Shown here: positions 1 to 64,000 of the stretch, one piece after another | How the letters are laid out: every line of letters starts with the position of its first letter | Numbering within the stretch: the first letter of the stretch is position 1 | Source of the DNA: Parcubacteria group bacterium | GTDB taxonomy: Bacteria; Patescibacteriota; Patescibacteriia; Patescibacteriales; GWC2-42-12 | Direction: 5' to 3' | DNA: 64,000 nucleotides | Assembly: GCA_016188785.1 (NCBI GenBank) | Contig: JACPHD010000020.1 | Span: 3,306-67,305 of the forward strand | The notes under the pieces: model-generated | What the model was told of the DNA's origin: nothing | Databases searched by the model: none | The model's input: only the letters and a program-made list of their open reading frames with translations | Made by a program: the position numbers and the translations under genes

Positions 1-7
1 TTCGTCT

Positions 8-2893
8 ATGGAGGAGATCGGCAAACAGGCCGAGCAGATGAAGCAAGAGGCTGAACAGGCAATGAGGGAAGCAAAAGAAACTGGTGCTGATGAGATTACC
101 GAGGAGCAATTGCAAAAGCTGAAAGAGCAACTTGAACAATTGGAAGAGGTTGCCAAGCAAATTGCCGAGAGCGGCGCGTTGGAAAAAGAGCTCGCAAAAC
201 CGGAAGAGGAGCCGATGACTTACAATATCAAGGAATACGGCATTAACGAAGCCGAGCTCACTTCCGAGCAATTGGAGAATCTGCAGAAAACCAGGGTCTT
301 TGCACAAAATACTTCAAAAGTGTATCGCACGGCGATGCATCTTTTGATGATCGGCTACCAGCAAAAAAATCCTAAGTTTACGGACAAGATGATGCAGAAA
401 ATGATAGAGCGCAGTTATGATCTTCCTGATTTTTCTTTATATGGATCACGAGCGGCAGATGAATTCTTGTCAAAACAACAAGAACTAGGCATAGACGGTT
501 TTAGCGACAATTTTTTAGTGAATTTCCAACTGCCCCGACCTCTCGCAAAATTTTGGTACAAGGGCGGCAATGGGAGCAAGTCCGTACCGGTAAAAGAGGG
601 CGAGATCGAATGGGGGCATTTTTATAGAATGTGCATGCCCGTAATTTATAACGGAGTTGATCGGGCGCAGATGTCCGGTCTTTATCTGAATCGTTTGAAT
701 CAGTTCGGTCAGCATGATCCCAAAAAGTATTATTATCTTTGGGAGACCATAGACCTGGCGCAGGAAAAACAAAAACAGGAAAATGAAGCTCTTAAGGAAA
801 TGCAGGAACAGCTGAAAGAGATGAAAGAAAAATTGGATGAGATGAACGAACAATCCGGGAAGTCCGATGAAAAAGATGACCAAGCCGGACAAAGCGGAGA
901 AAAAAGCGAAAGCTCTAAACAAAAATCCAACGAGCAGAAACAATCCGTCCAGGAAAAGCAATCATCCGAACAAGGCGAGAATAAACCGTCGGCGCAAGAA
1001 CTTAAAAAGCAAATCGATGAATTGAAAAAGCAGGTTGACCAAATGATCAAAGACGCAGAAGAGCGGGGCGACCAAGCCGCGGCAGATGAGCTGAAAGAGA
1101 TGAAAGAACAGCTCGAACAAATGTCAAAAAAACTTGAAAAGGATGAACAGGGGGAAAAGGGCGAATCCGGCGAGCAGGGAGAGGGTCAAGAATCTGAAGG
1201 GCAAGAGGGTGAATCCGGTGAAAGTGAGGGTCAAGGCGAATCATCTCAAGGAAAAGGATCTGGCCAATCTGGCTCCGGGCAAGGACAAGGTCAGGGTGAA
1301 GGTGCAGGAGAAGGCGGTCAGGGTGGATCACAAGGCGGCCAGCCGGGTAAAGGTATGGGGCAAGGCGGTGGTCAACCTCAACCGGGCGGTCAAAAAGGAA
1401 TGGGTCAGGGGCCCGGCCAACCGGGAGGAGCAGAAGGGTCTGGTGAAATGGGTGGCGGCATGACTTCCCCGGGAGAGATGAAAGAATTGATGGATCAGAT
1501 GCAAGAGATGCTTAATCAGGCCAAAGAGCAAGGTGGTGTTCCCGGAGGTCAAGAAGCCATACAACAAATGCTTGACGAGCTTGCTTCGATGCAAGAAAGT
1601 TTGCAATCAGGAGCAAGTCCTCAAGAGTTAGCCAAGCAGATGTCGGAAGCTATGCAGAAAATGTCCGAAATGATGGGCGGCGAGGAAGGAGGCGAACCGG
1701 GACAGGATGGCCAAGAACAAGGGCAACAGAGTGAATCCGGTGGAGCATCAGGCCAAGAATCTTCTGGCGAAGGGTCTGAACAATCTGAAGGCGAATCCGG
1801 AGAGCAATCACATGACCAATTCCAAAAGGGCGGGAAAACGCATGAAGGAGCTGTTGAGGGAATGTTTAGTAAACCCAATGAAGAGTTATTAAAGCAACTT
1901 CGACAAGCTGAGGAAATGGTCGGCAGTAAATTTACCACTCAAGATGAAAGTGGCAATCTTGTGGCGAGAGATATGAGTCAGTCAATGGGTGAAAGTTTAA
2001 AAGCTGAAACCTCTCAACTTTCTCAAGCTCATGTGCGACAGATGGAAACGTTGGAAGAGCTCAAAAGACAACAGCAGTCAAAAATGGAAGCCATGTATCG
2101 GGAAATGTCGGGGCTTGATGGTGAAACTCTTCGCGTTTATGTGGATTATATGGAATCGTTGAAAAATTTTCGTGGAGAATTTAAAGAATTTTTAATAAAA
2201 AAGTTAAAATTAGATAAAAAATATTTAGAAGAGCGTAATAAAACAAGAGGAAGTCGTATGCAGAGAGATTTCCAGCGAAAAATAGTTGGTAAAAATCGTG
2301 ACGGTAAGCTAATAATACTTCCTACAATCATGAAAAGAAAAAGACCTCCAAGTCATCCAAATATTTGTTTTTCTGTAATAATTGATAATTCCGGTTCATG
2401 CTCTGGAGAAATAATTGAACAAGAAAAAAGAGTAGCGGTAAATTTGATTGAACTGGCAGATGAGCTTGATATAAATTTGGAAATAGTAACCTTCGGCGGT
2501 CCTGATCAATTTACATTTCTTAAGACATTCGAACAGAATATCGCCGGCGATGACTTGCAAAAAGTGGTATTGCTCAACGCAGATCAGGGAACGCCCGATG
2601 TTGTGACTCTTGATGCCGCCTGCACAAGTATGGAAAAATTCACTGATAAGTTTAGACGATCATACAATTTTGTGTATTTTATGACCGACGGACAATCCGG
2701 CTCAGGCTCAATTCAAGAAGTCATTAAAAAACACAAAAAGGATATGGTGATCACCGGTATCGGGATGGCTGGGGCGGCGCAAAACATAGCTCAGACATGG
2801 GGCAGAAATGCGGTCGAAGTGCCCGAAGTAAAAAAATTATCCGATGCTTTTATTAGAAAAGTTGAGGATCAGATAGATCAAACATTCGATTAA
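8..2893 (+). CDS. von Willebrand factor A (vWA/MIDAS) domain protein with a long acidic/Gly-Gln-rich low-complexity linker; possibly 5'-partial
   Basis: 961-aa ORF with no in-frame stop up to the window edge. C-terminal VIIDNSGSCSG matches the DxSxS MIDAS motif, and FMTDGQSGSG lies in a vWA-like fold pattern. Residues ~250-620 are E/K/Q/G/S low complexity. Confidence 0.7.
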   Translation: MEEIGKQAEQMKQEAEQAMREAKETGADEITEEQLQKLKEQLEQLEEVAKQIAESGALEKELAKPEEEPMTYNIKEYGINEAELTSEQLENLQKTRVFAQNTSKVYRTAMHLLMIGYQQKNPKFTDKMMQKMIERSYDLPDFSLYGSRAADEFLSKQQELGIDGFSDNFLVNFQLPRPLAKFWYKGGNGSKSVPVKEGEIEWGHFYRMCMPVIYNGVDRAQMSGLYLNRLNQFGQHDPKKYYYLWETIDLAQEKQKQENEALKEMQEQLKEMKEKLDEMNEQSGKSDEKDDQAGQSGEKSESSKQKSNEQKQSVQEKQSSEQGENKPSAQELKKQIDELKKQVDQMIKDAEERGDQAAADELKEMKEQLEQMSKKLEKDEQGEKGESGEQGEGQESEGQEGESGESEGQGESSQGKGSGQSGSGQGQGQGEGAGEGGQGGSQGGQPGKGMGQGGGQPQPGGQKGMGQGPGQPGGAEGSGEMGGGMTSPGEMKELMDQMQEMLNQAKEQGGVPGGQEAIQQMLDELASMQESLQSGASPQELAKQMSEAMQKMSEMMGGEEGGEPGQDGQEQGQQSESGGASGQESSGEGSEQSEGESGEQSHDQFQKGGKTHEGAVEGMFSKPNEELLKQLRQAEEMVGSKFTTQDESGNLVARDMSQSMGESLKAETSQLSQAHVRQMETLEELKRQQQSKMEAMYREMSGLDGETLRVYVDYMESLKNFRGEFKEFLIKKLKLDKKYLEERNKTRGSRMQRDFQRKIVGKNRDGKLIILPTIMKRKRPPSHPNICFSVIIDNSGSCSGEIIEQEKRVAVNLIELADELDINLEIVTFGGPDQFTFLKTFEQNIAGDDLQKVVLLNADQGTPDVVTLDAACTSMEKFTDKFRRSYNFVYFMTDGQSGSGSIQEVIKKHKKDMVITGIGMAGAAQNIAQTWGRNAVEVPEVKKLSDAFIRKVEDQIDQTFD

Positions 2894-2937
2894 TTTAAAA
2901 ACTATGCCTGAAAAAAATTGCAAAATAAAATTACCTA

Positions 2938-3534
2938 ATGTCAGCCGCTAATTTTTCCATAATTTTACCCTGGGTTTTAGTTCATGGCTATTTAATGATT
3001 TTTGTCGCCATTATAATTGGCGGTCCGATTTTTATTTCGGCCGCGGCCTTTGCCGCGGCCTTGGGTTATTTTAATGTTTATTTTATTTTCAGCTTGGCCT
3101 TTTTCGGTGAAATCACGGTTGATATTACGCTTTATTTAATCGGCTATAGCGGTCGCGCGGGCCTGGTAAAAAAATTCGGCCATTATTTCGGTTTAACTGC
3201 CGCCAGAATTTTAAGCTTGGAGAAACTTTTATCCCGGCATGTCTGGAAAGCGCTGTTTATAATTAAATATTCGCCGATTATACCGGTACCAGGTTTTATT
3301 ATCGCCGGCGCGGCCAGGCTTGAATTTAAGAAATTTTTTTATATTTTATTCATTTTAAGTCTGCCTAAGGCGGTTTTTTTTACTATGATAGGCTATTGGT
3401 TCGGCCGGGCTTATGAAACGTTCGCCGGTTATTTTTATTATGGCCAATATTTGATTGTCGTAGTAATAATTTTATTTATAGCCGCGCATTATTTATTTAG
3501 CCACTTTTCTAAGAAAATATCCGAAAAAAAATAA
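2938..3534 (+). CDS. DedA/VTT-family integral membrane protein
   Basis: 198 aa and multi-TM. The GEITVDITLYLIGY...KYSPIIPVPG pattern is typical of the DedA (SNARE-associated) family. Confidence 0.65.
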   Translation: MSAANFSIILPWVLVHGYLMIFVAIIIGGPIFISAAAFAAALGYFNVYFIFSLAFFGEITVDITLYLIGYSGRAGLVKKFGHYFGLTAARILSLEKLLSRHVWKALFIIKYSPIIPVPGFIIAGAARLEFKKFFYILFILSLPKAVFFTMIGYWFGRAYETFAGYFYYGQYLIVVVIILFIAAHYLFSHFSKKISEKK

Positions 3535-3541
3535 AATTAAT

Positions 3542-4729
3542 ATGAAGATCGCTATTTTTTCCGATAATTTTTACCCGGAGTTAAGCGGCATTTCTGATTC
3601 AATAATTTTGCTGGCTCGCGAGCTGGCCAAATTAAATCATGAAATAAATTTTTACGCGCCTAAATATAGCGCCAAGAATTATCAGGTCTTGAATTTAGCC
3701 GATCAAGAATTGGACCTTGGAGAAAATATTAAAATTAAACGGCTATTTTCTCTGCCAGCGTCGTTTATTAGTGATTATTCCAGGATAGTTATTCCCGTGC
3801 CGTGGCGCCGGCTGTTTAAAAATTTTAAGCCAGATATTATTCATACTCAGCTTTTTTTCGGCGCTGGGCTAAAAGCGCTGGCCGCGGCAAGATTAAATAA
3901 ATTTCCGCTGGTCGGCACTAATCATACGGCTATTTCAGAATTTATAAAACTCGCGCCGCTTAAGCTTAATTTTTTAAAAAATTTCAGTTTGAATTACGCG
4001 GTTTGGTATTATAACCGCTGTAATTTCGTAACCGCGCCGTCGCAATCAGTCTTTAAAGAAATGTTAGCTTACGGTTTTAATAAACCGCATCAAGTTATTT
4101 CCAATCCGCTTGATCTTAATACCTTTCGTCCGTCAGACCATAAATCAGAGTATAAGAAAAAATTTAATTTGTCCGATAAGGTCGTCGTCTATGCCGGCCG
4201 CTTATCTTTGGAAAAAAATATTGACGCGCTGATTAAAGCCGCGGCTTTAACTAAAAAAAGAATCAGTAATATTAATTTAGCTATCGCCGGATCAGGCCAG
4301 TTTGAAAATGAGCTTAAGCGACTAGTCAAAGAATTAGGTATAGAAAATGAAGTTAAGTTTTTTGGCAGATTAAGTAAAGACGATTTGGCAAAATTATATC
4401 AAGCCGCGGAAATTTTTTCTATCGCTTCCACCTCGGAAACCCAGAGTTTGACTTTAATGCAGGCCATGGCTTGCGGCCTGCCGGCCGTAGCGGTTGACTC
4501 GCGGGCTTTACCGGAATATGTTAATGGGCAAAACGGTTTTATAGTAAAAGCCGGCGATGAAAACGTTCTGGCGGAAAAATTTATTTTTCTTTTAGCCAAT
4601 AGTAAACTGCGCCAAGAATTAGGTCGCGGCGCGGCTGCTTCTGTCCAGCAATTTTCCGCTGAAAATATCGCCAAACAGTGGGAAAAGCTGTATGGCAGGG
4701 TAATAGAGGATTATAAAAATAAGGCTTGA
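3542..4729 (+). CDS. glycosyltransferase family 4 (GT-B, GT4)
   Basis: 395 aa. N-terminal MKIAIFSDNFYPELSGI and C-terminal AGRLSLEKN...STSETQSLTLMQAMACGLPAVA (E-x7-E region) are typical of GT4. Confidence 0.85.
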   Translation: MKIAIFSDNFYPELSGISDSIILLARELAKLNHEINFYAPKYSAKNYQVLNLADQELDLGENIKIKRLFSLPASFISDYSRIVIPVPWRRLFKNFKPDIIHTQLFFGAGLKALAAARLNKFPLVGTNHTAISEFIKLAPLKLNFLKNFSLNYAVWYYNRCNFVTAPSQSVFKEMLAYGFNKPHQVISNPLDLNTFRPSDHKSEYKKKFNLSDKVVVYAGRLSLEKNIDALIKAAALTKKRISNINLAIAGSGQFENELKRLVKELGIENEVKFFGRLSKDDLAKLYQAAEIFSIASTSETQSLTLMQAMACGLPAVAVDSRALPEYVNGQNGFIVKAGDENVLAEKFIFLLANSKLRQELGRGAAASVQQFSAENIAKQWEKLYGRVIEDYKNKA

Positions 4730-4753
4730 AAATTATTTAATTTATAGTATAAT
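4726..4753 (+). promoter_or_regulatory. sigma70-like promoter candidate (TTGAAA-16 nt-TATAAT)
   Basis: TTGAAA at 4726-4731, a 16-nt spacer, and TATAAT at 4748-4753. It lies directly upstream of the 4767-4921 palindromic motif and the GT2 gene. Confidence 0.4.
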
Positions 4754-4786
4754 ATATAGAGCTGAACTCATTTAGGGTTTTATCCT

Positions 4787-4888
4787 GTAAGCCGCAGAAA
4801 ATACTTATTTTCTCACTGCGGAACCCCCCGCACTAAATGCGGAGTCAAACAGTCATCGTTTCAAAAATAAGCATTTTCTGCGGCTTAC
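4787..4888. ncRNA. 102-nt conserved-core/covarying-stem motif, copy A (candidate structured RNA or structured DNA site)
   Basis: A 23-bp outer stem (4787-4809 / 4866-4888, one A-C mismatch) encloses the core ATTTTCTCACTGCGGAAC...hairpin...TCAAACAGTCATCGTTTCAAAA. A second copy at 60050-60151 has the same core but a completely different, still complementary stem. An extra outer pairing joins 4767-4781 with 4907-4921. Confidence 0.45.
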
Positions 4889-4946
4889 TTTAGACGAAAA
4901 ATAGAGAAAACTCTAAATAAGTTAATTAAATAAAATTCTTATTCTT

Positions 4947-5717
4947 ATGAAGTTAAGCGTAGTTGTTCCGGCTCATAACGAAGAGGCGCTGATTGGCGGC
5001 TGTTTAAATTCAATTTTAGCGGAAATGAACGGCCAAAATTATGACCTGGAAATTATAGCGGTTAATAATGCTTCAACCGATAAAACTAAAGAAATTATCA
5101 CTTCCTTCCCCCAAGTCAAATTAGTTAATGAACCTAATAAGGGTTTGGTAAAAGCGCGCCGCGCCGGTTTTTTAGCGTCAACGGGCGAACTGGTGGCTAA
5201 TATTGACGCGGACACCAGAATGATTCCAGGCTGGCTGGATAAAGTGTTTGAAGAATTTTCTAAAAATAAAAAACTGGCGGCTTTAAGCGGACCGTTTATT
5301 TATTATGATTTATCAAAGAATGCCAGGCTGGCCGTACGTACATTTTATTACGCCGGTTTTTTTATTTATCTTGTTAACCGCTACATCCTGGGCGTTGGTT
5401 CAATGCTTCAGGGCGGTAATTTTGTGGTTAAACGTTCGGCCATAGAAGCCATCGGCGGCTTTAATTCTAACTTTGACTTTTGGGGCGAAGATACTGATTT
5501 GGCGCGCCGGCTAGTTAAAGTCGGCGGCGTGAAATTTACTTTTGACCTGCCGATTTACGCTTCAGGCCGAAGACTGGAGCGCGAGGGCCTGGCTAAAACC
5601 GGCTGGACTTATATGCTTAATTATTTTTCCACGATTTTTTTTAAAAAACCCTATGACACGGTCAAAAAAGATTTTAAAAATAAATACGCGAAAACTTTGG
5701 CGAGAATTAAAGAGTAA
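4947..5717 (+). CDS. glycosyltransferase family 2
   Basis: 256 aa. LSVVVPAHNEE...AVNNASTDKT...DADT is the classic GT2 (GT-A, DxD) N-terminal signature. Confidence 0.85.
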   Translation: MKLSVVVPAHNEEALIGGCLNSILAEMNGQNYDLEIIAVNNASTDKTKEIITSFPQVKLVNEPNKGLVKARRAGFLASTGELVANIDADTRMIPGWLDKVFEEFSKNKKLAALSGPFIYYDLSKNARLAVRTFYYAGFFIYLVNRYILGVGSMLQGGNFVVKRSAIEAIGGFNSNFDFWGEDTDLARRLVKVGGVKFTFDLPIYASGRRLEREGLAKTGWTYMLNYFSTIFFKKPYDTVKKDFKNKYAKTLARIKE

Positions 5718-5727
5718 ATAATTATTT

Positions 5728-5903
5728 GTCATTGCGAGGACCTTAATTTTAAATTGTCATTGCGGGCTCCCGCCCGCCTCGCAAGCGAAGCGTTGCGGGC
5801 GCGGTGACCCGCAATCCAGGACGATGGGAATATTGACCAACATGGTTTTTCTGGATTCCTGCTTTCGCAGGAATGACGAAAGTAATTTACTCTTCGCAAT
5901 GAC
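5728..5903. repeat. cluster of GTCATTGCG/GGAATGAC TIR-type palindromic repeats with a nested GC-rich CGCAAGC palindrome
   Basis: GTCATTGCGAG (5728), GTCATTGCGGG...CCCGCCCGCCTCGCAAGCGAAGCGTTGCGGGC...CCCGCAATCCAGG, CTGGATTCCTGCTTTCGCAGGAATGAC, and CTTCGCAATGAC (ends 5903). The same words recur at 12 or more other loci. Confidence 0.85.
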
Positions 5904-5915
5904 AAGATTGAAAAT

Positions 5916-6932
5916 ATGAAAATATTAGTCACCGGCGGCGCCGGGTTTATTGGCTCTAACTTTATACGTTATTGGCTAAAAAAATATCCAGCTGACAGCC
6001 TAGTCAATCTGGACGCTTTAACCTACGCCGGCAATTTAGAAAATTTGTCGGATATTGAAAATAATAAAAATTACAAATTTATTAAAGGCAGTATTTGTGA
6101 TGATAATTTAGCCTACGATTTGGTTCAAGACTTGGATTTAATAGTAAATTTCGCGGCCGAGTCGCACGTTGACCGCTCAATTATGGACTGCCGCGATTTT
6201 ATCACAACCAATGTTGAGGGTACGCGAACTTTATTGGAGGCGGCTAAATCCGCCAGCCGGCGGAACGGCAAAATAAGATTTCATCATATTTCCACGGACG
6301 AAGTTTTCGGTTCGCTCGGCCCGAGCGATAAGCCGTTTAATGAAACTACTCCTTATGATCCAAGAAGCCCTTATAGCGCTTCTAAAGCCGCCGCCGATCA
6401 TCTGGTACGAGCCTATTGGCACACGTATGAGCTGCCTATTACCATTTCCAATTGTTCCAACAATTACGGCCCTTATCAATTTCCGGAAAAAATTATTCCA
6501 TTATTCATTACTAATCTCTTGGCCAATAAAAAAATCCCGGTCTACGGCCAGGGAAAAAATATACGCGATTGGATTTATGTTGATGATCATAACGCCGGCG
6601 TTGACGCTATTATTAAAAGAGGCAGACTCGGGCAGTCCTATTGTTTGGGCGGAAACAGCGAGCTGACTAATTTTAAGCTTACCAAAAAGATATTAAGTTT
6701 TATGGGCAAGGGCGAGGATATGATTGAATATGTAACGGACCGGCCGGGGCATGACCTGCGCTACGGCCTGGATTTTACCAAAGCTAAAAATGAACTGGGC
6801 TGGCGGCCGGCCGTGAACTTTAACGACGGCTTAAAGAAAACCATCGCTTGGTATAAAAATAATCAGGCTTGGTGGCAAAATATTAAAAGCGGGGAGTATT
6901 TAGAATATTATAAAAAGCAGTATGGCCAATAA
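5916..6932 (+). CDS. rfbB: dTDP-glucose 4,6-dehydratase
   Basis: 338 aa. MKILVTGGAGFIGSNF Rossmann motif, the YSASKAA catalytic motif, and DRPGHDLRY near the C-terminus. Confidence 0.95.
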   Translation: MKILVTGGAGFIGSNFIRYWLKKYPADSLVNLDALTYAGNLENLSDIENNKNYKFIKGSICDDNLAYDLVQDLDLIVNFAAESHVDRSIMDCRDFITTNVEGTRTLLEAAKSASRRNGKIRFHHISTDEVFGSLGPSDKPFNETTPYDPRSPYSASKAAADHLVRAYWHTYELPITISNCSNNYGPYQFPEKIIPLFITNLLANKKIPVYGQGKNIRDWIYVDDHNAGVDAIIKRGRLGQSYCLGGNSELTNFKLTKKILSFMGKGEDMIEYVTDRPGHDLRYGLDFTKAKNELGWRPAVNFNDGLKKTIAWYKNNQAWWQNIKSGEYLEYYKKQYGQ

Positions 6933-7785
6933 GAAAATTTTAATTTTAGGCGCTAAAGGAAATTTAGGTCGTCAGTTGCAAAAAGTTTTCGCGGCTGAAG
7001 ATGTTATGGCTTGGGATCGGGGAGAGATTGATATTACGGACCGGGAATTGATCTTAAAAAAAATTGCTGATTTAAAGCCGGAGCTGGTGATCAATGCCGC
7101 GGCTTATAACGCGGTTGATAAGTGCGAGGCTAGCGACGAGGAATATGAGCTGGCGAAAAAAATCAATATTGACGGACCTAAATTTTTAGCCGAAGCTTGC
7201 CTGCGGATTGGCGCGATTTTAGTCCATTATTCCACGGATTATGTTTTTGACGGCGTCCGCCGGAGCGGCTATATTGAGAACGACGAGCCAAAACCAATTA
7301 ACCGTTACGGCAAAACTAAATTCCACGGCGAAAAAAGGATTCTGGAATTAAGCGGCGCCGGGCTTAAGTGGTATTTAATCAGGACTTCAAAATTATTCGG
7401 GCCTAAAGGAGAAAGCCTGATGGCTAAACCGAGTTTCTTTGACATCATGCTGGAGAAAGCACGGATTAAGCCGAGTTTAGAGGCGGTTGACGATGAATTA
7501 AGCTGTTTTACTTATACGGTTGATCTGGCCGCGGCCACTAAAAAATTGGTTGACAACGGCGGCGGCTACGGCATCTATCATCTAGTAAATAGCGGCGCTG
7601 GCACTTGGTATGAAGCGGCCTTGGAATTATTTAAACTGGTTGGAATTAAGATTGAAGTGAAACCGGTAAGCAGTGAAAAGTTAGCTCGTCCGGCCAAAAG
7701 GCCGAAGTATTCAGTACTATTAAATACTAAACTGCCGTTGCTCCGGGATTATCGGCGGGCCTTGAGGGAATATTTGGGGAAATGA
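6922..7785 (+). CDS. rfbD: dTDP-4-dehydrorhamnose reductase
   Basis: 287 aa. ILILGAKGNLG, INAAAYNAVDKCE, STDYVFDG and YGKTK motifs. Overlaps the rfbB stop codon. Confidence 0.9.
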   Translation: MANKKILILGAKGNLGRQLQKVFAAEDVMAWDRGEIDITDRELILKKIADLKPELVINAAAYNAVDKCEASDEEYELAKKINIDGPKFLAEACLRIGAILVHYSTDYVFDGVRRSGYIENDEPKPINRYGKTKFHGEKRILELSGAGLKWYLIRTSKLFGPKGESLMAKPSFFDIMLEKARIKPSLEAVDDELSCFTYTVDLAAATKKLVDNGGGYGIYHLVNSGAGTWYEAALELFKLVGIKIEVKPVSSEKLARPAKRPKYSVLLNTKLPLLRDYRRALREYLGK

Positions 7786-7848
7786 ATAACGAATTATGAA
7801 TAATGAATAATGGGAAAATACAAAACCATAATTCATAATTCATAATTT
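7786..7848. repeat. AT-rich heptamer-tiled palindrome (GAATTAT/ATGAATA words) immediately after the rfbD stop
   Basis: CGAATTATGAATAATGAATAATGG ... CCATAATTCATAATTCATAATTT form imperfect inverted arms. Confidence 0.7.
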
Positions 7849-7854
7849 ATACGT

Positions 7855-8649
7855 ATGCGCGGAATAATTTTAGCCGGCGGAACGGCCACTCGCTTGTTTC
7901 CGCTTACGGCCACCACCTCAAAACAGCTTTTGCCGATTTATGACCGGCAGATGATTTTTTATCCGTTAAATGTTTTAGTAAAGGCCGGTATAAAAGATAT
8001 TTTGATTATTATCGCGCCGGAGCACTCCGGTCATTTTTTGAACTTGCTCGGGTCAATTTTTGATAAAAATGACATTCGTCTGGAATTTAAGGTGCAAAAA
8101 ATTCCGCGCGGTCTGGCCGACGCTTTTTTAATCGGCGAAAATTTTATTGATGGGGATAATGTTACTATGATTTTGGGCGATAATATTTTTGAAGATGATT
8201 TCTCCGAGGCGATAAAAAATTTTAAAAGTGGCGGCCAAGTTTTTGCGGTAAAAGTGCCTGATCCGGAACGTTCCGGCGTGGTGCAGTTTGATGATAAAAT
8301 GAAAGCGGTTAAAATCGTGGAAAAACCGAAAGAATGGCTTAGCGATTACATTATTCCCGGTTTATATATCTACGACAGCCGGGTGGTTGATGTAGCCAGA
8401 CAAGTTAAACCTAGCGCCCGAGGCGAGATTGAAATTACTGATTTGCATAATTGGTATTTAGAGAGGGGAGAGTTGACGGTTGGCTTAATAAAAGGCAAAT
8501 GGCTGGACGCCGGTACTTTTGACTCTCTACTTGAAGCCGGCCAGTACGTCAAGGAAAAGAAATTATACGAAAAATTTGACCCAATAATCAACCAGGCGAT
8601 TTTAGAATTTAATCAGGAGCTAAAAAATTTGGCTAAGAAAAAATTGTAA
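7855..8649 (+). CDS. rfbA: glucose-1-phosphate thymidylyltransferase (short form)
   Basis: 264 aa. MRGIILAGGTATRLFPLTATTSKQLLPIYDRQMIFYPL is the canonical nucleotidyltransferase N-terminus. Confidence 0.9.
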   Translation: MRGIILAGGTATRLFPLTATTSKQLLPIYDRQMIFYPLNVLVKAGIKDILIIIAPEHSGHFLNLLGSIFDKNDIRLEFKVQKIPRGLADAFLIGENFIDGDNVTMILGDNIFEDDFSEAIKNFKSGGQVFAVKVPDPERSGVVQFDDKMKAVKIVEKPKEWLSDYIIPGLYIYDSRVVDVARQVKPSARGEIEITDLHNWYLERGELTVGLIKGKWLDAGTFDSLLEAGQYVKEKKLYEKFDPIINQAILEFNQELKNLAKKKL

Positions 8650-8657
8650 ATTGAACT

Positions 8658-9623
8658 ATGGCCGAAAAATATAAAATTTATATCGGTTTTATAACTTACG
8701 GCGATTTAACGGCAAAATATTTGCCGTATTTTTTACCCAGCCTGAAACAGCAAAGTTTTAAAGATTTTAAGATTTTAGTCATTGATAATAGCGAGGTTGA
8801 GAATAATAATAATGCCAGCTATATAAAAAATAATTTTTCGGAAATTGATTTAACCTGGGCCGGCGATAATTTAGGCTTTGCCAAGGCTTTTAATATTATG
8901 ATCAGGCGGGCGATTCGCCAGGGCGCTGAATATTTTTTAGCGCTTAATCCGGATATGATTTTAGAGCCGGACGTAGTGGTTAAACTGGTAAATGAATTGG
9001 ACAACAACCAGGCGCTGGGATCGGCAACGGCCAAAATATTAAAGTGGAATTTTGCCGATCAGAAAAAAACTAATATTATAGATAGTTGTGGAATTAAATT
9101 ATTGCCAGGCTTAAGGTTCGTTGATTGCGGCCAGGGAGAGAAAGATGAAGCAGATTGCAATGATGAAATAATCGGTCCTTCCGGCGCTTGCGCGATTTAT
9201 CGCTTAAGCGCTTTGGAAAAAATTAAGCGCGTCGGGCAATATTTTGACGAACTGATGTTTATGTATAAAGAGGATTGTGATTTGGCTTACCGGCTTTATT
9301 TGGCCGGTTTTAAGTCAAACTGCGTTGTTAGCGCCGTGGTTTATCATGACCGCTCCAGCGCCGGCCGGGGCGAAAATAATTTGGCCGTGGCCTTAAACCG
9401 CAAGCATAAAAGCCGGCGGGTCAAGCAGTTGTCATTTTTAAACCAGCAGATTATTTTTATAAAATACTGGCGCTTGCAAAATTGGCGTGAAAAAATAAAT
9501 ATAATTTGGTTTGAAATTAAAATGCTGGTTTTCGCTTTATTTTTTGAACCGTATTTATTTAAAGAGTTAATAAATTTAAGTAAAATCAGCCATAAAATAA
9601 TAAGATACAAAAATGGGAATTAA
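8658..9623 (+). CDS. glycosyltransferase family 2 (rhamnosyltransferase-like)
   Basis: 321 aa. ILVIDNSE...GDNLGFAKAFN...LNPDM pattern of GT2. Confidence 0.8.
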   Translation: MAEKYKIYIGFITYGDLTAKYLPYFLPSLKQQSFKDFKILVIDNSEVENNNNASYIKNNFSEIDLTWAGDNLGFAKAFNIMIRRAIRQGAEYFLALNPDMILEPDVVVKLVNELDNNQALGSATAKILKWNFADQKKTNIIDSCGIKLLPGLRFVDCGQGEKDEADCNDEIIGPSGACAIYRLSALEKIKRVGQYFDELMFMYKEDCDLAYRLYLAGFKSNCVVSAVVYHDRSSAGRGENNLAVALNRKHKSRRVKQLSFLNQQIIFIKYWRLQNWREKINIIWFEIKMLVFALFFEPYLFKELINLSKISHKIIRYKNGN

Positions 9624-10125
9624 ATTAAATTTAGGTTGCGGCAATAAAAAGATCCCCGGCTTTATCGGGGTTGACCGAGTTAAAACAGCGGCCGCAGACT
9701 TAATTCATGATTTGAATATCAGGCCTTACCCGTTTGCCGATAATAGCGTTGATGAAATTATCGCCGATAATGTTCTAGAGCACTTAAATGACATAGTTGC
9801 GGTTATGGCCGAGTGGCATCGGATTTGCCGTCCGGGCGCCATCATTAAAATAAGCTTGCCATATTATAAATCAAGCGGCGCTTTTAGCGACCCGACGCAT
9901 CAGCATTTTTTTACGGAAAACAGCTTTCAGTATTTCAGTCCGGAGCATGAATATCATTTTTATGCCCAGACCAAGTTTAAAACTTTGAAAATTAAATTAT
10001 TAGCCAAAGATTTTAATGATTTTCGCCATAAATTAAGAAACCTTTTGCCGTTTAAGAAATTTTTTAATTTTTGGCTATTTAATATTTACGACGAAATTTA
10101 TTTTGAACTGGCCTGCGTAAAATAA
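9613..10125 (+). CDS. class I SAM-dependent methyltransferase (type 11-like)
   Basis: 170 aa. LNLGCG motif I and ADNVLEHL motif. Confidence 0.7.
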   Translation: MGIKLNLGCGNKKIPGFIGVDRVKTAAADLIHDLNIRPYPFADNSVDEIIADNVLEHLNDIVAVMAEWHRICRPGAIIKISLPYYKSSGAFSDPTHQHFFTENSFQYFSPEHEYHFYAQTKFKTLKIKLLAKDFNDFRHKLRNLLPFKKFFNFWLFNIYDEIYFELACVK

Positions 10126-10126
10126 T

Positions 10127-10975
10127 ATGGATTTATCAATCATCATCGTTTCCTGGAACGTTAAAGAAAAGCTGAAAGATAATTTAAGAGCGCTCTATGA
10201 AAGCCAAAACGTTGACTTTGAAATTTTTGTGGTGGACAATAATTCAAGCGACCAGACCGTGGCAATGGTAAAAAATGATTATCCAAAAGTGAAACTAATC
10301 GCTAATTCGGAAAATTTAGGTTTTGCTAAAGCTAATAACCAAGCGATTAAACTGGCCGCCGGCCGCTACATTCTTCTTTTAAATCCGGATATGCGCGTGT
10401 TTGACGATACTTTATCAAGAGTAGTTTCCTGGTCTGATAAGCATGAACGCGCCTGGGTGATCGGCTGCCGCTTAATAGATGAAAGCGCCAGAATCGTTAA
10501 GCAGGTGCGCTGTTTTCCCGGGCTGGCGGATCAACTAGCCATTATTTTAAAAGTTCCTCATATTTTCCCGGCCGTTTTAAATAAATACTTAATGAACGAT
10601 TTTGACTATTCTAAATCAGCTTCGGTTGATTCTATCAGGGGCGGCTTTTTTATGATTAGGCGGGAGGCGATTGCCAAAATCGGCTGGCTGGATGAAAGAT
10701 ATTTTTTATGGTTTGAGGAAGTTGATTATTGCCGGCGGGTTAAAGAGGCCGGCGGCGAAATTTGGTACGTGCCTGGCGCCGAATGCATTGATTTAATCGG
10801 GCAGAGTTTTAAGCAGGTTAATTTAGCCGTCAAGCAAAGATATTTCCGCGATTCCATGCTAAAATATTTTAAAAAGTGGCAGCCGGGTTGGCAGTACTGG
10901 CTTTTACGTTTAGCCTGGCCGCTGGGCTTAATGATTGTCCGGCTATGGAGCAGGTTAAGGGCTATTTTAAAATAG
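10127..10975 (+). CDS. glycosyltransferase family 2
   Basis: 282 aa. LSIIIVSWN...VVDNNSSDQT...NLGFAKANN...LLNPDM. Confidence 0.85.
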   Translation: MDLSIIIVSWNVKEKLKDNLRALYESQNVDFEIFVVDNNSSDQTVAMVKNDYPKVKLIANSENLGFAKANNQAIKLAAGRYILLLNPDMRVFDDTLSRVVSWSDKHERAWVIGCRLIDESARIVKQVRCFPGLADQLAIILKVPHIFPAVLNKYLMNDFDYSKSASVDSIRGGFFMIRREAIAKIGWLDERYFLWFEEVDYCRRVKEAGGEIWYVPGAECIDLIGQSFKQVNLAVKQRYFRDSMLKYFKKWQPGWQYWLLRLAWPLGLMIVRLWSRLRAILK

Positions 10976-11051
10976 TCTTAAAAGAATTATTCGTTTTTAT
11001 ATCTCAAAAAAAATAAATTCAAAGCGGCCAATGTAAGGTCAGGATGTTAAT

Positions 11052-12488
11052 ATGGATTTTAAAAAAATAAAAAAAATATATTTAATCGGCGTTAAAGGCG
11101 TGGGCATGACCATGCTGGGGCAATATCTGGCCGCCCAAGGCGCGCAGGTAAGCGGTTCGGATGGGCCGGAAAAATACATGACTGACGCGGCGCTGAAAAA
11201 TTCCGGCATAAAAATTATTGAGCATTTTAATGCGGCTAATATACCTAAGGACGTTGATTTAGTTATTTATTCAACCGCTTATAATGCCGAAACTAACGTT
11301 GAAGTGGCCGTGGCTTTGTCTGGAAAAATAAAAACGCTTACTTACGCCCAGGCTCTGGGCGAAGTGTTTAACCAGAAATACGGTCTGGCCGTGGTTGGTT
11401 CGCATGGCAAAACCACGACCACGGCCTGGTTAGGCTATGTTATGAAAATGGCCGAGCTTGAACCCAGTGTTATGGTAGGCGCCTCTGTACCGCAATTTAA
11501 CGGCTGCGCTTTAACGGGTGAGTCTGATTATTTATTGATTGAAGCGGATGAATATCAAAACAAACTTAAATATTACGAGCCCAAAGCCGTAATTTTAACT
11601 AATATTGATTATGATCATCCTGATTTTTTTTCCACCGCGGAAGATTATAAAAATGTTTTTCTAGAATTTATAAAAAAAATTCCGGTTAAAGGATTTTTAG
11701 TCGCGAATTTTGACGATCCGCTAATTAGAAAAATCGCCAGAGTGAATTGCCGCGGCCAAGTTATAACTTATGCTCTTAACGAAGCGGCCGATTATGTGGC
11801 TTATGATATTAAAAGCGACGGGCAGAGGCAGTATTTTAAAGTAAAATTAGGGGCAGGAGATGAAGATAATCCCCCCTACCCCCCTTTATCAAGGGGGGAT
11901 GAGCTGGGTGATTTTTCTATTCGGCTCTGTGGTCGGCATAATATTTATAATGCTTTGGCCGTGATTGCCGCTAGCGTTGAGCTGGGCATTGAGCTTTTTA
12001 AAATCAGAAAATATTTAGAAGAATTTTCCGGCGCGGCCAGAAGAATGCAGGTTTTAGGCGAATTCAAGGGCGCGCTGGTAATTGACGATTATGCCCATCA
12101 CCCCACAGAAATAAAAGCTACTCTGGAAGCGCTGCGACAGAAATATGGCGGCCGGAAATTAGTCGTGGCTTTTCATCCGCATACTTTCAGCCGCACTAAA
12201 GCTTTGTTTAATAATTTTGCCCAAAGTTTCAGCCAGGCCGATGAACTGATTATTATTGACATTTACGGTTCGGCGCGAGAAAAACAAGGCGGGGTGAGTA
12301 GTTTGGAATTGACGAGAGAAATAAGAATCAGGAATCAGGAATCAGGAATCAGGCAAACTGTGGATCATATTCCAACGCTGGCTGAATGTGAAGAATATTT
12401 ACGGCGAAAAGCCAAGAGAGATGATATTATTGTGTTAATGGGCGCCGGGGATATATTTAGGGTAGGAAATAATTTATTGAGCAAATAA
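11052..12488 (+). CDS. murC: UDP-N-acetylmuramate--L-alanine ligase, carrying two in-frame repeat insertions
   Basis: 478 aa. GVKGVGMTMLG, GSHGKTTTT P-loop, DYDHPD, GRHNIYNALA and DDYAHHPTEI motifs. Insertions at 11871-11899 and 12326-12353. Confidence 0.9.
   Translation: MDFKKIKKIYLIGVKGVGMTMLGQYLAAQGAQVSGSDGPEKYMTDAALKNSGIKIIEHFNAANIPKDVDLVIYSTAYNAETNVEVAVALSGKIKTLTYAQALGEVFNQKYGLAVVGSHGKTTTTAWLGYVMKMAELEPSVMVGASVPQFNGCALTGESDYLLIEADEYQNKLKYYEPKAVILTNIDYDHPDFFSTAEDYKNVFLEFIKKIPVKGFLVANFDDPLIRKIARVNCRGQVITYALNEAADYVAYDIKSDGQRQYFKVKLGAGDEDNPPYPPLSRGDELGDFSIRLCGRHNIYNALAVIAASVELGIELFKIRKYLEEFSGAARRMQVLGEFKGALVIDDYAHHPTEIKATLEALRQKYGGRKLVVAFHPHTFSRTKALFNNFAQSFSQADELIIIDIYGSAREKQGGVSSLELTREIRIRNQESGIRQTVDHIPTLAECEEYLRRKAKRDDIIVLMGAGDIFRVGNNLLSK
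11871..11899. repeat. C/G-run hairpin element (CCCCCCTACCCCCCTTTATCAAGGGGGG) in-frame inside murC
   Basis: Read directly. It translates as PPYPPLSRG within an otherwise MurC-like region. Confidence 0.7.
12326..12353. repeat. tandem heptamer AATCAGG x4 inside murC
   Basis: Four perfect AATCAGG copies, translated as RIRNQESGIR. Confidence 0.9.
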
Positions 12489-12493
12489 ATAGT

Positions 12494-12592
12494 TCTAATA
12501 ATACGAATTACGAATTTGTTACGAATTTACAAATACTGTCATAAATGTTTTGTTTAATTTCGTAAATTCGTAAAGGATTTGTAATTCGTATA
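12494..12592. repeat. AT-rich heptamer-tiled palindrome (ACGAATT/TTCGTAA words) after murC
   Basis: ATACGAATTACGAATTTGTTACGAATTTACAAAT ... ATTTCGTAAATTCGTAAAGGATTTGTAATTCGTAT form inverted arms. Confidence 0.75.
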
Positions 12593-12595
12593 TTT

Positions 12596-14386
12596 ATGAA
12601 AGAAAAATTAAACTTAAAATTAGATAAAAGGCCGGTTAAGATGCGGCAATTTTGGCGAAGATTGTGGCGGCTGATCGCGCCAACTCATAAGCAAATTATT
12701 TATTTGTTTATTTTAATCGCGGCTTATGAAATTTTTAAATTTGTCGGGCCGTATTTGCTTAAAAAAATTATTGATTTGATCACTGATTTTAAGCCCGAGC
12801 ATATAAAGAATATATTATTTTTTATATTTTTAATTTTAATTTTTGATTTAGTAGTGGCTATAATTGATTATTTCGCGGATAAAGAAAGTTTTAAGATATT
12901 AGCTGAAGTGGAAAGATACTTATCGGTTAACGCTCAGGAAAAAATGGTCAGGCTGGGCCTGGCTTATCATGAAAGAGAAAATACCGGCAATAAAATATTT
13001 AAAATCAGGCGCGGCATTGATAAAATAATTGAACTGTTGATGAATTCATTTTTTGAAGTCGGTCCGACCGTAATTCAGGTTATCCTTACCGCCATCATCA
13101 TGTTTTTTGTGGACTGGCGTTTTGGCTTGATTTTTTCTTTATTCGCGCCGCTGTTCGCCTGGCTGACCGCCAAACTGAATTTAGAAATTAGCCCTTTGCG
13201 CAAATTCCGGCATGACAGGTATGAAGAAGCGGCCGGTAAAATGGCCCAGACTATTATCAATATCAATACGGTAAAATCGTTCGTCCATGAAGAGCGGGAA
13301 ATAAAAGAATACGGCGCCATCGAGCAGAAAACTAAGCGAGTGGCTTTGTTTGAACATTTTAAAATGCTGAAATTTAATTTTTCCCGGATTATGGTAATAA
13401 CTTTAGGCCGGATTTCAATTATACTGTTCGGCGTTTATTTGGCCTGGCAGGGCAGTATCACTGTCGGCAGTCTGGTTTTTATTATTACCATTTCGGAAAA
13501 AGCTTTAATTTCTTTGTTTAGAATTTCCCGGCTGTATGACCGGATTATGGATTCAAGCGAAGCTATTGATCTGCTGTATAAATTAAATCGCGAAGCGCCG
13601 GACATAGTTAATCCCGAACAGGGCCTTAAAGTTAAAGGGCTTAAAGGCGCGGTTGAATTTAAGCAAGTTGATTTTATCTATCGCCATAGCAAAGTAAAAG
13701 CGCTTGACCGGGTAAGTTTTAAGATCAATGCCGGCGGTTTTACGGCTTTGGTCGGTCCGTCGGGCGGCGGCAAGACCACGGTGGCGCGCCTGATTTACCG
13801 CCACTACGATCCGGCTTCGGGCGCGGTCCTGCTTGATGGCAAAAATTTAACCGAATATGATTTGTACGGCTTTAGAAAATTCATGGCTATTGTGCCGCAA
13901 GAGGTGGAAATTTTTGATTCCAGCGCTAAAGACAATATCGCTTACGCCAGGCCGGATGCGAGTTTTAGGGAAATTACCGCCGCGGCTAAAATCGCCAATG
14001 CCGCGGAATTCATTGAAAAATTAGCTCAAGGCTATAATACTTTAGTGGGCGAGCGGGGCATAAAACTTTCCGGCGGACAAAGACAGCGCCTCGGCATCGC
14101 CCGGGCCGTACTGGCTAATCCGAAAATTTTAATTTTTGATGAAGCCACCTCTAATCTGGACTCTTACAGCGAGAAATTAATTCAAGAAGCTTTAAGTAAA
14201 ATCAGCCGCGGCCGAACGGTTATCGTGATCGCCCATCGGTTGAGTACAATTCAGCAAGCCGATAAAATAATCGTTTTGGAAAACGGCCAGGTGGCGGAGC
14301 AAGGCAGCCATCATGAACTTGCTAAAATAAACGGCGGTTTATATAAAAAATTGTTAAATCTCCAGCGATTGGGGGATATCAAGTAG
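12596..14386 (+). CDS. ABC transporter, fused permease/ATP-binding protein (MsbA-like exporter)
   Basis: 596 aa. Six-TM N-terminal domain, Walker A GPSGGGKTT, LSGGQRQR signature, and Walker B ILIFDEATS. Confidence 0.9.
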   Translation: MKEKLNLKLDKRPVKMRQFWRRLWRLIAPTHKQIIYLFILIAAYEIFKFVGPYLLKKIIDLITDFKPEHIKNILFFIFLILIFDLVVAIIDYFADKESFKILAEVERYLSVNAQEKMVRLGLAYHERENTGNKIFKIRRGIDKIIELLMNSFFEVGPTVIQVILTAIIMFFVDWRFGLIFSLFAPLFAWLTAKLNLEISPLRKFRHDRYEEAAGKMAQTIININTVKSFVHEEREIKEYGAIEQKTKRVALFEHFKMLKFNFSRIMVITLGRISIILFGVYLAWQGSITVGSLVFIITISEKALISLFRISRLYDRIMDSSEAIDLLYKLNREAPDIVNPEQGLKVKGLKGAVEFKQVDFIYRHSKVKALDRVSFKINAGGFTALVGPSGGGKTTVARLIYRHYDPASGAVLLDGKNLTEYDLYGFRKFMAIVPQEVEIFDSSAKDNIAYARPDASFREITAAAKIANAAEFIEKLAQGYNTLVGERGIKLSGGQRQRLGIARAVLANPKILIFDEATSNLDSYSEKLIQEALSKISRGRTVIVIAHRLSTIQQADKIIVLENGQVAEQGSHHELAKINGGLYKKLLNLQRLGDIK

Positions 14387-14923
14387 ATGATAGTAAAAAT
14401 AATCACTAATATTATATTGATAATCGTTTTGGCCGTGGTGCAGATTTCCTTAATTAGCGCCTTACCCGGCCTAGCCGGCAATTTGAATTTAGTTTTAGTG
14501 GCGCTAATTTTTATTTTAGGTTTTTCCAGTCTTGATTTCGCGGCCTGGTGGACGATTGGCCTTGGTTTTTTATTGGAAATTTTTTCTTTTTTGCCTTTTG
14601 GCGCTTATCTTATTAGCTTAAGCCTTACGCTTATGATCGCTAATTTTTTACTGAATTATTTTTTTACCAATCGTTCGCTTTATTCATTTTTAGCCCTTAC
14701 CGGTTTAGCCACGGTTATTTATGAATTAATAATTAATTTTTTTGTTTTAATTTTTATGGAGATAAATTTACCGGCGGCGCTAACGGCCGGTAATTTTTGG
14801 TTTTCCAAATTAGAGCAAATCGGCTTGAATCTTTTACTGGCTGTTATTATCTATTATATAATTCATTTTTTAGGCAGAAATTTAAGGCCGGTATTTTTAT
14901 TTCACGGGGTAAAAAAATATTAA
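14387..14923 (+). CDS. polytopic membrane protein, possibly MreD-like
   Basis: 178 aa and highly hydrophobic. It lies directly upstream of PBP2 and is translationally coupled to it. The assignment rests on position only. Confidence 0.35.
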   Translation: MIVKIITNIILIIVLAVVQISLISALPGLAGNLNLVLVALIFILGFSSLDFAAWWTIGLGFLLEIFSFLPFGAYLISLSLTLMIANFLLNYFFTNRSLYSFLALTGLATVIYELIINFFVLIFMEINLPAALTAGNFWFSKLEQIGLNLLLAVIIYYIIHFLGRNLRPVFLFHGVKKY

Positions 14924-14924
14924 C

Positions 14925-16874
14925 ATGGTTTTTTCATTTAGAAAACAATTTAAAAGAAGCCAGCCTTTTACCATCAGACAAGGCGAGATTAAGTTTGGCA
15001 AGTTGAACCGTGGCGCGGCCGCCGATTGGCTGGAAGAGACCGTTGGCACTAAAGAAACTATTGGCAGAAATTTTGACATAAATAAAATTTTTAAAATAAA
15101 TTTAGTCTGGCTTTTTTTTATGCTGATTATTGTCGGCCGCGCCGCCTGGCTGCAGTTAGCCAAAGGAGATTATTACCATGAATTAGCCGAAGGCAACCGC
15201 ATCAGAGTTGAAAGGCTGGAAAGCCGGCGGGGGATAATTTATGATCGCGCGCTTAGGCCCTTAGTCAGAAATTCGGCTAATTTTTTATTATATCTGGTGC
15301 CGGCCGATTTGCCGAAAGATAGTTTGGCGCGCCAGGTCATTATTAAAAAGCTTAGTGAAAATTTAGGCAATTTAGAGCTTGAGGACATGGTAAGTTCGCT
15401 GTCCAAAGTTAAGCCTGGTTCGCTGGAATCATATCAGCCGCTGTTTATCGCCGATAATATTGAATATGATAAGGCCCTAAAGCTTTATTTAGCCTCGGCT
15501 AACCTGCCCGGCGTGGTTATAACCAATAAAACCAGGCGGGAATATAATTTATTCAGCTTGTCTTTATCGCATATCCTGGGTTATACGGGAAAAATTAATG
15601 ATAAAGAATTGGCTAAATTCGGTTTAGACTATCTGCCGATTGATTATATCGGCAAAAGCGGTTTGGAAAATTTTTGGGAAAACGAAATGAAGGGCGCTAA
15701 TGGCCAGAAACAAATTGAAGTTGACGCTTTAGGCAAAGAAAAAAAGATTATTAACCAAGAAGCCGGCCAGGACGGGCATAATTTAGTTTTATCAATTGAC
15801 ATTGATTTACAGAAAAAATTGGAGCGGTCGGTCATAGCCGTTTTAGAGAAAATTCATCTTAATAAAGCTTGCGCCATCGCCTTGGATCCAAATAACGGCG
15901 AAATTTTAGCCATGATCAGCTTGCCTTCATACAATAATAATGATTTTGCCCGCGGTTTAACGGCCGCAGAGTATCAGAATATCGCCAATCATCCTGACCA
16001 CCCTTTATTCAACCGCTGTATTTCCGGCGAATACCCGTCAGGTTCAACTATCAAGCCTGTCATCGCGGCCGCGGCGCTTGAGGAAAAGGTCATTAACGAG
16101 ACTACCAGTTTTTTAAGCGCCGGAGGCATAAGAATCGGCCAGTGGTTTTTTCCGGACTGGAAAGCCGGCGGGCATGGTGCGACTAATGTCAGGCGGGCCT
16201 TAGCCGAGTCAGTTAATACTTTTTTTTATTATATCGGCGGCGGTTATCAGGATTTTCAAGGACTAGGACTGGAACGGATGGTACGATATGAAAAATTATT
16301 CGGCTTGGCCGCTCAAGCCGGCATTGATCTGCCGAGCGAAGCCGGCGGGTTTTTACCGACCGCGGAATGGAAGCAAAAAACTAAAGGCGAGCCCTGGTAT
16401 ATCGGCGATACTTATCATTTAGCCATTGGCCAGGGTGATACTTTAGTTACACCTTTACAGATTGCCGACTATACGGCGATTTTTGCTAATCACGGCTCTT
16501 TATACCGGCCGCATTTAATCAGGCAGATTTTAAACAGCCGCGATGAGTTAATCGGTCAGGTTGATAACCGGCCGGTCAAAGTTAATATTATCAGTTCTAA
16601 AAATATAGAGATTGTCCGGCAGGGCATGAGGCAGGCGGTGACGGCCGGCAGCGCGCGCAGTCTGCAGTCAGTGCCGGTCCCAGTAGCCGGCAAAACCGGC
16701 ACGGCGCAATGGTCAGCCAATAAGCCGACTCATGCCTGGTTCACCGGTTTCGCGCCTTACGATAAGCCGCAAATCGTGATCACGATTTTAATTGAGTCCG
16801 GCGGCGAAGGCTCGTCTACGGCCGTACCAATCGCCAATGAAGTTTTGAGCTGGTGGTTTAGTCAGAAGAGATAG
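14925..16874 (+). CDS. mrdA: penicillin-binding protein 2 (class B transpeptidase)
   Basis: 649 aa. N-terminal TM, then the SGSTIKP (SxxK), SVN-like and KTGTA motifs. Confidence 0.9.
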   Translation: MVFSFRKQFKRSQPFTIRQGEIKFGKLNRGAAADWLEETVGTKETIGRNFDINKIFKINLVWLFFMLIIVGRAAWLQLAKGDYYHELAEGNRIRVERLESRRGIIYDRALRPLVRNSANFLLYLVPADLPKDSLARQVIIKKLSENLGNLELEDMVSSLSKVKPGSLESYQPLFIADNIEYDKALKLYLASANLPGVVITNKTRREYNLFSLSLSHILGYTGKINDKELAKFGLDYLPIDYIGKSGLENFWENEMKGANGQKQIEVDALGKEKKIINQEAGQDGHNLVLSIDIDLQKKLERSVIAVLEKIHLNKACAIALDPNNGEILAMISLPSYNNNDFARGLTAAEYQNIANHPDHPLFNRCISGEYPSGSTIKPVIAAAALEEKVINETTSFLSAGGIRIGQWFFPDWKAGGHGATNVRRALAESVNTFFYYIGGGYQDFQGLGLERMVRYEKLFGLAAQAGIDLPSEAGGFLPTAEWKQKTKGEPWYIGDTYHLAIGQGDTLVTPLQIADYTAIFANHGSLYRPHLIRQILNSRDELIGQVDNRPVKVNIISSKNIEIVRQGMRQAVTAGSARSLQSVPVPVAGKTGTAQWSANKPTHAWFTGFAPYDKPQIVITILIESGGEGSSTAVPIANEVLSWWFSQKR

Positions 16875-16887
16875 GTATATACAGATA

Positions 16888-16929
16888 CAGACCCGCGTGG
16901 TCTGCAAGCCTGCAGACCCCGCGGGTCTG
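16888..16929. terminator. GC-rich nested palindrome after mrdA (possible terminator/structured element)
   Basis: CAGACCCGCG-T-GGTCTGCA-AGCC-TGCAGACC-C-CGCGGGTCTG. No clean U-tract follows on the plus strand. Confidence 0.4.
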
Positions 16930-16937
16930 GTAAAAAA

Positions 16938-16964
16938 TTAGCACTCTTGACAAGAGAGTGCTAA
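16938..16964. promoter_or_regulatory. CIRCE operator (HrcA binding site)
   Basis: TTAGCACTC-N9-GAGTGCTAA is a perfect match to the CIRCE consensus. Confidence 0.95.
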
Positions 16965-16976
16965 TTGCTGTAAAAT
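16947..16976 (+). promoter_or_regulatory. sigma70-like promoter overlapping CIRCE (TTGACA-18 nt-TAAAAT)
   Basis: TTGACA at 16947-16952 lies in the CIRCE spacer. TAAAAT is at 16971-16976. Confidence 0.6.
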
Positions 16977-16989
16977 GGTTTTATATGGA

Positions 16990-17050
16990 CCCCGTTAGAT
17001 AAAATATAAGTTTAACGGCGGTCATAAATATATGAAGATATCTAACGGGG
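16990..17050. repeat. CCCCGTTAGA...TCTAACGGGG hairpin element, copy 1 (overlaps the hrcA start)
   Basis: Arms CCCCGTTAGAT / ATCTAACGGGG with a 39-nt interior. The annotated hrcA ATG (17032) lies inside it. Confidence 0.8.
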
Positions 17051-17745
17051 TGGATAAACGCAAGGAATTGATACTGAAAACCATTATTAAAGAGCATATT
17101 AAAACCGCTTTGCCGGTCGGCTCAGAAGGCTTAGTTGATAAGTATAATTTAGACATTTCTTCGGCCACGGTCAGAAACGAAATGGCCGAACTGGAACAAT
17201 CCGGCTATATTGCCCAGCCGCACACTTCAGCCGGCCGCATACCTACGGAAAAGGCTTATAATTTCTACTTAGAAAATTTAAGCGAAAAAAATTTAAGCCA
17301 GGCCGAGGTTAAGCAGTTTGAGAAGTTATTGGCTAAAAAAAATGAAATCAGTTTTAAGCAGGCGGCTAAAGATATGGCGAAAATTTCTGACAACGCGGTT
17401 TTTTGGGCCTTTCATAAGCATAATCTTTATTACACCGGCATTTCTAATCTCCTGCATCAGCCGGAGTTTTCCCAAACCGGTTTGATCTATGATATTTCCG
17501 AAGTGATTGACCGGGTTGATGAAATTATCGGGCAGATTTTTAATGATTTGAAGTTCGGGCCGCAAATTATGCTGGGTTCAAAAAATCCGTTTAGCCCGCA
17601 TTGCGGCGCGGTTTTAGCCAAGTATCGGCTTAATGATAATATCGGCTTAGTCGGCATTTTAGGCCCGGTCAGGATGAATTATGAAAAAAATTTGGCCTTG
17701 ATAAAATTTATAAATAATATATTAATGGACCCCGTTAGAAGTTAA
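17032..17745 (+). CDS. hrcA: heat-inducible transcription repressor HrcA (short form)
   Basis: 237 aa. N-terminal wHTH with PVGSEGL...SSATVRNEMAELEQSGYIAQPHTSAGRIPTEKAY. A CIRCE operator lies upstream. Both termini overlap repeat elements. Confidence 0.85.
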   Translation: MKISNGVDKRKELILKTIIKEHIKTALPVGSEGLVDKYNLDISSATVRNEMAELEQSGYIAQPHTSAGRIPTEKAYNFYLENLSEKNLSQAEVKQFEKLLAKKNEISFKQAAKDMAKISDNAVFWAFHKHNLYYTGISNLLHQPEFSQTGLIYDISEVIDRVDEIIGQIFNDLKFGPQIMLGSKNPFSPHCGAVLAKYRLNDNIGLVGILGPVRMNYEKNLALIKFINNILMDPVRS

Positions 17746-17808
17746 GATTTTAACGAGTAATACGATAAGTATTTTAATTATAAACTTGCCTGCTGACTTC
17801 TAACGGGG
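17730..17808. repeat. CCCCGTTAGA...TCTAACGGGG hairpin element, copy 2 (overlaps the hrcA stop)
   Basis: Arms CCCCGTTAGAAG / CTTCTAACGGGG. The preceding ATGGACCCCGTTAGA is identical to the sequence at 16985-16999. Confidence 0.8.
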
Positions 17809-17823
17809 CGGGAAAATAATATT

Positions 17824-18762
17824 ATGACGGAAGAAAAAGAGATTAATAATTTTGGTTGTAAGTACGCTATTAGCGGCGCCAGCGCGTTTATTTTTAATGA
17901 GCAAGGCAAATTATTTTTAACCAGATCGCCGAAATGGAATAATTTATGGGTGGTCCATGGCGGCAAAGTTGAATTTGGCGAGAGTTTAGAGGAGGCTTTA
18001 AAAAGGGAAATTAAAGAAGAAACCAATTTATCTATAAGAGATATCAGATATTTTATAACAGTAGAATTAAATAGAACCGAAGCGAGGCCTGATCTGCATA
18101 TGGTGGTGAATGAATATATCGCGCTAACCAGCGATAGCGAGGTAAAATTAAATAATGAACATAGCGAATTTGATTGGCGTACGCCTGAAGACTGGCTTAA
18201 AGAAAAAGATTTATATCCTAATGTCAGAGAGGCAATTGAATATTATTTAAATGAATTTTTACCTAAACAAGACTGTGAAAATTTATATAAGCGCGCTTTA
18301 GCCGATTATCAAAATTTATTAAAACAAACGGCTAAAGAAAAAATGCAATTCGCGGCTTACGCCAATGAGCAGATGTTAAGAGAAATTTTGCCGGTGTATG
18401 ATCATTTAAAATTAGCCATGGAGCATCATACCGCGTCCGCAACGCCTTGCCACGCCTGCCTTGCAAGCAAGGCATTGCGGGCAGGCTTGCGAGACGGGCG
18501 GGACGGCGAGTCAGCCGACGACTGGCTTAAAGGCGTAGAGTATGTGGTTAAGCAATTTAAAGATGTTTTGGAAAAAAGCGGCATTGAAGAGATAAAAATT
18601 GAAGATAAAAAATTTGACCATAATTTAATGGAGGCGTTAAATAGCGAAGAAACCGATGACCAAAATCTTGACGGCCAAGTGGCCAGACAGATTAAAGCCG
18701 GCTATAAGCTGAACGGGAAAATTATTGAGCCGGTTAAGGTGGTGGTATATAAGTTGAAATAA
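17824..18762 (+). CDS. grpE: NUDIX hydrolase domain fused to nucleotide exchange factor GrpE
   Basis: 312-aa continuous ORF. The N-terminal half carries a NUDIX box, GGKVEFGESLEEALKREIKEETNL. The C-terminal half is GrpE-like (LREILPVYDHLKLA...GYKLNGKIIEPVKVVV). A GC-rich palindrome is inserted in-frame at ~18431-18510. Confidence 0.8.
   Translation: MTEEKEINNFGCKYAISGASAFIFNEQGKLFLTRSPKWNNLWVVHGGKVEFGESLEEALKREIKEETNLSIRDIRYFITVELNRTEARPDLHMVVNEYIALTSDSEVKLNNEHSEFDWRTPEDWLKEKDLYPNVREAIEYYLNEFLPKQDCENLYKRALADYQNLLKQTAKEKMQFAAYANEQMLREILPVYDHLKLAMEHHTASATPCHACLASKALRAGLRDGRDGESADDWLKGVEYVVKQFKDVLEKSGIEEIKIEDKKFDHNLMEALNSEETDDQNLDGQVARQIKAGYKLNGKIIEPVKVVVYKLK
18431..18510. repeat. GC-rich palindromic element in-frame inside grpE
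   Basis: CCGCGTCCGCAACGCCTTGCCACGCCTGCCTTGCAAGCAAGGCATTGCGGGCAGGCTTGCGAGACGGGCGGGACGGCG. GC content is far above that of the flanking gene. It is related to the CGCAAGC/GCTTGCG family. Confidence 0.7.
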
Positions 18763-18876
18763 TTTTCAATTTTCAATGATCAATTTTCAATGAATGACCA
18801 ATTATCAAATTTTCAATTGAAAATTATAATATTGGAAATTGTTTGAAAATTGGAAATTGATAATTGAAAATTGAAC
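18763..18876. repeat. AT-rich heptamer-tiled palindrome (TTTTCAA/TTGAAAA words) after grpE
   Basis: Symmetric about TTTTCAATTGAAAA. The same TTTTCAA tiling occurs in-frame inside miaB. Confidence 0.8.
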
Positions 18877-18952
18877 AAAGATTAAATAATAATTAAATTT
18901 ATTTCCGCGGTTAATTCTGGCAAACGGAATTAACGCGGTGGAGGAAAAAAAT

Positions 18953-19381
18953 ATGCCCATCATAAAATGGACGCCATTCCTTGAACCGTTTGAGGAGATG
19001 GATAAAATGTTTGAAAGTTTAATGCCGACGCGCGGCGACTATACCGGCTATATGCCGGCCGTGGATGTTTATCAGGACAAAGATAAAGTTTATGTGGAAA
19101 CGCAATTGGCCGGCATTGATCCGGATAAAGTTGACATTTCCATTGAAAATGATGTTTTAACCATTAAAGGCGAAAGCGAAAAGAAAAGCGAAGTGGAAGA
19201 TAAAAATTATTACCGCAAGGAAATCAGGCGCGGCAGTTTTTTCAGGAGCGTGCCTTTGCCGGCGCATGTTTTAGGGGGAGAGGCTAGCGCCGAAGCGGTT
19301 AACGGCATTTTAAAAATTACCGCGCCCAAAGCGCCCGAAGCCAAGCCTAAGACGATTAAAATTAAGACAAATAGGAAGTAG
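18953..19381 (+). CDS. Hsp20/alpha-crystallin small heat-shock protein
   Basis: 142 aa counted from the ATG at 18953, which is preceded by GGAGG. The alpha-crystallin domain reads PAVDVYQDKDKVYVETQLAGIDPDKVDISIENDVLTIKGE...RSVPLP. Confidence 0.9.
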   Translation: MPIIKWTPFLEPFEEMDKMFESLMPTRGDYTGYMPAVDVYQDKDKVYVETQLAGIDPDKVDISIENDVLTIKGESEKKSEVEDKNYYRKEIRRGSFFRSVPLPAHVLGGEASAEAVNGILKITAPKAPEAKPKTIKIKTNRK

Positions 19382-19406
19382 AAGTTAGAAGTAATAAAAT
19401 TCATCT

Positions 19407-19690
19407 GTCATTGCGAGGAGCCCGCATCTGCGGGAGATGAAGCAATATTTTTATTTGTCATTCCGGCCTCCGAGCCGGAATCCAGGATTCAGTGGCACAG
19501 ACATCTTATTTTATTATAACCTTAGCAAACCGAACTGCCTACGGACTTATCATGGATTCCCGCTTTCGCGGGAATGACAAAAAGAAAGTAGTCGCTCGCC
19601 ATGACAATTACCTTTTGTCATTCCCGAAGCCGCAGGCTGTCGGGAATCCATGGGTGGGCGGTAGGGATGTTTTTATTGCGAGGACGCGAG
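19407..19690. repeat. cluster of GTCATTGCG/GTCATTCC...GGAATGAC TIR-type repeats
   Basis: Contains GTCATTGCGAGGAGCCCGCATCTGCGGGA. It also holds a full unit, GTCATTCCGGCCTCCGAGCCGGAATCCAGG...ACCGAACTGCCTACGG...GGATTCCCGCTTTCGCGGGAATGAC, followed by GTCATTCCCGAAGCCGCAGGCTGTCGGGAATCCA. Confidence 0.85.
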
Positions 19691-19737
19691 TTAGTTAATA
19701 AGAAAAAAAATACAACATCAAAATAATAATTTATAGT

Positions 19738-20082
19738 ATGAAAAAGTCACTGCAAAGAATTGAAAACTTTTATTTGAGTCAAGGTTGTAAAGGATATGAA
19801 TTACGCAAAGTTTTATTGAAAGATAAAGATTATCAAAAACTTCTTAAAGAAAGAAGACAAAAATTGACTAAAAAAATTTCGTTGACAAAAACAGAAGAAA
19901 AGAAATATGCAATGTCAATAGATAAAGATTACGAGATTTTATTCAAAGTCAAACAGCTTGAAAAATTAAAGCTAAACAAAGAGGAAAAATTTTTGATTAA
20001 ATTTATACGAACCCAACTAGAACATGATTGGAGAAAATGGCTGATAGAACAACTTGACAAAATTTTACTAAAATATCAATAA
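19738..20082 (+). CDS. hypothetical Lys-rich protein (orphan flanked by repeat clusters)
   Basis: 114-aa ORF, AT-rich, with no recognisable motif. It sits between two repeat clusters inside the heat-shock locus. Confidence 0.45.
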   Translation: MKKSLQRIENFYLSQGCKGYELRKVLLKDKDYQKLLKERRQKLTKKISLTKTEEKKYAMSIDKDYEILFKVKQLEKLKLNKEEKFLIKFIRTQLEHDWRKWLIEQLDKILLKYQ

Positions 20083-20090
20083 CTTAACTT

Positions 20091-20290
20091 GTCATTGCGG
20101 CGCGCTTAAGCCTGGATTACCCCCGCAGATGCGGGGCGGGAATGACAGAAAAAAAGACCGGAATAACAAAGAAAAAATAATTAACAAATAATAATTAATT
20201 CGTTTTTGTGAAAAGTTGTGGTGATAAAGCAAGCTCTAAATAAATATTATGTTTGTGAGATTGCTTCGTCGCTTCGCTCCTCGCAATGAC
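20091..20290. repeat. cluster of GTCATTGCG/GGAATGAC and GAGATTGCTTCG...CTCGCAATGAC repeats
   Basis: GTCATTGCGGCGCG...CCCCCGCAGATGCGGGGCGGGAATGAC (20091-20146) and GTGAGATTGCTTCGTCGCTTCGCTCCTCGCAATGAC (20255-20290). Confidence 0.85.
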
Positions 20291-20301
20291 AAAGAATAAA
20301 T

Positions 20302-22230
20302 ATGTCAAAAATTTTAGGAATTGATTTGGGAACGACTAATTCGGCTATGGCGATTATTGAAGGCGGCCAGCCGAAAATTTTAGAAAACGCCGAAGGCAAT
20401 CGGACCACGCCTTCCATCGTGGCGATTTCTAAAAATGGCGAACGATTAGTCGGCTTAACCGCCAAAAGGCAAGCCGTGACTAATCCGGAAAATACGGTCT
20501 ACGCGGTTAAGCGCTTAATCGGCCGCAGTTTTGAATCTGATGAAGTCCAGCGCGATATTAAAATTTCGCCTTATAAAATAGTTAAGGCTAACGGCGGCGT
20601 GAAAATAAAAATGTCGGACAAAGAATACACGCCGCAGGAAGTTTCGGCCATGATTTTAGCTAAATTAAAAGCCGACGCCGAAGCTAAATTAGGCGAGAAA
20701 ATTACCGAAGCCATTATCACCGTGCCGGCTTATTTTGACGATTCGCAAAGACAGGCGACTAAAGACGCCGGACGCATCGCCGGGCTTGACGTTAAACGGA
20801 TTATTAACGAACCCACGGCCGCGGCTTTAGCTTATGGCTTTGAAAAAAAGAAAGGCGAGCAGATTGCGGTCTATGATTTAGGCGGCGGCACTTTTGATAT
20901 TTCCATCTTAGACGTAAGCGCCGATACGGTTGAAGTTAAGTCCACTAACGGCGATACTCATTTAGGCGGCGAAGATTTTGACCAGAGAATTATAAACTGG
21001 ATAATCGGCGAGTTTAAAAAAGACCAGGGCCTGGATTTATCTAAAGACACGCTGTCTTTGCAAAGAATAAAAGAAGCCGCGGAAAAAGCCAAAATTGAAT
21101 TGTCAACCACTATGGAAACGGAAATTAACCAGCCGTTTATAACCACTGACGCTAACGGGCCGAAGCATTTAGTCATGAAAATATCGCGGGCCAAACTTGA
21201 GGAATTAGTCGGGGATTTAGTGGAGAAAACCATCGCGCCCTGCCAGTCGGCTTTAAAAGATGCCGGTTTTACGGTTAACGATATTCAGGAAGTAATTTTA
21301 GTCGGCGGCATGACCCGTATGCCCTTAGTACAGAAAAAAGTTAAAGAGTTTTTTAATAAAGAGCCGAATTTATCAGTTAATCCGGATGAAGTTGTGGCCG
21401 TGGGCGCGGCCGTGCAGGCCGGAGTCTTAGCTGGCGACGTTAAAGATGTTTTACTTTTAGACGTTACGCCCTTAACTTTAGGCATTGAAACTTTAGGCGG
21501 CGTGGCTACGCCCTTGATTGATCGCAATACTACTATACCAACCTCAAAATCGCAAACCTTTTCCACGGCGGCCGATGGCCAGACTAGCGTGGAAATTCAT
21601 GTCTTGCAAGGCGAGCGCCCGATGGCGGCTGACAATAAAACTCTGGGCCGGTTTATTTTAGACGGCATTCCCTCGGCGCCGCGCGGCGTGCCGCAGGTTG
21701 AAGTAAGTTTTGACATAGATGCTAACGGCATTCTTAATGTTAAGGCTAAAGATAAAGCTACTAGTAAAGAGCAAAAAATTACCATTACCGCTTCTTCCGG
21801 TCTGTCTAAAGAAGAAGTGGAAAAAATGAAAAAAGAAGCCGAACTGCACGCCGAGGAAGACAAGAAAAAAAGAGAGCAGGTAGAAATAAAGAATCAGGCC
21901 GAAGCGGTTATTTTTCAGACGGAAAAATTAATTAAAGACGCGGGCGATAAAATAAAACCAGAAGATATAAAAGAACTGCAGGATAAAATTGAAGATTTAA
22001 AAAAAGTTAAAGATAGCGATCAGGCTGATGATATAAAAAAGAAATTAGAAGAATTAAATATGGCGGCGCAAAAAATCGGCGCGGCCATGTATCAGGCCGC
22101 CTCCGCTGACGCTTCGGCGAGCCAAGCAGGACAGACTGGTTCGACTGACGGTGGAGCGCAACCTGGTGATGGTAAAAGCGATGATAAAGACAAAGGTCCG
22201 ATTGAAGGGGAATTTACGGAAAAAAAGTAG
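20302..22230 (+). CDS. dnaK: molecular chaperone DnaK (Hsp70)
   Basis: 642 aa. [17 protein letters not shown] and [11 protein letters not shown] signatures. Confidence 0.98.
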
Positions 22231-22263
22231 ATTCAATTTACAATTACAAATTAACAATTACGA

Positions 22264-22626
22264 ATGAAAGATAATATAATAAAGACAAAAAGCTATAATT
22301 TTGCCATAAGAATTGTTAATTTATATAAATATTTGACTGTAAATAAAAGAGAATATATATTATCAAAACAAATTTTAAGAAGCGGTACTTCAATCGGCGC
22401 TAATGTGGAAGAGGCGATAGGCGGACAATCAGAAAAAGATTTTGTTTCAAAATTATCAATGGCGTATAAAGAAGCTAGGGAAACCAGATATTGGATAAAT
22501 CTATTAGTTGATACTTATATTTTAGAAAAAAATTTGTCTCTTTCTCTTTTAAATGATTGTGAAGAAATATGCAAAATAATTGGCAGAATACAAAAAACTA
22601 CTAAAGATAAAATTCGTAATTCGTAA
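22264..22626 (+). CDS. four-helix-bundle protein (23S rRNA intervening-sequence protein / Avd-like family)
   Basis: 120 aa. SKQILRSGTSIGANVEEA...DFVSKLSMAYKEARETRYWINLL is the family signature. The gene is flanked by inverted heptamer-tiled repeats at 22231-22263 and 22610-22652. Confidence 0.9.
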   Translation: MKDNIIKTKSYNFAIRIVNLYKYLTVNKREYILSKQILRSGTSIGANVEEAIGGQSEKDFVSKLSMAYKEARETRYWINLLVDTYILEKNLSLSLLNDCEEICKIIGRIQKTTKDKIRNS

Positions 22627-22652
22627 TTCGTAATTGATAATTGTTAATTGAC

Positions 22653-23759
22653 ATGTCTAAAGACTATTACAATATACTCGGCGTGGACAAGAACGCTTCA
22701 CCGGACGAAATTAAAAAAGCTTTTCGTAAGCTGGCGCATGAGCATCATCCGGATAAAAAGAGCGGCGATGAAGCTAAATTCAAGGAGCTTAATCAAGCTT
22801 ATCAGATTTTAAGCGATCCTAAAAAACGAGCCCAATACGATCAATTCGGCTCGGATTTCGGAGAAGCTCGAGCCGGTGGTGGCCAGGGTTTTTCCGGTTT
22901 TAGTGATTTTACCGGCGGGTTTAACATCAATATGGATGATCTGGGCGATATTTTCGGCGGGCTGGGCGATGTCTTTAATTTTTCCGGTCAGGGCGGTTCT
23001 CGCGGCCGGCGGTCCAGGCGCGGCAATGATATTCAGGCGCTTTTGGCCATTGATTTTAATGAAGCGGTTTTTGGCGCGGAAAAGGAAATCAGTTTAAAAA
23101 AAACCGTGAAATGCTCCAGGTGCCAGGGCGAAGGGCGAGAACCGGGCACAGAGGTTATTACTTGTAAAACCTGCGGCGGCCAAGGGCGCGTCACTAGAGT
23201 TCAGCGGACAATTTTAGGCAATATGCAAGTGCAAATGACCTGCGAGGCTTGCCATGGCGAGGGTAAAATATTTAAAGAAAAATGTTCAGCTTGCCGCGGC
23301 GCCGGCTTGGCCCAGCAAATCGTTAATTTAAAAATTAAAATTCCGGCCGGCATTGATAATAATGAAACCATAAGATTATCCGGCCAGGGCGAAGCCGCGC
23401 CCAAAGGCGCTTCGGCCGGCGATCTGTATTTAAAAATAAGAGTTAATGCTGACCGCCGTTTTGAGCGCGACGGCGTTAATATAAAATCTTGGGCGGAAAT
23501 CAGCTTTTCCCAGGCCGCTTTAGGCGATAAAATTGAAGTAGTGACGGTTGACGGGCCGGTTGATTTAAAAATTCCCGAAGGCACGCAGTCGGGCAAAATT
23601 TTTATTTTGCGCGGCAAGGGCGTGCCTTATTTAAACGGCCGCGGCGCTTTCGGCAGGACTCAAGCTAAGCGCGGCGATCATTTGGTTGAGGTGATTGTTA
23701 AAACGCCGGCCGGATTGTCAAAGAAGCAGAAAGAATTATTGAAAGAGTCTGGCCTATGA
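22653..23759 (+). CDS. dnaJ: molecular chaperone DnaJ
   Basis: Start moved to the ATG at 22653 (MSKDYYNILGV). J-domain HPD motif, a G/F region, and four CxxCxGxG zinc-finger repeats. Confidence 0.95.
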   Translation: MSKDYYNILGVDKNASPDEIKKAFRKLAHEHHPDKKSGDEAKFKELNQAYQILSDPKKRAQYDQFGSDFGEARAGGGQGFSGFSDFTGGFNINMDDLGDIFGGLGDVFNFSGQGGSRGRRSRRGNDIQALLAIDFNEAVFGAEKEISLKKTVKCSRCQGEGREPGTEVITCKTCGGQGRVTRVQRTILGNMQVQMTCEACHGEGKIFKEKCSACRGAGLAQQIVNLKIKIPAGIDNNETIRLSGQGEAAPKGASAGDLYLKIRVNADRRFERDGVNIKSWAEISFSQAALGDKIEVVTVDGPVDLKIPEGTQSGKIFILRGKGVPYLNGRGAFGRTQAKRGDHLVEVIVKTPAGLSKKQKELLKESGL

Positions 23760-25195
23760 AAACTTACCATATAATCACCATCGGCTGCCAGATGAATAAG
23801 TCTGACAGCGAAAGACTGGCCGGCCGGCTGGAACAAAATGGCTATAAAAAGACTGATAATAAGTATCAAGCCGATTTAATTGTGGTTAATACTTGCGGCG
23901 TGCGCCAATCGGCCGAGGATAGAATTTACGGTTTGATTCCCGGGATTAAAAAAGCCAATCAAAAAGCCAAGATAGTTTTAACCGGCTGTCTGGCGGCTAG
24001 GCAAGATGTAAAAAATAGATTGAAAGATTATGTTGATGAGTGGCTGCCAATCAGTGAAATTTTCAATTTTCAATTTTCAATTTTCAAACAAACTCTAATT
24101 TTCAATTTTCAAGCAAATGCGAAATGCAAAAACGACTATTTAAAAATCATTCCTAAATACGAATCTGAATTTTCCGCTTTTGTGCCCATCGGCAATGGTT
24201 GTAATAATTTTTGTTCCTATTGCGTCGTGCCCTACGCGCGCGGCCGGGAAGTTTATCGGCCGGTTGAAGATATATTGGCTGAAGTAAAAGAGCTGGTTAA
24301 AAAAAATTATAAAGAAATTATTTTGATCGCGCAAAATGTCAATTCATATAAATCCCAAATTCCAAATCCCAATAACCAAACAAATTCCAAATCCCAAATT
24401 AAAAATTCAAAAAATAAAATAATAGATTTTTCAGACTTGCTTAAGATGGTCAACGGCATTCAGGGTGATTTTTGGCTTAGGTTTATGACTAGCCATCCTA
24501 AAGATATGTCGGATAAGTTGATTGAAACTATGGTTGACTGCGAAAAAGTCTGCCATCAGGTTCATTTGCCGGCGCAGGCCGGCGATGATGAGGTGCTTGC
24601 TAGCATGAATAGAAAGTATAAAATAGCCGATTATGTTGAATTGGTTGGGAAGATAAGAAGTATTTTAAATGACCAAATCCCAATAACCAATAACCAAACA
24701 AATTCTAAATTCCAAGTCCCAAATTCCAAACAAAGTTTGTGGAAACAACCAGTTTCAATTACTACTGATCTTATAGTCGGCTTTCCGACTGAAACTAAAA
24801 GGCGGTTTGCTAATACAGCCAAACTGATGCGGCAAATAAAATTTGATATGGCTTATATCGCTAAATACAGCGCGCGGCCGGAAACCGCGGCCGCGAAAAT
24901 GCAAGATAATGTGTCTACGGTTGAAAAGAAAAGGCGCGAGCAAATCTTAATGAAAATTTTAAGAAAAACAGCGCTGGAAAATAATAAAAAATATCTGGGC
25001 AAAATTATGAAGGTGCTGGTGGAAGGGGAAAGTAAAAGCGAAGAGTGGGCAGGGCGGACGGCAACCAATAAAAATGTCAAATTTCCATCCGCCAGCTGGC
25101 GGACAAATGACAAAAATAATTTAATAGGGAAGTTTGTAAATGTTAAAATTATTAAGGCGCAAGATTTTGGCCTGGCCGGGGAGTTAATCAGTTAA
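23756..25195 (+). CDS. miaB: tRNA-i6A37 methylthiotransferase MiaB with three in-frame AT-rich repeat insertions
   Basis: 479 aa. TIGCQMNKSDSE N-terminus, radical SAM motif CNNFCSYCVVPYARG, and a TRAM-like C-terminus. Insertions at 24058-24113, 24350-24420 and 24672-24732. Confidence 0.9.
   Translation: MKTYHIITIGCQMNKSDSERLAGRLEQNGYKKTDNKYQADLIVVNTCGVRQSAEDRIYGLIPGIKKANQKAKIVLTGCLAARQDVKNRLKDYVDEWLPISEIFNFQFSIFKQTLIFNFQANAKCKNDYLKIIPKYESEFSAFVPIGNGCNNFCSYCVVPYARGREVYRPVEDILAEVKELVKKNYKEIILIAQNVNSYKSQIPNPNNQTNSKSQIKNSKNKIIDFSDLLKMVNGIQGDFWLRFMTSHPKDMSDKLIETMVDCEKVCHQVHLPAQAGDDEVLASMNRKYKIADYVELVGKIRSILNDQIPITNNQTNSKFQVPNSKQSLWKQPVSITTDLIVGFPTETKRRFANTAKLMRQIKFDMAYIAKYSARPETAAAKMQDNVSTVEKKRREQILMKILRKTALENNKKYLGKIMKVLVEGESKSEEWAGRTATNKNVKFPSASWRTNDKNNLIGKFVNVKIIKAQDFGLAGELIS
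24058..24113. repeat. heptamer tiling ATTTTCA x4+ inside miaB
   Basis: AAATTTTCAATTTTCAATTTTCAATTTTCAAAC...AATTTTCAATTTTCAAGC, translated as EIFNFQFSIFKQTLIFNFQ. Confidence 0.85.
24350..24420. repeat. AT-rich CCAAAT/AACCAAA tiling inside miaB
   Basis: AAATCCCAAATTCCAAATCCCAATAACCAAACAAATTCCAAATCCCAAATTAAAAATTC. The same word set occurs in the intergenic elements at 35472-35644 and 42859-42985. Confidence 0.8.
24672..24732. repeat. AT-rich CCAAAT/AACCAAA tiling inside miaB (second copy)
   Basis: CCAAATCCCAATAACCAATAACCAAACAAATTCTAAATTCCAAGTCCCAAATTCCAAAC. Confidence 0.8.
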
Positions 25196-25201
25196 TAATT
25201 T

Positions 25202-26176
25202 ATGCAGAATAATAAAAAAATTATTGTGATACTTGGTCCGACGGCCAGCGGCAAAACTAAGTTGGCGGTTGACTTAGCCCTGAAATTTAATGGCGAGATT
25301 GTAAGCGCCGATTCCAGGCAGGTATATAAGGGGATGGATGTTGGCACCGGTAAAGACCTTAAAGACTATCGTCTTAAATTTCCAATTTCCAATTTCCAAT
25401 TTCCAATTAAATTCAAAATTCAAAATTCAAAATTTATTGAAATTCCTTATCACTTAATTGATGTAGTAAATCCAAAGACGCAATTTGACTTAGCCAAGTA
25501 TCAGAAAATGGCTTTTTCGGCCATTGACGATATTTTAAAACGCGGTAAATTGCCAATTTTAGCCGGCGGTTCAGGGCTTTATTTACAAGCTGTGGTAGAT
25601 AATTATAAATTGTCTGATATAAAAAGTGATTTAATTTTAAGAAAAAAACTAGAGAAGTATAATGCTCAAGAATTGTTTGAAAAATTAGAAAAGCTGGCGC
25701 CGAAGCTGGCGGCTAAACTTAATCAAAGCGATAAAAATAATAAGCGCCGGCTAGTCAGATATTTAGAAATTTTAGCGCAAGACAAAAATTTTAAAAGCCG
25801 TCGCGGTCAAAGAAAATATCAGGCCTTGCTGGTCGGCCTTAAATTCGGCAAAGATATTTTAAAGCAGAGAATTTTTAAAAGATTATTAGCAAGAGTTAAA
25901 GAGCAAAATATGCTCGGCGAAGTGGAAAATTTGCGTAACCAGGGCTTAAGCTGGAAAAGGCTGGAAGATTTCGGTCTGGAATATAAATTTATTGCCTGGT
26001 ATTTGCGGGGCAAATTGCCATACGACCAGATGATAGAAAAATTAAACGCGGCTATTTATCAGTTTGCTAAACGTCAGCTTGCCTGGTTTAAGCGCTGGGA
26101 AAAGCAGGGCGCGAACATAAATTGGCTGAAAGACAGTAAAAAAATTGAAAAGTTGGTTAGAGAATTTTTAAAATAA
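25202..26176 (+). CDS. miaA: tRNA dimethylallyltransferase MiaA with an in-frame repeat insertion
   Basis: 324 aa. GPTASGKT P-loop, SADSRQVYKGMDVGTGK, and HHLID-like YHLIDV. Heptamer insertion at 25376-25436. Confidence 0.9.
   Translation: MQNNKKIIVILGPTASGKTKLAVDLALKFNGEIVSADSRQVYKGMDVGTGKDLKDYRLKFPISNFQFPIKFKIQNSKFIEIPYHLIDVVNPKTQFDLAKYQKMAFSAIDDILKRGKLPILAGGSGLYLQAVVDNYKLSDIKSDLILRKKLEKYNAQELFEKLEKLAPKLAAKLNQSDKNNKRRLVRYLEILAQDKNFKSRRGQRKYQALLVGLKFGKDILKQRIFKRLLARVKEQNMLGEVENLRNQGLSWKRLEDFGLEYKFIAWYLRGKLPYDQMIEKLNAAIYQFAKRQLAWFKRWEKQGANINWLKDSKKIEKLVREFLK
25376..25436. repeat. heptamer tiling AATTTCC x3-4 then AAATTCA x3 inside miaA
   Basis: Read directly. It translates as LKFPISNFQFPIKFKIQNSKF. 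Confidence 0.85.
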
Positions 26177-26181
26177 AAAGT

Positions 26182-26203
26182 GGGGTTGCGTGAAAGCAAC
26201 CCC
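26182..26203. terminator. bidirectional stem-loop terminator between convergent genes
   Basis: GGGGTTGC-GTGAAA-GCAACCCC, with a T-run on the minus-strand side and TTTTT 10 nt downstream on the plus strand. Confidence 0.6.
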
Positions 26204-26230
26204 GGTGATTGGTTTTTGCGCCGCCTTTAT

Positions 26231-26605
26231 TTAGGCGGTAGTTTGTATTGGCTGATCCAGCGCGTTTTTTCTTATGCTAGTTTTAATCATCGCTATGATA
26301 TTAGCGATTTCCTCGGACTTTAAATTACGGTCGCATATCTTCCCCCTGATCTTGGGGAAGTATATTGCTATGACGCACTGGTTTTCTACTACGCATTTGA
26401 TATGAATTATAGCTCTAAGCCAAAGAGGCAGGTCGCATTTACATAAGCGGTCATCATAGCCGTAGGCAACCATAATCGGACATGGTAATTTTTCAATCTG
26501 CCGAAATTTAGCAGCCTCCGGACAATCTTTTTCCTCTTCTTCTCCCTTCTCCCGGCAAAATGCTCCGCCAAGGTGACAGATATTTTCATAAAAAGAGCAG
26601 CGCAT
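26231..26605 (-). CDS. hypothetical Cys-rich protein
   Basis: 124 aa with 10 Cys residues. A strong SD (AAGGAGG) lies 7 nt upstream of the ATG. No family was recognised. Confidence 0.6.
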   Translation of the reverse strand: MRCSFYENICHLGGAFCREKGEEEEKDCPEAAKFRQIEKLPCPIMVAYGYDDRLCKCDLPLWLRAIIHIKCVVENQCVIAIYFPKIRGKICDRNLKSEEIANIIAMIKTSIRKNALDQPIQTTA

Positions 26606-26699
26606 GATTATTTCCTCCTTTTCTTTTAAAGATCGTTGTCTTTTGTTCCGCCTAATGCCATATTCGGCGGCAATTCCTAAAATTACTCCCTAAAAAATT

Positions 26700-26724
26700 C
26701 CCCCCACCAAAATTTGGTGGGGGG
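26700..26724. terminator. intrinsic terminator for the minus-strand gene 26741-27136
   Basis: CCCCCCACC-AAAATTT-GGTGGGGGG, flanked by T/A runs on both strands. Confidence 0.7.
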
Positions 26725-26740
26725 AATTTTTAAATGATTT

Positions 26741-27136
26741 TTAATTTAAATCAGGCCTTTTAGTTTTCTCCATCAGTTCTTTCATAATTTCTTCAACGAT
26801 TATCTCGCGCCGATCGTTTTCTTCATGTTCGGCATTCCAAATTAATTTTTCTTTGATTCGCGCGGACTCTGCCGGATCATTTTTTAAGCCGTCAAACAAC
26901 CGATCAGCTTGTTCGGCGGTTAAATTGCCGCGCCTCGCTTCAAGCTGGAGCTGAGCACGGATCAATTTTAAAGTGTTCTCCAGCAAGGTTTTGCCTTTAT
27001 GTTTTTCGGCTTGCTCTAATAAAGCCGCTTCTTCGGGGTTGTTGACTTTCAAATTTATTCTTTGAGACTCTGGTGTGAGTTTTTTTGAAAATTTTTCGTT
27101 AATTTCCTCTGACGATTTATATATTTCTACGCCCAT
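26741..27136 (-). CDS. hypothetical protein (helical, charged)
   Basis: 131-aa ORF followed by a terminator. No motif was recognised. Confidence 0.5.
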   Translation of the reverse strand: MGVEIYKSSEEINEKFSKKLTPESQRINLKVNNPEEAALLEQAEKHKGKTLLENTLKLIRAQLQLEARRGNLTAEQADRLFDGLKNDPAESARIKEKLIWNAEHEENDRREIIVEEIMKELMEKTKRPDLN

Positions 27137-27187
27137 AATTTATGATTAAATATTTATAATAAAATTATATCATGGTTATTTTTTTTG

Positions 27188-28696
27188 TCAATTTTTTAAG
27201 GTATTTTTTAATATTTCCAGCAATAATTTTGGATTAGCTTTGCCTTTGGTGGCTGACATAATTTGCCCGACCAGGAACTGCAAAACATTGGCTTTGCCGG
27301 CTTTATACTCGTCAACTTGTTTTTGGTTTTTAAATACGACTTCAGCGATAATTTTTTCTAAAGCCGCCCGGTCATCAAGCTGTTCCAGTCCTAAATCAGC
27401 CATGATAGCGGTCGGATCGCCGCCTTGCTTAAACATTTTTTCCAAAATAGTCTGGGCGGCCGAGGAGTTTATTTTTTCCTGGTAAATCAGGCAGATAAGT
27501 TCGGCAAAATTTTCCGGAGTTATTTTTAGCTCGGCAATATTAAGTCCGTTGATTTTCAGATGCTTAAATAATTCATTGATTAGCCAATTAGCCGTGGCTT
27601 TGGCTAATTTGTGTTTTTGCCTTTGCCAGTCGTCGCCGGTTGCTTCAATCCAGGCGCGCAATTCGGAAATTACTTTTTCCGTGTAATCGGCCAAAGCCTT
27701 ATCGTCGGTTAAAATTTCCGCTTCCGCAGCGCTAAACAAATATTCGTCTTTAAAGCGCTTGATTTTTTGCGCCGGCAATTCGGCCAGCTGGCATTTTATT
27801 TCATCCAGCCAAGTTTGAGTAATTTTAAGCGGCGGAATATCCGGCTCGGGAAAATAGCGGTAATCAGCCGAGGTTTCTTTTATTCTCTGGCTAAAAGTTA
27901 GGCCTTGGTCATTATTCCAGCCGCGTGTTTCCTGTATCAGCTTCTCGCCTAGAGCTAAAGCCTTAAGCTGGCGCTTAATTTCATAGTCAACGGCTTTTTC
28001 CATATATCTAAAAGAATTAATGTTTTTTAATTCCACTTTAGGGTTTAGTTTGTAATCTCCTAAAGGTAAAATCTGGCCGTTGGCATATTGCCATCTGCCT
28101 GGCTCCTGCAGGCTGATATTGGCTTCGCAGCGCATTTCGCCTTTTTCCATGTCCGCGTTGGAAATATCTAAAAATCTTAAAATCTGCTGGTAGTTTTGAG
28201 CGAATTTTTTGGCCGTAGCCGCGTCCTTAATCACCGGCTCGGTTACCAGTTCAATCAGTGGCGTGCCGGCGCGGTTATAATCAACCAAAGAATATTTTTT
28301 TCCGGCCGGATGAATTAACTTGCCCGTGTCTTCTTCTAAATGGATTCTGGTGATTAAAACCGGCTTATCGTCAATTTCCAAAAAACCGTCATAAGCGATG
28401 GGCAAGTCATATTGGGATATCTGATAGCCTTTGGGCAGGTCAGGATAAAAATAATTTTTTCTATCAAACTTGGACAGTTCGTTAATTTTGCAATTTAAAG
28501 CCAGGCCGATTAAAATCGTCCATTCTATGGCTTGCTTATTAGGCAAGGGCAGGGTGCCGGGGTGCGCCAGACAGATCGGACAGACCATAGTATTCGGCTC
28601 TTTACCCTGCGCGTCGTTATTACAGCGGCAGAACATTTTTGATTTGGTTTTCAGTTCGGCATGGATTTCCAGGCCGATGATTGTGTCGTAATTCAT
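27188..28696 (-). CDS. gatB: Asp-tRNA(Asn)/Glu-tRNA(Gln) amidotransferase subunit B
   Basis: 502 aa. GLEIHAEL, NRAGTPLIELVTEP and a C-terminal GatB/YqeY domain. Confidence 0.95.
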   Translation of the reverse strand: MNYDTIIGLEIHAELKTKSKMFCRCNNDAQGKEPNTMVCPICLAHPGTLPLPNKQAIEWTILIGLALNCKINELSKFDRKNYFYPDLPKGYQISQYDLPIAYDGFLEIDDKPVLITRIHLEEDTGKLIHPAGKKYSLVDYNRAGTPLIELVTEPVIKDAATAKKFAQNYQQILRFLDISNADMEKGEMRCEANISLQEPGRWQYANGQILPLGDYKLNPKVELKNINSFRYMEKAVDYEIKRQLKALALGEKLIQETRGWNNDQGLTFSQRIKETSADYRYFPEPDIPPLKITQTWLDEIKCQLAELPAQKIKRFKDEYLFSAAEAEILTDDKALADYTEKVISELRAWIEATGDDWQRQKHKLAKATANWLINELFKHLKINGLNIAELKITPENFAELICLIYQEKINSSAAQTILEKMFKQGGDPTAIMADLGLEQLDDRAALEKIIAEVVFKNQKQVDEYKAGKANVLQFLVGQIMSATKGKANPKLLLEILKNTLKN

Positions 28697-28709
28697 AATT
28701 GTTGTCCGG

Positions 28710-29393
28710 TTAAAGTTTTAGCAGTTTATTTATTTCCCTCCAGACTAAATCGCCAATCTGCTCGCGGCTTAAGATTTTTCCGTTTTTAGCGCCTTCAATT
28801 AAGACCGTGTCAGGAAAATTTTTAGCGATTTCTAGATAAGTTTGTTCGGCTTTTTTAAGATGCTCTAAGCTATTGTGATGAATGTCGTTAGTTTTTCCGC
28901 GCCAATCTATTTTTTTTCTTTGCTCGGCTAAAGTTTGGGAAATTTTCGCGCCTAGATGCAGAATAATATTTAAGTCAGGCCTGGGGATGTTAAAAATTTC
29001 ATATTCTAAATGATAGAGCCAGGCAAAAAATTTTTTTCGTTCCAGCGGGTCGTTGATTTTTCCGCCTTGATGGCCCAGATTAGCCGTAACGTAACGGTTA
29101 GAAATAACTATTTTGCCTTGCGAGAGCCAGTTTTTTATTTTAAAACTGGCGTCATAGCGGTCGGCCGCGTAAAAAATTGAAGCCCGATACGGTCCGACTT
29201 GTTCGGGCGAGCCATATTTGCCTTCTAAATAATTTTCCACCAGTCCGGCCGATTTAGTATTGTATTGGGGAAAGTCGGCTAACTCCACGGCCAGACCGGC
29301 TTGTTTTAGTCTTTGAGCTAAAATTTCCGTTTGTGTGGCCTTGCCCGAGCCGTCAACGCCGTCAATCACGATTAGTTTTCCTGGATGATTCAT
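28710..29393 (-). CDS. tmk: thymidylate kinase
   Basis: 227 aa. IVIDGVDGSGKATQ P-loop and a DRY motif (AADRYD). Confidence 0.9.
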   Translation of the reverse strand: MNHPGKLIVIDGVDGSGKATQTEILAQRLKQAGLAVELADFPQYNTKSAGLVENYLEGKYGSPEQVGPYRASIFYAADRYDASFKIKNWLSQGKIVISNRYVTANLGHQGGKINDPLERKKFFAWLYHLEYEIFNIPRPDLNIILHLGAKISQTLAEQRKKIDWRGKTNDIHHNSLEHLKKAEQTYLEIAKNFPDTVLIEGAKNGKILSREQIGDLVWREINKLLKL

Positions 29394-29932
29394 AATATTT
29401 GGTCAATCTGCTTATGTAAATTAGCCAAATCGCCCTGGTTAATAATAGTGAAATTAGCCATAGCAATCGGACCGCCCTGGTGTAAGTTTTCAATTTGCGC
29501 GTAATCGCGGCTTATCGCTTGCCTGGAAGTAAGCGGCCGGTAATTTCTGCTCTCCAGCCTTTGATATCTTGCTCGCGGCGAAGCGTAAACGGCAATGGTA
29601 AAAAGATTATTTTTAAATTTATTTTTTAAGTATTTATATTCATCCCAGCCGTAAAGACTTTCCAAAAGTATTATTTTTTTATTTTTTAATTTATTAATTT
29701 TTTTATAAACCTGCCTGGCATAATAATCCAGGCCGTATTTTTTTCTGATTGCCTCTCTAACCAACCTTTCATTTTTTTCGTTAATCGGCAGTTTTCTTTT
29801 TTTTATTTCGTCAAACGTAACCTCGCCGAAATAAACTTTTGGCCAGTTGAATTTTTTTATTAAATATTCTATAACCTCGGTTTTACCCGAGCCGGGCAAA
29901 CCCAGAATAGCGATAATTTTTTTATTTTTCAT
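29390..29932 (-). CDS. P-loop nucleotide/nucleoside-monophosphate kinase-like protein
   Basis: 180 aa. ILGLPGSGKTE Walker A. It is embedded in the dNTP-metabolism cluster. Substrate is not assignable from the sequence. Confidence 0.55.
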   Translation of the reverse strand: MKNKKIIAILGLPGSGKTEVIEYLIKKFNWPKVYFGEVTFDEIKKRKLPINEKNERLVREAIRKKYGLDYYARQVYKKINKLKNKKIILLESLYGWDEYKYLKNKFKNNLFTIAVYASPRARYQRLESRNYRPLTSRQAISRDYAQIENLHQGGPIAMANFTIINQGDLANLHKQIDQIL

Positions 29933-30428
29933 GTTTTTCTTTTAAAGCCTGCTCAATTATTTTTAGGCTGTTTTTATTGCCCAGGGAATTATAAAATTTT
30001 ATTTTGCCAAGCTTTTTTATATCAATCCATTCAGCCAGATCCGCGTATTTTCTTTCATATCCGTCAAGATTGGCTTTTGATAGTTCACCGCTGATTTTTT
30101 TAACTAAAAAATAAAACAACTGGCAGTTCCAGCATTTTTTTCTGAAGATTGCGTTAAAAAAAGAGCTGCCCACATAAATAATTTTTACTGACTTAACCTT
30201 AAAGCCGGTTTCTTCCCAAAATTCTCTTTTTAAAGTTTGTTCAATAGTTTCATGAAGTTCGGCGCCGCCGCCGGGAAAATCATAGCCGTCCCATTGTTTT
30301 GACAGCAAGACTTTATTTTTTTCTATTAAAATACCGTAAATTGACGGGCGGAAAGTTAATTTATTAGCTTCTACTTTATACAGCTTGCCGTCTCTATCAT
30401 GGCAAACAACGGTTTTATTTATAGCCAT
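29922..30428 (-). CDS. NUDIX hydrolase
   Basis: 168 aa. NUDIX box GGGAELHETIEQTLKREFWEETG. Confidence 0.8.
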   Translation of the reverse strand: MAINKTVVCHDRDGKLYKVEANKLTFRPSIYGILIEKNKVLLSKQWDGYDFPGGGAELHETIEQTLKREFWEETGFKVKSVKIIYVGSSFFNAIFRKKCWNCQLFYFLVKKISGELSKANLDGYERKYADLAEWIDIKKLGKIKFYNSLGNKNSLKIIEQALKEKHEK

Positions 30429-30430
30429 AT

Positions 30431-30910
30431 TTATTTAGTTAATTCTACAAAACTATATTTATAGCCGCTGGATTCTTTGGCTTCGGCTTTTATAATATTC
30501 TTAAACTCCGCGTATTCAGGAAAAAAAGTATCAGCCTGCGCCGGCTCATCATCAACAATGGTTAAATATAATTTATCAGCCAAAGGCAAAGCTTGCGCGT
30601 AAATTTGTCCGCCGCCGATAAAAAAAATCTCGCCTTTATTTTGCGCTTTAGCTAACTCAATTGCTCGTTCTAATGAATGCGCGATCAAGCAATTTTCAGC
30701 TTTAAAATTATTATTTTTAGTTAAAATTATATTTACCCGATTGGGCAGGGGACGGCTGTTCATAGAGCGAAAAGTATTCTCGCCCATGATAACCGTATGT
30801 CCGCTAGTGATAGCCTGAAAATGTTTCATGTCTTCCGGAATATCATAAAGCAGTTTATTATTAAAACCGATAGCGCGGTTTTTGGCGATAATGGCAATCA
30901 GGGAAATCAT
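30431..30910 (-). CDS. folA: dihydrofolate reductase
   Basis: 159 aa. ISLIAIIAKNRAIG...LPNRVNIILT...FFIGGGQIYAQAL. Confidence 0.9.
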   Translation of the reverse strand: MISLIAIIAKNRAIGFNNKLLYDIPEDMKHFQAITSGHTVIMGENTFRSMNSRPLPNRVNIILTKNNNFKAENCLIAHSLERAIELAKAQNKGEIFFIGGGQIYAQALPLADKLYLTIVDDEPAQADTFFPEYAEFKNIIKAEAKESSGYKYSFVELTK

Positions 30911-30915
30911 AGTTA

Positions 30916-31914
30916 TTAATTTTTCTTATACAGTTTATCTTTTACAAAATTTTTCCAATTATCAGTTGTTAAGCCGCCGGTTGGTGTCAATTCGGCTTTA
31001 ATCGGCGGGTGCGGGTCGTAATTTTCTAATTTAACATGTTCCGGCCTAAAATCATCAATTTCTTTGACGCTTTCATCAAGGACGACGCGGGGAAACTGTT
31101 TCGGCTTCCTGGTTAATTGCTCTTTCACCTGCTCAATATGATTGGAATATATATGAGCGTCGCCGAAAGTATGGATGAATTCGCCCGCCCTGTTGCCCGT
31201 AACTTTGGCCAGTATTATGGCCAAGAGAGCGTAGCTGGCGATATTAAACGGCACGCCTAAAAACATGTCAGCCGTCCTTTGGTATAAATGTAAAGACAAT
31301 TTGCCATTTTTGACATTGCATTGATACATATTATGGCAGATAGGAAAACGAGAGGCTTCTTCAGGCTTAGCCATTTGATATAAATATTCAGGATTCCAGG
31401 AATTTACTAAGGTGTTATGAGCGTCAGGGTCTTTTTTTAATTCGTTAACCAGCCACCCTACTTGATCAATACCGCGGCCGTCTTTAGCCGGCCAGCGCCG
31501 CCACATCTGGCCATAAATATGTTTTAGCTCGCCGTATTTTTTTGCATAATCATCGTCCCCGGCGATTTTTTTTATGAACTCTTCTTGCGTCAATTCCGGC
31601 TCCAAGCCTTTTTCCATCAGCTCGCGGTAGATTTTATAAGGATAATCGTCCCAGATATGAACGTTATTATCCACTAAAAATTTTATATTGGATTGGCCGG
31701 ATAAAAACCAATATAATTCATATAGCACGCCTTTCCAATAAATCTTTTTGGTGGTTAACAGGGGAAAGTCCTGATTCAGATCAAAGCGGATTTGCCGGCC
31801 GAAGACGCTATAAGTAATGGCGCCGGTTCCCATATCTTCCTGTTTAACGCCATTATCTAAAATGTCCTGAAGCAAATTTAAATATTGATATTCGGGGTGA
31901 GTTTGGTTTGGCAT
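30916..31914 (-). CDS. thyA: thymidylate synthase ThyA (long form)
   Basis: 332 aa. YQYLNLLQDIL, and FPICHNMYQCNV containing the catalytic Cys. The DAHIY motif is also present. Confidence 0.95.
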   Translation of the reverse strand: MPNQTHPEYQYLNLLQDILDNGVKQEDMGTGAITYSVFGRQIRFDLNQDFPLLTTKKIYWKGVLYELYWFLSGQSNIKFLVDNNVHIWDDYPYKIYRELMEKGLEPELTQEEFIKKIAGDDDYAKKYGELKHIYGQMWRRWPAKDGRGIDQVGWLVNELKKDPDAHNTLVNSWNPEYLYQMAKPEEASRFPICHNMYQCNVKNGKLSLHLYQRTADMFLGVPFNIASYALLAIILAKVTGNRAGEFIHTFGDAHIYSNHIEQVKEQLTRKPKQFPRVVLDESVKEIDDFRPEHVKLENYDPHPPIKAELTPTGGLTTDNWKNFVKDKLYKKN

Positions 31915-32001
31915 ATTGATTATTTGTGATTTATATGATTATATAAAATTGGCACTTTGTAAAACTAGGTCTGACAAAAAATTAATTTAAGGAGGTAGAT
32001 C

Positions 32002-32424
32002 GTGGAGAGAACTTTGGCATTGATCAAACCACATGTATTTTATCTGGATCCTAGTAACACACTTAATGCTATGGCTGACATCATCGGCCGGTATCTTAGC
32101 ACCGGATTGATGTTGGAATCTATTAAAACGTTAACTTTTACGTCCGAGACGGCCGCCGAATTTTATCGCGAGCATTTAAAAGAACGGTTTTTCCCGGAGT
32201 TGGCTGAAGAAATGACGTTCGACCAATGTGTAGCCATGATTTTCGTGGGTGAAAACGCGGTACAAAAAGTCAGAGAGATCAACGGGGTTACCAATCCGGC
32301 CGAAGCTTTACCAGGCACCTTGCGTCATAAATATGGCATTAAAAAGAAGGGACCGAGAAATGCGGTACATGGGTCTGATTCACTAGAAAGCGCTGAGAGG
32401 GAAATCAAAGTGATTTTCAGTTAA
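32002..32424 (+). CDS. ndk: nucleoside diphosphate kinase
   Basis: 140 aa with a GTG start preceded by AAGGAGG. ERTLALIKP, the GVTNPAEALPGTLR region and NAVHGSDS (catalytic His) are present. Confidence 0.85.
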   Translation: MERTLALIKPHVFYLDPSNTLNAMADIIGRYLSTGLMLESIKTLTFTSETAAEFYREHLKERFFPELAEEMTFDQCVAMIFVGENAVQKVREINGVTNPAEALPGTLRHKYGIKKKGPRNAVHGSDSLESAEREIKVIFS

Positions 32425-32469
32425 GACTTAAAGGAACGAAGAGGATGTCAATTCGGCATCCTCATTTTT

Positions 32470-33054
32470 TTATTTATTTTTTTTCCAGCGAGCTAAATAT
32501 TTTTCTGTTTTAGCTAATAGCTGTTTAAGTATTTTTTTACCTGACTTTGTTTTATAATATTTCATCCGTTTTTTAAAAGTGGTGGATAAAAATAATTCAG
32601 TATTTTTTTTGTCATAGCTTGGCTTACAATTATACCAGTCAATTTGCGCCAAGCCATCAGCTTCAAAAACTAATTGCCGGTCAGGTTCTATTATTTTTGA
32701 ATGTTTATCATGATTTTTTACTAAATAGGCGACGCGGCTTATTTCTGCTGACTTAAAATAATTTAATGTTGGCAAAAATTTTTTTATATTTTCCGCGCTA
32801 CGTTTGGAATGGTCGGGCTTGGCCGCCATAACCTGCTTATGGTTATAACCCAAGGGCAGTTTTTCATAACCAGTATCATGAAAATAAATCGCCGGAATTA
32901 AGATTTTTTCATCCCCGCCTTCTAATTTTATTAGTTTTTTTAGCCATTTTACCGCGCATAAAGTATGGCGCTTGTCCCAGTTAGCGCGGCCGGATTTTAA
33001 TAATTTTAAGGCTTGCTGCTTAATTTTGGCTTCAATTTTTTTGTCTAATTTCAT
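32470..33054 (-). CDS. HD-domain phosphohydrolase
   Basis: 194 aa. H...HD motif (IYFHDTGY) with a downstream D. Confidence 0.65.
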   Translation of the reverse strand: MKLDKKIEAKIKQQALKLLKSGRANWDKRHTLCAVKWLKKLIKLEGGDEKILIPAIYFHDTGYEKLPLGYNHKQVMAAKPDHSKRSAENIKKFLPTLNYFKSAEISRVAYLVKNHDKHSKIIEPDRQLVFEADGLAQIDWYNCKPSYDKKNTELFLSTTFKKRMKYYKTKSGKKILKQLLAKTEKYLARWKKNK

Positions 33055-33599
33055 ATCTGCGTTTCCTTACCCTCGGTGCCGACCCGGCCGCCCTGCCATT
33101 GGCCGCGGTAATGATTGCCTTGGCCTAAGACTTCATGAAAAGCAATATGCGCGATGCGCGCGCTGAAAGAAATTTTAATCTGGCTCTTGCCTAAATTAGA
33201 GATGCCGAAAGTAAGCTCGCCCGAGTAGCCGGGCTGGACAAGGCCATTAAACATGCCTAAACCGGAACGGAACATGGTGGTGCGGGGAAAAATTAGGCCG
33301 GACAAATTAGCCGGCAAATTAACTTTTTCCATGGTTTTAATTAAATAATATTTGCCTGGTTCAAAAATAAAAAAGTTCTTCTCTTCAGGTTTTTCCGGTT
33401 CATGCATAGCTAATAGTTTTATTTTTGGCGTGTATCTTTCTTCAACGCCTAAAAAACCGTCGCCGGTTAATTCATAAATTTCGCCTAAGCGCAAATCAAA
33501 ACCCGCGCCTTCGGGATTATTCATCTCCCGCTCGCACAAGTTTTCCACTAAATTTATTTCCTTAACTAATTCGTGAAGTTTTTTTATGCCGAGAATCAT
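33051..33599 (-). CDS. dcd: dCTP deaminase/dUTPase-superfamily protein
   Basis: 182 aa. GAGFDLRLG and VQPGYSGELTFGISN motifs of the Dcd/Dut fold. Confidence 0.75.
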   Translation of the reverse strand: MILGIKKLHELVKEINLVENLCEREMNNPEGAGFDLRLGEIYELTGDGFLGVEERYTPKIKLLAMHEPEKPEEKNFFIFEPGKYYLIKTMEKVNLPANLSGLIFPRTTMFRSGLGMFNGLVQPGYSGELTFGISNLGKSQIKISFSARIAHIAFHEVLGQGNHYRGQWQGGRVGTEGKETQI

Positions 33600-33607
33600 A
33601 ATTGTTA

Positions 33608-34120
33608 TTAGACGTTAATATGAAATCTGCCTACGTATTTTCTTACTTTAATGCCTCGTCTTTCGGCCAAGTCCCAGGCTTCGCGCTCTTCTTCAAATCT
33701 TTCGCCGCCGGTTTGGATGCGGCGGTAAATATCATTATAAACGATTTCTTTGATGCCGGCGTTATTGAGCGCTTTCAGGCAGTCGTAGCAGGGAAAAAAA
33801 GTGGCATAGAGCGTAGCGCCGTTCAGCCGCCGCGTATCCTGGGAATTTATCACGCCGTTTATTTCCGCGTGCACGCCGCGGCAACGTTCAAGTTTTTTAG
33901 TAAGCGGATTGCCGTCAACTTTGGCGCAACCGGCTTCCAGGCAGTGATAATCGCCCTCGGACGGGCCGTTATAACCTAAAGAAATGATTCTTTTTCGGTC
34001 ATCAACAAAAACCGCGCCGACCGTATGATAGCGGCAGGCGGTTCTCTCTGATACCAGCAAAGCTAAATTCATAAAAGTTTCGTCCCAGCTTAAACGGCTG
34101 AAATGTTTAACTTCGGCCAT
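33608..34120 (-). CDS. comEB: dCMP deaminase (ComEB family)
   Basis: 170 aa. Zinc motifs HAEINGV and PCYDCLK. Confidence 0.9.
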   Translation of the reverse strand: MAEVKHFSRLSWDETFMNLALLVSERTACRYHTVGAVFVDDRKRIISLGYNGPSEGDYHCLEAGCAKVDGNPLTKKLERCRGVHAEINGVINSQDTRRLNGATLYATFFPCYDCLKALNNAGIKEIVYNDIYRRIQTGGERFEEEREAWDLAERRGIKVRKYVGRFHINV

Positions 34121-34225
34121 AAATTTTGAAATTAAAAAGTTATTTTATTTTAGCAAATAGATAAAATAATGGCATAATTTAAGATTAGCAAAAGATGATG
34201 AAAAAGGCAACCAGTAATAAAAACA

Positions 34226-34257
34226 GGGCGCAACGGATATAATTTCGCGTTGCGCCC
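34226..34257. terminator. bidirectional stem-loop terminator
   Basis: GGGCGCAACG-12 nt-CGTTGCGCCC, followed by TTTT on the plus strand and TGTTTTT on the minus strand. Confidence 0.6.
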
Positions 34258-34275
34258 TTTTGCGGGGTGTCTCTA

Positions 34276-34464
34276 CTAGCCTGTTCTCAGGCTTTGCTCC
34301 AAGTGAGCGCTCTGCCAAGCGTTTTTCAGAACTTCTTGAGCCCTTCTTAAGGCCTTGCTCTCATTGTTTTCCAGAATACCTTGCTCTTTTACGATTTTTC
34401 TCAGCCAGGCATTTTTTCTTTCCTCCAGTTCAGAAATCTGCTCTACGAGATTTTTTTCTGCCAT
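34276..34464 (-). CDS. small hypothetical protein (62 aa)
   Basis: This is the internal ATG of the 134-aa ORF in the track. It is preceded by AAGGAGAG at proper spacing, and a terminator lies downstream. The protein is predicted to be helical. Confidence 0.45.
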   Translation of the reverse strand: MAEKNLVEQISELEERKNAWLRKIVKEQGILENNESKALRRAQEVLKNAWQSAHLEQSLRTG

Positions 34465-34628
34465 TTTTTTTCTCTCCTTTTTAAGAAATGGCGGTGTGTT
34501 TTGCTGGCAGATAAACTGCCACTTAAAAGAACCAATCCCCGCGGAATTGCGAGGATGATGATTTTGATCTTGGTTAGACAAAATATCAAAATCATAATTC
34601 TCGCAATTAATTCTTAAAAACAAAAAAA

Positions 34629-34653
34629 CCTTCGCTACTGGCGAAGGTTTTTT
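34629..34653. terminator. intrinsic terminator downstream of rplA (minus strand)
   Basis: CCTTCGC-TACTG-GCGAAGG, with T-runs on both strands. Confidence 0.7.
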
Positions 34654-34788
34654 GTCTAAGAGTTCTTTGCTTAAACACAAACAAGCCTTCGCCGGAAAAG
34701 GTTCATCATCATGGCCATCATAATTTGCGCTTGTTTATAATTTTTCATAACTAATTGCATTGTAGCATAGAGCTAAAAGTTGTCAAGG

Positions 34789-35451
34789 CTATAAAGCTAG
34801 TTTTAGACCCGGGCCCATAGTTGAACTAATATAAGCTTTTTTCAGGTAAACACCTTTGGCAGTCGCCGGCTTGGCTTTTTTTACGGCTTCTAAAAGCGCT
34901 TCAAAATTTTCAATTAATTTTTCCGCGGTAAAGGAAACTTTGCCGATAGCCACGTGCAGATTGCCGGTGTCGTCGTTTTTCAGGCTGACCTTGCCTTTTT
35001 TAAGTTCAGCCACGGCTTTAGCCGGGTCGGTGGTAACGGTTTCATTCTTAGGAGAGGGCATCAGGCCGCGCGTGCCTAAAATTTTAGCGATAGCGGCTAA
35101 ATTTTTCATCAGGGCCGGTTCGGCCACGGCTACCTGGAAATCGGTTTTTTCGGTTTTTTTTATTTCATTGATTAAATCTTCGCCGCCAACATAATCCGCG
35201 CCGACTTGGCGGACTTCGGCTTCTTTAGCCGGAGTGACAAAAGCCGCCACCTTAACGGTTTTACCAGTGCCATGAGGCAAAGACACGGCTAACCTTACCT
35301 GCTGTTCGCCTTTTTTAGTATCAATGCCTAACTTGAAATGGATTTCTACTGAAGCGTCAAATTTTGTTCGCGACAATTTTTTAGCCAAGTCAACGGCTTC
35401 CGCGATCGGATAAGCCTTTGACTTGTCAAAATCAACTGTTTCTTTTTTCAT
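34789..35451 (-). CDS. rplA: 50S ribosomal protein L1
   Basis: 220 aa. FDASVEIHFKLGID...LPHGTGK. Confidence 0.95.
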   Translation of the reverse strand: MKKETVDFDKSKAYPIAEAVDLAKKLSRTKFDASVEIHFKLGIDTKKGEQQVRLAVSLPHGTGKTVKVAAFVTPAKEAEVRQVGADYVGGEDLINEIKKTEKTDFQVAVAEPALMKNLAAIAKILGTRGLMPSPKNETVTTDPAKAVAELKKGKVSLKNDDTGNLHVAIGKVSFTAEKLIENFEALLEAVKKAKPATAKGVYLKKAYISSTMGPGLKLAL

Positions 35452-35471
35452 AATTTATTCAATATTTATTC

Positions 35472-35644
35472 AATGTAAAGTTAAAATTACAAATAACAAA
35501 TTCCAAACAATATCTAAATTCAAATTTACTAATATCTAGAATTATATTGTTAGTATTTATAATTTAGAATTTGTTTGTGATTTGGCGTTTGGTTATTGGA
35601 ATTTTTAATGATATTTTTATTTTTAACTGTAATTTTACATTTTG
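35472..35644. repeat. long AT-rich tiled palindrome between rplK and rplA
   Basis: AATGTAAAGTTAAAATTACAAATAACAAATTCCAAACAATATCTAAATTC pairs with ...TTAACTGTAATTTTACATTTT. The 50-nt word TTACAAATAACAAATTYCAAACAATMTCTAAATTC recurs at 42917 and, inverted, at 37201. Confidence 0.8.
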
Positions 35645-35672
35645 TCAGCCAACTGGCGGATTTAATTTTCAA

Positions 35673-36095
35673 CTATTTTATCTCCACGCCCATCTGTCTG
35701 GCCGTGCCGGCGATAATTTTCATGGCCGCCTCAATGTTATTGGCGTTTAGGTCTGGCATTTTTATTTCCGCTATTTCTTTAAGTTGGGACTTAGTAATTG
35801 AACCGACTTTCTCGGTTAGGGGCTTGCCTGAACCTTTGGGGATTTTCGCGAATTTTTTGATTAGTTCCGCAGCCGGCGGAGTTTTCAGAATAAAAGTATA
35901 AGTTCTGTCTTCAAAAACAGTAATTTCCACCGGCGTGATGTCGCCCATTTTATCTTTGGTTTTTTCATTAAAAGCCTGACAGAATTGGGCGATATTTAAG
36001 CCATGCTGACCTAAGGCCGGACCGACCGGCGGCGCCGGATTGGCCTGGCCGGCCGGAATTTGCAATTTAATTTTAGTTAATATTTTTTTTGTCAT
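35673..36095 (-). CDS. rplK: 50S ribosomal protein L11
   Basis: 140 aa. [23 protein letters not shown]. Confidence 0.97.
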
Positions 36096-36128
36096 ACTAA
36101 TTAGGTTAGTTGTTTTATAATCTTTTTA

Positions 36129-36216
36129 CCCCACAAATCTACGAATTGGCTACAAATATTACAAATAATAAGAAGCCTCTATTTGTAGATTTGTAGTTGA
36201 TTTGTAGATTTGTGGG
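36129..36216. repeat. AT-rich tiled palindrome (ATTTGTAG words) between nusG and rplK
   Basis: CCCCACAAATCTACGAATTGGCTACAAAT ... ATTTGTAGATTTGTAGTTGATTTGTAGATTTGTGGG. Confidence 0.75.
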
Positions 36217-36217
36217 A

Positions 36218-36763
36218 TTATATTTTTTTAATCTGCAAAAAATCCAGTTCTACCGGTGTTTCCCGGCCGAACATGGCTACCGCGACCTTGATTTTACCCT
36301 TAGCTTCGTCAATGTCGGCCACCTTGCCTTCTAAATTTTTAAACGGCCCGTCAGTGATGCGCACCGGCGAGTTAACCGAAACATCAATTTTAAATTTAGG
36401 CTCTTCCACGCCCATCCGTTTTTGCAAATCTTTTATTTCGGCCTCAGAGATGGGCGTCGGGATGGTGCCGGTGCCGATAAAGCCGGTTACGTTCGGCGTA
36501 TTTCTAACCACGTACCAGGAATCGTCGTTAACGATCATTTCCACTAAAACATAGCCGGGAAAAATTTTTTCTTCAACGATTTTTCGTTTGCCGTTTTTAA
36601 TTTTAATTTTCTTTTCCGTGGGAATTAAAATATTATAAATTTTATTTTCCATGTCCATGGATTCAATTCTTTGCTTTAAATTTTGCGAGACGTTTTCTTC
36701 GTAGCCGGAATAAGTATGCAAAACGTACCAGCGCCGGCCTTGATTTAATGTTTGTTTAGCCAT
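36218..36763 (-). CDS. nusG: transcription termination/antitermination factor NusG
   Basis: 181 aa. WYVLHTYSGYE NGN domain and a KOW motif (VRITDGPFKNLEGKV). Confidence 0.95.
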   Translation of the reverse strand: MAKQTLNQGRRWYVLHTYSGYEENVSQNLKQRIESMDMENKIYNILIPTEKKIKIKNGKRKIVEEKIFPGYVLVEMIVNDDSWYVVRNTPNVTGFIGTGTIPTPISEAEIKDLQKRMGVEEPKFKIDVSVNSPVRITDGPFKNLEGKVADIDEAKGKIKVAVAMFGRETPVELDFLQIKKI

Positions 36764-36769
36764 ATGTGT

Positions 36770-36958
36770 TTACTTGTTTATAATTAAATACTCTAGGCCT
36801 TTGGTAAAAACCAGATCTAAAACTCCCAAAAATAAAGCCATGCCCAAGCTAATAAAGATTACCAGTAAAGTGTAATTATAGGTTTCTTTTTTAGTCGGCC
36901 AAGCGACTTTTTTCGTTTCTTCAATCGCGGCCTTTAGATAATTGATTATTTTATCCAT
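36770..36958 (-). CDS. secE: preprotein translocase subunit SecE
   Basis: 62 aa with a single C-terminal TM, KVAWPTKKET motif, and a position upstream of nusG. Confidence 0.85.
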   Translation of the reverse strand: MDKIINYLKAAIEETKKVAWPTKKETYNYTLLVIFISLGMALFLGVLDLVFTKGLEYLIINK

Positions 36959-37084
36959 ATCGTTCTATTAAAAAACAGCCCTGGCGGGCGGCATTTATTT
37001 ATGTTTATATATTACCTAATTGCTTAAAGGCTGTCAAGGGCTTGGTGAAATTAAGGGGAATGTGGTATAATATAAATATAAAAT

Positions 37085-37335
37085 TTCTAATTTTTTTAAT
37101 TGACCTAATTAAATCCCAATGTCTAATAAAATTCCAAATCACAAACGCCAAATCACAAACAAATTCAAAATAACAAAGCCTAAACGATATATTTATTTTA
37201 GATATTGGTAAATTAGAATTTTGATATTGTTTGTCATTTGTTATTTGTAATTTTAGAAATTTGCTTGGTCATTGGTCATTTAGATTTATGATTTAACTTA
37301 GAAATTAGGTAATTAGATATTTTAGAGATTAATTT
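37085..37335. repeat. AT-rich tiled repeat region (CAAATCACAAAC, TTACAAATAACAAAT-family words)
   Basis: Contains an inverted copy of the 35487/42917 word (GATATTGGTAAATTAGAATTTTGATATTGTTTGTCATTTGTTATTTGTAA) and tandem TCATTGG/AAATCAC words. Confidence 0.7.
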
Positions 37336-37338
37336 TTT

Positions 37339-37704
37339 ATGTTCTCAAATAGTTTCATTTTTTACAGCCTGCAAATTTTTATTGAACTAATTGGCGATGT
37401 TTTATATTTCCCCGTCTGGTGGTATTCGCGCGGGCTGTTAAATTTAATTATTGGCCTTAAAAATTTTTTGCTTGATAAGGAAAAAGCTTTGGCGCTGTTG
37501 GTCTGGATAAAAAATATTTTTAAGCCCATGTACGCCCAATATGATTGGCAGGGGATGTTAATCAGTTTTTTTATGCGGCTGGCGCAGATTATTTTCAGAG
37601 GCCTGATTATGCTGTTCTGGCTGGCTTTTTCTTTGGCCGTGATAATCGGCTGGATTTTGCTTCCGCTACTGGCGGTTTATGAAATAATTTTGCAATTAAT
37701 TTAG
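37339..37704 (+). CDS. hypothetical membrane protein
   Basis: 121 aa with 3 predicted TM segments. No motif was recognised. Confidence 0.5.
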   Translation: MFSNSFIFYSLQIFIELIGDVLYFPVWWYSRGLLNLIIGLKNFLLDKEKALALLVWIKNIFKPMYAQYDWQGMLISFFMRLAQIIFRGLIMLFWLAFSLAVIIGWILLPLLAVYEIILQLI

Positions 37705-37708
37705 TTGT

Positions 37709-37841
37709 GTCATTGCGAGCGACCGGAGGGAGAGAAGCAATCTCACGAATTAGGAGTTTAAACTAAAGTGGAAAATTTTATAGCAATTCGTCGTACGTGA
37801 GATTGCTTCGTCCCCCGCAGATGCGGGGTCCTCGCAATGAC
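37709..37841. mobile_element. MITE-like element with ~35-nt TIRs (GTCATTGCGAG..GAAGCAATCTCAC / GTGAGATTGCTTC..CTCGCAATGAC)
   Basis: 133 nt. The TIRs carry nested hairpins (CCCCGCAGATGCGGGG). The interior GGAGTTTAAACTAAAGTGGAAAATTTTATAGCAA is the reverse complement of the interior of the 41381-41505 copy. Confidence 0.75.
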
Positions 37842-37853
37842 ATACAATAAATA

Positions 37854-40610
37854 ATGCCCGAAGAAGCTAAGCCAAAAGACAAAACGCAATTTATAACTTG
37901 CCCGACTTGCGGCGGCGCCGGTAAAGCCGGCCCTGGTTCAGCTTGCAAAAATTGTTCAGGCGCGGGCGTGATCGCTTTTTTAGACGGGCGGTTTTTTTAT
38001 TGGAATTTGCCTTTAACCGTTCCGGCCATAAAGTTAAGGCATTTAAAAAAAGGTTTAAATTTAATTTTAAATTTATCCGCCTATATTATGGGGCTGATCG
38101 GACTAATGGCTCTGACTTATTGGGTTTGGGCGGCCGGCGAGAAGACGGAGACTTTAGCGGCCTTTTCTTTTTGGCGCGTAAAAAGTCCGTTGATTTTAAC
38201 TTTTTGGTTAAGCGCTTTGTCCGATATGTTCGTCGTCTATCGCTTAAGCCGGGAAGAAGCGGCTAAGCAGAAAATCATCAAACTTAAATATCAGGAAACG
38301 GCCGAATCTAATTTTCCTGACAATTGGTCTGAATTTAACAAAGTAAAAAGCAAATATAAAATCGAAGTTTCGGGCGGCTTCAGCCCGGCCGCGCTTAAGG
38401 CGGTTGAACAAGCTTTTAATTTAGCCGATCGCGCCAGGCAGGGCCGGGTCAGGCCGGTTCATTTGTTTTTCAGTTTATTTAAGTACCCGGCGGTAGCGGC
38501 GGTTTTTTCCCGCCTGAATATTGATTCGACCAAACTAATCGCTAAATTAAAAAATCAATTATTGGCCATAGGGGCCGGGACCGAGTCGACCGAAATATCC
38601 GCGGAAATTAAAGAAATTTTTCTGGCGGCCTATATCAGCGCCTTAAATTACGGGCAAAAAAAAGTTGAGCCGGTTAATTTTATTTTGCCGATTTTAGCCA
38701 GGGATAAAAATTTAAGTGAACTGCTTTACGATTTGGAAATTGACCATGATAAGATAAATAACGTTATCCAATGGTTTTTAATAAATGAGCGTTTGCTTGA
38801 TAATTACCGCCGCTACCGCCAGGCGGCCCGTTTTAAGCCAGGCCAAGCCATGGATCGCGCCTATACGGCCGTGGCCACGCCAATCTTAAATCATTTTTCT
38901 TATGATTTGACCTTGGCCGCTAAATGGGGCCGGCTGGAATTATCCGTGGGCCGGGAAGATGAAATCAAAGCCGTTTTTCAGGCGCTGGAAAGCGGTAAAA
39001 GCGGAGCGCTTCTTGCCGGGCCGCCGGGCGTGGGTAAAAATATGGTTATCTGGCAAATCGCGCGAGACATGGTAGAAGAAGATGTGCCAAAAATGCTAAC
39101 CGATAAACGACTTTTAGAATTAGACATAACGCGCCTTTTAAGCGGGGCTTCGGCGGCCGAGGCCGAACAAAGGCTTTTGGTTATAATTGATGAAGTGGTC
39201 CGCGCCGGCAATATTATTTTATATATTAACAATCTGGAAAATTTAACCGGCATTACGGCTGGCAACGAAGCCAGTCTGGAGCTGTCGGAAGTTTTAGCCA
39301 GCGCCCTGGGACGGCATAATCTTATTTGTTTAGCCAGCGTCAGCCAGGATAATTATGCCAAATATATTGAAAATAAGCCTTTGGGTAATATTATGGCTAA
39401 AGTGGAAGTTAGCGAGCCGGATAATAATTTAGCCATTCAAATGCTGGAAAGTAAAATCGGTTTTTATGAAGCCAAATTTAAAGTTTATTTTACTTACGAT
39501 AGTTTAGCTAAGGCCGTGGAATTATCGGCTAAATATATTTATGATAAATACCTGCCGGCCAAAGCGGTTGATATTTTAGAAGCGATCGCGGTTAAAGTTT
39601 CTCAAGATAAAGGACTAAATAGTTTAGTCGGCGTTGAGGACGTGGCGGCCATCGTCAGTCAAAAGACAAAAATTCCTTTGACCAAGATTACTCAGACCGA
39701 AAGCGAAGTTTTACTTAATTTAGAGGAAAAAATGCATAGCCGCATGATTGGCCAGGCCGAAGCCGTAACCATGGTGGCGGCCAGTTTAAGGCGGGCCCGG
39801 ACCGAACTTAGGGAAACTAACAGGCCGATCGCCAGTTTTTTATTTTTAGGTCCGACCGGCGTGGGTAAAACCGAATTGGCTAAAACCGTGGCTGAAGTTT
39901 ATTTCGGCAACGAGGATTATATGACGCGCTTGGACATGAGCGAATACCAGCGGCAGGAGTCGTTGGAAAAAATGATCGGTTCGCCGGACGACGTTTCCGG
40001 TTATTTAACCGAGGCCGTGCGTCAGGCGCCGTTTTCTTTAATTCTCTTGGACGAACTGGAAAAAGCGCATCCGGACATCTTAAATTTATTTTTGCAGGTT
40101 ATGGATGATGGCCGTTTGACCGACGGGCAGGGGCGGACGATCAATTTTACTAATTGCATTATTATCGCGACTTCCAATATCGGCGCGGTTTATATTCAGG
40201 AGCAAATTAAAGCCGGCGCCGCGATTGAACAAATTAAGCAATCGCTAATTAACGACCAGCTAAATAAATATTTAAGGCCGGAGCTGATAAATCGTTTTGA
40301 CGGCGTGGTGGTGTTTAAGCCTTTGGCTATGGAGGAAGTGGAAAAAATTACCGAGTTGATGTTAAATAAAGTTCGACGGCTGTTAGAAGCTAAAGGCATT
40401 GGCTTAAAATACGGCCAGCTGGCGGTTAAAAAAATAGCTGAACTGGGTTTTGATCCGAAATTCGGCGCGCGGCCTTTGCGCCGTTTAATCCAGGAAAAAA
40501 TTGAAAACCAAATCGCGGACAAGGTTTTGGCCGGCGAGCTTAAAAGGCGGGATACGGTCGTGATTGACGGCCAGGCGCTCGTGAGCGTGGAAAAGGGCAG
40601 AAAGCTCTAG
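37854..40610 (+). CDS. membrane-anchored Clp/Hsp100-family AAA+ ATPase with an N-terminal double CxxCxGxG zinc ribbon and a degenerate first AAA module
   Basis: 918 aa. CPTCGGAG and CKNCSGAG, two TM segments, and two Clp_N-like repeats. D1 has Walker A GPPGVGKN and Walker B position ILYINNLE (no D/E). D2 is intact, with GPTGVGKTELAK and LILLDELEKAH. Confidence 0.8.
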   Translation: MPEEAKPKDKTQFITCPTCGGAGKAGPGSACKNCSGAGVIAFLDGRFFYWNLPLTVPAIKLRHLKKGLNLILNLSAYIMGLIGLMALTYWVWAAGEKTETLAAFSFWRVKSPLILTFWLSALSDMFVVYRLSREEAAKQKIIKLKYQETAESNFPDNWSEFNKVKSKYKIEVSGGFSPAALKAVEQAFNLADRARQGRVRPVHLFFSLFKYPAVAAVFSRLNIDSTKLIAKLKNQLLAIGAGTESTEISAEIKEIFLAAYISALNYGQKKVEPVNFILPILARDKNLSELLYDLEIDHDKINNVIQWFLINERLLDNYRRYRQAARFKPGQAMDRAYTAVATPILNHFSYDLTLAAKWGRLELSVGREDEIKAVFQALESGKSGALLAGPPGVGKNMVIWQIARDMVEEDVPKMLTDKRLLELDITRLLSGASAAEAEQRLLVIIDEVVRAGNIILYINNLENLTGITAGNEASLELSEVLASALGRHNLICLASVSQDNYAKYIENKPLGNIMAKVEVSEPDNNLAIQMLESKIGFYEAKFKVYFTYDSLAKAVELSAKYIYDKYLPAKAVDILEAIAVKVSQDKGLNSLVGVEDVAAIVSQKTKIPLTKITQTESEVLLNLEEKMHSRMIGQAEAVTMVAASLRRARTELRETNRPIASFLFLGPTGVGKTELAKTVAEVYFGNEDYMTRLDMSEYQRQESLEKMIGSPDDVSGYLTEAVRQAPFSLILLDELEKAHPDILNLFLQVMDDGRLTDGQGRTINFTNCIIIATSNIGAVYIQEQIKAGAAIEQIKQSLINDQLNKYLRPELINRFDGVVVFKPLAMEEVEKITELMLNKVRRLLEAKGIGLKYGQLAVKKIAELGFDPKFGARPLRRLIQEKIENQIADKVLAGELKRRDTVVIDGQALVSVEKGRKL

Positions 40611-40647
40611 AAAATTACGAATTAGAAATTACGAATTACGAATTTTT
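40611..40647. repeat. heptamer tiling (ATTACGA/ATTAGAA) after the clp gene
   Basis: AAAATTACGAATTAGAAATTACGAATTACGAATTTTT. Confidence 0.75.
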
Positions 40648-40650
40648 CTT

Positions 40651-40849
40651 GTCATTCCCGCGCAGGCGGGAATCCAGGAGGGAGTGGTAGGAAGATTATT
40701 ATATATATGAAGATGGCCAGTATATAGAAATTGAACGCTATATAATATAAGATAATCCGGCTTGGCGTGATTTGTTTGTTAATATGCTATAAATAACAGT
40801 TGTACGTTTAATCCCTGGATTCCCGATAGCCTGCGGCTTCGGGAATGAC
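40651..40849. mobile_element. MITE-like element with hairpin-containing TIRs (GTCATTCCCGCGCAGGCGGGAATCCAGG / CCTGGATTCCCG..CGGGAATGAC)
   Basis: 199 nt. The left and right ends are reverse complements, and each end folds on itself. The interior is AT-rich and non-coding. Confidence 0.75.
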
Positions 40850-40940
40850 AAATAAATGACAAATAAGAGAAAAGGACGGCCTCATATAAATTTTAGAGGA
40901 GAAAATTTATATAAAGTCGTCCTTGGTTAAAGACTTGGGC

Positions 40941-41210
40941 TTAGTAAAAGGTTACTGAATTCAACCCTTCTATGCGGAGAAAAACATTTACCTCGCTGGA
41001 GTCAATGTACGGCATATTTTGTCCTATTTTTTTATAACATTTTACTTCTTTTACCGTTATTCCCATATTCCCCAGCCACTCGCGGGCAATGGTCTCAAAT
41101 TGATCTTTCATGGGCCAATGTTTTCGTTTAAGACCCAAAAAGGCAACAACCGACTGACCAGGAGAAAAGATCATCGGCTCCGACGGGTTAGACAAAAGAT
41201 AATTTTCCAT
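40941..41210 (-). CDS. hypothetical protein (orphan flanked by MITE-like elements)
   Basis: 89 aa. A strong SD (AAGGGGAG) lies upstream of the ATG. No motif was recognised. Confidence 0.5.
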   Translation of the reverse strand: MENYLLSNPSEPMIFSPGQSVVAFLGLKRKHWPMKDQFETIAREWLGNMGITVKEVKCYKKIGQNMPYIDSSEVNVFLRIEGLNSVTFY

Positions 41211-41380
41211 TTTTTCTCCCCTTAGATGAGCGATTTTGAAAAAGTTAATTGCCCATGTTCACCTTAATTTCACCTCCTTATTTTGTTTATTTTTAGGGAT
41301 TTAGTTTATCCATAAAGTTTGTTATAACCTAATTTTTTTAAAAAAGCAAGTTTAAATTGTGGATAAGTTTATACTAAGAT

Positions 41381-41505
41381 GTCATTGCGAGCGACCGGAG
41401 GGAGCGAAGCAATCCCACTAACAAAGAGTTGCAATAAAACTTTCCACTTTACTTTAAACTTCTTGTCCGTGAGATTGCTTCGTCGCTATCGCTCCTCGAA
41501 ATAAC
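41381..41505. mobile_element. MITE-like element of the GTCATTGCGAG family (right TIR degenerate)
   Basis: GTCATTGCGAGCGACCGGAGGGAGCGAAGCAATCCCAC ... GTGAGATTGCTTCGTCGCTATCGCTCCTCGAAATAAC. The interior matches the 37709 copy in inverted orientation. Confidence 0.7.
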
Positions 41506-41516
41506 AAAAAAATAAT

Positions 41517-42545
41517 ATGTCATTTTATTTTCAAATTTTTATAATTACTCTTCTCTTGTCGGCCGGATTGACTTGGCTGGTAATTAAGCTGGCCGTGAAA
41601 CTGAAAATTACGGATAAACCTGACCGAGACAGAAAAATTCACGCGCGGGAAACGCCGCTACTCGGTGGTTTAGCCGTGTTTTTAGCTTTTTTTATTGTTT
41701 TATATTTTACGCGAGGCGCTCTTTTGTCCGGCAATTTAGAGCCGCGGCATTGGCTGGGATTTTTTGTGGGCGCCGGTTTTTTAATGTTCGGCGGCTGGTT
41801 AGATGATAAATACAGTTTAAAACCAATCCAACAAATTATCTGGCCGGCGCTGGCGGTTGCCAGCATTATCGCCGGCGGCGTGCAAATTGAGAAAATCACC
41901 AATCCGTTCGGCGGCTATATTTATTTAGGCGCGGTTTCGGCCGGGCTGATCGCGGTCTGGCTTTTTGGTATGATGTACGCCACCAAACTCTTGGACGGTC
42001 TGGATGGTTTGGTTTCCGGCCTGACGGCTATCGGCGCTATAATAATTTTTTTATTTACCCAGACGGCGAAATATTATCAGCCGGATATCGGCTTGGCCGC
42101 TTTAATTTTAGCCGCCGCTTGTTCAGGCTTTTTAATTTTTAACTGGCAGCCGGCAAAAATATTTTTAGGCGAAGGCGGCTCGCTTTTTTTAGGCTACGCC
42201 CTGGGCGTGCTTTCAATCATCTCCGGCGGCAAAATCGCCATGGCTTTATTAGTTATGGGCTTGCCGGTTTTGGACCTGGCCTGGACTATCGTCAGGCGAA
42301 TCATGGCCGGAAAAAATCCTTTTAAATTCGCGGATAGAAAACATCTGCATTTTCGCCTGTTAAATCTTGGTTTAACCGTTAGAAAATCAGTTTTATTTTT
42401 TTACGCCATTTCTCTAATTTTTGGCTTAGCCGCCTTATTTTTACAAAGTAAAGGCAAGGCCTTGGCCTTAGCCGCTTTGGGCTTAATTATGATAGTGATA
42501 ATATTGTTATTTTATTATCTTGACAGAAAGAATAAAATGATTTAA
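41517..42545 (+). CDS. MraY/WecA-family polyprenyl-phosphate N-acetylhexosamine-1-phosphate transferase
   Basis: 342 aa with ~10 TM segments. DDKYSL, KLLDGLDGL and NWQPAKIFLGEGGSLFLGY motifs. Confidence 0.85.
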   Translation: MSFYFQIFIITLLLSAGLTWLVIKLAVKLKITDKPDRDRKIHARETPLLGGLAVFLAFFIVLYFTRGALLSGNLEPRHWLGFFVGAGFLMFGGWLDDKYSLKPIQQIIWPALAVASIIAGGVQIEKITNPFGGYIYLGAVSAGLIAVWLFGMMYATKLLDGLDGLVSGLTAIGAIIIFLFTQTAKYYQPDIGLAALILAAACSGFLIFNWQPAKIFLGEGGSLFLGYALGVLSIISGGKIAMALLVMGLPVLDLAWTIVRRIMAGKNPFKFADRKHLHFRLLNLGLTVRKSVLFFYAISLIFGLAALFLQSKGKALALAALGLIMIVIILLFYYLDRKNKMI

Positions 42546-42555
42546 GATAATTTTT

Positions 42556-42858
42556 ATGATAGCAGTGATTAAAACCGGTGGCAAGCAATACAAAGTCGCG
42601 GTCGGGCAAAATTTAAAGATTGAAAAAATTGACGCCCAAGTCGGCGCGGTTTTAAAGTTTCCAACTTTGCTTACGGCCGAAGCGGAAGAGGTTAATTTAG
42701 GCAAGCCTTATTTAGGCGAGATAGTTGAGGGCCGGGTTTTAGAGCAAGGCAAGGGCAAAAAAATCAGCGTGGTAAAGTTTAAAAATAAAACCAGGTATAA
42801 AAGAAATGTCGGCCATCGGCAGCCGTTCACGAAAGTAGAAATAACTAAGATTGTATAA
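42556..42858 (+). CDS. rplU: 50S ribosomal protein L21
   Basis: 100 aa. IAVIKTGGKQYKV...FKNKTRYKRNVGHRQPFTKVEI. Confidence 0.95.
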   Translation: MIAVIKTGGKQYKVAVGQNLKIEKIDAQVGAVLKFPTLLTAEAEEVNLGKPYLGEIVEGRVLEQGKGKKISVVKFKNKTRYKRNVGHRQPFTKVEITKIV

Positions 42859-42985
42859 AATTAGAAATTTAAAATGTAAATATCAAAATGAAAAATGACA
42901 AGGCAAAATTTAAAATTACAAATAACAAATTTCAAACAATCTCTAAATTCTAATTTGCTAATTTCCAAAAAAACTTAATTTTTTA
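42859..42985. repeat. AT-rich tiled repeat between rplU and recR
   Basis: Contains TTACAAATAACAAATTTCAAACAATCTCTAAATTCTAATTTGCTAATTTC, which is near-identical to 35487-35536. Confidence 0.8.
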
Positions 42986-43597
42986 GTATTTGTTATTTAG
43001 AATTTGTTTGTTCCTATACTTTAGCGCGTTAGTCAGGGTAATTTCGTCCGCGTATTCTAAATCCGCGCCCATGGGCAGGCCCTTAGCTAAGCGGGTGATT
43101 TTTATTTTATGTGATTTTAATAATTTAGTCAGATACATAGAAGTAGTTTCGCCTTCAAGATCAGGATTAAAAGCCAAAATAACTTCTTTGGCGCTAGTTT
43201 GTTTTAAATGGTTTAATAGGGCCTTAAGATTTAACTGCTCCGGTTTTATGCCTTCAATCATATTTATGACTCCGCCTAAAATATGATAGACGCCGTTATA
43301 TTGCTTAGTAGCTTCAATGGCTAACATATCCCGCGTGTCCGCGATTAGGCAGATGATAGACTGATTTCTTTTCGCGTCAGAGCAGATTGGGCAAGGGTTA
43401 GATTCGGCTATGGCTAAACAGGTTTCGCAAACTGTGGTTTTTTCTTTAACTTCGGCCAGAGCTTGAGCGAATTGCTGCAGCCATTCAGCGTGCTGGCTTA
43501 ATAAATAAAAAACATAGCGCTCGGCCGTTTTAGGGCCGACGGTCGGCAGCTTGGAAAAATAATTTATTAGATTTTGGATAGAAGTGGGATAACGCAT
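42983..43597 (-). CDS. recR: recombination protein RecR
   Basis: 204 aa. LPTVGPKTAERY HhH motif, a C4 zinc finger (CETC...CPIC), and a Toprim domain. Confidence 0.95.
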   Translation of the reverse strand: MRYPTSIQNLINYFSKLPTVGPKTAERYVFYLLSQHAEWLQQFAQALAEVKEKTTVCETCLAIAESNPCPICSDAKRNQSIICLIADTRDMLAIEATKQYNGVYHILGGVINMIEGIKPEQLNLKALLNHLKQTSAKEVILAFNPDLEGETTSMYLTKLLKSHKIKITRLAKGLPMGADLEYADEITLTNALKYRNKQILNNKY

Positions 43598-43800
43598 AAA
43601 AAAATGACAAATGACTAATTTCTAATGACAAATCAATGTCAAAATCCCCGGCCCGCCTCGCGTTAAATATATTACTGATAATTACTCATTAGCATCTACT
43701 GAACAACTTAAATTGATAGACAAGTTAACGGCGAGCGGGGCAGGCCAAATGTCAAAAAATATTTTTAAATTTGTCATTTGTCATTGGAAATTTGTCATTC
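43598..43800. repeat. long composite palindrome between ybaB and recR
   Basis: AAATGACAAATGACTAATTTCTAATGACAAAT...CCCCGGCCCGCCTCGCGTTAA pairs with TTAACGGCGAGCGGGGCAGGCC...ATTTGTCATTTGTCATTGGAAATTTGTCATT. The interior is ~60 nt. Confidence 0.7.
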
Positions 43801-44065
43801 CGCTTAGTCCGCCCATTTCCTGTACCTTTTTAGCCATTAGCTTTTGCGCCCGTTTGATAGTTTCGTTAACGGTCTGGGTTAAAATATTTTCCAGATTGCC
43901 GTTGCGCGTCTCGGCGTTTATGGTCAGCTTGGTAATTTCCAGATTGCCGTTCATGGTTATTTTAACGCCATTTTTTTCATATTCAACCGATTCCAGCGCT
44001 AAAGCGTTTTGCAGAGTTTTGGCTTGATTTCTTAAGTCTTTAAATTGTTTTAATTTGTTAAACAT
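43781..44065 (-). CDS. ybaB: YbaB/EbfC-family nucleoid-associated protein
   Basis: Start trimmed to MFNKLKQFKDLRNQAK (ATG at 44065). The 19 codons upstream of that ATG in the track ORF derive from a repeat element. The gene is 94 aa and lies upstream of recR. Confidence 0.85.
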   Translation of the reverse strand: MFNKLKQFKDLRNQAKTLQNALALESVEYEKNGVKITMNGNLEITKLTINAETRNGNLENILTQTVNETIKRAQKLMAKKVQEMGGLSGMTNFQ

Positions 44066-44075
44066 AATGAGTATT

Positions 44076-44224
44076 GTCATTGCGAGCGACCCCGCATCTG
44101 CGGGGGAGCGAAGCAATCTCACGGATGTCTTGTAAGTATGATGGTGGTAATATTTTAGTGAAAAGTCGTTGTTTGTGAGATTGCTTCGTCGCTTCCGCCT
44201 GCTGGCGGAGCTCCTCGCAATGAC
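44076..44224. mobile_element. MITE-like element of the GTCATTGCGAG family
   Basis: 149 nt. GTCATTGCGAGCGACCCCGCATCTGCGGGGGAGCGAAGCAATCTCAC ... GTGAGATTGCTTCGTCGCTTCCGCCTGCTGGCGGAGCTCCTCGCAATGAC. Confidence 0.8.
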
Positions 44225-44234
44225 AATTAATTTT

Positions 44235-45626
44235 TTAGTATTCTGGCGCTTCCATGCCGGTTTTTTCCATGTTTTTAAAGCTCACCGTATCTTCATCAAA
44301 AAATAAATTAACTTTGCCGGTCGGTCCGTTTCTGTGCTTGGCAATATGCACTTCAGCCAGATGTTTTTCACTTTCCGGCAGTTCATCATAATTATAGCCT
44401 CGATCAGCCGCCTTGCGGTAAATAAACATGACCACGTCCGCGTCCTGCTCAATTGAGCCTGATTCTCTTAAATGGGCCAGCCGGGGTATGGCCGGCCGGG
44501 ACATTTCCGCGGCGCGCGATAATTGAGACAGAGCGAAGACCGGGATATTAAGTTCGCGGGCAATGCCTTTAAGGCCGCGGGTAATTTCGGAAACTTCCTG
44601 CACGCGGTTATCGCCGTATTGGCCCCGGCCTTCCATTAATTGCAAGTAGTCCACGATCAATAAACCCAGGCCTTTTTCAACCTGAAGCCGGCGCGCTTTA
44701 GTCCTTATTTCCATGATATTGGAACTGGCCGAGTCGTCGATATAAATCGGCGCTTCGGATAACCGGCCCATAGCCTCGCCGATGCGCGAGAAATCATTAT
44801 CTTCTTCTCTATCCGATAATTTACCGGTGCGCATGCGCCATAAGCTGACGTTGGCCTGGGCGCAAAGCATGCGGTCAACCAATTGCTCTTTGCTCATTTC
44901 CAAAGAAAATATGCCGATCGGGGTTTTACTGATTAAGCCCGCTTGCCGGGCAACATCCAGAGCTAAAGAAGTTTTACCCACGCTCGGCCTGGCGGCTAAA
45001 ATTATTAAATCTGATTTTTGCAAGCCGGCCAAAAGGTTATCCAAATCAGGAAAACCAGTGGGCAAGCCGCGCAGTTTGCCGCTTTGTTTATGCAATTCGT
45101 CAATGCGATCAAAAGCCTCGGCTAATAAATTATCAATCGGCTGAAAAACATTTTTTAAATATTTTTGCGAAACGCCGAATAATTTTTGTTCGGCTTGGTC
45201 CAGCAGTTTTTCAATTTCTTCATCTTCGCGATAGCCAAGTTCGGTTATTTCGGCCGAAGCTGAAAGCAAGCGCCTTAAAGTGGCTTTGCGCTGGATAATA
45301 TTAGAGTAGTGGACGGCATGGGCCGAAGTCGCCACTGTATTGCCCAATTCCGCTATGTAGGTTCGCCCGCCCACGGCTTCTAATTTATTTTTTTCTTCCA
45401 GTTTTGAAGTTAATGTTAAAATATCAATCGGTTCATGGCGGGCATAAAGCTCCCGCATAACTTCATAGATAAGGCTGTGACTGTCTTTATAAAAATCTGC
45501 CGGCCTTAAAGTGTCGGCGATTTTAAAAATCGCGTCTTTATCTATCATTAAACAGCCTAAAATAGAAGCCTCGGCCTCAAGATTTTGCGGCGGTAATTTT
45601 GTAATGGAATTTTTATTTTCGGCCAT
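44235..45626 (-). CDS. dnaB: replicative DNA helicase DnaB
   Basis: 463 aa. PPQNLEAEASILGC, Walker A ARPSVGKTS and Walker B LLIVDYLQLM. Confidence 0.95.
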   Translation of the reverse strand: MAENKNSITKLPPQNLEAEASILGCLMIDKDAIFKIADTLRPADFYKDSHSLIYEVMRELYARHEPIDILTLTSKLEEKNKLEAVGGRTYIAELGNTVATSAHAVHYSNIIQRKATLRRLLSASAEITELGYREDEEIEKLLDQAEQKLFGVSQKYLKNVFQPIDNLLAEAFDRIDELHKQSGKLRGLPTGFPDLDNLLAGLQKSDLIILAARPSVGKTSLALDVARQAGLISKTPIGIFSLEMSKEQLVDRMLCAQANVSLWRMRTGKLSDREEDNDFSRIGEAMGRLSEAPIYIDDSASSNIMEIRTKARRLQVEKGLGLLIVDYLQLMEGRGQYGDNRVQEVSEITRGLKGIARELNIPVFALSQLSRAAEMSRPAIPRLAHLRESGSIEQDADVVMFIYRKAADRGYNYDELPESEKHLAEVHIAKHRNGPTGKVNLFFDEDTVSFKNMEKTGMEAPEY

Positions 45627-45713
45627 AGTTTCATACTACAATGGCTGGCCGGTTTAAGCAAGAGCGATTTTTCTTGCCATTTCTAATGTTATATGTTATT
45701 TTAATAATGTTAA

Positions 45714-45763
45714 CCCCGTTAAATCCCAATTATTATTGGGGCGTAAAGCATATTTTAACGGGG
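45714..45763. repeat. CCCCGTTAAA...TTTAACGGGG hairpin element, copy 3
   Basis: Arms TTAACCCCGTTAAA / TTTAACGGGGTTAA with a 30-nt interior. Confidence 0.8.
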
Positions 45764-45788
45764 TTAATCAATCGCTAAATGCGGTTTC

Positions 45789-45850
45789 GCGCTGTTACCG
45801 CGCCCGCTAACGCCTAAGCGTAGCGATGGCGGGCGGGGCTCAGTTGGCAG
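45789..45850 (+). pseudogene. tRNA-Lys 5' fragment (22 tRNA nt, 26-nt repeat with the 5' TTTC flank) interrupted by a 40-nt GC-rich palindrome
   Basis: GCGCTGTTA (45789-45797) plus GCTCAGTTGGCAG (45838-45850) equals the first 22 nt of the tRNA at 46106, and the preceding TTTC is also shared. The insert at 45798-45837 is CCGCGCCCGCTAACGCCTAAGCGTAGCGATGGCGGGCGGG. Confidence 0.8.
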
Positions 45851-45859
45851 GCAAAGTAT

Positions 45860-46096
45860 ATGTATTATACTTATGTACTAATCAGTATAAAAGATAAAAA
45901 ATTATATATTGGGTTTACTAATGATTTAAGCAAAAGGTTTCTTGAACATCAGAATGGCCAAGTAAATTCCACAAGAGATAGAAGACCATTAAAATTAGTA
46001 TATTATGAGGCTTGCCATGATAAATATAAAGCCTTAGGCAGGGAAAAATATTTTAAAACAGGTTTTGGCAGAAAGTTTTTAGAAAATAGAATATAA
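45860..46096 (+). CDS. small GIY-YIG nuclease-domain protein
   Basis: 78 aa. YYTYVLIS...KLYIGFTNDLSKRFLEHQNG...RPLKLVYYE is the GIY-YIG (URI) signature. Confidence 0.85.
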   Translation: MYYTYVLISIKDKKLYIGFTNDLSKRFLEHQNGQVNSTRDRRPLKLVYYEACHDKYKALGREKYFKTGFGRKFLENRI

Positions 46097-46105
46097 TATA
46101 ATTTC

Positions 46106-46181
46106 GCGCTGTTAGCTCAGTTGGCAGAGCAGCTCCCTTTTAAGGAGAAGGTCACTGGTTCGAATCCAGTACAGCGCACCA
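46106..46181 (+). tRNA. tRNA-Lys (anticodon UUU), CCA encoded
   Basis: The cloverleaf was read manually. Acceptor GCGCTGT/ACAGCGC, D arm GCTCAGTTGGCAGAGC, anticodon loop CTTTTAA, T arm ACTGGTTCGAATCCAGT, and terminal ACCA. Confidence 0.9.
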
Positions 46182-46182
46182 A

Positions 46183-47340
46183 ATGAAAGATCAGGAATCT
46201 AGAAAAGTTTTAAAGATTTTCGGCTGGGCTTCGTTTTTAAACGATTTTGGCTCGGACATAATTTTTCCTTTGTGGCCGATATTTCTGACTTCAGTGTTAG
46301 GCGCCAATATGGCGGTTTTAGGTTTTATTGACGGCCTGGGTGACGCTATAGTTTCTATAGCTCAAGCTGTTGCCGGCTATCTGGCTGACAAAACCGGCAA
46401 AAGAAAAATTTTTGTCTGGCTGGGCTATGTTTTTGCCGGCCTGGCCCGCCTGGGTTACGCGCTAGCGCCGGCTTGGCAATATCTTATTCCGTTTCGCGTC
46501 TTAGATCGGGCCGGGAAAATGCGCGGCGCGCCCCGGGACGCTATTATCGCGGATATTTCTACCGCTGAAAATCGGGGCCGGAATTTCGGCTATTTAAGAA
46601 TGATGGATAATTTAGGCGCGGTTGGCGGCGTGATTTTTACTATTTTATTTTTTAAGTATTTAGGTTATCGCCATATTTTTCTGTTGGCCGCTCTGCCATC
46701 GTTGGCTGGCGCGCTTCTTGTTTGGCGCTCGATAAATGAGAATTTAGCCGTTGACAAAAAGATTTTTAAAGGCATCAGGTTTAGTGATTTTCACCGTGAT
46801 ATGAAATTATATTTGCTACTTAGCGCGGTTTTCGCCTTAGCTTCTTTTAGCTATTCGTTTTTACTTATTTTTGCCGAGCAAGCCGGCTTCGCGGTTGTTG
46901 TCATACCGGTTTTGTATTTAGCCTATAACATCGTGGCCTCGCTGGTCTCTTTGCCGTTCGGCAAATTAGCCGATAAAATAAATCGCCGAACCGTGCTTCT
47001 CTTATCGTTTTTCTTTTGGCTATTGGTTTGCGCGGTTTTTATTTATTTTCATAATCCGGTAGCTATGGTTATAGCTTTTTTACTATACGGACTGCATTTA
47101 GGCGCGATTGAGCCGGTGCAGAAAGCGCTAGTGTCTGAACTGTCAGTATCTGAATTTAGAGCCAGCACTTTAGGCAGTTTTCAGATGGTGGTAGGATTAG
47201 CGGCCTTGCCCGCTTCTTTAATTGCCGGTCTGCTCTGGGATAAAGTTAATTTAGCCGCGCCCTTTTATTTTTCCGCGGCCTTAACTATAATAGCTATAAT
47301 AATGCTCTTATTCGTTAAAGAAAAAAGAGTTGCTGTTTAA
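46183..47340 (+). CDS. MFS transporter
   Basis: 385 aa with ~12 TM segments and an MFS-like motif, LADKTGKRKI, between TM2 and TM3. Confidence 0.85.
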   Translation: MKDQESRKVLKIFGWASFLNDFGSDIIFPLWPIFLTSVLGANMAVLGFIDGLGDAIVSIAQAVAGYLADKTGKRKIFVWLGYVFAGLARLGYALAPAWQYLIPFRVLDRAGKMRGAPRDAIIADISTAENRGRNFGYLRMMDNLGAVGGVIFTILFFKYLGYRHIFLLAALPSLAGALLVWRSINENLAVDKKIFKGIRFSDFHRDMKLYLLLSAVFALASFSYSFLLIFAEQAGFAVVVIPVLYLAYNIVASLVSLPFGKLADKINRRTVLLLSFFFWLLVCAVFIYFHNPVAMVIAFLLYGLHLGAIEPVQKALVSELSVSEFRASTLGSFQMVVGLAALPASLIAGLLWDKVNLAAPFYFSAALTIIAIIMLLFVKEKRVAV

Positions 47341-47351
47341 GTAGTTTATAA

Positions 47352-47567
47352 GCCACCCTAGCTCAGTTGGTAGAGCAACGGTTTTGCCCGCCCGCCTCGC
47401 AAGCGAAGCGTTGCGGGCAGGCCCGCCCGCCTTGACATGCCGAAGTAGCTCAATGGTAGAGCAACGGTTTTGTAAACCGTAGGTTACCGGTTCAAATCCG
47501 GTCTTCGGCTCAAGGCATGTCGGGCGCGGTAAACCGTAGGTCGTCGGTCCGAATCCGACGGGTGGCT
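47352..47567 (+). tRNA. tRNA-Thr(UGU) outer gene, interrupted in the anticodon loop by a 143-bp insert (halves 47352-47386 and 47530-47567)
   Basis: The joined halves give acceptor GCCACCC/GGGTGGC and D arm GCTCAGTTGGTAGAGC. The anticodon arm is ACGGT-TTTG|TAA-ACCGT. The T arm GTCGG-TCCGAAT-CCGAC has an unusual C at position 55. Confidence 0.7.
47439..47510 (+). tRNA. tRNA-Thr (anticodon UGU), intact, nested inside the outer tRNA-Thr gene
   Basis: Acceptor GCCGAAG/CTTCGGC, D arm GCTCAATGGTAGAGC, anticodon arm ACGGT-TTTGTAA-ACCGT, and T arm ACCGG-TTCAAAT-CCGGT. No CCA is encoded. Confidence 0.9.
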
Positions 47568-47577
47568 CTTTTTTAAT

Positions 47578-48948
47578 ATGATGAAGACTTACAAAATTTA
47601 TACTTTAGGCTGTAAGGTCAATCAATATGATTCAGGCAAGCTGTCCGCCCAGCTTCAGGCAGCCGGATTAGTTATGGCGGGTAAGCAAGCTGATCTGGCC
47701 ATAATCAACAGCTGTGCCGTGACTAAAACCGCCATGATAAAAAGCGGACGGATGATTAGATCTGCTAAAAAGGAAAATCCAGGGGCGAAAATTGCGTTAA
47801 TTGGTTGCTGGGTTAGAGCTTCTGAAACTAAACTTGCGGGGGTAGATTTTGTAATCGGAGGCAAAGAAATTATTAAACAGATAAATAGAATTATGAATTA
47901 TGAATCAGGAATTAGGAATAAAATTCAAAATCCAAATAATAAAAATAATAAAATAATTATAAATAGTGATAAATCTCGTTATTTTATAAAAATTCAGGAT
48001 GGCTGTGAGCAGTTTTGCAGTTATTGCATTATTCCGTACGCCCGTGGCGGACTAAAAAGCCGGGGAGAGGCGGAAGTTATTGGCGAGGTTGAGCAGGCGG
48101 TAAAAGCCGGCTATGGCGAAATTGTTTTGTCCGGTATTCATTTGGGGCTATACGGAAAAGAAAGTCAACTGCTATATTCTGTCATTCCGGCCTCCGAGCC
48201 GCCCCGCAAAATGCGGGGTGGATTGCGGATCACCCGCCCGTACCGAACGGGTACGTTCGGGCGGGAGCCCGCAATGACAAATTATTATAATGGCGCTCGT
48301 GATGAAAACTTGGCCAGCCTTTTAAAAAAATTAGTTAAACTTAAAAATTTAGGCCGGATCAGGTTGAGTTCTATTGAAATTACCGAAGTAAGCGATGAAT
48401 TGATTGAACTAATAAAAAACAGCGGCAAAATCTGCCGCCAGCTGCATCTGCCGCTCCAGTCCGGTTCGGATAAAATTTTAAAACTAATGAACCGGCCTTA
48501 TGATATGAATTATTTTAAAAATAAAATTAAACAAATCAGGCGAGTTCTGCCGGATATGGCTATTACTACCGATGTCATCGTCGGTTTTCCCGGAGAAAGC
48601 GAAAAAGATTTTCGCGCTACGGAAAAATTTATCAGACAAATAAAATTCAGCCGTTTGCATGTTTTTCCCTTTTCCGCTCAGGAAAAAACGTCGGCCGCGA
48701 AAATGTCCGGACAAGTTAAGGAAAAAATAAAAAAGCGCCGCGCTGATTTATTGAGAAAGTTAAATTTGAAGTTGATGGCAGATTATAAAAATAAATTTAA
48801 AGGCCGAGACCTGAAAATCGCGGTCGAGCAGATCAAACAAAATAAAGTTATGGGCAAAACCGAGTATTATTTTGATGTTTCAGCCGATAAGAAAAGTTTG
48901 AAAAATAAAAATATTAGAGTAGGGCAGATTATCAAGATAAAAATTTGA
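47578..48948 (+). CDS. mtaB: MtaB-like radical SAM methylthiotransferase with two in-frame repeat insertions
   Basis: 456 aa. TLGCKVNQYDS N-terminus, radical SAM motif CEQFCSYCIIPYARG, and a TRAM-like C-terminus. Insertions at 47888-47945 and 48181-48279. Confidence 0.85.
   Translation: MMKTYKIYTLGCKVNQYDSGKLSAQLQAAGLVMAGKQADLAIINSCAVTKTAMIKSGRMIRSAKKENPGAKIALIGCWVRASETKLAGVDFVIGGKEIIKQINRIMNYESGIRNKIQNPNNKNNKIIINSDKSRYFIKIQDGCEQFCSYCIIPYARGGLKSRGEAEVIGEVEQAVKAGYGEIVLSGIHLGLYGKESQLLYSVIPASEPPRKMRGGLRITRPYRTGTFGREPAMTNYYNGARDENLASLLKKLVKLKNLGRIRLSSIEITEVSDELIELIKNSGKICRQLHLPLQSGSDKILKLMNRPYDMNYFKNKIKQIRRVLPDMAITTDVIVGFPGESEKDFRATEKFIRQIKFSRLHVFPFSAQEKTSAAKMSGQVKEKIKKRRADLLRKLNLKLMADYKNKFKGRDLKIAVEQIKQNKVMGKTEYYFDVSADKKSLKNKNIRVGQIIKIKI
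47888..47945. repeat. heptamer tiling (GAATTAT, GAATCAG, GAATTAG...) inside mtaB
   Basis: GAATTATGAATTATGAATCAGGAATTAGGAATAAAATTCAAAATCCAAATAAT, translated as IMNYESGIRNKIQNPNN. Confidence 0.8.
48181..48279. mobile_element. GTCATTCC...CGCAATGAC TIR element (99 nt = 33 codons) in-frame inside mtaB
   Basis: GTCATTCCGGCCTCCGAGCC...CCCCGCAAAATGCGGGG...CGGGAGCCCGCAATGACA. The GC-rich block translates as VIPASEPPRKMRGGLRITRPYRTGTFGREPAMT. Confidence 0.8.
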
Positions 48949-48977
48949 CATAAAAAGGCTATTCTTATGAAAAGAAC

Positions 48978-49006
48978 CCCCGCTGCGGCAAAAACAGCGG
49001 GGTTTT
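48978..49006 (+). terminator. intrinsic terminator after mtaB
   Basis: CCCCGCTG-CGGCAAAAA-CAGCGGGG followed by TTTT. Confidence 0.8.
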
Positions 49007-49064
49007 GCTGTTGACAGGAATAAAGTAAAGTGATAAGGTTTGGGATAAAATATTCAAGAAATCT

Positions 49065-49886
49065 ATGGAACTAAAAGAATTTATTTTATTACTGGCTAAA
49101 AATAAAGCAACCATGTTTTTTGTTGTTTTTATTTTCTTAATTTTAGCCTTAATTTTGACTGTCATACAACCTTTTAAATACGGGGCCAACTCGCGGGTTT
49201 TAGTAATTCAGAATTTTAGCAATCCGGATCCGTATCTGGCCGCAAAATCAACCGAATATTTAAGCAATGTTTTAGCTAAGGTAATTTATTCCAATTCATT
49301 TTTTGACAATGTTCTAAGCTCCGGTTATTTTATCAATAAAAATTATTTTGGCCAGACCGTAAAAGGCCAAATGAAAATTTGGCATAAAACCGTTAGCGCT
49401 AAAGCCGTGAACGATTCGGGCATAATTGCTATTAATGTTTATCACAAAGACCGCCCTCAGGCTGAGCTGATCAATCGTGCCGTGATCTACACTTTGCAAG
49501 CCAAGCATGGGCTTTATCATGGTGGCGGAAACAGCGCGGCCATAAAAGTTATTGACCAACCCATCACCAGCAATTATCCGGTTCAGCCGAATTTAATTTT
49601 AAATTTTGGTTTGGCTTTAGCCTTAGGCTTGGTTTTTGCTTTAACTTATATTTATTTATTTCCCGAAGAAAAATATAATATCAAGCTGGCGCCTAAATTC
49701 GCCGCGCGCGTTACCCGGGCCGGCTTATTGGAGAAATCGGCGCTGGCGCCGGCCACGCTCGAGCCGGACTATAAGTTAAGCGAAAATTTTAATAAAATAA
49801 ATGATAATGATTATGATGATCTGGACATTCATGAAGAAATAATTCAGCGCGGCAGTATGAAAAATATATTTGGTAAGCCGTTTTAA
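49065..49886 (+). CDS. Wzz-like polysaccharide chain-length determinant protein
   Basis: 273 aa. It has an N-terminal TM after LKEFILLLAKNK, a periplasmic-type domain, and a second TM (LILNFGLALALGLVFALTYIYLF). Confidence 0.6.
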   Translation: MELKEFILLLAKNKATMFFVVFIFLILALILTVIQPFKYGANSRVLVIQNFSNPDPYLAAKSTEYLSNVLAKVIYSNSFFDNVLSSGYFINKNYFGQTVKGQMKIWHKTVSAKAVNDSGIIAINVYHKDRPQAELINRAVIYTLQAKHGLYHGGGNSAAIKVIDQPITSNYPVQPNLILNFGLALALGLVFALTYIYLFPEEKYNIKLAPKFAARVTRAGLLEKSALAPATLEPDYKLSENFNKINDNDYDDLDIHEEIIQRGSMKNIFGKPF

Positions 49887-49890
49887 TTTT

Positions 49891-49970
49891 CTGGATTTCT
49901 GTCTGCGCAGGAATAATCGTCATTCCTGCGAAAGCAGGAATCCAGAAAGAATTTTTCTGGATTTCATGGG
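49891..49970. repeat. CTGGATTYC/GGAATGAC-family repeat cluster
   Basis: CTGGATTTCTGTCTGCGCAGGAATAATCGTCATTCCTGCGAAAGCAGGAATCCAGAAAG...CTGGATTTCATGG. Confidence 0.8.
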
Positions 49971-50000
49971 TGGCACCTTGACAACGGGCGGATGCCCTGC

Positions 50001-50051
50001 ATACCTCCGAATGGAGGAAATTTGACAATATCCTATACCTCTGAATAGAGG
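50001..50051 (+). promoter_or_regulatory. two tandem small hairpins with a compensatory change, upstream of the LysM gene
   Basis: ATACCTCC-GAAT-GGAGG (50001-50017) and ATACCTCT-GAAT-AGAGG (50035-50051). The stem pair changes from C:G to T:A. The second hairpin abuts the SD. Confidence 0.4.
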
Positions 50052-50068
50052 GGAAAGGAAGGAAGTAG

Positions 50069-50860
50069 ATGAAAAAGTTAGTTAGTGGCTTAACATCATT
50101 GTTCGTTTTTACGCTGGTTTTGGCATCTCTGGCGATTGCCGGGGATAAGGTAGTCTACACAGTTAAAAATGGCGACACGTTGGGTGAGCTGATGTACGTC
50201 TGGCGGGTGCAGGGCGTGGAGATTGAAAAACTTTACGGCTGGAACCCTGGCCTGGGTACGCAAATAAAAGTCGGACAGGAAATTGTTTATTATTTGCCTG
50301 ACCGCCCAGATCAACAAGACGTTAAAAAAATGTCCGAGCAAGAAGTTAAAAAAATCGTCGCGGAAACTATTGCCCGGATTGCAACGGTGAAAGCGGAGCC
50401 TGCCGTGGCCAAAACGTCGGTTTCAACGACCGCCATGATCGTTGGTTTTATTGTAATGGCTTTAATTCTGTCGGCGTTTATTTTGTCGTTAAAACGGCGA
50501 AGGAGGCGAAGTGAAATTTTAATCGCCGAAATGGCCGAAGCGGAAAAGGCCAGGGCCATCGCTGAAGCCGAGGCTAAAGTTAGAGCTGAAACCGCGCTTG
50601 AAATCAAATGGGTTGAGGCTGCTGATATGGGAGAAATAATCTACTTGGTGCGCGTGATAAAAAAGAGCGACGGTAGATGGCATGCGCCATTTACCTTTAG
50701 GGCACATGATGGGGTGAGTTTGCCTCTTTCTAGGGTAGATTTTAACAAGATTACGAAAGAGGTTAGAAAATGCATGAAAAATCCACTTTGCGCTGAGCAA
50801 TTTAAGCGCCTGCTGGACGCTGGTCAAGACGTTCGGCGCAAATGCGCAGATGTCAGTTAG
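50069..50860 (+). CDS. LysM-domain membrane protein (signal/anchor, LysM, TM, charged cytoplasmic domain)
   Basis: 263 aa. LysM YTVKNGDTLGELMYVW...GQEIVYYLP, a TM followed by KRRRRR, and a strong SD (AGGAAGG). Confidence 0.7.
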   Translation: MKKLVSGLTSLFVFTLVLASLAIAGDKVVYTVKNGDTLGELMYVWRVQGVEIEKLYGWNPGLGTQIKVGQEIVYYLPDRPDQQDVKKMSEQEVKKIVAETIARIATVKAEPAVAKTSVSTTAMIVGFIVMALILSAFILSLKRRRRRSEILIAEMAEAEKARAIAEAEAKVRAETALEIKWVEAADMGEIIYLVRVIKKSDGRWHAPFTFRAHDGVSLPLSRVDFNKITKEVRKCMKNPLCAEQFKRLLDAGQDVRRKCADVS

Positions 50861-50931
50861 AGAAAATCAAGGAGGGGTTGGTTTTATAGCCGCCCCTTTT
50901 TTCACATTCAGAAAAAGAAAGGGAGGAAAAG

Positions 50932-51951
50932 ATGAAAAAGAATGCCTGGTTGCTCATAGCTTTGGCTGTGTTGATGGCGGGCTGCGGCCGGCGATATATG
51001 ATGACTCGGCCGGATATGCACTTGGCACCGGCGTTAGAGCAATTGCCGGATAAAATTACGGTGGTCACTTACGTCGTTAATCCGGAGTTGGATTTGGCTG
51101 AAGGCGGGGACGGGCGATTTGCCTGGCCCGCCGTATTATTCTGTGGAGATAAGGCTGATAATGAAACAAAATTGTTAGCCTTAAATCTCGCTAAATTCGG
51201 AGTTGACAAGCAGTTTTTGACTGTCATTCCGAAATCGCTAGCTGAATTAGCCGGTTGCCGTTTAGCTGTGTTTGACCACGGCGGCAAGCGAATATATAAC
51301 CATAAGGGTGAGGTACGTTTTCTGGACAGTATGTTCAGAAAAGTGGACCTAAAAAAATACCCAGATTTTTTGCCGGAACTGGGTCCGGACCCCAGCTTTA
51401 TTAAAGAGCTGGACACTAGTTCAGAAGAGTTTCAGGCCATTGTTAAACTTTACGCGGATTTTCGAATCAGCGAATTGGAAATAGCGCGTAAATATATATA
51501 TATAAAATTCGGTTCAAATTTTACCAGCGAACAGCTGGACCAGCTTGCCAAAGAAGATGCTATTGTCCGCGGCTTTGCTTATTGGCTAGGCCGTGATTGG
51601 AAATTTTTTGTAACGATTCCGTTCGTCGGCTTTGACAGTACGGCCTTAGCCGCGGGCGTGGCCAAAGTTCTTACCTTGCCAAGTATCTGGGGCGACGATC
51701 GGCTTGACCGGCCAGGGTATATGGAACATCGGCTGGACGCCGGTGATGCTGCCAAAATGATTTTGCGCGGGATCAATGAATATGGCAGGCCTACGGCAGC
51801 AACGTTCGTGCAACCGGAAGATATGCCTTTACCGGCAAAAGCCTCAATCAAAGGCACTGCTTGCGCGGCGGAAGAAATTTATACATATAGGGCGTACAAT
51901 AAGTGCGTCCAGGAGTATAATAGTAAAATAGCAACCGAAAATGAAAAATAA
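50932..51951 (+). CDS. lipoprotein, function unknown
   Basis: 339 aa. Lipobox LMAGC after a hydrophobic signal sequence, and a strong SD (GGGAGG). Confidence 0.7.
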   Translation: MKKNAWLLIALAVLMAGCGRRYMMTRPDMHLAPALEQLPDKITVVTYVVNPELDLAEGGDGRFAWPAVLFCGDKADNETKLLALNLAKFGVDKQFLTVIPKSLAELAGCRLAVFDHGGKRIYNHKGEVRFLDSMFRKVDLKKYPDFLPELGPDPSFIKELDTSSEEFQAIVKLYADFRISELEIARKYIYIKFGSNFTSEQLDQLAKEDAIVRGFAYWLGRDWKFFVTIPFVGFDSTALAAGVAKVLTLPSIWGDDRLDRPGYMEHRLDAGDAAKMILRGINEYGRPTAATFVQPEDMPLPAKASIKGTACAAEEIYTYRAYNKCVQEYNSKIATENEK

Positions 51952-52019
51952 AAACATCTGACTTTCAGCTAATTTTTTCCTGAAAAATTTTTCTTAAATT
52001 TTTATTCCAGGAAGCCAGG

Positions 52020-52103
52020 CATCTGCTAGGCTTAAAAAGATTTTCCATCTGGAAAATTCGTTCTTGACTAGTCATCTGGCAAGTTAAGAGCCGCCGTCAT
52101 CTG
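52020..52103. promoter_or_regulatory. array of four CATCTG boxes spaced 25-27 bp apart
   Basis: CATCTG at 52020, 52046, 52073 and 52098, plus one at 51955. Two boxes share GTCATCTG. The array lies upstream of the 52186 gene. Confidence 0.3.
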
Positions 52104-52185
52104 TCGGCGCCAAAGGAATAAGAAGGCAAGGAAAATTTGTAGGGAAGAAAAAAGCGGTTAAGTCTGATTGAAAAGGAGCGGGCAG

Positions 52186-53844
52186 ATGAAGCGTATAATG
52201 CAGATAATGTTTATACTATCTGTGTTAGTGTTAGCCGCGGCATCTGCCAACGCCGCGGTCTACACAGTTAAAAAAGGGGATACTTTGTCCAAAATTGGCC
52301 AGATGTATAGTCTGACTTGGCAAGTGATTGCTAAGGCCAATGCGGATAAAGTAAAAAATCCCGACAAGATTTACGTCGGGCAGAAACTGGCTATTCCAGA
52401 AAGAGGCAAGAAGGCTGTGGCTACGGCCAAACCAAAAGTTTCTGTTATTAAGATAAAGAAACTGGGAGCTCATAAATTTGGTCCCAGGCGTGATCCGGTT
52501 AAGGCGATTAAAAAATTTGAGCTTCCGCAGGAAGTTAAAGATGCTTTAATCGCCGAGCTAAAAGCCGGAAGGTTTTCTTGGGCAACGTTAAAAAAAGGCG
52601 ATCGGCGAGAGCAGATGGCCTTTGGTAATTATAGAATTACTGGCGGCAAAGGGACTGTCCTGGAAATGGATTTTCCCGAAGGCCATAAAGAGGCTGTTCG
52701 CCGGTATTCGGTTGAGCATGAAGGCTGGATTTTCCATCTGGAAATTCCGCTTAAGTGCGACAATCCGACTTGGTGGAAGGAAAAGATACCTACTCCGCCA
52801 CCGCCTGCGCCCAAACCTGAACCAGCGCCAGAAATTGTGCCTGTTCCGCCGCCACCAGAACCGAAAAAGCCGAAACAGAAATTTCTACTGATGCGGATTC
52901 CGCCGCCGGTGCAAATTGTCGCGCCGCCGGCGTTAGAAATATTAGAAGCGCCGCCGGAAAAAGTTTTCGGGCCGGACGTTGATATCTCTGTTGGCTCTTT
53001 TGCCGATTGGCATAAGAGTGGCAACAACCCCAGAGGTATTTGGGGAGTGGGAAATTTTTATTCCCATAACATCAGCGACGGGGACAGGCTTCATTCCTTC
53101 GGGTTCGCGCTTGAGGGAAATTATTGGAATGGCGTAACCGGTGATGAGCCGCATGGCTTTCACTATCTTGGCAATCGTTACGCGATTGGCCCGGCCTACC
53201 GCCTGCTCACGGCTGATATGGAGTTTCAGGTTAGGGCGGGTCTGGGCGAGGTCAATGACTGGGGTCACGTCAAGACTGATCCGGCCGGAGAATTCAAATC
53301 CTCGCAAACCTCAACGATTATGACTGCCTACGCGGGGTTAGAGAAAAAACGGTCGGGTACGCCCTGGCTTAACCGAATTAGGTATTCGGGTCAAACCGAT
53401 ATTGATATTCATCGGTCGGATAAGTCTGATCGGTGGATTGACGGTAAGGGGAAAAGCTGGCCTTTAAACGGCAAGGCTAGCAGTAAAAATATGTATAGTT
53501 TGGGGGTTGATGCTTCTATCTATAAGCTGAATAACATTGTCAGCTTGGCCGGAGGAGCGTCTGCTACCCATTATCAAGAAGGTCAAAAAACCGGACTTCG
53601 CTTAGGTCCGGGATTGGATTTTTACGCCGCTAATATGCCAATCGGCGGCTTAAGATTCAATCTGACACATTGGTCAGATTCGGATCATTCAATCGGCCTT
53701 GGCGGTTTTCTTGATTTAAGTAATCTGATTAAACATTTGTTCCCGAATTTACTGCCAAAGCGAACTTTTGGCGGTGAAGAATGGAAACAGGAAGAAATAG
53801 ATCAGGAAAGCCAGGAAAAAATTATTCAAGATTTATTAAGATGA
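52186..53844 (+). CDS. secreted LysM-domain protein with a Pro-rich linker and a beta-rich C-terminal domain
   Basis: Start set at the ATG at 52186, after AAAGGAG. It has a signal peptide ending ANA-AV, a LysM domain (YTVKKGDTLSKIGQMY...GQKLAIP), the tract PTPPPPAPKPEPAPEIVPVPPPPEPKKPK, and a ~300-aa Gly/aromatic-rich C-terminal region. Confidence 0.7.
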   Translation: MKRIMQIMFILSVLVLAAASANAAVYTVKKGDTLSKIGQMYSLTWQVIAKANADKVKNPDKIYVGQKLAIPERGKKAVATAKPKVSVIKIKKLGAHKFGPRRDPVKAIKKFELPQEVKDALIAELKAGRFSWATLKKGDRREQMAFGNYRITGGKGTVLEMDFPEGHKEAVRRYSVEHEGWIFHLEIPLKCDNPTWWKEKIPTPPPPAPKPEPAPEIVPVPPPPEPKKPKQKFLLMRIPPPVQIVAPPALEILEAPPEKVFGPDVDISVGSFADWHKSGNNPRGIWGVGNFYSHNISDGDRLHSFGFALEGNYWNGVTGDEPHGFHYLGNRYAIGPAYRLLTADMEFQVRAGLGEVNDWGHVKTDPAGEFKSSQTSTIMTAYAGLEKKRSGTPWLNRIRYSGQTDIDIHRSDKSDRWIDGKGKSWPLNGKASSKNMYSLGVDASIYKLNNIVSLAGGASATHYQEGQKTGLRLGPGLDFYAANMPIGGLRFNLTHWSDSDHSIGLGGFLDLSNLIKHLFPNLLPKRTFGGEEWKQEEIDQESQEKIIQDLLR

Positions 53845-53854
53845 AAGGAGGTTA

Positions 53855-53889
53855 AATTAGGAATTAGGAATTAGGAATTAGGAAGTAGG
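53855..53889. repeat. tandem heptamer AATTAGG x4 (+AAGTAGG)
   Basis: Read directly, immediately after the stop codon at 53844. Confidence 0.9.
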
Positions 53890-53929
53890 AATAAATAAAA
53901 ACAAAAAAAATAAATAAGGGAGAAAAGTC

Positions 53930-54568
53930 GTGAAAAAGCTGTTTATGGCGGTTTTGATCGCGCTGGCGGCAATGTTTTGCCAGTCGGCGCAAGCGGCCGA
54001 AGAGTGGGTTCCTAATATGGATGCGCCTGTAGTTGGCGATGTGCCTACTGACGTGACCAATTTGGGCGGTTCGGCCATTGATATCAAGCCGGTTGAAGGG
54101 GGCAATCGGTTTGAGATAACTTTTTATGGCGTTAAAGTGACGCCAAGGGGCGGTCCGGCTCTGTATGATGCTGAGATCGTCCGGATCGCCTCTGGTATTT
54201 TGGACGCGGCCAAAGCGTCCGGCAACAAGAAGGTGGCGAGCGAGTATGTCGCCGATGTGGTACCATCGGCGAATGGGGTTGTGAATTTTACAACCCTCAA
54301 CTATGCCATGGCCACTAGTGTTCCGGTAGTAGAGCACCTCTGGGGCATCGGCAAGACCAAGGGGGATAACCAGGTAAAATACCTGGTTTTGAATCCTGAT
54401 TCGCCCTGGGTCTGTTATGAAACATTGGGCAACGGCAAGCCCAATTTGGAAACTTTGGCCATCGGCATACTGATGTGCCCTGATGGCCAGGCAGTGCCCC
54501 TGAAATCCCTGGGTAAGGGAAAAATAAAACAGGGAAAACATCCAGAGCTGGCCGACGCCTGCAAGTGA
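53930..54568 (+). CDS. secreted protein, function unknown
   Basis: 212 aa with a GTG start after AAGGGAGA and a signal peptide ending AQA-AE. The opposite-strand 263-aa ORF is judged spurious. Confidence 0.65.
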   Translation: MKKLFMAVLIALAAMFCQSAQAAEEWVPNMDAPVVGDVPTDVTNLGGSAIDIKPVEGGNRFEITFYGVKVTPRGGPALYDAEIVRIASGILDAAKASGNKKVASEYVADVVPSANGVVNFTTLNYAMATSVPVVEHLWGIGKTKGDNQVKYLVLNPDSPWVCYETLGNGKPNLETLAIGILMCPDGQAVPLKSLGKGKIKQGKHPELADACK

Positions 54569-54605
54569 TCGCCGGCGTCTGCTGAAAAAGCAAAAAAGAT
54601 CACCC

Positions 54606-55961
54606 CTAACCCCCGGTTTCTCTTGAGAGACCGGGGTCTTTTTTATTCTTAACACTTAAAATCGCGCCTATGAGCGCCCAGAACGACCACTCAAGCGCGG
54701 TATTTCTTAAAATATTATCAGCCGCGCTCATGATATAAAAAGCGATTGACAAGCCGATGGCCGTTAGAATTAAAATTTGAAATCGCGTTCGCCCTGCCAC
54801 TGAATACTTTTTTATTAAACTAATAAACAAACTGATAATCAGCGAAACATAAGCTAATAAGCCGATCAGGCCGTTTTCAATGGCAATTTTTAAATAATCA
54901 TTATGCGGGTCGCTGGAACCGAAGCGCTCTCCCCGTTTTTTTAAAATTAGCTCGTTAGCCACGCCCGCGCCATAACCGAACCAAGGCCGGTCTTTAATAT
55001 ATTCTTTAGCATCGTTCCAAAGATCAAGCCGCCACTGGATGGAACTGCCAGAGCTGCCGGACAGCAAATCGTTAACGCGGTAATTTATGGGTCCGATTAA
55101 AAGATAGGTTAGCGCCATAAAAATTACCGTAGCAATAAGTAAAGCGCGATAACGGAAAACGCCGATAACCGCCATAACAATTAAAAATGACAGCCAGGCG
55201 CCGCGAGTGAAAGTAAGGGCTAAAATAATTATCAGATAACCGGAGAATAGAAAATATAAAATATTGCCTATTTGTTTTTTATGGCCGCTTAAAAACAAAT
55301 ACAGAGATAAAGCCAGGGGTAAAAGCAAATAATAGGCCAATAGATTAGGGTGGGCAAAAGTACCGTAGATTCTATTATAAATGCCTTCAAACGGCACGTT
55401 CAGACCGGTATCGGCAAAAAATTGCCATAAGGCGAAGAGCGACGGAATAACCACAGAAGCGATAATGATTTTAATAAGATTTTTTAAATCTGATTCTGAA
55501 TTTAATAAAAAATAAGCTAGGCAGTAAATCGCCAGGATGCTTAATAAGCGCAAACTTTCAGCCAGGCTTAAATAAGCGTTAAAAGAGTAAAAAATTGAGA
55601 CTAAAACTAGGGCAATAAAAACGAGCCAACTATATTTAAGCGGCAGAGTTTTAATGCCGGAAAAATTTTTTATTATAATAACCGCGGAAAATAAAATAAC
55701 CATGACGGCCAAGAGTGAAGCGAAATTCAGGCTGAAATTTTCCGTTTGAATAACCGGCCGGCCGGTTAAAATATCTAAACAGGGCCGGGCGATTATTAAG
55801 AGAAACAAGCCGAGTTTGGGTTTTATGGCCGCGACCGCGTCAATGCAGAATAAAATAAAAAACAGTATTTTAAAAATAACGTCTAGGCTAATAAATAGAA
55901 AAAAACCCAGCCAAATTAGCCCGGCGAGTAAAAAAATTATTTGAATTTTTTTATTTGACAT
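54606..55961 (-). CDS. O-antigen ligase/polymerase-like (Wzy_C domain) membrane protein
   Basis: 451 aa with ~11 TM segments and a YGTFAHPNLLAYYL motif in a periplasmic loop. Confidence 0.8.
   Translation of the reverse strand: MSNKKIQIIFLLAGLIWLGFFLFISLDVIFKILFFILFCIDAVAAIKPKLGLFLLIIARPCLDILTGRPVIQTENFSLNFASLLAVMVILFSAVIIIKNFSGIKTLPLKYSWLVFIALVLVSIFYSFNAYLSLAESLRLLSILAIYCLAYFLLNSESDLKNLIKIIIASVVIPSLFALWQFFADTGLNVPFEGIYNRIYGTFAHPNLLAYYLLLPLALSLYLFLSGHKKQIGNILYFLFSGYLIIILALTFTRGAWLSFLIVMAVIGVFRYRALLIATVIFMALTYLLIGPINYRVNDLLSGSSGSSIQWRLDLWNDAKEYIKDRPWFGYGAGVANELILKKRGERFGSSDPHNDYLKIAIENGLIGLLAYVSLIISLFISLIKKYSVAGRTRFQILILTAIGLSIAFYIMSAADNILRNTALEWSFWALIGAILSVKNKKDPGLSRETGG
54611..54645 (+). 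terminator. intrinsic terminator after the island genes
   Basis: CCCCGGTTTCTC-TT-GAGAGACCGGGG followed by TCTTTTTT. Confidence 0.75.
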
Positions 55962-55993
55962 TTATTTGTAATTATGTTAATTTTCATTGTTAA

Positions 55994-56174
55994 GTCGAGA
56001 TGATTGCAAAACTATTTCGTAGCGAAATTTAGATATTTTTAGTCAAGACGAGGAAAACAAGCAAAATGATTTGAGCCGTAATAGCATTACGGTGAAAATC
56101 ATTTTGCGCAGTTTGACGAAGTCTTAGCTAAAAATAGCAAATTGCAGTAGAAATAGTTTTGCAACCATCTCGAC
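55994..56174. other. 181-nt multi-bulged long hairpin in a divergent intergenic region
   Basis: Outer 25-bp stem GTCGAGATGATTGCAAAACTATTTC / GAAATAGTTTTGCAACCATCTCGAC (one A-C mismatch). An inner perfect 12-bp stem, GCAAAATGATTT/AAATCATTTTGC, encloses CCGTAAT-AGC-ATTACGG. Confidence 0.6.
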
Positions 56175-56190
56175 ATATTATTATAATCTC

Positions 56191-57144
56191 ATGAAAAAAT
56201 CAAGCTATAAGGATTTAGTCATAGCCATTACTTACCAATGCAATTCTCGTTGCCGGATGTGCAATATTTGGCGTAAAAATGCGGCCGGCGGTTTAAAGGC
56301 CGAGGACTACAATAAAATACCCACTGGTTTATCAAATATCAATATTACCGGCGGCGAGCCGTTTTTGCATCCGGAATTGGTGGAAATAGTTAAAACTGTT
56401 CATAATCGCTGTCCTAAAGCCGCGATAATTATTTCCACTAATGGTTTTGCCACGGAATTGATTATCAAGCAAACAGAAAAAATAAAAAAATTTATTTCCA
56501 ATCTCGGCCTGGCGGTTTCTTTAGATGGCCTTGGTGGCAAGCATGATGAAATTCGCGGCATGGCCGGTGGTTTTGACAAGGTTATGTCAACCATAGCCGG
56601 TTTAAAAAAAATCGGTCTGAAAAATTTGCGGCTGGCCTTCACTTTAGGGGACTATAACATAGCAGAGCTGGCTAAAATTTATAATTTAAGCCGCGAGCTG
56701 GGCCTAGAAATGACCTTAGCCGCGGTTCATTCCGGCGAAAATTATTTTAGCGCCAATAATCGGATTGAAAAAAAACAAGAAATGGCTAAAGCGCTGGATC
56801 TTCTGATTAGGCGCGAGCTTATGAGTTTGTCCATAAAAAGATGGCTACGCGCTTATTTTACTTTTGGCTTAAAAGAATTTATTTTGACCGGACAGAGGAT
56901 TTTACCTGATTATTCCGGCCGATATAATTTATTCGTAGCTCCGGACGGCGACATCTATCCGAGCGACGCAGCAGACAAAAAAATCGGTAATTTGCGCCTC
57001 GGCTTTACTAATTTAAAACCGGTTTCCGCGGCTGAAAATCCAAGCTGGATGATCTGCACAGCCAGAACTGCCATTAGAAAAAATTGGCCGAAATTTATTT
57101 TTTGGCTGGTAAAAGCCCATTATGAAAGTTCTGCAAATAAATAA
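56191..57144 (+). CDS. radical SAM domain protein
   Basis: 317 aa. CNSRCRMC (CxxxCxxC) and a GGEPFL motif. It lies in the glycan locus. Confidence 0.85.
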   Translation: MKKSSYKDLVIAITYQCNSRCRMCNIWRKNAAGGLKAEDYNKIPTGLSNINITGGEPFLHPELVEIVKTVHNRCPKAAIIISTNGFATELIIKQTEKIKKFISNLGLAVSLDGLGGKHDEIRGMAGGFDKVMSTIAGLKKIGLKNLRLAFTLGDYNIAELAKIYNLSRELGLEMTLAAVHSGENYFSANNRIEKKQEMAKALDLLIRRELMSLSIKRWLRAYFTFGLKEFILTGQRILPDYSGRYNLFVAPDGDIYPSDAADKKIGNLRLGFTNLKPVSAAENPSWMICTARTAIRKNWPKFIFWLVKAHYESSANK

Positions 57145-58339
57145 ATTTTATTATCTTAAGGGCGGAAGCGAGCGCCATATTTTCGCCTTGTCAAAATTAT
57201 TGGCAGACAGCGGCCATCAAGTCGTGCAATTTTCCATGGCAGATGATAAAAATTATTATTCAAAATTCAGCCAATATTTTAGCAAACCGGTTAATCTTGA
57301 TAAATTCAGTTTAAAAAATATTTTTAAATTATTTTATAACCGCGAGGCCGCGAAAAAACTGGAAAACCTAATTAGGGCCGAGCGGCCGGATCTGGCTCAT
57401 TTGCATAATATTTCCCACCAATTAAGTTCGTCTGTTATTAAAGTTTTAAAAAAATATAATATTCCCCTAGTGCAAACTTTGCATGATTATAAATTGATTT
57501 GCCCTAATTATAAACTGTTTTCCCATGGTCGAGTCTGCTATAAATGCCGAGGCGGGAAATATTATAATTGTTTTTTAAATAAATGTTTAAAAAATTCATA
57601 TTTAATTAGTTTCTTGGCGATGTTTGAGGCCTATTATTGCCGCTGGCAGAAGGTTTATGAAAAAATAAATTTATTTATCGCTCCCAGCCGCTTTATGAAA
57701 GATATATGCGTTAAATTTGGCGTGCCGGAAAATAAAATCAAGCTGATTTATAATTTTATAAACCCCGAAACTGGCGCGGTCGAAAACCTTGCGGAAAAAA
57801 GTCAGCCGGATTATTTTTTGTATTTCGGCCGCTTGTCCGAGGAAAAGGGGATTCGAGTATTACTGGAAGCCATGAAAAAATTAAACGGCATAAAATTAAA
57901 AATAGCCGGCGCCGGACCTGACTATAAAAAATATCAATCACTGGCGGCTGAATATAAATTGAATGACCGGGTAGAATTCTTAGGGCCTAAATACGGCGAC
58001 GAATTGCGGCGGCTGATTAAGCAGGCTAAAGCCGTAATTATGCCGTCCTTATGGCCGGAGAATCTGCCTTATACCGCCTTAGAGTCCCTGTCTTTAAATA
58101 AAATAGTTATTGCCAGTAATATTGGCGGTTTGCCGGAAATTATTCAAGACGGCTTTAACGGGCTTTTATTTAAGAGCGGCGACAGTCTTGATTTAGCTGG
58201 AAAAATAAGCCTGATTTTAAATGATGAACGGATGGCAAAAAGCATTGAAACTAATGCCAAATCCAGCTTAAACAAATTTAATAGTCAGGAGCATTACCGG
58301 GCGATTAGCCGGGTATATCAAAATTTAGTAAAATTTTAG
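57122..58339 (+). CDS. glycosyltransferase family 4
   Basis: 405 aa. MKVLQINKFYYLKGGSERH, FGRLSEEKG, and an E-x7-E region (PENLPYTALESLSLNKIVIA). Confidence 0.85.
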   Translation: MKVLQINKFYYLKGGSERHIFALSKLLADSGHQVVQFSMADDKNYYSKFSQYFSKPVNLDKFSLKNIFKLFYNREAAKKLENLIRAERPDLAHLHNISHQLSSSVIKVLKKYNIPLVQTLHDYKLICPNYKLFSHGRVCYKCRGGKYYNCFLNKCLKNSYLISFLAMFEAYYCRWQKVYEKINLFIAPSRFMKDICVKFGVPENKIKLIYNFINPETGAVENLAEKSQPDYFLYFGRLSEEKGIRVLLEAMKKLNGIKLKIAGAGPDYKKYQSLAAEYKLNDRVEFLGPKYGDELRRLIKQAKAVIMPSLWPENLPYTALESLSLNKIVIASNIGGLPEIIQDGFNGLLFKSGDSLDLAGKISLILNDERMAKSIETNAKSSLNKFNSQEHYRAISRVYQNLVKF

Positions 58340-58372
58340 CTAATATTAGATAAAATAAAATTAAATCAGCCC

Positions 58373-58401
58373 TTGACTGGCTCTACTTGGTATGATAAAA
58401 T
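58373..58401 (+). promoter_or_regulatory. sigma70-like promoter (TTGACT-17 nt-TAAAAT)
   Basis: TTGACT at 58373-58378 and TAAAAT at 58396-58401, upstream of the 58445 gene. Confidence 0.55.
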
Positions 58402-58444
58402 AGTTTTTCAAGAAATATATCAATATAATTAAGAGAGAAAGTTT

Positions 58445-60013
58445 ATGAAAAAAAAATTATTGTTGGCATCATTTATTATTGTCGCCTTATCCCTGGTTTT
58501 TATTTCCGGCGTTAAAGGTAAAACAAGCTCAGCTAATGGCGACGCGCTTTATTTTAGAGGCAAGGTTTATTTAGTCGCGATTAACTCGGGCGCGGCTGAA
58601 TTATATAAAATTGATAACACTAAAATTACTAAAACCGCCACGATTAACGCGATTGCCGGAGATGCCGGCTGCCAGGATTTTATTGACGCGGTTTTAACCA
58701 TTGATTCTAACGGTTTGTATATTGTTTTAACGGATGGCAAGTATATTTATAAGTATGATGTTAATGACCCTTATAACCCGGTCTTATTTAAAAAATCAAA
58801 TGATAATTCTAATGATAAATATCTAGGCCTGGGTAAAATGTATAACCAAATTTTTTCAGTCTCTAATCATGGCCTAAGGATTTGGAGCGATAATATGGAA
58901 ATATATTATACCGCTAATATAAACAACCCTCTGCCTCATAATATAAAATTCAGCCAGCAAGGCAGTTTTGTTTTTAATATAAATAATGGCAAATTGGAAA
59001 TTTACGACGCTTTTTCGCAAAAACTGCTTTCTGCAATTAACCTAGCAGCCCGAGACAGCCATGAAAGAAATATTTATAATGATCAGACCGACAGTTCTAT
59101 TTATTTAGTTGACGACCGGGCGGTTAAGCAGGTTGATTTTTCAGGCAACATAATCAAGAGCTTTAAGCATACCTCAAGCCAAGGCTATGATATCGCTTAT
59201 GTGCCGGGCGATGATCATTTGTATTTTTCCGACGGCATCGGCATTGTAAAATTAAATAAAAGCGACTTAAAGCCCTTAAGCTGGATTTATACTGAAGAGT
59301 TTAGCGGGCCGAGCGGCCTGGCCGCTGGCTTAAAAGTGGTTAGCGATAATTACGGTGAAAAAATTTTTGTTTTTGACAACTATAATATTATTATTTTAGA
59401 TCAGGCTTATAATAAAATCGGCGCGATCGCCATAGATAATAATAATCAGTTTTGCCTGGCGCGAGAGAGTTTGTCTTTAATTTTAGATAAGCCGGCCGCT
59501 TTAGCCGGCGAGGCAGTGGCTTTAAGCGGCCGCGGTTTCAGCCCGGAGGAAATTTTATCTATTTATCTTTCTGATAAAAAAATTGATTCAACTAAGGCGG
59601 ATAATCGGGGCCGGTTTTTTAAGACTATTACCGTTCCCAGGTTTAATCCGAACATCCTCGAATTCAAGCCGGGCAAGACGGATATTAAAATTTTAGGCGA
59701 AAATTCAGGCCGAACTTACAGCGTGAATTTTCAAATTGAAGGAATGGTTGAAGCGGGTTTCTCGTTGTCGGTTAATAAAAATCGCGCTTTAGCCGGCGAG
59801 GAGGTGGCTTTAAGCGGCCGGGGTTTTAATCCGAACGAGTATGTGATAATTTATGTGGCGGACAAAAAAGTCGCTTTGGCCAGAACCGATGATAACGGTG
59901 GTTTTAGCGCGGTTATCACTATGCCTGAAGTTAAGCCGGGCCGGACCGAGATTAGGGTGTCGGGAGAAAATTTCGGCAGTAAAAATTATAGTATTGATTT
60001 TACCATAGAATAA
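58445..60013 (+). CDS. secreted protein with two C-terminal Ig-like repeats
   Basis: 522 aa with a signal peptide. The C-terminus holds two ~85-aa repeats (ALAGEAVALSGRGFSPEE... and ALAGEEVALSGRGFNPNE...). The N-terminal region is beta-rich. Confidence 0.7.
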   Translation: MKKKLLLASFIIVALSLVFISGVKGKTSSANGDALYFRGKVYLVAINSGAAELYKIDNTKITKTATINAIAGDAGCQDFIDAVLTIDSNGLYIVLTDGKYIYKYDVNDPYNPVLFKKSNDNSNDKYLGLGKMYNQIFSVSNHGLRIWSDNMEIYYTANINNPLPHNIKFSQQGSFVFNINNGKLEIYDAFSQKLLSAINLAARDSHERNIYNDQTDSSIYLVDDRAVKQVDFSGNIIKSFKHTSSQGYDIAYVPGDDHLYFSDGIGIVKLNKSDLKPLSWIYTEEFSGPSGLAAGLKVVSDNYGEKIFVFDNYNIIILDQAYNKIGAIAIDNNNQFCLARESLSLILDKPAALAGEAVALSGRGFSPEEILSIYLSDKKIDSTKADNRGRFFKTITVPRFNPNILEFKPGKTDIKILGENSGRTYSVNFQIEGMVEAGFSLSVNKNRALAGEEVALSGRGFNPNEYVIIYVADKKVALARTDDNGGFSAVITMPEVKPGRTEIRVSGENFGSKNYSIDFTIE

Positions 60014-60049
60014 ACATAGCACTTACGCGCTTAAAAAATATTTGTGAAA

Positions 60050-60151
60050 GCAGTTGGCTGGAATCAGTAATTTTCTCGTTGCGGAACTCGCCCCGCCAAG
60101 GCGGTGCTCAAACAGTCCTCACTTCAAAAATTACTAATTCCAGCCAACTGC
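60050..60151. ncRNA. 102-nt conserved-core/covarying-stem motif, copy B
   Basis: Same length and core as 4787-4888 (ATTTTCTCGTTGCGGAAC...TCAAACAGTCCTCACTTCAAAA). The 23-bp outer stem, GCAGTTGGCTGGAATCAGTAATT/AATTACTAATTCCAGCCAACTGC, is unrelated in sequence. Confidence 0.45.
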
Positions 60152-60177
60152 CAATTAACCATGTAAGTCTATAATAC

Positions 60178-61356
60178 ATGAAAATATATTTTATCGGTCA
60201 AAAAGGCTTGCCGGCTATATATGGCGGAGTAGAAAAGCATGTTGAAGAGTTGTCAACGCGCCTGGTTAAGGCCGGGCATGAAGTTTTCGTCTATACCCGG
60301 CCTAATTATACGGCTAAAAATTTAACAAAGTATCAGGGCGTTAATTTAATCAGCCTGTCGGCTATCGCCACTAAGCATTTAGACGCTATCAGCCATACTT
60401 TCCGCGCCTGCCTGGATTTAAGAAAACGCCAAGTTGATCTTATCCATTTTCATTCTATCGGCCCCTCGTCTTTAATTTGGCTGGTTAAATTATTAAAACC
60501 CGGCGTGCCGGTGGTTTTTACTTTTCATACTAAATGTTATGAGCATAAAAAATGGGGCCGTTTGGCCAGACTGGCGTTAAAAATAGGCGAGCGCATCGCC
60601 TGCCGCCTGGCTGATAAAGTGATTGTAATTTCGCCGTCGCTTTATGAATATGTTTTGGTTAAATATAAGATTGGCGCGGCTTATATCCCTAATGGAGTAA
60701 GCCGGCCTAAAATAGTTAAAGCCGATAAAATAAAAAAATTGGGTTTAAAAAAGGATAATTATATTTTAGCGGTTAGCCGGCTGGTCGGGCATAAAGGCCT
60801 GCAATATTTAATCGCGGCTTATAAAAATTTAAGGACTAACAAGAAGTTAGTCATAGTCGGCGGCGGCGCTTATACTGATAATTATGTTAAAGAATTGACA
60901 GCCGCGGCTCAAGGCAATAAAAATATAATTTTTACCGGCAATCAAACCGGTGCGGAACTGGCTGAATTATTTTCTAACGCTTATGTTTTCGTTCAGCCAT
61001 CCGAGTCAGAAGGGCTGTCCATTTCTTTACTGGAAGCCATGTCTTATAAAAATTGCGTTTTGGTAAGCGATATCAGGGAAAATATTGACGCGGCGGGAAA
61101 TTGCGGCTTTAGTTTTAAAAACAAAAATGTTAAAAGCCTGCAAATGAAATTGTCATATTTGTTGAAACACTCTGTTCTGGTAAAAAAGCAGGGCCGGTTA
61201 GCCGGATTAAGAGTTGGCCAGAATTATAATTGGCCCGGCTTAATTTCCGCTACCATAAAAATTTATCAGCAAACCTTAACCGACGCGAGTCAGCGGCCAC
61301 ATCATTTTTTTAGGTTAAAACTATTAAGAAGAATAGTGGCTATGTTTATGTTGTAA
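60178..61356 (+). CDS. glycosyltransferase family 4
   Basis: 392 aa. GLPAIYGGVEKHVEEL, VSRLVGHKG, and SESEGLSISLLEAMSYKNCVLVSD. Confidence 0.85.
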   Translation: MKIYFIGQKGLPAIYGGVEKHVEELSTRLVKAGHEVFVYTRPNYTAKNLTKYQGVNLISLSAIATKHLDAISHTFRACLDLRKRQVDLIHFHSIGPSSLIWLVKLLKPGVPVVFTFHTKCYEHKKWGRLARLALKIGERIACRLADKVIVISPSLYEYVLVKYKIGAAYIPNGVSRPKIVKADKIKKLGLKKDNYILAVSRLVGHKGLQYLIAAYKNLRTNKKLVIVGGGAYTDNYVKELTAAAQGNKNIIFTGNQTGAELAELFSNAYVFVQPSESEGLSISLLEAMSYKNCVLVSDIRENIDAAGNCGFSFKNKNVKSLQMKLSYLLKHSVLVKKQGRLAGLRVGQNYNWPGLISATIKIYQQTLTDASQRPHHFFRLKLLRRIVAMFML

Positions 61357-61357
61357 G

Positions 61358-61589
61358 TTGAATTTATTATTGTCATTGCGGTAGTTGCCTCCGGATTGTC
61401 ATTGCGGCCTCCGAGCCGCAATCCAGGTTTCAACGCCACGAATATTCTATTTAACAATCAACTCAACCAACCGAACTGCCTACGGGTTTAACCTGCCGCG
61501 CCCGCCATGCGAGCCGCAAGGCGAGGCGGGCGGGGATTCCCCCCGCCCCGCATTTGCGGGGCGGGGCGGGAATGACAAGAAAGAAAAGC
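61358..61589. repeat. 232-bp composite of GTCATTGCGG/GGAATGAC and GC-rich palindromic repeats bounded by a 20-bp direct repeat
   Basis: GGCTATGTTTATGTTGTAAG occurs at 61338-61357 and at 61590-61609. The interior shares GTCATTGCGGCCTCCGAGCCGCAATCCAGG and ACCGAACTGCCTACGG with the unit at 19447-19578. Confidence 0.8.
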
Positions 61590-61691
61590 GGCTATGTTTA
61601 TGTTGTAAGGAGAGGAGGGAATGAACATTGACAATTAAGTAAGTGGTGGCGAAAAAGGGAAAATTAAAAAAACAAGAAGAGGAGAAAGGCA

Positions 61692-63272
61692 ATGAGAAAA
61701 TTGGTAGTTTCTTTGGCCATGGCAATGTTTTTGGCGTTGACGATCATCGGTCAGAGTTGGGCAGGCAAGGCACCTAAACCGCCTAAACCGGTAAAAAACG
61801 ATAGTATTATCAAATCGGTAGTATCAGCCAAAATGCTGCCTGATTTCAGGTGGCATTATGTTTTAAAGCTGAAAAAGTCAGCCAAAAGTAAGAGCCTGCC
61901 TTTTCTGCCCTTCGCTATGGGGGAATTTGATGAATGGCAAGTGCAGGATTTGGACGCGCCCAAGAGCAAGAAGTATTATCTCCTGGAGATCATTACTTTC
62001 AACCGCGAAATCGCATTAACTTATGGCGGCTGGTATGATCAGGCTTTACCACCAGAGAAGTGGAACTGGGCGGCCATCCAGAAATCAAAATTCTATGACA
62101 AAGACAGAAAAGTTTTGGTCATAGGATTTTATAACGGCCAGCTGTACAAAAAAGGCACGGCTCCGTTCGCGCCGGCGCCGGGCAAGTTTGGCGATAACGT
62201 CATCCGCTTTGACATCAGCGGCGACCAGCTGACCGCGTATTTTAATAATAACACGGTGAACGGCTCGGTGGCACATCCGGTCTATATGGCCAATGTGCAA
62301 AAATGGGCGGTCAATCCCCAGCTGATTCAAGATTCGGATGGCTGGGGTAGTACCATATTTCAAGTCCAGTTTCCGCTAACTTTAAAAGTTAATTTTAGCG
62401 GAGACGATGAAAGCGGCAGCTGGGCCGATATATCTTCGTCCAACTATTATTACCGGGACGAGGATGGCAGTCAGTATCTGCAGGCTTGCTTTGATCCAGA
62501 TCAAAGCCGAAAGGTTGCCGCTCTCGCCGACGTGGCTGAAGTGAGCATAACTGCGTGCAAAGTGATACTCAACTTTGAACCGGTTAAGCTACTTTCCAGG
62601 CAGCGGCTTCCAGACTTGCGTTGGCAGTACCAGCTTGGCCTGGATAAATATAGCATTATCGGACCCAGATTGTTGCCTAGCGTCATCACCGACGTGATCA
62701 ATAATTTTGCGGTGACGGCGCTGAAGGACGAAGATGGCGACGGCTTTTATGAAGTCGTCATTGAGACTTTTAACAGGGAAATTAGCCTGAATTATGGCGA
62801 TAACTTGGGCGACCCGGATTTAAGTAAAAGGAGATTTGCCGATGTTAGACATTCGGTTTTCTGGAGCCAGGTCAGCCAGACCTTAATTATTGGTCTGCAT
62901 GAAGGCGCGCTGTTTACCAAAGGCCGAGCGCCTTTCGCGGCTCCGCCCGGAGCTCAAGGAGATGATTTTTTAAGATTCAATTTTGACGGCCACAAACTGG
63001 CCGTCTACTTTAACAATGGTAGGGTCAATGGTTCTGTTGCCAAGCCGTTTAAAATGTGGAATCTTGATCGCTGGGTTCCCGCAAACCAGCTGATTGAAGA
63101 TTCAAATGGCTGGGGCAAAGCCGAAGTTGAAGTTGGCCTGCCTTTAACTCTTGATCTAACCTACGGCGGAGACCAGGCCGGCAACTCCTGGGTTACCGGA
63201 ATGCAAAACAGCATGTTCTTTTTTAAAGATCCGTTAAGCGGAGATGAATTTTTCCGCGTGTGCATTCAATAA
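61692..63272 (+). CDS. secreted protein built from two tandem ~250-aa homologous modules
   Basis: 526 aa with a signal peptide. The modules align: LPDFRWHY/LPDLRWQY, ITFNREIALTYGG/ETFNREISLNYGD, YFNNNTVNGSVAHP/YFNNGRVNGSVAKP, and QDSDGWG/EDSNGWG. A strong SD (AGGAGA) precedes the gene. Confidence 0.7.
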   Translation: MRKLVVSLAMAMFLALTIIGQSWAGKAPKPPKPVKNDSIIKSVVSAKMLPDFRWHYVLKLKKSAKSKSLPFLPFAMGEFDEWQVQDLDAPKSKKYYLLEIITFNREIALTYGGWYDQALPPEKWNWAAIQKSKFYDKDRKVLVIGFYNGQLYKKGTAPFAPAPGKFGDNVIRFDISGDQLTAYFNNNTVNGSVAHPVYMANVQKWAVNPQLIQDSDGWGSTIFQVQFPLTLKVNFSGDDESGSWADISSSNYYYRDEDGSQYLQACFDPDQSRKVAALADVAEVSITACKVILNFEPVKLLSRQRLPDLRWQYQLGLDKYSIIGPRLLPSVITDVINNFAVTALKDEDGDGFYEVVIETFNREISLNYGDNLGDPDLSKRRFADVRHSVFWSQVSQTLIIGLHEGALFTKGRAPFAAPPGAQGDDFLRFNFDGHKLAVYFNNGRVNGSVAKPFKMWNLDRWVPANQLIEDSNGWGKAEVEVGLPLTLDLTYGGDQAGNSWVTGMQNSMFFFKDPLSGDEFFRVCIQ

Positions 63273-63291
63273 GGAGCAAGATAAACTTTTA

Positions 63292-63335
63292 CCCCCGCAA
63301 GGTTTTAACAAAAAACCGAGCGGGGGTTTTATTTT
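63292..63335 (+). terminator. intrinsic terminator
   Basis: CCCCCGC-AA-GGTTTT-AAC-AAAAAACC-GA-GCGGGGG followed by TTTTATTTT. Confidence 0.8.
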
Positions 63336-63360
63336 GAATTATATGAGAACTTATAAATTC

Positions 63361-63434
63361 GTCATGCCTGCGAAAGCAGGCATCCAGAAATTACACGAAG
63401 ATTTTTTCTGGATTCCTGCCTGCGCAGGAATGAC
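63361..63434. mobile_element. minimal (74-nt) member of the GTCAT..CCAG / CTGGATTCC..GGAATGAC TIR family
   Basis: GTCATGCCTGCGAAAGCAGGCATCCAG-20 nt-CTGGATTCCTGCCTGCGCAGGAATGAC. Confidence 0.75.
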
Positions 63435-63494
63435 GATACTTGTCGGATAATCTGTTTATTTGTAAATACTTCTTTATTCTGCTAAATTTATTTC

Positions 63495-63950
63495 ATGACA
63501 TTATTTATCAATACAACCTATAATGACCAGGTTCTGATTATGTTAAAACATGGCGATGGTTCAGTCTTGGCCAGTAAAAAATTCAAAGCGCGTTTTCGGC
63601 AGAGTGAAAAGCTTTTGCCGGCCATAGATAAACTGCTTAAAGACAATCAATTAAAATTAAGTGATTTGAGCGGCCTGGAAGTGGAAAACCGCGGCGGTTC
63701 GTTCACCCCGTTAGAAAAACCTTTTCTAACGGGGTTCACAGCTTTGCGTATCGGCGTGGTTACGGCCAACGCCCTGGCCTACGCGCTGGCAATTCCGCTT
63801 ATGGCGGCCGGAAGCAAAAAGTTAAAAATTAAAAGCCAAAAATTTTCCGTAGTTGAGCCTTTATATGACCGAGAGCCGGAGATAACAGTTAAAAAGATTT
63901 CTATTTCTGTCATTGCGGCCTCCGAGCCGCAATCCAGGAGTAAACCGTAA
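63495..63950 (+). CDS. tsaB: tRNA t6A37 biosynthesis protein TsaB (YeaZ-like), short, with a hairpin insertion in its conserved motif and a repeat-derived C-terminal tail
   Basis: 151 aa. GGSFT[PLEKPFLTGFT]ALRIGVVTANALAYAL compares with the canonical G(P)GSFTGxRIG(x)A motif. The last ~14 residues (VIAASEPQSRSKP) are read from a GTCATTGCGG repeat. Confidence 0.7.
   Translation: MTLFINTTYNDQVLIMLKHGDGSVLASKKFKARFRQSEKLLPAIDKLLKDNQLKLSDLSGLEVENRGGSFTPLEKPFLTGFTALRIGVVTANALAYALAIPLMAAGSKKLKIKSQKFSVVEPLYDREPEITVKKISISVIAASEPQSRSKP
63706..63734. repeat. CCCCGTTAGA...TCTAACGGGG hairpin element, copy 4 (inside tsaB)
   Basis: CCCCGTTAGAAAAACCTTTTCTAACGGGG, flanked by the direct repeat GTTCAC (63701-63706 and 63734-63739). 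Confidence 0.85.
63909..63938. repeat. left-end unit of the GTCATTGCGG...CGCAATCCAGG repeat at the tsaB 3' end
   Basis: GTCATTGCGGCCTCCGAGCCGCAATCCAGG is identical to 61395-61424. Confidence 0.85.
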
Positions 63951-64000
63951 TAATCTAATTTTAATTTCTAATTGTTTTAATATCGCAATTTATTGTTTTT

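Follow-up and report, generated by a model that had tools for sequence, protein, structure and literature searches.

The GC-rich element at positions 48181-48279 of the window (the whole 64,000-nt stretch of Parcubacteria DNA that was analysed), embedded in the gene mtaB, is probably a piece of selfish repeat DNA, a reading to which we give a probability of about 0.8: it would be a head-to-head dimer of CGTC/TGTC-tagged REP units lodged inside an older dimer, and neither a protein domain nor an intron. Judged from the sequences, the repeat pair is most likely translated in frame and tolerated by the enzyme.

The element reads GTCATTCCGGCCTCCGAGCC...CCCGCAATGACA and, as the original prediction had it, is exactly 33 codons long, in frame and free of stop codons, corresponding to residues 202-234 (VIPASEPPRKMRGGLRITRPYRTGTFGREPAMT) of the 456-residue product of the mtaB ORF (47578-48948, forward strand). 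It lies just after the GIHLGLYGK strand of the intact gene; in the radical-SAM barrel, the loop concerned comes directly after the SAM-binding strand (..EIVLSGIHLGLYGK). Its GC content is 0.68, compared with 0.41 for the window; high GC alone is not diagnostic, since about 60 GC-rich 50-nt islands lie within other genes of the window, and the scan for such islands was too unspecific to reveal further intragenic copies. A peptide-motif scan of the window likewise gave no second convincing in-frame genic copy. The ends are TIR-like, and the segment is as rich in hairpins as had been claimed: its predicted RNA fold has an energy of -59.7 kcal/mol (z = -5.4, equalled by none of 200 shuffles), and the DNA fold has a z-score of -4.7. 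A terminator and promoter scan found no T-run after the element, which does not resemble an intrinsic terminator.

The terminal words do belong to an intergenic family. The 20-nt terminal word occurs four times in the window (none expected) and the 10-nt terminus 42 times (10 expected), and 22 of the 28 exact termini fall within the 11% of the window not covered by ORFs of 90 aa or more; no solid gene of the window other than mtaB contains a complete element. Underlying these words are hairpin units, of which the window holds 18, against 3.7 in shuffled sequence, with their tags facing outward. Each follows the same plan: a (C/T)GTC tag, a stem of 8-9 bp starting with AT, a loop of 4-6 nt and a CCA(G) tail, as in CGTC-ATTCCTGC-GAAA-GCAGGAAT-CCAG and TGTC-ATTCCCGC-GCAG-GCGGGAAT-CCAG. 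All 16 convincing units in the window begin with TGTC or CGTC, and their 8-9-bp stems have A and then T as their first bases (ATTCCGGC(C), ATTCCCGC, ATTCCTGC and ATTGCGGG). Many loops are of 4 nt (GAAA, GCAG, TCAA), with variants of 10, 20 and 38 nt; the CNCCGA unit can be read either with a 6-nt loop or with a 9-bp stem (one mismatch) and a 4-nt loop. The units end in ...GGAAT-CCAG or CCAT, as do most of the loci in other genomes, and across about 120 loci the stems vary in a compensatory manner (ATTCCGGC...GCCGGAAT and ATTGCGGC...GCCGCAAT).

Head-to-head pairs with the tags outside are found at 40650-40849, 19456-19579, 61398-61576 and 5756-5877, as well as in the inner mtaB element. The intergenic dimer at 40650-40849 has TGTCATTCCCGCGCAGGCGGGAATCCAG as its left unit, and the intergenic repeat cluster at 19407-19647 holds the complete unit TGTCATTCCGGCCTCCGAGCCGGAATCCAG (19456-19485). 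Two further intergenic clusters are themselves nested: that at 5728-5903, in which outer GCGAG-type arms surround an inner dimer and which holds a large-loop unit (5756-5815), and that at 61372-61576, which belongs to the same family. Among the ORFs checked in the 64-kb window, no transposase adjoins the clusters. The suggestion of a MITE-like family was right as to an intergenic repeat family and wrong as to an undescribed MITE, the repeats being CGTC/TGTC-tagged REP dimers of the kind already described (PMC3733652). No target-site duplication was seen at mtaB or at the intergenic copies (flanks T/GTC...GAC/A), nor were a cognate transposase or an insertion sequence with matching ends in the window.

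The family extends well beyond this genome. The 21-mer of the left inner unit is present at no fewer than 120 genome loci from many phyla (more than 10), and in other phyla the 21-nt unit lies in frame in genes for GatA/amidase, ValRS, topoisomerase, HsdM and an M16 peptidase. Literature searches returned only primer sequences for the motif GTCATTGCGAG and nothing relevant for the Candidate Phyla Radiation (CPR) combined with MITEs; an alignment of the insert peptides (A2), too short a query, scored a single candidate in a set of 5.8 billion proteins.

Alignment with insert-free orthologs places the whole repeat-derived insertion at about 48171-48306 (forward strand), adding some 45 residues (approximately 198-243) and comprising a decayed outer dimer and an inner dimer. 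The boundaries 48181-48279 thus delimit a real inner module of the nested pair but are too narrow for the insertion. At its left edge, the outer GCGAG-type dimer survives as a remnant (48171-48180, forward strand) that carries a 15-nt deletion relative to orthologs L001, L003 and L128, where GTCATTGCGAGCGACTGCCTTATCT has become GCTATATTCT. The left inner unit (48180-48201, forward strand) consists of the tag TGTC (48180-48183), the stem ATTCCGGC(C) and the loop TCCG/CTCCGA, and is truncated at its 3' end, most of the return stem having been lost and only GCCG remaining; 21 nt of it are identical to complete units at 19457, 61398 and 63909, which run on with GSAATCCAGG. Where orthologs have a 32-nt tail and spacer, the window has a GC mini-hairpin, CCCCGCAAAATGCGGGG (48202-48218, forward strand); five related CCCGCANNTGCGGG hairpins occur in the window (0.15 expected), every one of them in other repeat clusters.

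The right inner unit (48219-48279) lies on the reverse strand, with the tag TGTC, the stem ATTGCGGG, a large structured loop, the stem TCCGCAAT and the tail CCA, so that on the forward strand the tail reads TGG (48219-48221) and the tag GACA (48276-48279). The unit scan detects it with a stem of 8 bp containing one mismatch; its first 24 nt and last 20 or so match the intergenic unit at 5756-5815, and the L128 unit TGGATTGCGGATCAAGCCCGCAATGACA gives its sequence once an insertion is added in the loop. This insertion is a 33-nt palindrome, CCCGCCCGTACCGAACGGGTACGTTCGGGCGGG (48233-48265, forward strand), which amounts to 11 codons and sits exactly in the loop of the unit: the window has ...GGATCA, the 33 nt and then AGCCCGCAATGAC, whereas L128 has ...GGATCAAGCCCGCAATGAC. 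The insertion closes with the decayed right arm of the outer dimer (48280-48306, forward strand; AATTATTATAATGGCGCTCGTGATGAA, compared with AATTATTATAGCGCTCCTCGCAATGAC in orthologs), which in L005, the closest ortholog, is reduced to the vestige GCCGCTCGAGATGGC. With a shortened left unit and with loops longer than the 4-5 nt given in the literature (6 nt, and 38 nt in the right unit), the mtaB copy is atypical and probably immobile.

A codon-level comparison of the window with orthologs L001, L003, L005, L127, L128 and L129 shows that the insertion is not private and recent: L001, L003 and L128 have the full nested element, outer arms and inner dimer, at the identical position, L127 has the outer type only, L129 is empty and L005 retains the vestige. 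This common architecture is seen at the same place in MtaB orthologs of 60-70% identity. Distant orthologs and some close ones lack the segment altogether and its DNA is plainly repeat, in keeping with the claim that it is an insertion and not a domain. More broadly, REP-derived peptides of at least three kinds occupy the loop in 22 of the 40 closest MtaB orthologs, and across 110 orthologs the loop ranges from a base length of 20-21 aa up to 74 aa. The differences in length preserve the frame: relative to its orthologs the window shows changes of -15, 32 to 17 (i.e. -15) and +33 nt, and in L128 the left unit falls 2 nt short while an arm is 2 nt longer, so that the total stays at 177 nt. All differences between alleles are either multiples of 3 or compensated, and no allele contains a stop. 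Taken together, these alleles would be explained if an older dimer had entered the MtaB loop in an ancestor of a Falkowbacteria-like Parcubacteria clade and had later received another dimer between its arms; the composite would then have been passed on by descent, reshaped as units were swapped and hairpins inserted or sequence deleted, and some lineages would have lost it. The alleles of this loop form a series (empty, outer only, nested, swapped unit, decayed and deleted) in which the turnover of CGTC REPs may be followed.

The architecture might instead have arisen by independent recent insertions in each lineage, the loop being a hot spot for targeting and the nesting not inherited, an alternative that we consider unlikely. 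The insert types (A, A+inner, B and none) are indeed interleaved on the MtaB tree, the elements are more alike than their host genes, different dimer types share the right junction ...AATGAC/AAY, and nested clusters are also common between genes. However, homology between L001, L003, L128 and the window extends to sequence outside the repeat units, namely the AT-rich arms and inner spacer (GTTCAGCGCGAxxAACAAGTTTCTGG; AATTATTAT), which argues for common descent of the composite, and the vestige in L005 shows loss by deletion.

The insertion block is 78-88% identical between orthologs, against about 55% at synonymous sites, and it shows no codon periodicity. Conservation of this order is not predicted by simple neutral inheritance and, in conjunction with the genome-specific variants, suggests from the sequence record that copying or gene conversion between genomic copies is ongoing. 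A bolder proposition draws additionally on the unit swaps, the shared large-loop variant and the occurrence of dimers within dimers, namely that the MtaB loop is a natural record of continuing CGTC-REP activity in the CPR, in which a widely conserved machinery that targets existing hairpins would still be copying or converting them; the hairpin might in addition act in cis, inside a coding region, for an ssDNA nuclease or in recombination. In our judgement, this is rather doubtful; were it true, the locus would provide a tractable handle on the movement of CGTC REPs, for which no transposase is known.

Alternatively, the loop, or the hairpin as DNA or RNA, may by now have acquired a function, such as binding of tRNA or a partner, mRNA stability, pausing of translation or service as the target of a hairpin-specific ssDNA nuclease. 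The nested insert has been kept across lineages at around 60-70% protein identity and is conserved above synonymous sites, and its loop is at the substrate face of the barrel. Moreover, the related NTS hairpins, to which SsnA binds and which it cuts, modulate recombination (PMC11893778). Nevertheless, we hold exaptation to be distinctly improbable. The lack of codon periodicity, together with a peptide frame that differs between alleles (VIPAAEPES versus SFPRRRES), argues against selection at the protein level, the insert has been deleted in many close orthologs, and AlphaFold2 (AF2) predicts disorder. Gene conversion from other copies would explain the conservation of the palindrome equally well, the right unit matching the genome-specific variant at 5756-5815. 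The insert would instead be neutral, although its place after the SAM-binding strand, at the C-terminal face of the barrel, may bear on catalysis or tRNA binding.

The original prediction had offered three outcomes for the host: tolerance of a foreign loop, decay of the gene, or removal of the segment after transcription. With regard to decay, mtaB does contain two odd regions, the repeat insertion and a low-complexity linker, and many bacteria can dispense with MtaB; that it is a decaying pseudogene, with the insertion as a symptom, is nonetheless very improbable. The 456-codon ORF is intact, and its product, a radical-SAM methylthiotransferase for ms2t6A37 in tRNA, matches NCBIfam TIGR01579 with 376.3 bits (curated cutoff 357.05), in two stretches that are separated by the insert; Pfam reports UPF0004 and Radical_SAM. 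Three N-terminal cysteines and the CxxxCxxC radical-SAM motif are present and, in the ortholog alignment (A1), the six cluster cysteines (C12, C46, C77, C143, C147 and C150) and the radical-SAM motifs are all invariant. Identities between the mtaB flanks and those of orthologs of about 0.80, 0.87 and 0.55 at codon positions 1, 2 and 3 indicate purifying selection. The core of the AF2 model is confident and, outside the insert, matches MtaB and MiaB with TM-scores of 0.75-0.77 (0.77 for MtaB 9a6d_A). Furthermore, insert-bearing alleles are intact in several independently assembled lineages.

The second odd region, the inter-domain linker, is a low-complexity tandem-repeat stretch (47888-47974, forward strand) in which TRF finds GAATTAG repeated 4.6 times at 47888-47919 and AAT-rich repeats at 47934-47974. 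A heptamer-tiled insertion had been proposed at 47888-47945: the heptamers are real, but they do not constitute a net insertion, because the linker is present in all orthologs, where it is hypervariable, and the encoded NYE(S/L)xI motif is common to them. In the AF2 model, the linker (residues 108-131) has pLDDT values below 50. In some orthologs, for example L128, it contains a single REP unit that encodes EIASPAIAGLAMT.

Tolerance is the outcome that is favoured by the frame-kept length differences, the purifying selection on the host gene and the predicted disorder of the loop. In the AF2 model, residues 199-241 have pLDDT values below 50 and no secondary structure, and they lie between the strand 181-185 and the helix 245-253; the alignment to MiaB (7MJV) is interrupted between query residues 193 and 250. 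Thus, from its in-frame, stop-free state, the permissive loop and the survival of frame-preserving variants, the insert would be transcribed and translated into some 45 additional residues that probably lack structure and would have little function of their own, if any (ESQLLYSVIPASEPPR and EPAMTNYYNGAR are candidate peptides from this region); translation through a hairpin of -60 kcal/mol is assumed. Its persistence may be ascribed to its being in frame and stop-free in a disordered, length-variable surface loop, where only frame-preserving variants would survive purifying selection.

Removal after transcription, by an intron-like process or by RNase processing and religation to give a protein that lacks the 33 residues, is highly improbable. 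The very stable fold with its paired termini would suit such a process, and CPR rRNA genes are known to carry insertions. However, a search of the whole window with Rfam at gathering thresholds returned two tRNAs only, with no intron, ribozyme or other RNA family for the element, and 99-136 nt is far below the size of group I and group II introns. Excision is disfavoured by the constraint on frame between alleles, which would not be expected of an excised RNA; additionally, unrelated genes in other phyla contain the 21-nt units in frame, and RPE-1-bearing proteins of Rickettsia are reported as expressed in vivo (PMC3733652). Finally, although the exact allele and its exact protein are known from one metagenome-assembled contig and short repeats can cause mis-joins in such assemblies, a chimera that placed the repeat inside mtaB can be given next to no weight, as both flanks continue in the mtaB reading frame and the nested design recurs at the same codon in independent ENA, JGI, NCBI and Logan assemblies.

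For annotation, nested REP dimers would account for one class of anomalies in CPR proteins, namely odd GC-rich segments and loops modelled with low confidence; these should not be taken for a domain, an intron or the scar of a pseudogene.

The element does not represent a new kind of system. Among known repeats, GTAG REPs and REPINs, which are mobilised by RAYTs (IS200/IS605-like Y1 transposases), are likewise short hairpins that form inverted dimers, can adopt one long hairpin and are mostly intergenic with occasional intragenic copies; the window repeats are tagged (C/T)GTC and not GTAG, and no RAYT gene was seen. MITEs (Correia/NEMIS, ERIC, RUP and Coxiella QMITE; PMC10969869) are similarly small, non-autonomous and strongly folded, with terminal inverted repeats, and are able to create in-frame fusions (PMC10969869), but they differ in target-site duplication and a parent insertion sequence, neither of which was found here, and the 'TIRs' in mtaB belong, as tags and stems, to two autonomous hairpin units. 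RPE-1 of Rickettsia (Ogata et al. 2000; Claverie and Ogata 2003; cited in PMC10969869 and PMC3733652) represents the same phenomenon: palindromic selfish DNA inserted in frame in many unrelated essential genes, compatible with the fold and expressed. It is, however, a distinct element, approximately 106-150 bp long, that encodes a conserved peptide of its own. Of six insert peptides, none matched a model in NCBIfam/Pfam at E-values up to 10 (assuming that the library includes the RPE models), nor did the whole MtaB give an RPE match in NCBIfam. In-frame protein-coding palindromes, classically a Rickettsia curiosity, are here extended to the CPR, and housekeeping genes in several other phyla carry the 21-nt hairpin unit in frame.

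The dRS3/NTS repeats of Neisseria and the Ssn-related motifs (SRM) are targets of the Ssn family of GIY-YIG nucleases, which bind and cut them as ssDNA (PMC11893778, 2025); the CGTC REP superfamily takes in both these repeats and RPE-4 and RPE-6 of Rickettsia. The window unit TGTCATTCCCGCGCAGGCGGGAATCCAG (40650-40677) is identical to the NTS consensus CGTCATTCCCGCGMAVGCGGGAATCYRG (PMC11893778) except at base 1. The SRM pattern HGTCWYN(0-2)YYVSBRHN(0-5)WNVSBRGN(0-2)RNCYNB (PMC11893778) is matched by two window units, both canonical and intergenic (19552-19579 and 40650-40677), and by neither mtaB unit nor most of the others; for this genome the pattern is too strict. The 64-kb window contains no Ssn gene with units on its flanks. 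Its only GIY-YIG ORF (45860-46096; 78 aa; PF01541, 59.5 bits) has no flanking units, none of the small ORFs beside repeat clusters (19738-20079, 37339-37701 and others) is a GIY-YIG ORF, and 80 metagenome loci of GIY-YIG relatives hold 10 units in 187 kb, compared with 8 in shuffles; we have for now rejected a link to a cognate Ssn-like nuclease.

The repeats match the CGTC REPs, which were divided into families CGTC-1 to CGTC-4 by Di Nocera, De Gregorio and Rocco (2013; PMC3733652), with RPE-6 and RPE-4 of Rickettsia conorii corresponding to CGTC-1 and CGTC-4, respectively. These are defined by the tag CGTC (TGTC and CCTC being allowed), an 8-9-bp stem starting with A,T, a loop of 4-5 nt (with exceptions noted) and a CCA tail; they are mostly intergenic, form mainly head-to-head dimers with spacers of 20-100 bp, some of them structured, and were reported without a dedicated transposase (PMC3733652). 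In tag, stem, CCA tail, dimer layout, intergenic bias and lack of an adjacent transposase, the window repeats agree with this description. They differ in the loops, which measure 6 nt (CNCCGA) in the commonest unit and, in a structured form, 38 nt in a genome-specific variant, in the nesting of the mtaB dimer within an older dimer, and in the repeated colonisation, across a whole clade, of a single loop in one gene. Their host is a CPR bacterium of the Parcubacteria, whereas the five phyla in which CGTC REPs were described do not include the CPR (PMC3733652). As intragenic CGTC REPs are already documented in frame in housekeeping genes, where dimers encode 20-30 aa and clusters 43-82 aa (PMC3733652), the phenomenon is known and it is the host group that is new.

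The ORF at 47578-48948 (+), encoding 456 aa, is MtaB: it scores 376.3 bits against the NCBIfam model TIGR01579 (curated cutoff 357.05), with the match broken in two at the insert, and it contains the Pfam domains UPF0004 and Radical_SAM. The 99-nt segment 48181-48279 does lie in frame within this gene and is free of stop codons (residues 202-234), as the original prediction had it; the GC excess that had been claimed for it (68%, versus 41% for the window) and its sharing of terminal words with an intergenic repeat family were likewise borne out. The 20-nt terminal word occurs four times in the window where none is expected, and the 10-nt terminus 42 times where 10 are expected; 22 of the 28 exact termini fall in the 11% of the window that is not covered by ORFs of 90 aa or more, and the mtaB copy is the sole complete element within a solid gene. 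The RNA fold of the segment (-59.7 kcal/mol) has a z-score of -5.4 relative to shuffles, and the DNA fold of the wider segment around it a z-score of -4.7. Given its fold, word recurrence, GC content and in-frame position, the element is therefore real and non-random.

The family had been labelled MITE-like; its units instead fit the CGTC-tagged REPs as defined by Di Nocera et al. 2013 (PMC3733652): a CGTC tag, often TGTC, then a stem of 8-9 bp whose first bases are A and T, a loop of 4-5 nt and the tail CCA. These repeats occur mainly as head-to-head dimers with spacers of 20-100 bp, some of them structured, and are without a dedicated transposase; CGTC-1 corresponds to Neisseria dRS3 and R. 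conorii RPE-6, and CGTC-4 to RPE-4 (PMC3733652). Scanned for hairpins preceded by GTC, the window gave 18 units, compared with 3.7 in shuffles, typical examples being CGTC-ATTCCTGC-GAAA-GCAGGAAT-CCAG, TGTC-ATTCCCGC-GCAG-GCGGGAAT-CCAG and TGTC-ATTCCGGCC-TCCG-AGCCGGAAT-CCAG; most are paired, with their tags pointing outward. Judged from sequence, the window family is that of the CGTC-tagged REPs, agreeing with the published definition in tag, stem, tail and dimer layout; many units have 4-nt loops, and others longer ones. Rfam holds no model for these elements. A design in which an inner dimer is nested within an outer one is common between genes of the window (5728-5903, 19407-19605 and 61372-61576). 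The mini-hairpin CCCGCANNTGCGGG is present at 19421, 20122, 37814, 44091 and 61547 (five copies, 0.15 expected), and also at 48203-48217; it is confined to the loops and spacers of larger repeat units, as if hairpins had been inserted into hairpins. The GC-rich word GCAAGCGAAGCGTTGCGGGC, common to 47395-47435 (upstream of tRNA-Thr) and 5780-5806 (in the loop of unit 5756-5815), is another small repeat module.

Orthologous mtaB DNA was compared with the window codon by codon. At locus L129 (protein P0021) the loop is short and empty (GKNSEVNL); L127 (P0010) has a single complete GCGAG-type dimer, TGTCATTGCGAGGAGCG...CGCTCGCAATGACA; and L001, L003 and L128 have the arms alone of such a dimer, around AT-rich bits and an inner dimer made up of TGTCATTCCGGCCNCCGAGCCGGAATCCAG, spacer and CTGGATTGCGGGTCAAGCCCGCAATGAC. 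The window allele keeps the latter design but differs from it in four ways: the outer left arm is a remnant (48171-48180) that has lost 15 nt; a 17-nt GC hairpin (48202-48218) stands in place of the 32-nt inner-dimer tail and spacer; a 33-nt palindrome (48233-48265) sits exactly within the loop of the right unit (...GGATCAAGCCCGC in L128, ...GGATCA[33]AGCCCGC in the window); and the outer right arm (48280-48306) has decayed through point changes. This comparison of arms and inner dimer places the full insertion at an estimated ~48171-48306, so that the 99 nt first delimited hold as its inner module and fall short of the whole. The closest ortholog, L005 (71% at the amino acid level), is without the element, yet a trace of the outer right arm survives in it, showing that the element was lost by deletion. 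The empty loop of L129, GAAGTCAATTTA, reads ...GTC AAT TTA, and filled alleles read ...GAC AAY YTA after the terminal GAC of the element; this empty site resembles the tag plus the first bases of the stem (GTCAT), which may be coincidence or may hint at how target sites are chosen.

Of the three fates originally entertained for the insert, tolerance of a foreign loop by the enzyme fares best. In the AlphaFold2 model (alignment A1 of MtaB orthologs; mean pLDDT 74.8, pTM 0.70), residues 199-241, between strand 181-185 and helix 245-253, have pLDDT below 50 and no secondary structure. The C-terminal two-thirds are mostly confident (block means ~82-96 after the insert, with dips to 68-77 around residues 361-380), and the model matches MtaB 9a6d_A with a TM-score of 0.77 and MiaB with 0.75; the sequence alignment to MiaB is interrupted exactly at the insert (query 7-193 and 250-437 onto chain 22-221 and 237-428). 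No length difference between alleles disturbs the frame: the window shows -15, -15 and +33 nt. L128 has a left inner unit of another type, 2 nt shorter and in another frame (SFPRRRES versus VIPAAEPES), and an upstream arm 2 nt longer makes up for it: the segment remains 177 nt long and the reading frame beyond it is recovered. Such length changes are predicted by selection on a translated sequence and are unexpected for an excised RNA, which speaks against post-transcriptional removal; no terminator character was found in the element. Decay of the gene is made unlikely by the identities of the host-gene flanks between these orthologs at codon positions 1/2/3 (~0.80/0.87/0.55), a sign of purifying selection, and by the six Fe-S cysteines, all of them invariant. 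Taken together, the frame-kept alleles, the selection, the cysteines and the model argue that the insert is most likely translated as a disordered surface loop.

The loop appears prone to such events. The GIHLGLY-to-LGRIRLSS stretch has a base length of 20-21 aa and reaches 74 aa among 110 orthologs, and REP-derived peptides can be recognised in 22 of the 40 closest, where they are of several kinds: LSLRGA..ATKQS..SVARND, LSLRAT..SEAIS..APRND, SVMPDLIRHPE..LDSRLRGND and the nested VIPAxEPESR..PAMT or SFPRRRESR..PAMT. On the neighbour-joining tree of MtaB orthologs these types are intermingled with one another and with empty alleles, hence gain, replacement and loss have recurred. The non-repeat arms and spacer are homologous across L001, L003, L128 and the window, which points to inheritance of the nested composite as such. 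The insertion block is 78-88% identical, compared with ~55% at synonymous sites, and lacks codon periodicity, and the right unit of the window agrees with intergenic unit 5756-5815 over its first 24 nt and last ~20 nt; these features suggest that genomic copies have been homogenised, by copying or by gene conversion. The UPF0004/radical-SAM linker of MtaB orthologs also holds a single in-frame REP unit (L128 ~660-700; A1 columns 130-195), GAGATTGCTTCGCCCGCCATCGCGGGGCTCGCAATGACA in L128, encoding EIASPAIAGLAMT, and is thus a second permissive site.

No transposase was found among the ORFs examined next to the repeat clusters of the window. A single-domain GIY-YIG ORF of 78 aa (45860-46096 (+); PF01541, 59.5 bits), 1.5 kb upstream of mtaB, was considered as a partner of the repeats and is not linked to them here: no repeat units flank it, and 80 metagenomic loci of its relatives are not enriched (10 units in 187 kb versus 8 in shuffles). 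In the region formed by 45786-45855, the ORF and 46106-46181, the ORF lies directly upstream of tRNA-Lys and is preceded by a duplicate of the tRNA-Lys 5' end (TTCGCGCTGTTA...GCTCAGTTGGCAG), split by a 40-nt GC hairpin; the whole looks like a small mobile GIY-YIG cassette inserted at the tRNA-Lys gene. After tRNA-Thr (47439-47511), a partial tRNA-like fragment (ggtaaaccgtaggtcgtcggtccgaatccgacgggtggctc) within 47512-47575, ending in a terminator-like hairpin and T-run (47547-47573), may be what is left of a duplicated 3' half of a tRNA. Elsewhere, a 151-aa ORF in 63495-63950 with a weak TsaD/YeaZ-like match extends into repeat unit 63909-63936, so that its C-terminal end may be encoded by the repeat or wrongly called.

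Genome loci with the 21-mer GTCATTSCGGCCNCCGAGCCG number at least 120; going by record titles, the taxa among those listed include CPR groups, Fibrobacter, Dehalococcoidia, Proteobacteria, Bacteroidetes, Firmicutes, Actinobacteria and Nitrospirae, and nearly all loci listed have the compensating return stem and CCA tail. At least five of these loci have the copy in frame within a bona fide gene, namely that for an amidase/GatA (L044, Saccharimonadales), an M16 peptidase (L077, Gammaproteobacteria), HsdM (L082, Nitrospirae), ValRS (L089) and a DNA topoisomerase (L100), and one more copy lies in a long membrane-protein ORF (L050, Gottesmanbacteria). SsnA, a small GIY-YIG nuclease, both binds and cuts the Neisseria version of the repeat (NTS, CGTCATTCCCGCGMAVGCGGGAATCYRG) in single-stranded form (2025, PMC11893778), and window unit TGTCATTCCCGCGCAGGCGGGAATCCAG (40650-40677) equals the NTS consensus save for the first base. 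In-frame CGTC REPs within housekeeping genes are already documented, as dimers of 20-30 aa and clusters of 43-82 aa (PMC3733652). The mtaB insert is thus a case of a known phenomenon, in which CGTC-REP/RPE-type palindromes lie in frame inside a coding gene and are in all likelihood translated; new here are the host lineage and the host gene, with the well-resolved allelic history as an added point of interest.

Follow-up and report, generated by a model that had tools for sequence, protein, structure and literature searches.

Near the end of the 64-kb window (the whole stretch of DNA that was analysed), a gene on the forward strand at 63495..63950 encodes a single-domain TsaB/YeaZ homolog of 151 amino acids, corresponding to the N-terminal half of the protein. 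Within this tsaB gene, the codons GGC GGT TCG TTC and the following A lead into CCCCGTTAGAAAA-ACC-TTTTCTAACGGGG, after which the gene resumes with TTC ACA GCT TTG CGT ATC GGC. The intervening 29 nt (63706..63734) form a perfect 13+3+13 hairpin with arms CCCCGTTAGAAAA and TTTTCTAACGGGG and the loop ACC, exactly as a sequence-only reading of this DNA had described. That reading had also assigned a 6-nt duplication and a 33-nt element. GTTCAC is present twice (63701-63706 and 63734-63739), but the duplication proper is the 4-nt TTCA (63702..63705 on the left and 63735..63738 on the right) and the element is 29 nt long. The 6-nt repeat is only apparent, since insertion favours G(TNNA)C, with the duplicated bases in parentheses, and the element itself begins with C and ends with G. 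The hairpin folds with an energy of -22.7 kcal/mol as RNA (z -6.1) and -14.5 kcal/mol as DNA (z -6.3). In the shuffled window the expected number of such paired arms was 0.00; the 8-mer CCCCGTTA occurs 8 times in the window against 2.1 expected, and all 8 occurrences lie in four convergent pairs.

The element codes for (T)PLEKPFLTG, and the TsaB protein gains 11 residues (71-81) in addition to having a 17-residue C-terminal extension. Deletion of the 33 nt brought back the motif GGSFTALRIG in both length and register, as had been claimed: among the 120 best TsaB homologs, approximately 117 have the uninterrupted motif G-G-S-F-T-x-L-R-I-G with no insert, and only P0001, P0007 and P0012 carry one. 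The match to Pfam PF00814 (TsaD/TsaB) rose from 33.6 bits in two separate stretches to 46.1 bits in a single stretch when the 11 residues were removed, both scores being above the gathering cutoff of 24.8 bits. In an AlphaFold model the insert was predicted to be coil between the strand at 60-64 and the helix at 81-98. This loop is modelled with low confidence only (pLDDT ~51). The best Foldseek matches of the model were the YeaZ/TsaB structures 5br9, 4y0w, 1okj and 4wq4 (E ~1e-6), and its fold is that of the YeaZ/TsaB N-terminal domain, with ~106 columns aligned against chains of 205-230 residues. The two-domain TsaB architecture (~210-230 residues) is not met; proteins of the clade of the window TsaB have ~120-130 residues. 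We infer that the insert is translated, in which case reads or peptides would span GGSFTPLEKPFLTGFTALR. The duplication together with the element end remakes (T)G-F-T ahead of the ALRIG helix. That the protein functions as TsaB is likewise an inference only.

Further copies and the anatomy of the family

The three further copies reported by the sequence-only reading were all found. The first (16990..17050, 61 nt) lies in the ATG-GA of the hrcA start codon and is flanked by TGGA at 16986-16989 and 17051-17054. The last G of the element followed by TG makes a GTG that would restore MDKRK, and an ATG inside the element at 17032 gives MKISNGV-DKRK. The second (17730..17808, 79 nt) lies in the ATGGA of the last codons of hrcA, where it provides a new C-terminus, ..MDPVRS, and a stop codon; TGGA is intact on its left, and at 17809-17812 on its right decay has turned the duplicate into CGGG. 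The third (45714..45763, 50 nt) is intergenic and precedes dnaB; its arms are CCCCGTTAAA../..TTTAACGGGG, and it is flanked by the duplication TTAA at 45710-45713 and 45764-45767. The window contains four different arm variants.

Across the family the arms are exactly 13 nt long. Positions 1-10 are CCCCGTTAGA, and all copies start with CCCCGTTA and end with TAACGGGG; the search pattern had the 10-nt termini fixed, so that this conservation is partly due to how the copies were found. Positions 11-13 are variable yet complementary. Watson-Crick pairing was found at these positions in 90%, 81% and 71% of cases compared with 42%, 55% and 29% expected, and it fell to ~22% beyond position 13. This was true at all loop lengths and over 15 different triplets. 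One copy (L012:3636) has a compensated change at arm position 9. Copies range from 26 to 114 nt with a mode of 29 nt (34/147), and most are shorter than 50 nt. The loop has a minimum of 3 nt and is otherwise of nearly any sequence: the loops of the 64 copies of at least 40 nt fell into 50 clusters, and a loop length of exactly 27 nt recurs in twelve copies without any sequence relationship among those loops. A search for loops taken from nearby DNA gave 11-mer matches at noise level only.

Identical 4-nt flanks were observed in 82 of 147 non-redundant copies, compared with 1/256 expected by chance. They were absent from the other 65, where the mismatched pair TTCA..CAAG recurs. The target logo is palindromic, with G at 52% before the duplication, T80/C20, N, N and A80/G20 within it, and C at 52% after it.

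At least 119 matching loci were found in data comprising one genome per species, of which chance matches, by a rough estimate, may account for ~17. The main hosts belong to at least five phyla, and among the matches listed the copies with flanking duplications numbered 18 in Patescibacteria, 23 in Omnitrophota, 14 in Planctomycetota, 7 in Desulfobacterota and 5 in Nitrospirota. One of these duplication-flanked copies belongs to Ca. Velamenicoccus archaeovorus, whose genome is complete. The occurrence of the same 10-bp termini in such distant phyla implies horizontal spread of the element or of its enzyme. A plasmid collection contained no copies. Viral contigs gave 23 matches, many of them longer, terminator-like hairpins without duplications, and few look like true copies. 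Both contigs labelled as archaeal have bacterial-looking genes, leaving presence in archaea unverified. No Rfam family matched the hairpin at the gathering threshold, and literature searches by sequence and keywords found no published account of the family. One sequence match, in a paper on P. gingivalis, was to a synthetic oligonucleotide. For complete Omnitrophota genomes, one paper names IS110, IS5 and IS1634 and does not mention palindromic repeats.

Occupied sites, empty sites and reading frame

The tsaB site is filled in the window and in two other loci (L001 and L003) and empty in a fourth (L004). The sequence-only reading had left it to orthologs to tell whether the loop is shared. Two orthologs besides the window TsaB share it, and they do so as the same element at the DNA level, at the same codon and with the same TTCA duplication, which does not refute the insertion. 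The three carriers belong to two clades that are apart from each other, and in each case the closest relatives have no insert. For hrcA, the DNA shows an unoccupied site in L147, L150/L151 and L152 and a filled one in the window, L148, L149 and L153. The HrcA carrier P0151 (L153) is 99% identical to P0148 (L152), whose site is empty. Together with the 4-bp duplications and the palindromic target, these filled and empty orthologous sites support mobility of the element, as judged from sequence comparison.

Only 26 of 131 copies lie deep inside genes, with 60 or more open codons of an ORF to either side of the copy, compared with 59% of random positions, a three-fold depletion. The bias towards multiples of three that had been suggested for copies inside coding sequences was present: the length modulo 3 was 2 in 23 of the 26 gene-internal copies and in 55 of 105 outside genes (Fisher p = 6.7e-4). 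Most of the gene-internal copies (21/26) read through, for example in TsaB and in prepilin-type proteins, where the result is GFT-PLE..LTG-FTLIELL. Two of the three frames of the 29-nt element are open, giving PLE..LTG and PVR..SNG, and its commonest length plus the 4-bp duplication comes to 33 nt, so that many insertions add at least 11 residues instead of breaking the gene. Frame-breaking insertions in genes were presumably purged by selection. Since the target falls within Phe-Thr codons (TTY ACN), especially after a G, recurrent insertion at the GSFT of TsaB and the GFT of prepilin leaders is accounted for. The claim that a mobile palindrome has colonised coding sequence in frame is thereby upheld by the flanks, by the filled and empty sites and by the frame of the gene-internal copies.

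Relation to known elements and the inferred enzyme

The tsaB insertion had been likened to the Rickettsia palindromic elements (RPEs). The likeness holds for the outcome, as RPEs too are palindromic selfish DNA placed in frame in conserved housekeeping genes, the extra peptide being tolerated in a loop, and they have been described as MITE-like (PMC10969869; PMC3733652). It does not extend to sequence, size or target duplication. RPEs are ~100-150 bp long, are confined to Rickettsia and have a CGTC tag at one end (PMC3733652, PMC10969869), whereas the hairpins described here share no sequence similarity with them, measure 26-114 nt, have symmetric CCCCGTTAGA termini without a CGTC tag, exhibit a clear 4-bp duplication and occur in at least five phyla.

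The family resembles bacterial MITEs such as Correia/NEMIS, ERIC and QMITE in being non-coding and multicopy, in its terminal inverted repeats and fixed-length duplication and in its occasional in-frame gene fusions. With presence and absence at orthologous sites added to the repeats and the duplication, these three criteria for a MITE are fulfilled. Prokaryotic MITEs are described at 50-800 bp, the range that surveys use (PMC11602168). The hairpins, with a mode of 29 bp, lie outside this conventional size, and they differ further in their unrelated loops, the lack of a known parent insertion sequence and the sharing of the same termini across phyla. REP/REPIN sequences, which are associated with RAYT (TnpA-REP), are similar in being palindromes of 20-40 nt with a covarying stem, a short conserved sequence and an enzyme that is not carried. 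However, REPs have an asymmetric GTAG/CGTC tag, produce no duplication, are mostly extragenic and are lineage specific, in contrast to the symmetric termini, 4-bp duplication and in-frame gene copies of the present family; the clear duplication argues against a REP/RAYT mechanism. The ends of IS1380 and piggyBac elements share with the hairpins 5'-CC...GG-3' termini and a duplication of 4-5 bp with a T...A bias; in piggyBac the terminal repeat, CCCTAGAAAGATA, is 13 bp long and the duplication is TTAA. Among the IS1380 members checked, the first bases are CCT or CCC, and the duplication of IS1678 is 5 bp long. Apart from the CC at the start, and a short TAGA in the case of ISEcp1, no terminus sequence is shared with IS1247, IS1678 or ISEcp1.

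Taken together, the hairpin family is a new, unusually small and widespread MITE-like element, and the insert in tsaB is probably one copy of such a non-autonomous miniature hairpin transposon. By inference, a transposase encoded elsewhere moves the element; it would bind the 10-bp termini within the 13-bp paired arm and cut with a 4-bp stagger. The enzyme remains unidentified. Neither ~1.1 Mb of loci, nor the window, nor 80 IS1247-like metagenome loci, together a small sample, contained a copy that has these termini and carries a transposase. Terminus pairs 150-4000 nt apart with matching duplications in the ~1.1 Mb of loci only combined separate small copies. None of the ORFs beside solitary termini encodes a transposase; their products are FtsK, RNase Y, ThrRS, DapB, prepilins, a chemoreceptor, a glycosyltransferase and a radical SAM protein. 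Clustering of ORFs of at least 220 residues across the loci revealed no recurrent mobile-element gene, and a Pfam scan of 40 window ORFs revealed housekeeping genes only. A phmmer search of 1754 ORFs from the loci with ISEcp1, whose query sequence matched plasmid records at 100%, gave no match, and no IS1380-like ORF was near any copy. The terminus CCCCGTTAGA was absent from the 80 IS1247-like metagenome loci, which represent close IS1247 relatives only.

Against the MITE-like reading stand the lack of a transposase-bearing copy in the loci searched, the 65 copies without identical flanks and the covariation of the arms. In addition, unrelated loops are atypical of deletion derivatives of one insertion sequence, and classical DDE transposition is, to our knowledge, not demonstrated for an element as small as 29 bp. 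We weighed a mobile element that consists of the hairpin alone and is not derived from an insertion sequence by deletion. Its 13-bp stem would be recognised as a structure (a single-stranded DNA hairpin or a cruciform) by an unlinked or domesticated enzyme, with a logic analogous to that of REP/REPIN and RAYT, yet with 4-bp staggered integration. The covariation at positions 11-13, which ends abruptly at 13 bp whatever the length of the loop, suits recognition of structure better than sequence-specific binding of a terminal repeat, and the compensatory change at position 9 points the same way. Loops that look like unrelated cargo, including the twelve of exactly 27 nt, the four arm variants in one window and the absence of an autonomous copy from the loci searched also favour it. 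Against it, the hairpin-acting HUH/Y1 enzymes known to us (IS200/IS605, RAYT) make no target duplications. The element also lacks the GTAG/CGTC tag that defines REP superfamilies (PMC3733652). No candidate enzyme is at hand, and only a small sample underlies the statement that a parent is lacking. We consider this explanation rather unlikely, although it cannot be set aside.

It is improbable, in our judgement, that the hairpins are now mainly host-functional, selected sites (a protein-binding palindrome, an RNA stem-loop or a terminator) that are no longer mobile, with the TsaB copy being old and fixed. Some conservation would fit such a role. The tsaB genes encoding P0007 and P0012 are identical at all 26 arm nucleotides, compared with 76% elsewhere and 59% at third codon positions, and the four differences within their inserts all lie in the central 15 nt. 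The interior of the hrcA 5' copy is homologous between carriers and its in-frame ATG is conserved down to 71% protein identity, the copy having been co-opted as the start region, and the commonest flank, TTTA, places a U-rich tract after the stem. Function leaves the 4-bp duplications unexplained, however, and the copies occupy unrelated contexts (within or between genes, at start codons and around stops) with no consistent position relative to genes. Moreover, the 99% identical HrcA proteins differ in site occupancy, and the arms of old hrcA copies are decaying (TCTAATGGGG).

Removal of the insert from the RNA, in the manner of an intervening sequence, would leave the TsaB protein unaffected, the mRNA joining GGTTCGTTCAC directly to AGCTTTGCG. 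The TTCAC at both borders makes seamless removal formally possible and the strong hairpin could signal processing, but the bias of gene-internal copies to frame-preserving lengths and to the two stop-free frames would be needless if copies were spliced out. With no Rfam match at the gathering threshold, and no bacterial mechanism known to us that splices a 33-nt hairpin, we regard this as very improbable. An assembly or library artefact, conceivable in a metagenome-assembled genome, or an ancestral TsaB loop lost in most lineages is effectively refuted, as the same site is filled with the same insert in assemblies made independently (L001, an NCBI record, and L002, a Logan assembly of a separate run), the element occurs in more than 100 genomes from many studies, one of them complete, 117/120 homologs lack the insert, including the nearest relatives of each carrier, and terminal repeats with a target duplication indicate insertion.

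Consequences for host genes and annotation

Since MITE surveys begin at 50 bp, a family as small as this MITE-like element would be missed by them. It reshapes genes in the genome-reduced Patescibacteria and also in Omnitrophota, Planctomycetota, Nitrospirota and Desulfobacterota, the effects on proteins including loops in conserved motifs, longer prepilin leader peptides and replaced start and stop codons, as for hrcA in the window. For annotation, recognition of the element allows gene starts to be corrected, "odd" inserts to be explained and recurrent false "hypothetical" peptides (PLE..LTG, SNGV) to be flagged. The enzyme, once identified, could be a transposase or nuclease acting on a 29-bp substrate. 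More tentatively, and as a possibility that we entertain without favouring it, the hairpins may represent a new transposition system rather than degenerate insertion sequences, in which a pair of 13-bp arms, with 10 conserved and 3 covarying bases, would be the sole requirement and the loop could be anything, including the unrelated loops of exactly 27 nt. An unlinked and unidentified enzyme that recognises the stem and makes 4-bp staggered cuts at G(TNNA)C would then be responsible for movement in at least five phyla. If so, we would know of no mobile DNA smaller than these 29 bp, and the system would give conserved motifs, among them the GSFT of TsaB and the GFT of prepilins, a general route to new loops.

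The hairpin element in tsaB

The sequence-only reading of the tsaB insert matches the DNA exactly: positions 63706-63734 form a perfect hairpin of 13-nt arms around a 3-nt loop (CCCCGTTAGAAAA-ACC-TTTTCTAACGGGG), a paired-arm pattern for which 0.00 chance matches were expected from the shuffled window. The folding energy of this hairpin is -22.7 kcal/mol as RNA (z -6.1) and -14.5 kcal/mol as DNA (z -6.3), values that indicate a very stable structure. The hairpin lies in a forward-strand open reading frame of 151 residues (63495-63950), annotated in the database as a hypothetical protein from a 'Parcubacteria group bacterium' metagenome-assembled genome, which matches Pfam PF00814 (TsaD/TsaB), scoring 33.6 bits in two stretches with the insert and 46.1 bits in one stretch without the 11 residues. 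As had been claimed for the motif, GGSFT(S/A)LRIG was found free of inserts in the best 120 homologs except for the window protein and the homologous proteins P0007 and P0012. Homologs are about 120-130 residues long and the AlphaFold model of the host protein superposes on the N-terminal domain only of solved YeaZ/TsaB structures, and the TsaB of this clade is therefore a single-domain protein. The model places the inserted residues in a low-confidence coil (pLDDT about 51) that follows strand 60-64 and precedes helix 81-98. By analogy with the published YgjD-YeaZ structures, this helix would belong to the helix pair that makes up the TsaB-TsaD interface.

In two other homologs, P0044 and P0116, this loop has unrelated inserts (LASKRGTS and PPKVGVAS) placed one or two residues before the hairpin site, and the loop therefore accepts insertions generally. 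A second hairpin family, of the form GTCAT-stem-loop-stem-ATCCAG(A/G)A, has copies in the window at 63903-63940, 63359-63436, 49888-49948, and 19551-19652 and in other genomes at L150 40-75 and L151 225-260. Its copy in the 3' end of tsaB is the source of a 17-residue C-terminal extension (ISISVIAASEPQSRSKP) that orthologs lack, so that one small gene has received inserts from two palindromic families.

The DNA encoding P0007 (locus L001 and, independently, L002) and P0012 (L003) contains a 41-nt element, CCCCGTTAGAGAA + 15 nt + TTCTCTAACGGGG, at exactly the same codon as the window insert, with TTCA on either side. P0002, which at 76% identity is the window protein's nearest relative, has an empty site, with GGTTCCTTTACT joined directly to GCTTTG. 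The duplication had been read as 6 nt; because the base preceding the left TTCA in P0007 is T, not G, the true duplication spans 4 nt, and only the window has the 6-nt repeat. The sequences of P0007 and P0012 group as sisters, and the window protein falls in a separate clade of 11 sequences, no other member of which has the insert. Carriers in two clades therefore require a minimum of two gains, or else numerous precise losses. Beyond the insert, the P0007 and P0012 DNAs are 76% identical (59% at third codon positions); within it, no difference occurs among the 26 arm nucleotides, the four that exist all falling in the central 15 nt. This identity implies constraint on the arms, unless the two insertions are younger than the genes.

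Copies in hrcA and upstream of dnaB

The three further arm pairs that had been proposed are present at 16990-17050, 17730-17808, and 45714-45763. The 8-mer CCCCGTTA occurs 8 times in the window versus 2.1 expected, each time as part of one of four convergent pairs, including 63706-63734. The 16990-17050 copy lies within ATG-GA at the hrcA start codon, with the duplication TGGA. Among HrcA orthologs, MDKRK is the N-terminus (60 of 120) and ..LMEK or ..LMDK the C-terminus. The last G of the copy plus TG gives a GTG that would restore MDKRK, and an ATG within the copy gives MKISNGV-DKRK; a similar extension, M.(I/T)SNGV, begins the proteins of three other carriers (P0137, P0151, and P0196). The 17730-17808 copy, within ATGGA in the last hrcA codons, supplies the end ..MDPVRS and the stop codon, its right-hand duplicate having decayed to CGGG. 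The 45714-45763 copy is intergenic, upstream of dnaB, with the duplication TTAA. Empty hrcA sites were found at the DNA level in L147 (HrcA 89% identical), L150/L151 (92%), and L152. The site is filled in L153 and empty in L152, whose HrcA proteins are 99% identical; since their upstream regions differ in other ways besides the element, recombination rather than simple excision may account for this pair.

The CIRCE operator is intact in the window (16938-16964), with the hairpin element between it and hrcA. Upstream of hrcA in relatives (L152 430-475, L153 110-150), another kind of hairpin, CCCCG(C/T)A…CGGGG, breaks the spacer of CIRCE (TTAGCACTC-N9-GAGTGCTAA), with CTTGA and CAAG at the hairpin borders, and a second, intact CIRCE follows. 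An N-terminal NUDIX domain is fused to GrpE at 17824-18762, as also in L147, L149, and L153. The contents of the dnaK-dnaJ spacer vary: a 23S rRNA intervening-sequence protein in the window (22264-22626), a DUF559 endonuclease in L149 (15200-15559), and an HD protein plus DUF3800 in L147 (15172-16397). This spacer seems to act as a hot spot for small selfish genes.

Elsewhere in the window, two 102-nt units (4787-4888 and 60050-60151) share a homologous core, …TTTTCTCnyTGCGGAAC…TCAAACAGTC…TTCAAAAAT, and have outer arms of 16-25 nt that differ between the units, each pair being self-complementary, as in a covarying outer helix. These units had no Rfam match and may represent either a structured RNA or a further MITE family. 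Palindromic repeats of a third family, with arms CGAAGCAATCTCACG…, are present as three intergenic copies of about 76-80 nt (37734-37809, 41405-41482, and 44109-44188). AT-rich, low-complexity inverted repeats, with units including AATTTTCAA, ATTTGTCATT, and ACGAATT, fill the intergenic regions at 18761-18883, 43603-43799, 37136-37253, and 12496-12596.

Target site, hosts, and anatomy of the family

Scanning one genome per species with the pattern CCCCGTTAGA-N(5-35)-TCTAACGGGG yielded at least 119 loci, with roughly 17 chance matches by our own estimate. After the termini were relaxed to 8 nt and redundancy was removed, there were 147 copies among the matches listed, 82 of them with identical 4-nt flanks. 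The reconstructed empty sites revealed a palindromic target consisting of G (52%), the duplicated T (80%) or C (20%), N, N, and A (80%) or G (20%), and then C (52%). The commonest duplications were TTTA and TAAA, and the window tsaB target, G-TTCA-C, fits the consensus exactly. Duplication-flanked copies among the matches listed were from Omnitrophota (23), Patescibacteria (18), Planctomycetota (14), Desulfobacterota (7), and Nitrospirota (5), with single cases elsewhere; one hairpin copy was found in the complete genome of Ca. Velamenicoccus archaeovorus. Matches labeled Bacteroidales, Bacillota, and Rhizobium were without duplications and may be chance hairpins, and both contigs labeled archaeal carry bacterial-looking genes. 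A nonidentical flank pair, TTCA…CAAG, recurs (L018 2082, L034 787, L115 4701, and L144 3962), with TGCA…CAAG at L060 5766, in otherwise typical copies within unrelated genes. One possible source of the TTCA…CAAG flanks is a duplication of only 2 nt (CA) at TTCAAG; another is a subfamily whose ends differ slightly.

Arm length is exactly 13 nt. Arm positions 11, 12, and 13, which comprise 15 different triplets across copies, showed Watson-Crick pairing in 90%, 81%, and 71% of cases, versus the 42%, 55%, and 29% expected from base composition alone; from position 14 on, pairing dropped to about 22%, and the whole pattern was seen in every loop-length class. At position 9, one copy differs by a compensated change. 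The length distribution has its main peak at 29 nt (34 copies) and another at 53 nt (12 copies). The loop of all 12 of the 53-nt copies measures exactly 27 nt, and with a mean pairwise identity of 0.35 the loop sequences are essentially unrelated; fixed length with free sequence suggests a length constraint or ruler-like step. These copies are from Omnitrophota and Planctomycetota (L007, L012, L027, L047, L063, L067, L073-L076, and L091). For the 64 copies that are at least 40 nt long, loop comparison gave 50 clusters, 43 of them singletons. The arms are the only part common to the whole family, an unusual situation for MITEs descended from one insertion sequence.

Mobilization, known systems, and coding compatibility

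No mobilizing enzyme was identified. In the collected loci, termini lying 150-4000 nt from each other never enclosed a transposase, ORFs adjoining solitary termini were ordinary genes, and no recurrent gene family was found; the functions encoded in the window are housekeeping only. Going by insertion-sequence family tables, 5'-CC...GG-3' ends with a 4-bp duplication are IS1380/piggyBac-like. IS1247, IS1678, and ISEcp1 start with CC, the IS1678 duplication being 5 bp, and their termini have nothing in common with the element beyond this CC, except a short TAGA in ISEcp1. ISEcp1 had no phmmer match in the collected loci, and the hairpin termini were absent from 80 IS1247-like metagenome loci. 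An IS1380/piggyBac origin is unsupported but not excluded.

In formal terms the family qualifies as a MITE by its terminal repeats, its target duplication, and its site polymorphism. It falls below the 50-800-bp range of MITE surveys and has no known parent element. It resembles REP/REPIN sequences in small size and covarying stem, but these carry a GTAG or CGTC tag and make no duplication. No published description was found in literature searches by sequence and keywords. That the family is a truly different, structure-dependent transposition system is possible, though we consider it less likely than not.

An element length of 2 modulo 3 plus the 4-nt duplication adds whole codons, and two of the three frames through the arms are free of stops (PLE...LTG and PVR...SNG). 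Copies were scored as in-gene when computational removal of the element left an ORF open for at least 60 codons on either side. This applied to 26 of the 131 usable copies, compared with 59% of random positions in the same loci. Frame-preserving lengths were found in 23 of the 26 in-gene copies versus 55 of 105 outside genes (Fisher p = 6.7e-4), and 21 of the 26 are read through as found. Because the target G-TTYA-C is contained in the codons for G-F-T, matches recur in the GFT of prepilin-type leaders and occur in the GSFT of TsaB; in both cases the duplication and the element end rebuild G-F-T beside the downstream sequence, as in RRGFT-PLEIRRCFLTG-FTLIELLVV from Phycisphaerae. Prepilin-type (GFTLIELLVVIAII) proteins of Phycisphaerae with the element within the leader peptide are encoded at L044 1815-2576 and 3360-4235 and at L075 1468-2379. 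Since the G-F-T cleavage motif is duplicated in these prepilins, the mature protein would stay unchanged. Rickettsia palindromic elements differ from the hairpin family in size, termini, target duplication, and hosts, and the likeness to them put forward in the sequence-only reading holds in outcome: palindromic selfish DNA is tolerated in frame in conserved genes.
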